Source of the DNA: Chiloscyllium plagiosum
Taxonomy: Eukaryota
Direction of reading: 5' to 3'
NCBI RefSeq assembly: GCF_004010195.1
Contig: NC_057755.1
Location: 11,843,443 to 11,863,442, forward strand
Length of the DNA stretch: 20,000 bases
The number at the start of each line of letters is the position of its first letter. Positions within the stretch are counted from its first letter, which is position 1. Both the position numbers and the translations under genes were made by a program. This document shows, one piece after another, positions 1-20,000 of this stretch. The notes below the pieces were generated by a model, which searched no databases, was not told where the DNA came from, and was given only the letters and a program-made list of their open reading frames with translations.

Positions 1-590
1 AAAGATCCTTTGGGGTCTTGGACAGAGGTGAGGGGGGAGGTGGGAGTTCAGGTTTTCCACCTCTTGCAGTGGCGAGTGAAGGTGCTGGGTGTGGAGGGTG
101 AGTTAGGCATGGACCAAACGAGAGAGTCACGAATGGAATGGTTTCTGTGGAATGCAAATAGGGGTGGGGAGGGAAATATAGCTCTGCTGGTGGGGTCTAA
201 TTGTAGTTGGTGGAAATGGCGGAGGATAATGTGCTGTATACTGAGATTGGAGAATCAACGTTTCGGGCATAAGCCCTTCTTTGGGCTTATGACCGAAACG
301 TCGATTCTCCTGTTCCTTGGATGCTGCCTGACCTGCTGCGCTTTTCCAGCAACACATTTTCAGCTCTGATCTCCAGCATCTGCAGTCCTCACTTTCTCCT
401 GTATATGGAGATTAGTGGGTTGGAAGCTGAAGACCAGGGGGATTCTATCCATGTGATTAGAGGAGTGTTGTCCAAGAGCAGAGGTGCAGGAAGTGGAGGG
501 TGTTGTTGATCACATGGGTGGGGAAATTGCAGTCTGTGAAATAGGATGCACTGAAGGGCATTGTTAATCATGTTGAAGGGGAAATTCCTT
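1..590 (-). mobile_element. Penelope-like retroelement fragment (region between RT and GIY-YIG), interrupted by a mini pLTR insertion at 249-399
   Basis: 1-240 aligns by eye with 16971-17210 of the PLE that carries YIDD and GIY-YIG motifs (e.g. GGGTGGGGAGGGAAATATA..CTG.TGGTGGGGTC). Boundaries approximate. Confidence 0.75.
249..399 (+). mobile_element. Short PLE pseudo-LTR insertion with 28-bp inverted 5' arm
   Basis: Arms 249-276 and 283-310 are near-perfect inverted repeats. The element ends in the shared CTCCAGCATCTGCAGTCCTCACTTTCTCC terminus and is flanked by an imperfect duplication CTGTATA(CT/TG)GAGATT. Confidence 0.8.
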
Positions 591-595
591 GAAAT

Positions 596-745
596 AGAAT
601 CTCCTCCACTTCCTGCACCTCCGCCCTTGAACCCCACCCCACCAACAAAAAGGATAGAAACGCCCCCACCCCGGCCATCACCTTCCATCCCAATAATCTC
701 AGCATACAGCGCATTATCCTCTGCCATTTTGGTTGCAGTCTTCCT
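596..745 (+). mobile_element. PLE fragment in opposite orientation to its neighbours
   Basis: CTCCTCCACTTC..GCACC..GCCCTTGAACCCCACCCC...CATACAGCGCATTATCCTC is the reverse complement of the PLE segment seen at ~220-500 and 17190-17310. Confidence 0.65.
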
Positions 746-774
746 AAGGGGAAAATGAGGTATTTTCTTCCAGC

Positions 775-2095
775 TTGTGCTGGAAGGTATGTTTTTGGGC
801 CCTTGGATACAGAGAAGGTAAATGGGCAGGTGTTACACCTTTGGTAGTTGCAGGGGAAGGTGCCATGGGACTGTGGGTGGGTGTTGGGAATGAAGGAAGA
901 TTGGACCAAGGTGTCATGAAGGAAACTTGGCCCTGCAGAAGGCGCACAAGGAAGAGGAGGGGAATGTGTCTGCTGGTGACATCTTGCTGGAGGTGGTAGA
1001 AATGGCAGCTGGATGTGGATGTTGGTGGGATAATAGGTAAGGACAAGGGGAACTCTATCGCTGTTGCAGGAGGGAAGAGAAGGGGTGAGGACAGATGTGC
1101 GGCAGATGAATCAGACCCATTGACGGCCCAGTTGCCAACGGTGCTGTGAAATGCACGGTTGAGGAAGAAGGTAGACATTCGGAGGCTCTCGTTGAGGTTT
1201 GCCTCATCAAAACGTATGTGATGAAGGAATTGGGAGAATGGAATGGAGTTCTTAACAGAAACAGGGTGCGAGGATGTATTTTCCAGGTAGCTGTGGAAGT
1301 CGGGTTTATAGTGGACATTGGTGGCAGAAATGGAAATAGATGTCAAGGAAGGGAAGGGAGGAGTCAAAGATAGACCAGGTGAAAGTGAGGGTGGGGTGGA
1401 AATTGGAAGCAAAATCGATTAACTTTCCCAATCCCAGCCAAGAGAGGGAAGCAGCATTTATGATATCGATATATTAAAGAAAGAGTTGTGGGTGGGCTCC
1501 AGAATAGGACTGGAACAAGGAATGTTCCATGTAACCCATGAAGAGACAGGCATAACTGAGGCCAATGGCCACCCCTCTGACCTGGAGAAAATAAGTTAAA
1601 AGAGAAGTTGAGGGTGAGGCCAAGCTCAGCCAAGTGGAAGAGAGTGATGGTGAGTGGGGATGATTCAGACCTTTGTTTCAGGAAGAAGTGGAGAGCCCTG
1701 AGACTATCCTGGTGGAGGATGGATGTGTAAAGGGATTGCACATCGCTGGTAAAGAGGAGGCGGCTGAAGCCTGAAAACTGGAAACTCCAAAACTGGCGTA
1801 AAGTGTCAGAGGAATTACGGGTGTACGTTGGCAGGGACTGGACCACTGGAGAAAAGATTCAATTAAGGTAGAAAGAGATGGGTTCTGTGGGGTAGGAGCA
1901 GACTGAAACAATGGGCAGTCCTGTTTTTGGATTTTTGGAAGGAGGTAGAAGCAATCTGTGGGGCTGGTGGACGATCAGTTTGGAGGCAGTGGGGGAGAGG
2001 TCACCGGATGAAATGAGCCCTGTGACCGTGGTTGACATAATGGCCTCATGTCATCGTGGGCTCATGATCCAGAGGTATCTGTACAACAGCACCAG
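775..2095 (-). mobile_element. Decayed Penelope-like element, reverse transcriptase region
   Basis: Minus-strand translations contain PLE RT motifs LFTSDVQSLYTSILH, LAELGLTLN and the thumb-like TNVHYKP..HSYL..TSSHP...KNSIPFSQFL. Multiple frameshifts. Confidence 0.85.
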
Positions 2096-2107
2096 CCTTA
2101 TTCCAAC

Positions 2108-2385
2108 TATAGAGTCCGAGATGTACAGAATGGATATAGACACTTCTATCCAACTCGTCCAGGCTGACCAGATATTCTAAATTAATCTAGTCCCATTTGC
2201 CTGCACTTGGTTTGTATCCCTCCAAACCCTTCCTAACCATATACCTATCCAGCTACCTTTTAAATGTAATTGTACCAGCTCCACCATTGCCTCCGACATC
2301 TCTATCATACACCCTGTGAAAAAGTTGCCTTTAGGTCCCTTTTAAATCTTTCCCCTCTCGCCCAAAACCTATCCCCTCTCATCCT
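2108..2385 (-). mobile_element. CR1/HER1-type LINE 3' end fragment
   Basis: Reverse complement closely resembles the 3' end of the CR1 at 8080-8372 (TAGAGTC..AGATGTACAG, AATCTAGTCCCA, CCCTCCAAACCCTTCCTA). Confidence 0.8.
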
Positions 2386-2856
2386 GGACTTGTGGAGCAT
2401 CTTCGTGTGGCTTCAACTTGCCACAAGGCTGAGAGCGCAAATGATGCGATGTTGTCTCACTTCCTTTCATAATGTGTACTGTCTCATTAACTCGGTCAGA
2501 CTGACATCCTTCCACTGAACAATAGGGAGATGGTGCCTGCAATTCTGTGGGAAATCGGACAGTACCTCTGCAGAGCAGACATGAAGGGTCGGATGATCTA
2601 ACCATGCTTCTCTTCCTCATGGATTGGCAGAATCTAATTGTTCTGATTTCGAAATGTTCCAGCGACAGATGCCAAGCGGGATCGAATTGCCATCAGCCTT
2701 TACAAAAATTATGGGACAACGTTTGATACACAGATAGCAAAACAATTCTATTCTGATGGATAAGCACTAAACACAATTTGGAACAATCTGTGCTATCGCT
2801 TCCAATGGTCCACCCCTTTCCTCAACCCTAGTATCTGACCAATTTCCACAATATAA

Positions 2857-2993
2857 TAAAACAAAGAACTGCGGGTGCTGAAGATCTGATTGAAAACAGA
2901 AAACGTTTGGAGAAACTCAGTAATTGGGTCTGGTAGCATCTGTGGAGAGGGAAACGGTTAACGTTTCAAATCCAGTGACTTTTTTTCGAACTG
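2857..2993 (-). mobile_element. Degenerate pseudo-LTR of a second PLE subfamily
   Basis: Same layout as the other pLTRs (GAACTGCGGGTGCTG..GATC..GGAGAAACTCAG..GTCTGGTAGCATCTGTGGAGAG..AACGTTTC..hairpin). Contains a decayed hammerhead-like core. Confidence 0.6.
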
Positions 2994-3159
2994 ATCACCT
3001 GGTGCCCACTTTCCACATTGTAATCATTCACCGTTATTAACTAGTTGTGTATTTGCACAAAGCCAACTTTACCTTCTAAAGTTGTAACAATCAGGAATAC
3101 ACTGACTTTTGAATTGTTTCTGGAACTACCTCAGAATCTCCAATGAATTAGGCACAAGC

Positions 3160-3288
3160 CTGCCCGCGCGGTTACTATGGTTCCGGGTGATTGACAGCGA
3201 CTGGTCGCGCCCTCACGGTTGCTAGGCAGCAGCGTTCAGGCCGGAGTCCGGAGAAGGGAACGGGATCGTGGAGACGAGAAGATCCACC
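3160..3288 (+). promoter_or_regulatory. CpG-rich promoter/5' UTR with RFX X-box-like motifs (3171-3184, 3218-3230) and a PBX-PKNOX/MEIS decamer (3188-3197)
   Basis: Sharp rise in CpG density from ~3160. GTTGCTAGGCAGC is 1 mismatch from the X-box GTTGCTAGGCAAC. GTTACTATGGTTCC has a good left half-site. TGATTGACAG is an exact PBX-PKNOX decamer. Confidence 0.7.
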
Positions 3289-3580
3289 ATGTCGGTGCAG
3301 TTGGCCCGGAGCTCACTGGCAATGGTTCTGGGGGTTCGGGAAGCGGCCTCGAGGCCGGACCTGAGCGGGCAGCAGTTGCTGGCACAACTGAAGGCGGAGA
3401 ACCGGCGCAATGTGTGGGATGGGCGGCTGGTTCAGGCCGTATCCGGCCTCCTGCTCCTCGGCTGTCTGGATAGCTCGGTCTTGCTGCTAGGTGGCAGCGC
3501 CTCACACCTACAGGTCCTGAGGGAAGCTTGGAGCCGGAGAGCACTGAGGGCCCCCCGCGGATTCCGTATCAAAGCCATGG
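3289..3580 (+). CDS. First coding exon of an unidentified host gene (97 codons + 1 nt: MSVQLARSSL...REAWSRRALRAPRGFRIKAM)
   Basis: CCACCATG Kozak context, open GC/CpG-rich non-repetitive frame, and a consensus donor G|GTGAGT at 3580/3581 (phase 1). Confidence 0.8.
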
Positions 3581-3650
3581 GTGAGTGTCTGGAGAGAGAG
3601 AGACTTGGGTACAGCGAGAAGTACAATACTGAGAGGGGGTGTTGGGGGGA

Positions 3651-4150
3651 NNNNNNNNNNNNNNNNNNNNNNNNNNNNNNNNNNNNNNNNNNNNNNNNNN
3701 NNNNNNNNNNNNNNNNNNNNNNNNNNNNNNNNNNNNNNNNNNNNNNNNNNNNNNNNNNNNNNNNNNNNNNNNNNNNNNNNNNNNNNNNNNNNNNNNNNNN
3801 NNNNNNNNNNNNNNNNNNNNNNNNNNNNNNNNNNNNNNNNNNNNNNNNNNNNNNNNNNNNNNNNNNNNNNNNNNNNNNNNNNNNNNNNNNNNNNNNNNNN
3901 NNNNNNNNNNNNNNNNNNNNNNNNNNNNNNNNNNNNNNNNNNNNNNNNNNNNNNNNNNNNNNNNNNNNNNNNNNNNNNNNNNNNNNNNNNNNNNNNNNNN
4001 NNNNNNNNNNNNNNNNNNNNNNNNNNNNNNNNNNNNNNNNNNNNNNNNNNNNNNNNNNNNNNNNNNNNNNNNNNNNNNNNNNNNNNNNNNNNNNNNNNNN
4101 NNNNNNNNNNNNNNNNNNNNNNNNNNNNNNNNNNNNNNNNNNNNNNNNNN
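3651..4150. other. Assembly gap (500 N)
   Basis: Run of exactly 500 N, probably a fixed-size scaffold spacer. True length unknown. Confidence 0.99.
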
Positions 4151-4799
4151 TTTCACTATAGAACATTGTTTGTAGGAATGTCTCTCAGGGACTACAATTT
4201 ACAAAAACCTTTTCATCTGACTGCCTGCTCCTGATCTTTGGTGAGGAAACTAAGCTAGGTGGACCATTTTGCTAATGCAACACTCCAGGCTTGTTTTGTC
4301 ATTGAAAGTTTTCTTGTCCTTATCCTTTCCTACTGAGTGCAATGACTCTTGCTGGCATACAGTTCCACGACCACAAGCCATCAGGGATGTCATCGATGTG
4401 GCTGGTCTTTGTGAGAGAATGAGACCACTGTCAGCAATGAGATCGAGCAGTAACAGTAATGAGGCAGTGCTGGATTGCAGAATTACAGTGAACTCTGTTA
4501 GAAGAGTTGAGTAAGATTTTTCTCTCAAATTCTCCAACTTCCTTTATTTCTGTCACCAGAGTTTGTGAAAAGTCATCTCTTCTCAGCTGAAGTTACTGTT
4601 CAATTGTATCTGATGGGACTCTTTGCCTCAACTTCATTCTCTTTGGAGGGATTTCCTTGTCTTTGTCTTCCATCCCACCCAACTCCATATTTACTGAATC
4701 AGTTGAAATTTACCTTACATGCAAGATGATCTCACTGCCTCCCCCACCCGAAGCACATCTTCTCCCTCATCTCCCTGCTCTCTGTTCAGTCAACCATCA

Positions 4800-5008
4800 G
4801 TTGAAACTTTATTGCTGGAACAGCACAGCAGGTCAGGCAGCATCCAGGGAACAGGAGATTCGACGTTTCGGGCACAGGCCCTTCTGAAGAAGGGCCTGTG
4901 CCCGAAACGTCGAATGTCCTGTTCCCTGGATGCTGCCTGACCTGCTGTGCTGTTCCAGCAATAAAGTTTCAACTTTGATCTCCAGCATCTGCAGACCTCA
5001 CTTTCTCC
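4800..5008 (+). mobile_element. Mini PLE insertion: inverted pLTR pair (palindrome 4800-4973) plus 35-nt tail, 14-bp TSD
   Basis: 86-bp arms, 2-nt spacer, one mismatch. TCAGTCAACCATCA is duplicated at 4786-4799 and 5009-5022. Confidence 0.9.
4884..4914 (+). ncRNA. Minimal type I hammerhead ribozyme motif (helix I weakened by the inversion junction)
   Basis: CTGAAGA-A-GGGC-CTGT-GCCC-GAAAC-GTC: conserved CUGANGA and GAAA boxes, 4-bp helix II, GUC triplet. Confidence 0.7.
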
Positions 5009-5444
5009 TCAGTCAACCATCATACCTGTTCAGTATGAAGTCAAGCAACTGTTTGCTTTTCACCACCTGGTATCATTATTCAGGTCCCAACACCTGTAGC
5101 AGATAAGGTAAGAAGTCATGTACAAATAGAACATAAAACAGTATAGCACAGGAGCAGGCCCTTTGGCCCACCATATCTGCACCAGCCATGATGCAATCTA
5201 AATTAATCCAATCTGCTGGCACATGGTCCATATCCCTGTATTCTCTGTCTGCTCATGTATCTATCGAAATGCCTCTTAAACATTGTTATAGTATCTGTGT
5301 CTACCACCTCCCCAGGCATTGTATTCCAGTCACCTACTATCCCTGTGTGAAAAAAAAAACTCCTTGCACGTCTCATCTTAAACCTCATCTTAAACCTGTG
5401 CTTCCTGGTATTTGACATTACTACCTTGGAAAAGAGACTCCAAT

Positions 5445-5570
5445 GGAGAAAGTGAGGTCTGCAGATGCTGGAGATCAAAGTTGAAACTTTATTGCTGGAA
5501 CAGCACAGCAGGTCAGGCAGCATCCAGGGAACAGGAGATTCGACGTTTCGGGCACAGGCCCTTCTTCAGG
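5445..5570 (-). mobile_element. Solo mini PLE pLTR insertion with 13-bp TSD
   Basis: AAGAGACTCCAAT is duplicated at 5432-5444 and 5571-5583. Sequence is essentially identical to the 4800-5008 element. Confidence 0.9.
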
Positions 5571-5572
5571 AA
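5539..5572 (-). ncRNA. Minimal type I hammerhead ribozyme motif (best preserved copy)
   Basis: Minus strand reads TTC-CTGAAGA-A-GGGC-CTGT-GCCC-GAAAC-GTC-GAA: helix I TTC/GAA, helix II GGGC/GCCC, and self-complementary ACGT in place of helix III. Confidence 0.75.
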
Positions 5573-6847
5573 GAGACTCCAATATCCACCTTATCTGTGC
5601 CTCTCAATTTTATATACTTATACCTGTTCACCCCACAGCCTCTGACAGCCTTGCAAAAACAATCCAAGTTTGTCCAAACTTTCCTTGTAGCTAATACACT
5701 GTCATCCAGGCAGCATCCTGGTAAAGTTCTTCTGCATCCTCTCCAAAGTCTCCACATTCTACCCATAATCTGTCATCCAGAATTTCACACGGTACTCCAA
5801 ATGTAGCCTAACCAAAAGCCCTATTCGGTTACAACATGACTTTACCAACTTGTATACTCAATGCCCCGATTGATAAAGGCAGCATGCCATATGTTTTCTT
5901 TACCACCTTATACACATTTGTTTCCATTTTCAAGGAACTAGGGCCTTGGACCAGAATGCAGCCATTTACTGTATATCTTCCTCTTGCATTTGACCTCCCA
6001 AAATGCCTCACCTCTAACTTGTCCCAAATACACTTCACCTGCCATTTCCCTGCACAACTTTCCAGTACATCCTTTGATATCCTTCCTCACTACCACAAAT
6101 TCACCAATTTTCATGTCATCTGCAAACTTATTAATCACAACATGTACATTTCATCCAAATCATTTATGTATATTAGAAATGACAGAGGTCCCAGCACTTG
6201 TGTGCAGTTCTTTTTGTTTTTTAAATAACGTTGGTGATTGTCCAATATTCTGGGACTTCACCAGTGGTTGAAGAAGATATAAAACCTCTGCCTAGGCCCC
6301 AGCAATCTCCTCCATTGCTGCTCCGGTATCTTGGGATAGATCCCATTAGGCTTTGGGGACTTGCTTGTTTTTCAAGACACCAACACCAAGTCCTCCTTAA
6401 TGTAAGCATGACTTAGATTGTCGACAAACTTATCTGGGATTTTCCTAATCTGCAAAATTCTATACCCTGTTCGCAGTGTACCCTTTATGTTGGAGGAACT
6501 ATATCTCAATTAAGTTAATTTCCCAGATGCACTCCAATGTCCAGCGAGACATGAATTCAAAACAGTAAGGGCCGTAACTGCGTAGGTTCTCTCTCTCTCT
6601 CTCTCCTGCACTGTCCTCACCATGTGCTTCCTTTGTCTGTTCTTCTCCCTTTTAAGACTGCTGTTGTTTTGACTTTTTTTTTCCAAAGTTCCAAAACAAT
6701 ACAACAGCATATGAAACAGTAATTACTGCTCCTGGAATTCGAGGAAATCACCTCCAGCACCTAAAATATCTCAAAAAAAGGAGCAGCAGTTACAGCCAGA
6801 AATTTTTCCCGTCCTCTATCTTGGATTACCCAGAATCCTCATCATCT

Positions 6848-8372
6848 TAGAGAAGTGATTGCTGGGACTCTTGCTGAGATATTTGTATCATCGATAGTCA
6901 CAGGTGAGGTGCCGGAAGACTGGAGATTGGCAAACGTTCCACTGTTTAAGAAGGGTGGTAAGGACAAGCCAGGAAATTATAGACCAGTGAGCCTGACCTC
7001 AGTGGTGGGCAAGTTGTTGGAGGGAATCCTGAGGGACAGGATGTACATGTATTTGGAAAGGCAAGGACTGATTAGGGATCATCAACATGACTTTGTGAGT
7101 GGGAAATCATGTCTCACAAACTTGATTGAGTTTTTTGAAGGAGTAACAAAGACGATTGATGAGGGAAGAGCAGTAGATGTGATCTATATGGACTTCAGTA
7201 AGGCGTTCAACAAGGTTCCCCATGGTAGACTGATTAGCAAGGTTAGATCTCATGGAATACGGGGAGAACTAGCCATTTGGATACAGAACTTGCTCAAAGG
7301 TAGAAGACAGAGGGTGGTGGTGGAGGGTTGTTTTTCAGACTGGAGGCCTGTGACCAGTGACCAGTGGAGTACCACAAGGATCGGTCCTGGGTCCTCTACT
7401 TTTTGTCATTTACATAAATGATTATATGGGAGAATAAGAGGTACAGATAGCAAGTTTTCAGATGACACCAAAATTGGAGGTGTAGTGGACAGTGAAGTGG
7501 GTTACCTCAGATTACAACAGGATCTTGACTAGATGGGCCAATGGGCTGAGAAGTGGCAGATGGAGTTTAATTCAGATAAACATGAGGTGCTGCATTTTGG
7601 GAAAGCAAATCTTAGCAGGACTTATACACTTAATGGTAAGGTCCTAGGGAGTGTTGCTGAACAAAGAGACCTTGGAGTGCAGGGTCATAGCTCCTTGAAA
7701 GTGGAGTCGCAGGTAGATAGGATAGTGAAGAAGGTGTTTGATATGCTTTCCTTTATTGGTCAGAATATTGAGTACAGGAGTTGGGAGGTCATGTTGCAGC
7801 TGTACAGGACATTGATTAGGCCACTGTTGGAATATTGAATGCAATTCTGGTCTCCTTCCTATTGGAAAGATGTTGTGAAACTTGAAAGGGTTCAGAAAAG
7901 ATTTATAAGGATGTTGCCAGGGTTGGAGGATTTGAGCTATAAGGAGAGGTTGAAAAGGCTGGGGCTGTTTTCCCTGGAGCGTCAGAGGCTGAGGGGTGAC
8001 CGTTTAGAGGTTTACAAAATTATGAGGGGCATGGATAGGGTAAATCGGCAAAGTCTTTTCCCTGGGGTTGGTGAATCCAGAACTAGAGGGCATAGGTTTA
8101 GGGTTAGAGGGGAAAGATATAAAGGAGACCTACGGGGCAATTTTTCCACACAGAGGGTGGTACGGGTATGGAATGAGCTGCCAGAGGACGTGGTGGAGGC
8201 TGGTATAATTGCAACATTAAAGAGGCATTTGGATGGGTATATGAATAGGAAGGGTTTGGAGGGATATGGACCAGTGTTGGCAGGTGGGACTAGATTGGGT
8301 TGGGATATCTGGTCGGCATGGACGGGTTGGACCGAAGGGTCTGTTTCCATGCTGTACGTCTCTATGACTCTA
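6848..8372 (+). mobile_element. 5'-truncated CR1/HER1-type LINE, RT through 3' tail, inactivated
   Basis: VPEDWRLANVPLFKKG..PGNYRPVSLTSVVGK, YMDFSKAF, KFSDD, RPLLEY*, WNELP. A 7-bp tandem duplication (GTGACCA, 7350-7363) shifts the frame, there is a stop at 7836-7838, and the tail is CTCTATGACTCTA. Confidence 0.95.
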
Positions 8373-8536
8373 AGTGAACAAGGTACATGAAAATTTCACA
8401 AATTGGAGTGTATTTATCATTTTCAGGTTGCAGCTCTGAAACAGCACTATAAAATTGCTTTCCATCTGTAAAATTGTAAGATCTTCATGTTTTGATGTAT
8501 CATATTAAAGATCAGTAGAGTAAATCTGCCAGGGTA

Positions 8537-9122
8537 AACATAAACATAGAAACATAGAAGATAGGAGCAAGAGCAGGCCATCAGCCCTTTGAGCCTGCTC
8601 TACCATTCGTCACCATTATGGTTGATCATCTAACTCAGTACCTTAATTCTGCTTTCTTCCTATAACCTTTGATCCCATTCACCCTAAATCCTAAATCTCG
8701 CTGCCTCTTGATTACATTTAATATTTTGACATCAACTACTTCCAATGGTAATGAATTTCACAGGTTCACCACTCTTTGGGTGAAGAAATATCTCCTTGTC
8801 TCCATCCTAAATGGTCCACTCTGAATCCTCAGATTGTAATGCCTGTTCTGTACACACCCACTAGCAGAAACATCCTTCCTGCATCTACCCTGTCTAGTCC
8901 CGTTAGTATTTTGTAAGTCTCTATGAGATCCTCCCTCACTCGTCTGAACTCCAGCAAAAATAATCCTAACCTAGTCAATCTCTCCTCATGTGTCAGTCCC
9001 ACCATCCCTGGAATCAACATGGTAAACCTTTGCACTCACTCGAGAGCAAGATCATCCTTCCTTAGCAAAGGAAACCAAAACTGCACACAATATTCTTGGT
9101 GTGGATCACCAAGGCCCTGTAT
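8537..9122 (-). mobile_element. CR1-clade LINE 3' fragment
   Basis: AAACATAG-type tail repeats at ~8537-8560. Minus translation QRFTMLIPGMVGLTHEERLTRLGLFLLEFRRVREDLIETYKIL. Confidence 0.9.
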
Positions 9123-9879
9123 ATGGTTAGTATCAGAATGTTTATAGAACAGAAGGAGGTTATTCAGAAAAAGCAGTCTGTTTATTCAACCAAACTAGAT
9201 CCCTCCCTTACATTGAGCACAGAACCAACAAAACTTACAAGTATGTATTTTGAATTAAACTTATAACGGTAGTTAGATTTTACTTCTATTCCCAACCACT
9301 GAAGAACGGAATCTCCATAAAACTAACAAAATCAAAATGAATCTGCTTTGTGTTTATCACTGTTTCATTGTTTGATATGTGGTTCTTGGTGTTTGATTGC
9401 CAACCTGTCTGTTCAATATTACTGTATTCCCTCTATTCTCAGTAAATCTGAAAAATGTTGCAAATCCAATAAAGTACTAACATGTACATGATCAAAGATT
9501 AGGCCCACGCAGTGGGTAACGAATGCCAAGTTATTTGTCTACCTCATTTTTTTGACAAACCCTGCAGGAGGCTCCTCTCTCTTTTAAAAACATCTTCCTT
9601 TCTCCAATCACTTATGGATCATGTGTGTTGTGCAATATGTCATTTACTGTGTTATATTGTGAATCAACTCTGTAAGAACTCTGGTCTAATCACCTTAAAG
9701 GTAGATCATTCAAAGCCTTTGGAAATAAATGTGAGATACATTATATCAGCTTATAACAGGTTTGACACAAAAGATTTCAAACATAAAGAAAAAATATTGG
9801 ATTGTCCAAAACAGTAAACACCATCTAAACCCAACTCTTACAACACCCCTGTTGAAACTGAGGACACTACAGCTGGCTG

Positions 9880-10975
9880 ATACAAGTTTGTTTAGTTTGC
9901 AAGATTAAAGTACATAGGATAAAATGTAATGTACTGAATTCAGGAGTGGCTAACAGGCATAAAACAGAATTAAAAGCTTCATTCTTGCATTGGCAGGATG
10001 TAACCAATGAGGTAACACAAGAATCAATTCTTGGACTCCACCTGTTCACAATATACCATATATCAATGATTTGGAGATGGGACCAAATGTAATTTTTCCA
10101 CTTCCATTGAAATTGCAAAGCTAAGTAGAAATGTGTTTTGTGAGGAAGATGTCAAGTGATTTCAGGAGGATTTAGACTGGCTTAGTGATTTGGATGAGAT
10201 CATGACTGTTGGAATGTAATGTGAAAAAAAATGAGGTTATCCACTTTGTGCTGAATATTTCTTATGTGGTAAAAGTTAAAAAGTGTAAATGTACAAAGGG
10301 ACCTCAACATTCTTGTCAGTAAGTTACTGAAGGCTGACATGGAGGCACACTAAGTAATCAGAAAGGCTAATATGTTGGACTTTATCACCAGAGGATTTGA
10401 GTATAGAAGTAGCAAAGTCTTGCTTTAATTGTATAGAACCTTGGATAAAATGCACCTGGAGTACTCTGTACAGTTTTGGTCTCTGAAGATTATTATTGCC
10501 ATAGAGGGAGGACCCAAAGTTTCACCAGACTTGTTCCTGGAATGATAGAACTGTACTATGAAGAAACATTGGCCAAACTGGGTCCAGACAATTCTCTAGA
10601 GTTTTGAAGAATGAGAATGAAACTTTGAAAATATTTTAAGCAATAGACTATGTCGATACAATTGAGATGATCCCCTTGTTGGGGAGTCTATAACCAGGGG
10701 ACACAATTTAAGAATAAGTGGAGTGCCACTTAGCTCTGAGATTAAGATAATTTTCTTTTTACTCAGGTTTGTGAAGCTTTTGAATTCTGTAACTCAAAGA
10801 CTGTGCAAGCTTCGTCTTTGAGAATGTTTAAAGCTTTAAAAGATTTCTAAGTAGCAATGCCATTATAGTTTGAGAATAGTGTGAGAAAAAGCCTTTGATT
10901 AGGATGATGAGATGTGATTGTATTGAATAGCAGGGCAGACCTGACAAGCTGAACAGACACTTTATGCTTTTATGT
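9880..10975 (+). mobile_element. Old, highly decayed CR1-clade LINE (RT C-terminal half to 3' end)
   Basis: Remnants of CR1 motifs: GGATAAAA..AGTGGCTAACAGGCA, GAGGTTATCCACTTTG, CACCTGGAGTACTCTGTACAGTTTTGGTCTC, ACCAGGGGACACAATTTAAGAATAAG. Boundaries approximate. Confidence 0.75.
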
Positions 10976-11627
10976 ACCCAAATAAGCATTCTCTTATATT
11001 GATTAGTCCCCATATGCCAAGAAGATGTTTGACTTCTTCAGGGATGCTTTGAGGACATTACTAAAGTGTCTCCTTAGAGGTGGCTTTAAGTGATTAGCGC
11101 CTGATGCTTAGCTCTGCCTCGCCGACTGCAAAAATGAATAAAGTTGATTTGGGGCTTGAAAATGAATTAGAGAATTACAGTGTCAGGCTCCTGAAGGGTT
11201 AGCATTGCTTTCTTGTTTTTACTCAAAAAAGCCCCGCGACAGTGAAAACATTGTTTTCCTGTCTGCTAGATAGTAGCAAATGCTCTTCCTTTTGCTCAAA
11301 GATTTAAAAAAAACTTCCCTGTTTCACCCAATGTGCACCTCTGCATCAGGTACACCTGGGATTTCAAAATGAAAATTCATTTCCAGAGTTCAGAAATGGA
11401 TTTTTTCCTCAACAACTTCGTTGTATAAAATCTGCTTGCATGGCTATTCTTCTCAGAAAAATTTGTTTGAATGGTTTTGAGAAATAAAATTTGAATCCTT
11501 TGATTACAATCAAATGCCTTTCTTCGTACTATATTCAATTCAGAATGGTGTTAATCAAGTCAAGCAGGACCCAATGTCTTAACAAGATAAAACAGCATCA
11601 TGAAGTGGTACACTTCTGTGACATTAA

Positions 11628-12185
11628 AGAAGAACACAAGATAAGCAGGAGTCGGCAATCCAACCCATCAAGTCTGCCATTTAATACATTCATCTCTGAT
11701 CTCTCTGTCTCACCTCCACTTTCCTGCCTGCTCCCCATAGCACTTTAATCCATTTATAATTCAAAGTCTGTTTATCTTTACCTTAAATCTTTTCAGACTC
11801 CCAGCACTCTGTGATAGTGATTTCCACAGATTCGCAACACTTCAAAAGAAGTAATTCTTCCTCTTCTCTGTTTTAAACCTGCCACTCTGTACCCTAAAAT
11901 TATGAGCTCTTATTCTAGGTTGCCCCACTTTGTCAATCCCTGTTCGCACCTTCTACACCTCAAGCAGATCTTCTTTAATCCTTCTAAACTCTAGCAAGTA
12001 TCGGCCTAAACTGCCCGATCTCTCTTCATAAGACAAATCTTTCATCTCTGGAATTAGACAAATAAACCTTCCCTGAACTGCCTGAATGCAATTACATCCT
12101 TCCTCAAGAAAGGAGGCACTATACACAGTACTCCAGATGCAGTATCACCCCAATGCCTAATACAATCGCAACAGCACTTCCCTGT
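11628..12185 (-). mobile_element. CR1-clade LINE 3' fragment
   Basis: Tail AGAAGAACACAAGATAAGCAGGAGTCGGC. Layout parallels 8537-9122 and ends near ACACAGTACTCCAGATG (HLEYCV). Confidence 0.8.
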
Positions 12186-12229
12186 ATCGTAGGACACAGA
12201 ATTTATAGTAAGAGATATCATTTTTTTGG

Positions 12230-12670
12230 TAAAATCTTAAGTTATCTCGGGAATGTGACTTGAAAGAAGTTCTGGAGTTTACATATTAATGAATCAAAAT
12301 GCACTCATTTTATGTGACTAAGACTTAACAGCAATCTTGATTTATTCAATATATTGCATCAGTTGTATAACAGTTTGATCTTTTACTGTAAATTGTGTGT
12401 CCTCTGATTCTGAGGAGAAAGTGAGGACTGCAGATGCTGGAGATCGGAGCTTAAAAATGTGTTGCTGGAAAAGCGCAGCAGGTCAGGCAGCATCAAAGGA
12501 GAAGGAGAATTGACGTTTCGGGCATAAGCCATTCTTCCAGCAACACATTTTTAAGCTCTGTCCTCTGATTCTGCCCCACTAGCTACCTGATAAAGGAGCA
12601 GGTTCCAAAAGTTTGTATTTCCAAATACAATCATCAGACTATAACCTAGTGGTTTGTGATTTTTAACTTT
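12230..12670 (+). mobile_element. 3' end of a third PLE-like family, interrupted at 12413-12558, with a degenerate hammerhead at ~12587-12612
   Basis: CTGATAA-A-GGAGC-AG-GTTCC-AAAA matches the CUGAUGA/helix II/GAAA layout with two G>A changes. Family assignment is inference. Confidence 0.55.
12413..12558 (-). mobile_element. Mini PLE pLTR insertion with 24-bp inverted arm and 15-bp TSD
   Basis: TGTCCTCTGATTCTG is duplicated at 12398-12412 and 12559-12573. 12535-12558 is the inverted copy of 12447-12470. Confidence 0.9.
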
Positions 12671-13420
12671 CTGCTGGTTAGCCAATCCTCTCTATACAGA
12701 CTCATATATTATCCCTAACTTGGTGTGATTTTATCTTGTGTATTAATCTTTGTGCCACACCTTATCCAGTATCTACTGGAATATATCTACAGGATCCCCA
12801 TTATCCACTTGGCTTGTTACATCTTCAAAAACAAACTCTAGCAAATTAGTCAAACAAAATTTACCCTTTATCAAACGATGCTGATTCTAATGCGTTATGT
12901 TTTCACTTAGAACAAGAGTTGAGGAGAAATTTCTTCACCCAGACAGTGGTGGATGTATGGAATGCTGTGCCCCAGAAGGCAGTGGGGCCAAGTCTCTGGA
13001 TACTTTCACAAAAGAAATGGACAGAACTCTTAAAGATAGTGGAATCAAAGGTTATGCGGATAAGGCAGGAACAGTATACTGACTGTGGATGATCAGCCAT
13101 GATCATAATGAATGGTGGTGCTGGCTCAAAGAGCCGAATGGCCTACTCCTGCACCTATTGTCTATTGACTTTAGAAATATCCTATATGACTTCCTTAATA
13201 ACGGATTCCAATAATTTCCCAGTGACAGATGTTAAACTAACTGGTCTTTACTTTCCTATTTTCTACTTTGTTTTGAATAGCAGTGTTATGTTAGCATTTT
13301 TTGAATCCAATGGAACCTTTCCAAGATCCAGGAAAGTTTGATATGTATAACCAGTGGCATTATCTCTGCTGCCACATCCTTTAAGACCTTAGAATGTAGG
13401 CCATGAGACCCAAGAGACTT
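12671..13420 (-). mobile_element. Older CR1 RT fragments flanking the 12903-13170 insertion
   Basis: CTCTAGCAAATTAGTCAAACA..TTACCCTTTA (~12836-12870) and TTCCCAGTGACAGATGTTAAACTAACTGGTCT (RPVSLTS, ~13216-13247). Minus translation LKDVAAEI. Confidence 0.7.
12903..13170 (+). mobile_element. CR1-clade LINE 3' end, inserted in an older minus-strand CR1
   Basis: GAGGAGAAATTTCTTCACCCAGACAGTGGT..TGGAATGCT, GATCAGCCATGATCATAATGAATGGTGGTGCTGGCTC, tail CCTATTGTCTATTG. Confidence 0.85.
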
Positions 13421-16335
13421 AGAAGACAGAACAATACAGAACAGGCCCTTCAGCCCTCGATGTTGCGTCGACCTGTGAACTATTCTCAACTCGTCCCCCT
13501 ACACTATCCCAAAATCATCCATATGCTTATCTAAGGATCGTTTAAATCTCCCTAATGTGGCTGAGTTGACTACCTTAGCAGGTCAGGCATTCCACGCCCA
13601 TACGACTCTCTGCGTAAAGAACTTGCCTCTGACATCTGTCTTAAATCTATCACCCCTCAATTTGTAGTTATGCCCTCTCGTACAAGCTGACATCATCATC
13701 CTAGGAAAACGTCTTTCTCTGTCTACCTATCTAATCCTCCGATCATCTTGTATGTCTTTATCAAATCCCCCCTTAGCCTTCTTCTTTCCAATGAGAACAG
13801 ACCCAAGTCTCTCAGCCTTTCCTCTTAAGACCTTCCCTCCAGACCAGACAACATCCTGGTAAATCTCCTCTGCACCTTTTCCAATGCTTCCATATCCTTT
13901 CTGTAAGGGGGCGACCAGAACTGTACACAATATTCCAAGTGTGGCCGCACCCATCTACACTACCAAGAATCTTTCCATTGACCAAATACTCTGCCATCCT
14001 GTTATTCTTCCCAAAGTGCATCATCTCACATTTGGCTACATTGAACTCCATTTGCCATCTCTCAGCCCAATTCTGCAATTTATCCAAGTCCCCCTGCAAC
14101 CTGTAACATTCTTCCAAACTGTCCATTACTCCACCAACTTTAGGGTCGTCTGCAAATTTACTAATCCATCCATCTAAGCCTGTGCCTAAGTCATTTATAA
14201 AAATGACCAATAGCAGTGTTCCCACAACAGATCCTTGTGACACACCACTAGTAACTGGACTCCAGACTGAATATTTTCCATCAACCACCACTCGCTGCTG
14301 TCTTTCAGAAAGCCAGTTTCTAAACCCAACTGCTAAATCGCCCTCCATTCCATGCCTCTGCATTTTCTCCATCGGCCTACCATGTGGAACCTTATCAAAG
14401 GCTTTACTGAAGTCCAAGTATACCACGTCAACTGCCCTACCCTCCTCTACATGTTTGGTCACCTTCTCAAAAAACTCAGTGAGGTTTGTGAGACACGACC
14501 TGCCCGTGACGAAACCATGTTGACTATCTGAAATCAAATTGTTGCTTGCTAGATGATTATAAATCTTATCTCTCATAATCCTTTCCAAAACCTTTCCTAC
14601 AACAGAAGTAAGGCTCACTGGTCTATAATGACCTGGGTCATCTCTGCTGCCCTTCTTGAACAAGGGCACAACATTTGCAATCCTCCAGTCGTCAGGTACT
14701 AAACGTGTAGACAATGATGACTCAAATATCAAAGCCAAACGCTCCGCTATCTCCTCCCTAAGCTTCCCAGAGAATCCTCGGATAAATCCCATCCAGCCCA
14801 GGGGATATGCCTACTTTCACTCCTTCTAGAATTGATAACACCTGTTTGTAACTAACCTTGATCCTTTCTAGTCTAATATCTCATACCTCATCCTTTTCCT
14901 CTACAATATTCTCCTTGCCCTGAATGAACACCGATGAGAAATGTTCATTTAGCACCTCTCTGATCTCCACAGGGTCCACACTGAACTTCCCACTTCTGTC
15001 TTTGACTGGCCCTATTCCTTCTCTCGTCACCCTTTTACTCTTCACATATGTATAGAAAGCTATAGGGTTCTCCTTTATTCTGTTGGCTAAAGACTGCTCG
15101 TGTCCTCTCTTTGCTCTTCTTAAATTTCTCTTTAAATACTTCCTAGCTGATCTGTAATTCTCCATCGCTTCATCTGAACCATCTTGCCTCATCAACATGT
15201 AAGTCTCCCTCTTCTGCTTAACAAGAGATGTACTTTCTGTAGTAAACCACGGTTCCCTTACCTTATCACTTCCCCCCGCCTGATAGGGACGTACCTATCA
15301 AGGACACGCAATATCTGTTCCTTAAACCAACTCCACATTTCGATTGTCTGCATCTCCTGCATTTTGCTACCCCATTCTATCCATCCTAATACTTGCTTAA
15401 TCGCATCATAATTGCCCTTGCCTCATCGATAACTCTTGACCTGTGGCATGTACCTATCCCTTTCCATCACTAAACTAAACGTAACTGGATTATGGTCAAT
15501 CTCTCCAAAGTGCTCACCTACAACCAAATCAAACACTTGGCCTGGTTCATTACCAAGCATCAGATCCAGTGTGGCCTCCCCTCTTGTCAGCCCTTCGACA
15601 TACTGTGTCAGGAAACCCTCCTGTACACATTTGACAAAAACAGATCCATTTGACGTACTAGAGCTGTAACATTTCCAATCAATGTTGGGGAAGTTAAAGC
15701 CCCCCATAATGACCACCCAGTTCCTTTCACTCCTACCCAGAATAATGTTGCTAATCCTCTCTTCCACCTCCCTGGAACTCTGCAGAGGCCTATAAATAAA
15801 CTCCAAAAAGTGTGACCTCTCCTGTTTCTAACCTCAGCCCACACTACTTCAGTAGACGAGTCCTCATCAAAATTTCTGCCCCACCGTTATACTATCCTTG
15901 ACGAACAAGTCCACGCCTCCCCTTTTTTACTGCCTTGCCTGTTTTCAATGAAAGATCTAAACCCTGGAACCTGCAACATCCATTCCTCACCCTGCTCTAT
16001 CCATGTCCCAGGTCTCTGTCCATGCTGCAAGCTCACCTACCTTATTTCGGATACTTCTGGCATTGAAGTAGACACACTTCAAACCACTTCGCTGTCTGCC
16101 AGTACATTCCTGTGACCCTGAAATCCTGTCTCTGTCCTTCCTACTCTCATCCTCCTGTGCACTGCAGCTACACCTCCGGTTCCCATCCTCCTGCTGAACT
16201 AGTTTAAACCCACCCGTATAGCACCAGCAAATTTCCCACCAAGGATATTAGTATCCCTCTGGTTCAAGTGAAGACCGTCCTGATTGAGCCCCAATTATCC
16301 AAAAACCTGAAACCCTCCCTCCTGCACCATCCTTG
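13420..16335 (-). mobile_element. Long CR1-clade LINE remnant: APE endonuclease + RT + 3' tail, frameshifted and internally deleted
   Basis: APE motifs IYRP, MGGFNFPNIDW, LDL, EHFGEIDHN (15423-15806). RT ORF 13812-14792 with YLDFSKAFDKV, SQGSVVG, KFADD. A deletion near 13949 joins GSVD to the VRPHLEY segment out of frame. Confidence 0.95.
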
Positions 16336-16362
16336 CAGGACTTGTCTGCCTTAATCCCAATA

Positions 16363-18065
16363 GGAGAAATTGAGGACTGCAAATGCTGTAGATTGGATTT
16401 GAGAGTGTAGTGCTGGAATAGCACGGTAGGTCAGGCAGCATCCGAGGAGCAGGAGAATCGACGTTTCGGGCATAAGCCTTTCATTAGGAATGAGGCTTGC
16501 GGATCAGGGCTGAGAGATAAATGGGATGGGGGTGGGGTTGTGAGGAGCTAGCTGGAAAAGCAATAGATGGATGAAGGCGAGGTGATAGGTCAGAGGGGGC
16601 AGTGATGGACGGGTCCGGAGGGCAGTGCCGAGTTGAAGGGTTGGGAGTGCGATAATATGGGGGGAGGGGAAATGAGGAAGCTGTTGAAATCCACATTTAT
16701 CCTGTGTGGTTGCAAGGTCCCAAGGCGAAACATAAGGTGTTTCTCCAGGTAAGGGTTTGGCGGTGGAGGAGGCCCAGGCCCTGCATGTCCTTGACTGAGT
16801 GGGAGGGGGAGTTGAAGTGTTCAGCCACGGATCGGTGGGGTTGGTTGTTCTCTGAAACAATCCGCAAGAAAGCATCTTGTCTCCCTGATATAGAGGCGAC
16901 CATACTGGGTGCAACGAATGCAGTAGATGACATTGGTAGAGGTGCAGGTGAATGTCTGATGGATGTGGAAGGATCCCTTTGAGCTTTGGAAGGAGGTGAG
17001 GGGAAAAGTGTGGGCGGATGTTTCACACTTCCTGCGATGGCAGAGAAAGATGCCAGGAATGGGGTGTGGACTGGTGGGGGGTGTGGATCTGACGAGGGAG
17101 TCGCAGAGGGAAGTCTTTTGGAATACTGATAGGGATGGGGAGGGAAATATATCTCTGGTGGTGGGGTCTGTTTGGAGGCGGCAGAAGTGGCGGAGGATGT
17201 GTTGTATGTGGAGGTTGGTGGGGTGGAAGGTGAGGAGTGGGGGCGGGGGTCCGTCCTTGTTGCGTCAGGAGGGGTGGGGTTCAAGGGCAATGGTGCGTGA
17301 AGTGGAGGAGATGCACTGGAGGGCATCATCAACTACATGGGAAGGGAAGTTGCGATCTTGGAAGAAGGAGGCCATCTGGGACTTTGAGGTGGGATAGCTC
17401 ATCCTGGGAACAGATGCGATGGAGGTGGAGGAATTAGGAATAAGGAATGGTGTTTTTACACGAGGTAGGGTGGGAGGAGGTGTAGTCTAAGTAGCTGTGG
17501 GAGTCTGTGGGCATGTAGTATATGTCTGTGTTTAGTCAGTTACCAGAGACAGTAATGGAGAGGTCGAGGAAAGGGAGGGAGGTTGTCGAGATGGTCCAGG
17601 TGAATTTGAGGTCGGGGTGGAAGGTTGTTGAACTGTTCAACCTCCTCATGGAAGCACGAGGTGGCGCTGATAAAGTCATCGATGTAGCGGAAGAACAGAA
17701 GGGGGTTGGTACCACTGTAACTGCAGAAGATGACAAACAGGCAGGTATAGCTGGGTCCCATGCGCGTGTCTATAGCTATCCCTTTGGTTTGGAGGAAATG
17801 GGAGGATTGGAAGAAGAGGTTTTTGAGGGTGTCAGTGGAAGGGACGGCGTGAGAGGAAGAAACAGAGTGCTTGGAGACCGTCGTCGTGGCAGATCAATGT
17901 GTACAGGGACTGGATGTCAATAGTGAAGATGGTGTGTTGTGGGCCGGAGAGACAAAAATCTTGGAGAAGGTGAAGGACGTGTGGTGTCACAAATGTAAGT
18001 GGGGAGTTCCTGGACTAAGGAGGAACAGGACGTTGTTGAGGTAGGAAGAGATGAGTGCGGTGAGT
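16363..18065 (-). mobile_element. 5'-truncated Penelope-like element: partial RT, GIY-YIG endonuclease, 3' UTR and pLTR with degenerate hammerhead
   Basis: MGPSYTCLF..FFRYIDDF (RT). FTCTSTNVIYCIRC..LYI(R)ET and VAEHFNSPSHS (GIY-YIG) at ~16790-16960. The pLTR at 16363-16495 is homologous to the mini insertions. Confidence 0.9.
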
Positions 18066-18164
18066 CAAGCTTTCAATATCTGTTTTATATTTTGTCCTAA
18101 TCTTATATCACCATCAACTTTTTTTAGTTACTGCGGTTATACAGTGTATTGGTGATGCCACACA

Positions 18165-18905
18165 AAGAACAAAGAAAATTACAGCACAGGAACAGGCCCT
18201 TCAGTCCTCCATGCCTGTGCTGATCCAGATCCGCTATCTGAAACCTATTGGCTATTTTCTAAGGATCTTTATCCCTCTACTCCCTGCCCATTCATGTATC
18301 TATTTCGGTATATCTTAAATGATGCTATCATGCCCGCCTCTACCACCTCCGCTGGCAACACGTTCCAGGCACCCACCACCCTCTGCGTAAAGAACTTTCC
18401 ACAAATATCTACCCAAAACTCTTCCCCTCTCACTTTGAACTAATGACCCCTAGTAATTGAATGCCCCACTCTGGGAAAAAGCTTCTTGCTATCCATCCTG
18501 TCTATACCTCTCATGATTTTGTAGACCTCAATCAGGTCCCCCCTCAACTTCCGTCTTTCTAATGAAAATAATCTTAATTTACTCCATCTCTCTTCATAGC
18601 TAGTGCTCTCCATGCCAAGCAACCTCCTCTGCACCCTCTCCAAATCATCCACTTCCTCTTGGGAATGTGCCCACCAGGACTGTATGCAGTATTCCAAATG
18701 TGGCCAAACCAAAGTCTTATACAACTGTTACATGATCTGCCAACTCTTGTATTCAGTACCCTGTCCGATGAAGGACAGTATGCCATATGCCTTCTTGACC
18801 ACTCTGTTGACCTGCGTTGCCACCTTCAGGGAACAGTGGACCTGAATGCCCAGATCTCTCTGTACATCAATTTTCCCCAGGACCTTTCATTTACTGTATA
18901 ATTCC
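18165..18905 (-). mobile_element. CR1-clade LINE 3' fragment
   Basis: ACAAAGA tail repeats. Minus translation YKTLVWPHLEYCIQSW...LRLFSLERRKLRGDLIEVYKIMRG. Confidence 0.9.
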
Positions 18906-18919
18906 TTGAATTTTGTTTT

Positions 18920-19345
18920 GTGTGGTTTTGGTCTCTTCATGTGAGGGATGAGAATTCTTGCTGTTGAGGGAGTCTAGCAAAAATTCACCAGACTGATTCC
19001 TGGGATGACACGACTGACGTAGGAAGAAAGATTGGTTTGACTGGGCTAGTACTCACTGGAATTTCGAAGAATAAGGGGACTGTCAGAGACCAATAAAATC
19101 CTGATGGTACTGGACAGTCCAGATGCAGGAAGAGTGTTCTCAATGTTGGGTAAGTCCAGAACTAGGGGTCACAGTCTTATAATAAGGGGAAAGCCATGCA
19201 GAACTGAGATGAGGAACAATTCACTAGGAGAGTTGTGAACCTGTTAGGGCTAGTTTGTTACATATATTCAAGAGGGAACTGGACATGGCTGTTGTGAATA
19301 AAGGGATAAGAAGAAAAAGCAGGAGTATGATACTGAAATTGCATG
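18920..19345 (+). mobile_element. Decayed CR1-clade LINE 3' fragment
   Basis: TTCACCAGACTGATTCCTGGGATG, ACTCACTGGAATTTCGAAGAATAAGGGG and TCCAGAACTAGGGGTCACAGTCT match CR1 C-terminal coding sequence. Confidence 0.8.
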
Positions 19346-19355
19346 AACTAGGAGA

Positions 19356-19655
19356 TAGATTAGATTAGATTCCCTTCGGCCCAACTAGTCCACACCAACC
19401 CTCCGAAGAGCAACCCACCCAGATCTATTTCCCTCTGACTAATGCACCTAACACTATGGGCAATTTAGCATGGCCAATTCACCTGACCTGCACATCTTTG
19501 GATTGTGGGAGGAAACCAGAGCACCCGGAGGAAGCCCACGCAGACACGGGGAGAATGTACAAACTCCACACAGACGGTTGTGCGAGGCTGGAATTGAACC
19601 TGGGACCCTGGTGCTGTGAGGCAGCATTGCTGACCACTGAGCCACCGTGCCGCCC
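19356..19655 (-). mobile_element. HE1-type tRNA-derived V-SINE
   Basis: Head GGGCGGCACGGTGGCTCAGTGG (A box) and GGTTCAATTCC (B box), V-domain TGTGTGGAGTTTG.ACATTCTCCCCGTGTCTGCGTGGG.TTCCTCCGGGTGCTC, CR1-like tail GGGCCGAAGGG and AATCT repeats. Confidence 0.92.
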
Positions 19656-19658
19656 TAA

Positions 19659-20000
19659 GTGGGGACTGCAGATGCTGGAGAAGTCAGAATCGATAAAGTG
19701 TGGTGCAGGAAAAAGCTCAGTAGGTCGAGCAGCATCTGAGGAACAAAATAATTGATTTTTTGGGCATAACCCTTCCTCAGGACTGGGGAGGGGGGAAGGT
19801 GGTGGTGCTGGGAGAATGTAGGTGGGATGGCAATAGGTGGGTGAAGGTCAGATGTGCTTGTGATAGGCCGGTGGGAAGGAAGATGGACAGGTAGGTCAAG
19901 TGAAGAGGGTGGAGCCAAGTCACAGGGTTGGATCTAGGATGGGGTGGGGGGAGGGTAGATTAGGGAACTGGTGAGTTCAAAGCTGGGACCGTGTGGTTGT
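19659..20000 (-). mobile_element. PLE pLTR and 3' UTR, continues past the window end
   Basis: GGGGACTGCAGATGCTGGAG...GCAGCATCTGAGGAAC...GGGCATAACCCTTCCTCAGG followed by G-rich sequence like 16500-16700. Confidence 0.8.

Follow-up and report, generated by a model that had tools for sequence, protein, structure and literature searches.

Short Penelope-like insertions in the window

The window, i.e., the whole 20,000-nt stretch of Chiloscyllium plagiosum DNA that was analysed, contains four short insertions of a Penelope-like element (PLE), all terminating in CACTTTCTCC, together with a long decayed copy and a sixth, more distant hammerhead-bearing PLE end (19655–20000, minus strand) that runs upstream toward the window edge. 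Positions in the element are numbered in its own sense, with position 0 at C3 of the hammerhead CUGAnGA box. Insertion 1 (249–399, plus strand) consists of an inverted arm (249–281, +3 to +35) and a main arm (283–399, +8 to +124), and is nested in an older same-family PLE fragment of the opposite strand. Insertion 2 (4800–5008, plus strand) is a head-to-head pair, in which the inverted arm (4800–4883, approximately +6 to +89) has its 3' end at a site near +90 and the main arm (4884–5008) spans 0 to +124. Insertion 3 (5445–5570, minus strand) is a single arm from −1 to +124, and insertion 4 (12413–12558, minus strand) joins a main arm (12413–12537, +2 to +125) to an inverted arm (12535–12558, +69 to +92).

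Perfect target-site duplications (TSDs) of 14 nt (4786–4799/5009–5022), 13 nt (5432–5444/5571–5583) and 15 nt (12398–12412/12559–12573) flank insertions 2, 3 and 4, respectively. The earlier note had placed the four insertions correctly and had given TSDs of 13–15 bp, with an imperfect first one. At insertion 1, read by eye from the sequence, the left copy (235–248, plus strand) agrees with the right copy (400–413) at 12 of 14 nt, and the TSD script found 7 perfect nt at most. The same note had all insertions break within about 10 nt of the box and not at the GUC cut (+28). All four main arms bear this out, with 5' starts at +8 (283), 0 (4884), −1 (5570) and +2 (12537), but the inverted arm of insertion 4 departs from it and falls short of the hammerhead. 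None of the four copies ends exactly at −4. Their description as four independent insertions requires qualification, as the copies at 4800 and 5445 belong to a single young sequence type and match each other at 99% over 125 nt.

The long, 5'-truncated parent (16363–18060, minus strand) had been read correctly as continuing upstream into GIY-YIG and reverse transcriptase (RT) sequence; sequence and translations reveal part of the RT, a Cys linker, GIY-YIG, a pyrimidine-rich 3' UTR and a pLTR. Its Initiator-like TCATTCC (16487–16493, minus strand) places an A at 16491 (position −4), which is the genome-wide stop position and the putative transcription start. A TTTATCT motif (16515–16521, minus strand) lies 30 nt upstream of this putative start, at a possible TATA-box position.

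A Neptune-type PLE with a minimal hammerhead

Its sequence places the element among Neptune-type PLEs of a kind already known, in the Neptune (or Nematis) clade. The translations contain ADKG, RYIDD and VIYC..C..C.LLYIGET, i.e., an RT with the DKG motif followed by a C-terminal GIY-YIG. Two long copies of ~3.7 kb, L231 and L232, match Pfam RVT_1 (E values of 1.8e-7 and 4e-4) and carry direct pLTRs, and the decayed pieces gave no Pfam match for GIY-YIG. The CX2-5CxxC linker between RT and EN, a criterion for EN+ PLEs of the Neptune/Nematis clade in the accessible text of PMC8557442, is intact (C-HRRK-C-KT-C type) in 3 of the 11 GIY-YIG frames, and decayed or out of frame in the others. The optional inverted pLTR and the 30–40-nt tail are both found, the 3' ends being bimodal at ~+89 and +125. 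In full-length copies the sequence extends beyond +125, and a conserved ATG near +165 is the likely start codon, so that the copied stretch would be 5' UTR. An ORF start inside the hammerhead was considered and dropped in favour of this ATG.

The minimal hammerhead core, read from the sequence of insertion 2 (4884–4911, plus strand), comprises CUGAAGA, a bulged A, stem II (GGGC/GCCC) and GAAA-CG-UC, with a predicted cut after 4911 and without the 5' strand of stem I. It matches the minimal hammerhead architecture of PMC4209133, the CUGAnGA and GAAA core, stem II and a palindromic helix III all being present. The core is intact in 44 of the 105 arms that cover the region. An Rfam search of the copies returned no hammerhead match, only hairpin-type chance matches.

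Genome-wide 5' ends peak at the hammerhead edge

In a blind sample of 28 blocks of 50 kb (~1.4 Mb; 1.36 Mb, 41% G+C), 227 arms were found and 206 were retained; the 21 excluded arms had an identity below 75%, a 3' end before +60 or an N at the junction. A first, single-reference breakpoint map was rejected as biased, its peak being inflated because sequence types differ upstream, and breakpoints were therefore recounted against 40 natural long copies as parents. In this count, 54 of the 206 arms terminate at −7 to −1, and 5 at +26 to +30. The stop rate over the same 206 arms is 13.2% per nt at −5 to −3, 0.6% in the GUC cut region (+26 to +30), 0.45% at −100 to −39 and 0.57% at −239 to −101; it stays at 0.6–0.9% over +11 to +43 and climbs to 2–4% over +10 to −2. 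About 40% of the arms that reach the edge carry on upstream. The breakpoint plot over aligned copies that the earlier note had proposed thus yields a sharp genome-wide peak at the hammerhead edge rather than a smooth spread, and none at the cut site, so that random 5' truncation, already doubted there, is insufficient.

Whole-genome exact counts for one sequence type show that the edge is broader than one base. Counts drop from 15,396 at −5 to 10,669 at −8; of 27,266 copies with one exact pattern, these 10,669 still match the parent as far upstream as −8, and 5,328 copies already diverge from the parent at −4. A bump of 5' ends at +44 to +47 is partly an artefact, with ~8 arms from a distant family that has no parent in the reference set, and for a possible second edge at −38 to −30, with 2% per nt, the 7 events are too few to decide.

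Paired arms combine two 3' sites

The arms of the blind sample have 3' ends at ~+125 or ~+90, and 46 of the 49 back-to-back insertions combine one +125 arm with one +90 arm. TSDs flank 35 of the 49 pairs, 32 of them being 13–17 nt in length, and of the 101 single arms, 11 with a TSD have their 3' end at one site and 11 at the other. The longer 5' reach belongs to the +90 arm in 23 of the 46 pairs and to the +125 arm in 14, with 9 ties. Because the pairs contain one arm of each kind and either arm may be the longer, twin priming is indicated; the latter feature cannot easily be reconciled with fold-back of one cDNA. Later asymmetric deletion at the palindrome centre could blur comparisons of arm length. 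Junctions are frequently palindromic or microhomologous, and paired arms are identical at 514 of 591 variable sites, as compared with 58% expected at random. The within-pair distance (median 5%, versus ~6% to the ten nearest other arms) is compatible with one template as well as with two.

An extra G and an Initiator-like context at the edge

In the sequence type counted genome-wide, the base before ATTCC is the parental C in 15,396 copies, G in 3,444, A in 1,634 and T in 646, while the base before TTCC is the parental A in 21,120 (the four preceding counts added up), G in 818 and C or T in 5,328. G makes up 60% of the non-parent bases at −5 (5,724 copies) compared with 13% at −4, and its excess is confined to −5. 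Among 30 of the 3,444 G copies inspected, the sequence preceding the G differs between loci; by eye, the G comes from neither the target duplication nor the partner arm at ~14 of the 30 junctions, and about half could draw it from target or partner-arm microhomology. A second sequence group has G in 648 and A in 469 copies, a weaker, 1.4-fold difference in a count restricted to these two bases. In contigs of sequencing run X15, the inverted arms are separated from position −4 by G, AG or TG, but this run is not independent, since it is possibly the sample behind the genome itself. Four single copies have GTGA before CATTCC.

The edge falls on the A of the Initiator-like TCATTCC, and TTTAT lies ~31 nt further upstream. 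Among 52 long arms, 39 have YYANWYY at −6 to 0 and 38 have a TTTAT-type motif, 34 of these at −30 to −32 from the A. In a poly-A single-cell RNA run, embedded copies were represented by reads of both strands, which yielded no start site; a run of this type would not register circular RNA. In the available part of PMC3287187, the untemplated 5' G of full-length L1 and SVA copies is ascribed to copying of the cap. Most likely, transcription starts just where the hammerhead edge lies, the stop being the RNA 5' end.

Discussion

We propose, with a probability of roughly 0.7, that the short insertions are ~130-base stubs, formed when the RT primes in the 5' UTR of an uncleaved sense mRNA that bears a cap, and synthesis runs off this RNA at its 5' end, predicted 4 nt ahead of the hammerhead core. 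Pol II would initiate at the A of TCATTCC, and the endonuclease would nick both strands ~14 nt apart, one nick priming at +125 and the other at +90. Each cDNA would then reach the cap, often copying it as C, and the cDNA ends would be trimmed and joined by microhomology to each other, giving head-to-head pairs, or to the target, giving single arms. Trimming before joining would account for the shoulder from −3 to +20. The ~40% of edge-reaching arms that go upstream demand a second route, and long copies may arise by priming on the 3' pLTR of a read-through RNA or by template jumps. Run-off at the capped RNA end, often after synthesis has begun at both sites together, would likely explain the long-puzzling back-to-back PLE ends. 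In L1 twin priming, a cDNA is primed at each of two nicks and the two products are joined by microhomology, the first primer lying at the poly-A tail and the second at a variable internal site. The process proposed here shares with L1 the two primed cDNAs joined by microhomology and the untemplated G at full-length 5' ends (for the G, accessible text of PMC3287187), but both priming sites are fixed and near the RNA 5' end.

Of the two explanations offered in the earlier note, one is that the ribozyme fold stops or switches the RT; we considered it as a block or switch that the RT meets on a longer RNA, caused by the hammerhead fold or by a bound protein. The edge does match the 5' strand of stem I (ATTC, −4 to −1), the stop rate is already raised over +10 to −2, and hammerhead folding is protein-assisted in the anole element. 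However, the RT would enter from the 3' side of the fold, where +11 to +43 shows only the low stop rate given above, and the peak comes after the RT has traversed the entire fold; ~40% of arms extend beyond the peak, and for the anole element the in vitro insertion product is unchanged by hammerhead mutants. Because the contrast of 60% versus 13% G falls at a single position, where a fold would not add a G, and the Initiator-like context would also be left unexplained, we regard such a block as improbable and less likely than run-off. The other explanation was a ~125-nt non-autonomous unit akin to a SINE or retrozyme; we considered it as a ~130-nt, possibly G-initial unit that has master copies of its own as the source of its transcripts and is mobilised in trans. 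The great abundance of copies, with 227 arms in 1.36 Mb, and rare 127–135 nt head-to-tail joints in contigs of runs X15 and X4 would suit it, and solo pLTRs retaining the upstream promoter could yield an identical RNA start. Non-LTR retrozymes (Li, Clavereau and Pollet 2026, bioRxiv 10.64898/2026.07.22.740005, in its available portion) are likewise short, non-coding, hammerhead-bearing and very numerous, and are proposed to derive from pLTRs, but they are defined as tandem arrays with a hammerhead per unit, whereas the present copies are single or head-to-head arms with their own TSDs. Apart from the rare contig joints, we found no tandem arrangement at the four window copies and no ~130-nt-unit array in 1.4 Mb, and the cut-site peak expected from a cleaved or circular monomer is absent. 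A separate unit is unnecessary, because every sequence type checked has long parents: diagnostic bases are common to short and long copies, so that no lineage distinct from the autonomous partner, as in SINEs, emerges in these types. The edge and the G also recur in groups with a different parent base, and G copies carry mixed sub-type variants; we give this unit little credence. Rfam gave no tRNA, 7SL or 5S head at the four copies.

For the inverted arms of rotifer Penelopes, the published suggestion (accessible text of PMC3846280) is fold-back or self-priming, either on the first cDNA or on a template of antisense RNA or DNA, with which the often palindromic or microhomologous junctions and the agreement between paired arms are consistent. 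It seems very unlikely here, since a +90 cDNA is unable to template a +125 arm, yet the +90 arm extends further 5' in half of the mixed pairs (23/46); moreover, +90-ending single arms have their own TSD, and the cap-like G favours a sense template. That the edge is a splice junction or an alignment artefact has been largely refuted and is scarcely credible. The intron end of the Drosophila virilis Penelope maps to the 5' end of helix I, the region upstream of the edge is pyrimidine-rich, and the single-reference pass did inflate the peak; but the parents carry TC or TT, not AG, before ATTC, no common exon precedes the G in 30 loci, and the peak persists in the 40-parent pass and in alignment-free counts.

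As described in the accessible text of Arkhipova et al. 2013 (PMC3846280) and Craig et al. 2021 (PMC8557442), Neptune-clade PLEs resemble the present element in the RT with C-terminal GIY-YIG, the Cys linker, direct pLTRs, TSDs, the 30–40-nt tail, a head-to-head inverted pLTR ~36 nt shorter than the main one, and TATA- and Inr-like motifs noted in a pLTR. By comparison, most insertions here are stubs of ~130 nt, sharply delimited at the 5' edge and bearing an additional G; that text ascribes inversions to self-priming and describes neither run-off from a capped start nor fixed +125/+90 pairing. For Poseidon of Anolis carolinensis (PAc), the available part of Frangieh et al. 2024 (PMC11167929) reports that in vitro the RT has two internal start sites bounding the tail, that both strands are extended and that uncleaved RNA is used. 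As here, its start sites lie ~120 nt past the hammerhead and no ends fall at the cut site, and hammerhead cleavage is dispensable. PAc differs in belonging to another clade and in its ORF starting at stem II rather than at a likely start codon near +165, and the part available holds no 5'-junction census. The minimal hammerheads of metazoan PLEs (Cervera and De la Pena 2014, PMC4209133) share the core, the bulged base before stem II, the palindromic helix III, a short helix I and many solo motifs genome-wide; the model proposed for them invokes cleavage and a circular RNA template, whereas the breakpoints here show no cut-site peak.

A literature search covering mainly openly accessible papers found none that treats cap run-off or twin priming for Penelope elements; the stub and run-off reading was not met in print, while the element itself is of a known kind. 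The accessible text of the 2013 paper (PMC3846280) leaves sense versus antisense template undecided, and that of the 2024 in vitro paper (PMC11167929) leaves the later steps unvalidated. A wider reading, which we offer tentatively and consider doubtful as a whole, is that the stubs, numbering in the hundreds of thousands, record the Penelope intermediate: an RT–endonuclease dimer might cut both strands ~14 nt apart and make two cDNAs from the fixed +125 and +90 sites on capped, uncleaved sense RNA, with run-off at the cap as the default and only read-through or template jumps restoring the pLTRs. The hammerhead, as the very first structure of the mRNA, might therefore serve to decap and silence it, or to bring two RNAs together by pairing at the palindromic helix III, rather than to excise a template.

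PLEs are the closest mobile relatives of telomerase, and the origin of their inverted ends, tail and pLTRs, as well as the role of their hammerhead, is at stake. The very large number of natural copies in this genome allows predictions at the level of single bases: an RNA start at −4, a cap-derived G, one arm per start site and a cut site without a role. For annotators, the caution is that a hammerhead repeat of ~130 nt with sharp boundaries can represent an abortive product and not a SINE or retrozyme.

A breakpoint peak at the 5' edge of the hammerhead

Positions within the element are numbered in element sense, with 0 at C3 of the CUGAnGA box of the hammerhead and the predicted GUC cut at +28; an arm is one PLE end piece, and a pair is two head-to-head arms. 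The four short insertions described in the earlier note lie at 249-399, 4800-5008, 5445-5570 and 12413-12558 and share the terminus CACTTTCTCC; three carry perfect target duplications of 13-15 nt, and that of the first is imperfect (12/14 nt). In order, the main arm begins at +8, 0, -1 and +2, so that no copy ends exactly at -4, and three insertions also contain an inverted partner arm (+3 to +35, about +6 to +89, and +69 to +92). The long decayed copy at 16363 extends upstream through a pyrimidine-rich stretch to GIY-YIG and RT, as had also been claimed. The first insertion sits, in opposite orientation, inside an older and decayed member of its own PLE family (1-1990, minus strand; RT and EN region), and a paralogous site near 17205 holds a single copy of its target. 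At +32 (window position 4916 and the recovered pieces L031-L060), the main arm carries G and its inverted partner C in 8 of the 10 pairs with both arms read, a contrast that may be caused by query-based selection.

The genomic census was blind: one 50-kb block was taken at a round coordinate from each of 28 contigs, and the 1.36 Mb of called sequence in these blocks contained 227 arms, extrapolating to ~0.6 million arms in the genome. Because a single reference inflated the peak, each arm was aligned with the best of 40 natural long copies, and 206 arms were kept after filters. Ends at -7 to -1 account for 54 of these. The stop rate per nt is highest at -5 to -3 (13.2%) and falls upstream to 8.2% (-7 to -6), 3.1% (-10 to -8), 1.0% (-29 to -11) and about 0.5% beyond -39; 3' of the peak it is 4.3% (-2 to 0), 2.3% (+1 to +10), 0.9% (+11 to +25), 0.6% at the cut (+26 to +30) and 0.7% at +31 to +43. 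The edge extends over -7 to -3, its shoulder reaching +20, and ~40% of arms continue past it. The smooth spread of breakpoints that the earlier note named as refuting its reading is thus not what is seen, and the peak is real.

Paired arms and two clusters of 3' ends

The 3' ends of arms fall into two clusters, at about +125 and +89. Head-to-head pairs, of which there are 49, comprise 98 of 213 arms (N junctions kept), and 46 of the 49 combine one +125 arm with one +90 arm. A TSD flanks 35 of the 49 pairs (13-17 nt in 32 of 35). The longer 5' reach belongs to the +90 arm in 23 pairs and to the +125 arm in 14, with 9 ties, and single arms with a TSD are equally frequent at both 3' sites (11/101 each). 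These arm-length and single-arm data are not expected if a single cDNA folds back, but would follow from two cDNAs, one primed at each of two nicks; one RNA template and two are indistinguishable by arm comparison. The twin arms agree with anole Poseidon in vitro, where RT starts at two internal sites and both strands are extended (PMC11167929). Two-nick priming departs from the self-priming interpretation of PMC3846280.

Three recovered pieces cross +125 and reach the beginning of the ORF. Those in L087 (near 6300) and L264 (near 1340-1390) end near +190, where another piece, starting at about -46 or -5, is attached; the one in L131 (near 7780) starts near +83 and comprises the tail plus the ORF start. 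All three look like template jumps.

Promoter-like context and an extra G

Among 52 long copies, drawn from all types, 39 have the Inr consensus YYANWYY at -6 to 0, and 38 have a TTAT(C/T)T motif, which in most lies 30-32 nt upstream of the A of YYANWYY. This arrangement is that of a core promoter. A TATA/Inr pair has been noted in a rotifer pLTR (PMC3846280), and the Drosophila virilis promoter was located in the pLTR (PMC2377424).

Exact-pattern counts over the whole genome provided an alignment-free check. The base before ATTCC is the parental C in 15,396 copies, the alternatives being G (3,444), A (1,634) and T (646); one base on, the non-parent bases are G in 818 and C/T in 5,328, such that the G share among non-parent bases is 60% before ATTCC versus 13% one base on. 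The replicate in a second sequence group was weaker (G 648, A 469), and the counts span these two groups only, neither of which is the young type to which the insertions at 4800 and 5445 belong. Thirty G loci inspected had differing contexts: by eye, G is supplied by neither target nor partner arm at ~14, and serves as microhomology at the remainder. Palindromic GGAATTCC joints make up several of the 30 A loci inspected and inflate the A count. Where full-length copies carry an untemplated G at the 5' end, it has been ascribed to m7G cap copying (PMC3287187). Poly-A single-cell RNA reads derive from embedded copies on both strands; no start was called from them, though -4 and -6 are among the positions listed for loose ends ahead of the matching stretch. 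Four single copies (B206:33136, B71:22065, B226:28408 and B216:15690, in the blind blocks) have GTGA immediately before CATTCC, reflecting either a type without a parent in the set or a target preference.

Identity of the element and its ribozyme

Two near-full-length decayed copies, L231 and L232 (~3.7 kb), have direct pLTRs and Pfam RVT_1 matches, and their relatives contain ADKG, RYIDD, a C-x4-C-x2-C linker and a GIY-YIG motif. By the criterion in PMC8557442, these motifs place the element as a putative Neptune or Nematis type. Because copies of the near-full-length type extend beyond +125 and reach a conserved ATG near +165, the common 3' end at +125 is an internal site, like that of anole Poseidon (PMC11167929). 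The window motif fits the minimal hammerhead of PMC4209133, and its core is undamaged in 44 of 105 arms; element and ribozyme are both of known kind. A minisatellite in another recovered piece (L144, 1088-1306) consists of five 44-nt tandem units from the pLTR stretch at about +47 to +90.

Other features of the window

A GC-rich open frame at 3289-3581 (plus strand) starts MSVQLARSS, ends at a GT donor-like site immediately ahead of the N gap and resembles the initial coding exon of a host gene; neither Pfam nor Atlas provided a name. The stretches at 6765-8390 (plus) and 13812-15886 (minus) are decayed pieces of LINEs, presumably CR1-like, that contain RT and endonuclease-like frames. A repeat with a tRNA-like head at 19356-19654 (minus), probably a shark HE1-type SINE, lies directly against the sixth PLE copy at its 3' end.

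Probable origin of the short copies

We favor, with a probability of roughly 0.7, a mechanism in which RT primes inside the 5' UTR of a capped, uncleaved sense mRNA and runs off its start at about -4. If the ribozyme blocked RT, stops would be expected within the fold or on its 3' side, with no base added, whereas stops peak 5' of position 0 and G is in excess before ATTCC. A SINE or retrozyme should leave a lineage made up of short copies alone, copies in arrays, or ends that coincide with the cut. Against this, long parents exist for each sequence type checked, one pattern with 27,266 copies keeps the parent sequence to -8 in 10,669 of them, and the head-to-tail joints seen are rare, although some templates could still come from solo pLTRs retaining the promoter. 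A splice junction at the edge is unlikely, since the parents have no AG before ATTC. The literature searched yielded no cap run-off or twin-priming reading of Penelope elements. To the known biology, the present analysis adds a base-level edge, a cap-like G and a fixed combination of one +125 with one +90 arm.

Follow-up and report, generated by a model that had tools for sequence, protein, structure and literature searches.

Introduction

The Chiloscyllium plagiosum DNA analysed here, a stretch of 20,000 nucleotides that we refer to as the window, raises the question of whether a short minus-strand motif at 5539-5572 is a ribozyme, whether it is a new kind of ribozyme, and what it does for the element that carries it. 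The original prediction, made from the letters of the window, read it as a minimal type I hammerhead in the pseudo-LTR (pLTR) of a Penelope-like element (PLE), with an extra A after the core and no helix III of its own. It went on to suggest that the variant may be uncharacterised, that cleavage would require a dimer, and that five related copies lie in the same window. We have followed these claims through the window, the genome and the literature.

Results

The motif at 5539-5572

Both the letters and the strand of the motif agree exactly with the window sequence. Read from 5572 to 5539, the minus strand consists of TTC, CTGAAGA, A, GGGC-CTGT-GCCC, GAA-ACGT-C and GAA, and both core boxes (CUGANGA and GAAA-NN-UH) are present. 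Helix I has 3 bp, with its 5' strand at 5572-5570 and its 3' strand at 5541-5539. C3-A9 correspond to 5569-5563, and the extra A (5562) lies between positions 9 and 10.1. Helix II (5561-5550) is made of 4 bp, G10.1-C11.1 among them, and a tetraloop. G12-A14 (5549-5547) are followed by ACGU (A15.1-C-G-U16.1, at 5546-5543) and by C17 (5542), and the cut is predicted to fall at 5542/5541. An intramolecular helix III is absent; the 15.2-16.2 palindrome reads ACGU, which is self-complementary and has no loop, and helix III is possible only between two copies, as had been proposed. The core boxes, helix II and the location in a pLTR (see below) bear out the assignment to the minimal type I hammerheads of PLE pseudo-LTRs. 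The motif does not qualify as a canonical type I hammerhead of Rfam: it lacks helix III, and an Rfam scan of the window returned 18 matches at E<=10, none of them to a hammerhead family.

The native helix I of the subfamily, as read from copies that continue into the parent element, is AUUC/GAAU (4 bp). This native helix I together with helix II is the predicted minimum-energy fold. For the window copy (5539-5572) a competing hairpin is predicted, and the folding z-score of the motif is near 0.

The features of the window are as follows.

5539..5572, minus strand: intact minimal hammerhead (window sequence and descriptor match; cut site placed by hammerhead numbering)
5445..5570, minus strand: solo PLE stub of a young subfamily, hammerhead plus about 94 nt of downstream leader or 'tail'
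5432..5444, no strand: 13-nt target-site duplication at the stub 3' end (window sequence)
5571..5583, no strand: 13-nt target-site duplication at the stub 5' end (window sequence)
4799..5009, no strand: two copies of the stub's subfamily in inverted, head-to-head orientation (arms 4799-4885 and 4888-4974, the long arm reaching about 5009)
249..400, no strand: inverted pair of an older subfamily, CUGA box missing from both arms
400..2050, minus strand: degenerate PLE reverse transcriptase (RT) and endonuclease fragments (ORF translations, tblastn-type matches to PLE copies)
12410..12565, minus strand: stub without CUGA, with a short inverted arm
16362..17330, minus strand: 5'-truncated PLE 3' end, with degenerate GIY-YIG (16821-17264), 3' UTR, broken hammerhead and tail
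19657..19782, minus strand: old decayed stub, GAAA lost (motif remnant 19756-19781)

Copies in the window

The hammerhead forms the 5' end of a solo stub of about 126 nt (5445-5570), and the 'TT' of helix I (5571-5572) doubles as the last 2 nt of the 13-nt target-site duplication. The 3' end of the stub is common to many copies, and among the matches listed six, the window itself included, are 100% identical over 131 nt. The five other copies are all present in the window, as had been claimed, and an intact core was found only in the one at 4884-4914 (+). This core lies in the middle of a near-perfect inverted repeat of 87 bp and is predicted to be sequestered within a single long hairpin. The copies at 249-285/283-400 and at about 12510-12537 are inverted junctions without the CUGA box, and the hammerhead at 16457-16490 is broken by G5>A and an altered 10.1. 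A further degenerate PLE fragment lies at 1-250. A descriptor of the motif (see below) matches the 20,000-nt window twice, at 4884 (+) and 5569 (-). Since the two intact copies lie on opposite strands, no cis dimer is possible.

Positions 3651-4150 of the window are a run of 500 N. The window also holds LINE remnants (RVT_1 and endonuclease Pfam matches) at 6765-7421 (+), 13812-14810 (-) and 15423-15827 (-), which are probably CR1-type and unrelated to the hammerhead motif.

The parent element

The segment 16821-17264 (-) of the window shares 66% identity with a PLE sequence, P0001, that has RT motifs and a Pfam GIY-YIG match; a first look at the genome gave 87,439 candidates for this piece. 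In undeleted copies (30 loci translated) the motif sits about 390-435 nt beyond the GIY-YIG match, 3' of the ORF stop. On the 5' side of the RT, the N-terminus of the ORF directly adjoins the sequence that lies downstream of the motif, and 3 of 30 junction loci have a direct 5' pLTR (about 300 nt) with an intact motif. Because the leader joins the ORF and direct 5' pLTR copies exist, the motif is present in both the 3' UTR and the 5' leader; its location is the pLTR of an element with RT and GIY-YIG. The linker between RT and endonuclease in P0001 is C-x4-C-x2-C. Passages of PMC8557442 give a CX2-5CxxC linker between RT and C-terminal GIY-YIG as a trait of Neptune/Nematis, and the parent element is probably a Neptune-type PLE.

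An intact full-length element was absent among the copies retrieved, whose long 'open frames' consisted largely of N. At four loci a long low-complexity stretch rich in Thr, Pro and Ser separates the N-terminal domain of the PLE ORF from the RT.

The motif belongs to a published class

The suggestion that the variant may be uncharacterised did not survive comparison with the text and Fig. S3 of Cervera and De la Pena (2014; PMC4209133). There, minimal hammerheads (min-HHRs) are defined by the absence of helix III and loop 3, and an unpaired base at the 5' end of stem II is given as conserved along with palindromic 15.2-16.2. Many rows of Fig. S3 have the extra A and C-G-U-C, for example Acropora Neptune and Nematostella (2). 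The Acropora digitifera Neptune row combines a GGGC-tetraloop stem with the extra A and C-G-U-C, and the Nematostella vectensis (2) row has a UUC/GAA helix I identical to that of the window copy. Passages of a 2017 review (PMC6155905) likewise describe PLE motifs as usually without helix III. As the absent helix III and the extra base belong to the published definition, and rows with ACGU-C exist, the claim of novelty fails. The PLE min-HHRs, as presented in these sources, resemble the window motif in lacking helix III, in the extra A, in G10.1-C11.1, in the 4-bp helix II with a tetraloop, in C15.2-G16.2, C17 and a 3-bp helix I, in their pLTR location and in occurring mostly as solo copies. 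Judged by its sequence, the window motif is a member of this already described class, which it extends to another vertebrate lineage.

De la Pena and Flores reportedly described, in 2001, an extra A after A9 in the CChMVd (+) hammerhead, and the window motif has its extra nucleotide at the same core position. The CChMVd (+) viroid ribozyme has a full helix III and loop-loop contacts, and is active as a monomer.

Cartilaginous fish are absent from the 56-row alignment of Fig. S3 (PMC4209133), and our literature search found no paper on a shark PLE hammerhead; the supplements of a retrozyme preprint may list chondrichthyan motifs. Sections of that preprint (bioRxiv 10.64898/2026.07.22.740005) describe animal non-LTR retrozymes as HHR-bearing, non-autonomous and related to PLE pLTRs, and report HHR retrozymes in one chondrichthyan. 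According to the same sections retrozymes are tandem arrays, whereas the stubs of the window family are solo or inverted.

Abundance and families of the motif

The exact 34-mer has 10,196 matches in the genome (5,083+5,113), compared with 0 for the reversed control. We also used a descriptor that required the core boxes, a helix II of at least 4 bp and a helix I of at least 2 bp, with the extra base optional, on 100 evenly spaced 10-kb stretches (974,491 non-N bases). It gave 65 matches, against 1, 0, 0 and 0 in reversed and shuffled controls, and in 63 of the 65 the extra base is present between 9 and 10.1. At this density, 65 in 0.97 Mb, the genome would hold about 240,000 descriptor-intact motifs; this extrapolated number is far above the 4,000-9,000 given for coelacanth and Xenopus in PMC4209133. 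Tail-bearing copies number 171 per 0.97 Mb, or about 600,000 by extrapolation, related families included.

A second scan, in which helix I and the palindrome were left unconstrained, gave 83 matches, which make up five families with one match unassigned. The strands of helix I pair within each of the five families (2-4 Watson-Crick pairs), as against 0-1 pairs across families. The palindromes also differ by family (ACGU versus AGCU), and their centre is CG or GC in 51 of the 83 matches and one of the CpG-decay forms TG and CA in 25 more. H17 is C, U or A, depending on the family. A U3-A8 core variant, with two descriptor matches, characterises one of the five families. Matches far exceed controls, and helix I and the palindrome covary across families.

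The absent Rfam match and the flat folding z-score are what one would expect if the motif were a chance or decayed look-alike without ribozyme ancestry. This idea is contradicted by the 65 matches against 0-1 in controls, by covariation over five families and by position-specific conservation (see below), and we regard it as effectively refuted already, with next to no probability left to it.

At least four further min-HHR families occur in the 100 stretches: one has an AGCU palindrome with H17=A, another a GGGUC stem with a GUU/AAC helix I, a third a 6-7-bp helix II with an extra U, and another a U3-A8 core that resembles the variant reported in Schistosoma.

Thirty loci comprised 9 solo copies, 13 with an inverted arm and 8 that are preceded by native 3' UTR. 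The window copies are solo or inverted, and none forms head-to-tail tandem units with complete HHRs. At many inversion junctions the complementarity of the helix I strands serves as microhomology.

Selection on the fold

For the conservation analysis, 166 copies were chosen on their flanks; 51 whose flanks were inverted arms and 10 that were out of register were removed, and the remaining 105 were clustered on non-hammerhead columns so that cluster majority lines could be compared. Among these 105 copies the majority lines show one differing column among the 15 of the core (a CpG site), none among the 8 of helix II or the 8 of helix I, and two among the 5 N7/loop columns; in the flanks, 7 of the 10 upstream columns and 5-7 of the 28 downstream ones differ. 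The core is thus more conserved than its flanks across subfamilies (p=0.0008-0.004 against both flanks), as the original prediction demanded. Against the downstream flank alone p is 0.02-0.09, and this contrast is weak, since the tail contains a conserved block as well. In reads and contigs, variation inside 5539-5572 is confined to N7, two bases of the loop and pair 3 of helix I, as against 16 variable positions in 5445-5538. Between subfamilies, the changes that recur affect N7, loop II and a single position of helix I.

These patterns indicate that the source elements are under selection for the fold. Since selection on source elements keeps the fold, a role in the RNA cycle of the element is likely. 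Overlap with the endonuclease ORF was considered as a source of the conservation and rejected: the ORF stops before the motif in the 30 loci translated, and the frame of the leader differs between subfamilies.

Cleavage and dimerisation

By nearest-neighbour energies a double hammerhead reaches -13.1 kcal/mol compared with -14.2 for two monomers (2 x -7.1); an inactive co-fold reaches -18.3 kcal/mol, and the ACGU duplex contributes -1.7. A dimer is thus not favoured by this energy model, which ignores non-canonical core pairs. For a Schistosoma motif, PMC4209133 reports no activity as a monomer and low activity as a dimer or trimer.

Dimerisation, on which cleavage had been predicted to depend, is not the sole route. 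The HHR of the Anolis carolinensis Poseidon element (PAc) cleaves only with the protein of the element (Frangieh et al., 2024; PMC11167929). PAc resembles the window family in several ways. Its HHR is part of the pLTR and immediately precedes the fixed 3' 'tail' ends; its unprocessed RNA is the template for insertion, and inserts of the window family likewise carry the uncut motif; and no RNA-seq ends fall at the cut (PMC11167929). They differ in the start of the ORF, which lies in stem II in PAc and likely well downstream of the tail in the window family. The C-x4-C-x2-C linker of the window family is, in the passages of PMC8557442 mentioned above, a Neptune/Nematis trait, and PAc belongs to a different PLE clade.

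In one single-cell run there was no pile-up of RNA read ends at the cut site, and reads cross it on both strands; these 1,391 and 510 reads are family-level, multi-copy and probably read-through, and make a weak test for cutting. The reads of the same run gave no template-switch or end signal at the start of helix I, and a second sequencing run contained 0 reads of the family. Genomic inserts carry the motif uncut, and each intact genomic copy derives from uncut or re-ligated RNA.

These observations could also mean that the motif is kept as a structural, promoter or protein-binding element of the pLTR that does no RNA cutting in vivo. Copies made from uncut RNA, the lack of read ends at the cut in the one single-cell run and in PAc, insertion of Anolis Poseidon that is unaffected by HHR mutants (PMC11167929), and a dimer that the energy model disfavours would all be expected. 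However, the variable sites (N7 and loop II, and H17 as C, U or A) are those that a catalytic hammerhead tolerates, the U3-A8 core variant occurs in two descriptor matches, and the Anolis HHR does cut when its protein is supplied. We consider a non-cutting role unlikely.

5' ends of the copies

The 5' ends of the copies were tallied by hand among the matches listed for two subfamilies (100 of 11,149 and 100 of 30,443), both arms of inverted pairs being counted. Among these matches, 38/100 and 27/100 run on into native upstream sequence, 128/200 end at -1 to -6 from C3, and 7/200 at -7 to -13. The hazard peaks at the A at -4, where helix I begins, and reaches 0.29 and 0.28 in the two subfamilies. 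The evenly spaced sample has 21/171 ends at -5..-1 and 7/171 at -40..-11. Among the matches listed, a G precedes 17 of 37 flank-type junctions at -4 (expected fraction 0.26, p=0.007; junctions classified by hand, one duplicate dropped); for one subfamily taken alone G precedes 9 of 23 such junctions among the matches listed, with no enrichment.

We tentatively propose, at somewhat less than even chances, that the transcript starts at the A of helix I as a capped RNA opening with the hammerhead, and that the stubs are copies of the leader that record the starts of transcription and of reverse transcription. The capped transcript would begin at the A that opens helix I, whose context we take to be initiator-like (YYA+1NWYY consensus). 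Reverse transcription initiated internally in the leader would copy the uncut 5' end and occasionally a cap-templated G. The hundreds of thousands of SINE-like hammerhead stubs would then be complete leader copies and not random 5' truncations. Passages of PMC2377424 and PMC3846280 place PLE promoters in the pLTR; in Drosophila Penelope they put the transcription start well upstream of the motif. Alternatively, the peak may arise from microhomology, and target duplications do overlap the first 1-4 bases in six of nine solo copies.

The junctions also bear on a proposal made in PMC4209133, that cutting is efficient in vivo and the RNA is re-ligated into retrozyme-like circles; the stubs would then have been copied from such circles or from cut RNA. 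We counted, by hand, 22 distinct flank-type junctions at the predicted cut base among 100 of 125 matches listed, which outnumber those at the neighbouring upstream base (5/27); however, they are equally frequent one base downstream (25/50). The cut site is thus a step against its upstream neighbour and no peak against its downstream one, in a comparison of three positions with different letter sets. In the evenly spaced sample there is no peak at the cut site, with 3/171 ends at +28..+30. Starts at the cut site make up at most about 1% of the subfamily, against about 23% for starts at the base that opens helix I, and the stubs are solo or inverted and form no head-to-tail arrays. We therefore hold efficient cutting with circle formation to be very improbable.

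In two inverted pairs, at C2:133328366 and C4:18253496-18253552, both arms seem to start at the predicted cut base. These pairs have a short spacer and would fit rare copying of cleaved RNA.

Discussion

Taken together, it is probable that the motif is the published PLE min-HHR, that the ribozyme of the parent element is weak and assisted by a dimer or a protein, and that the stub is an inert by-product.

We propose a model that addresses how the stubs arise and what the ribozyme does. The 3' ends of inserts fall at a small number of fixed sites, about 55-60 and 94 nt beyond the predicted cut. Reverse transcription would start inside the leader, as for Anolis Poseidon in vitro, and copy back across the uncut ribozyme. 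From a template that begins at helix I, a stub of 100-130 nt like that at 5445-5570 would result. The ribozyme of the parent element would be weak, and would cut only through ACGU pairing or with the protein of the element. Its role may be in trimming tandem precursors or in late processing, and it would not be needed for defining the ends of inserts. The genomic stub itself is likely an inert by-product.

The motif as stated matters little, being a class known since 2014 in another vertebrate lineage. The young subfamily, with more than 10,000 identical copies and a native helix I of 4 bp, is a good substrate for asking whether PLE min-HHRs cut in vivo, and whether as a dimer or with the aid of a protein. 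If the sharp 5' ends mark the start of transcription, they would map the RNA template of PLEs without experiments, and they would explain the solo min-HHRs that litter animal genomes.
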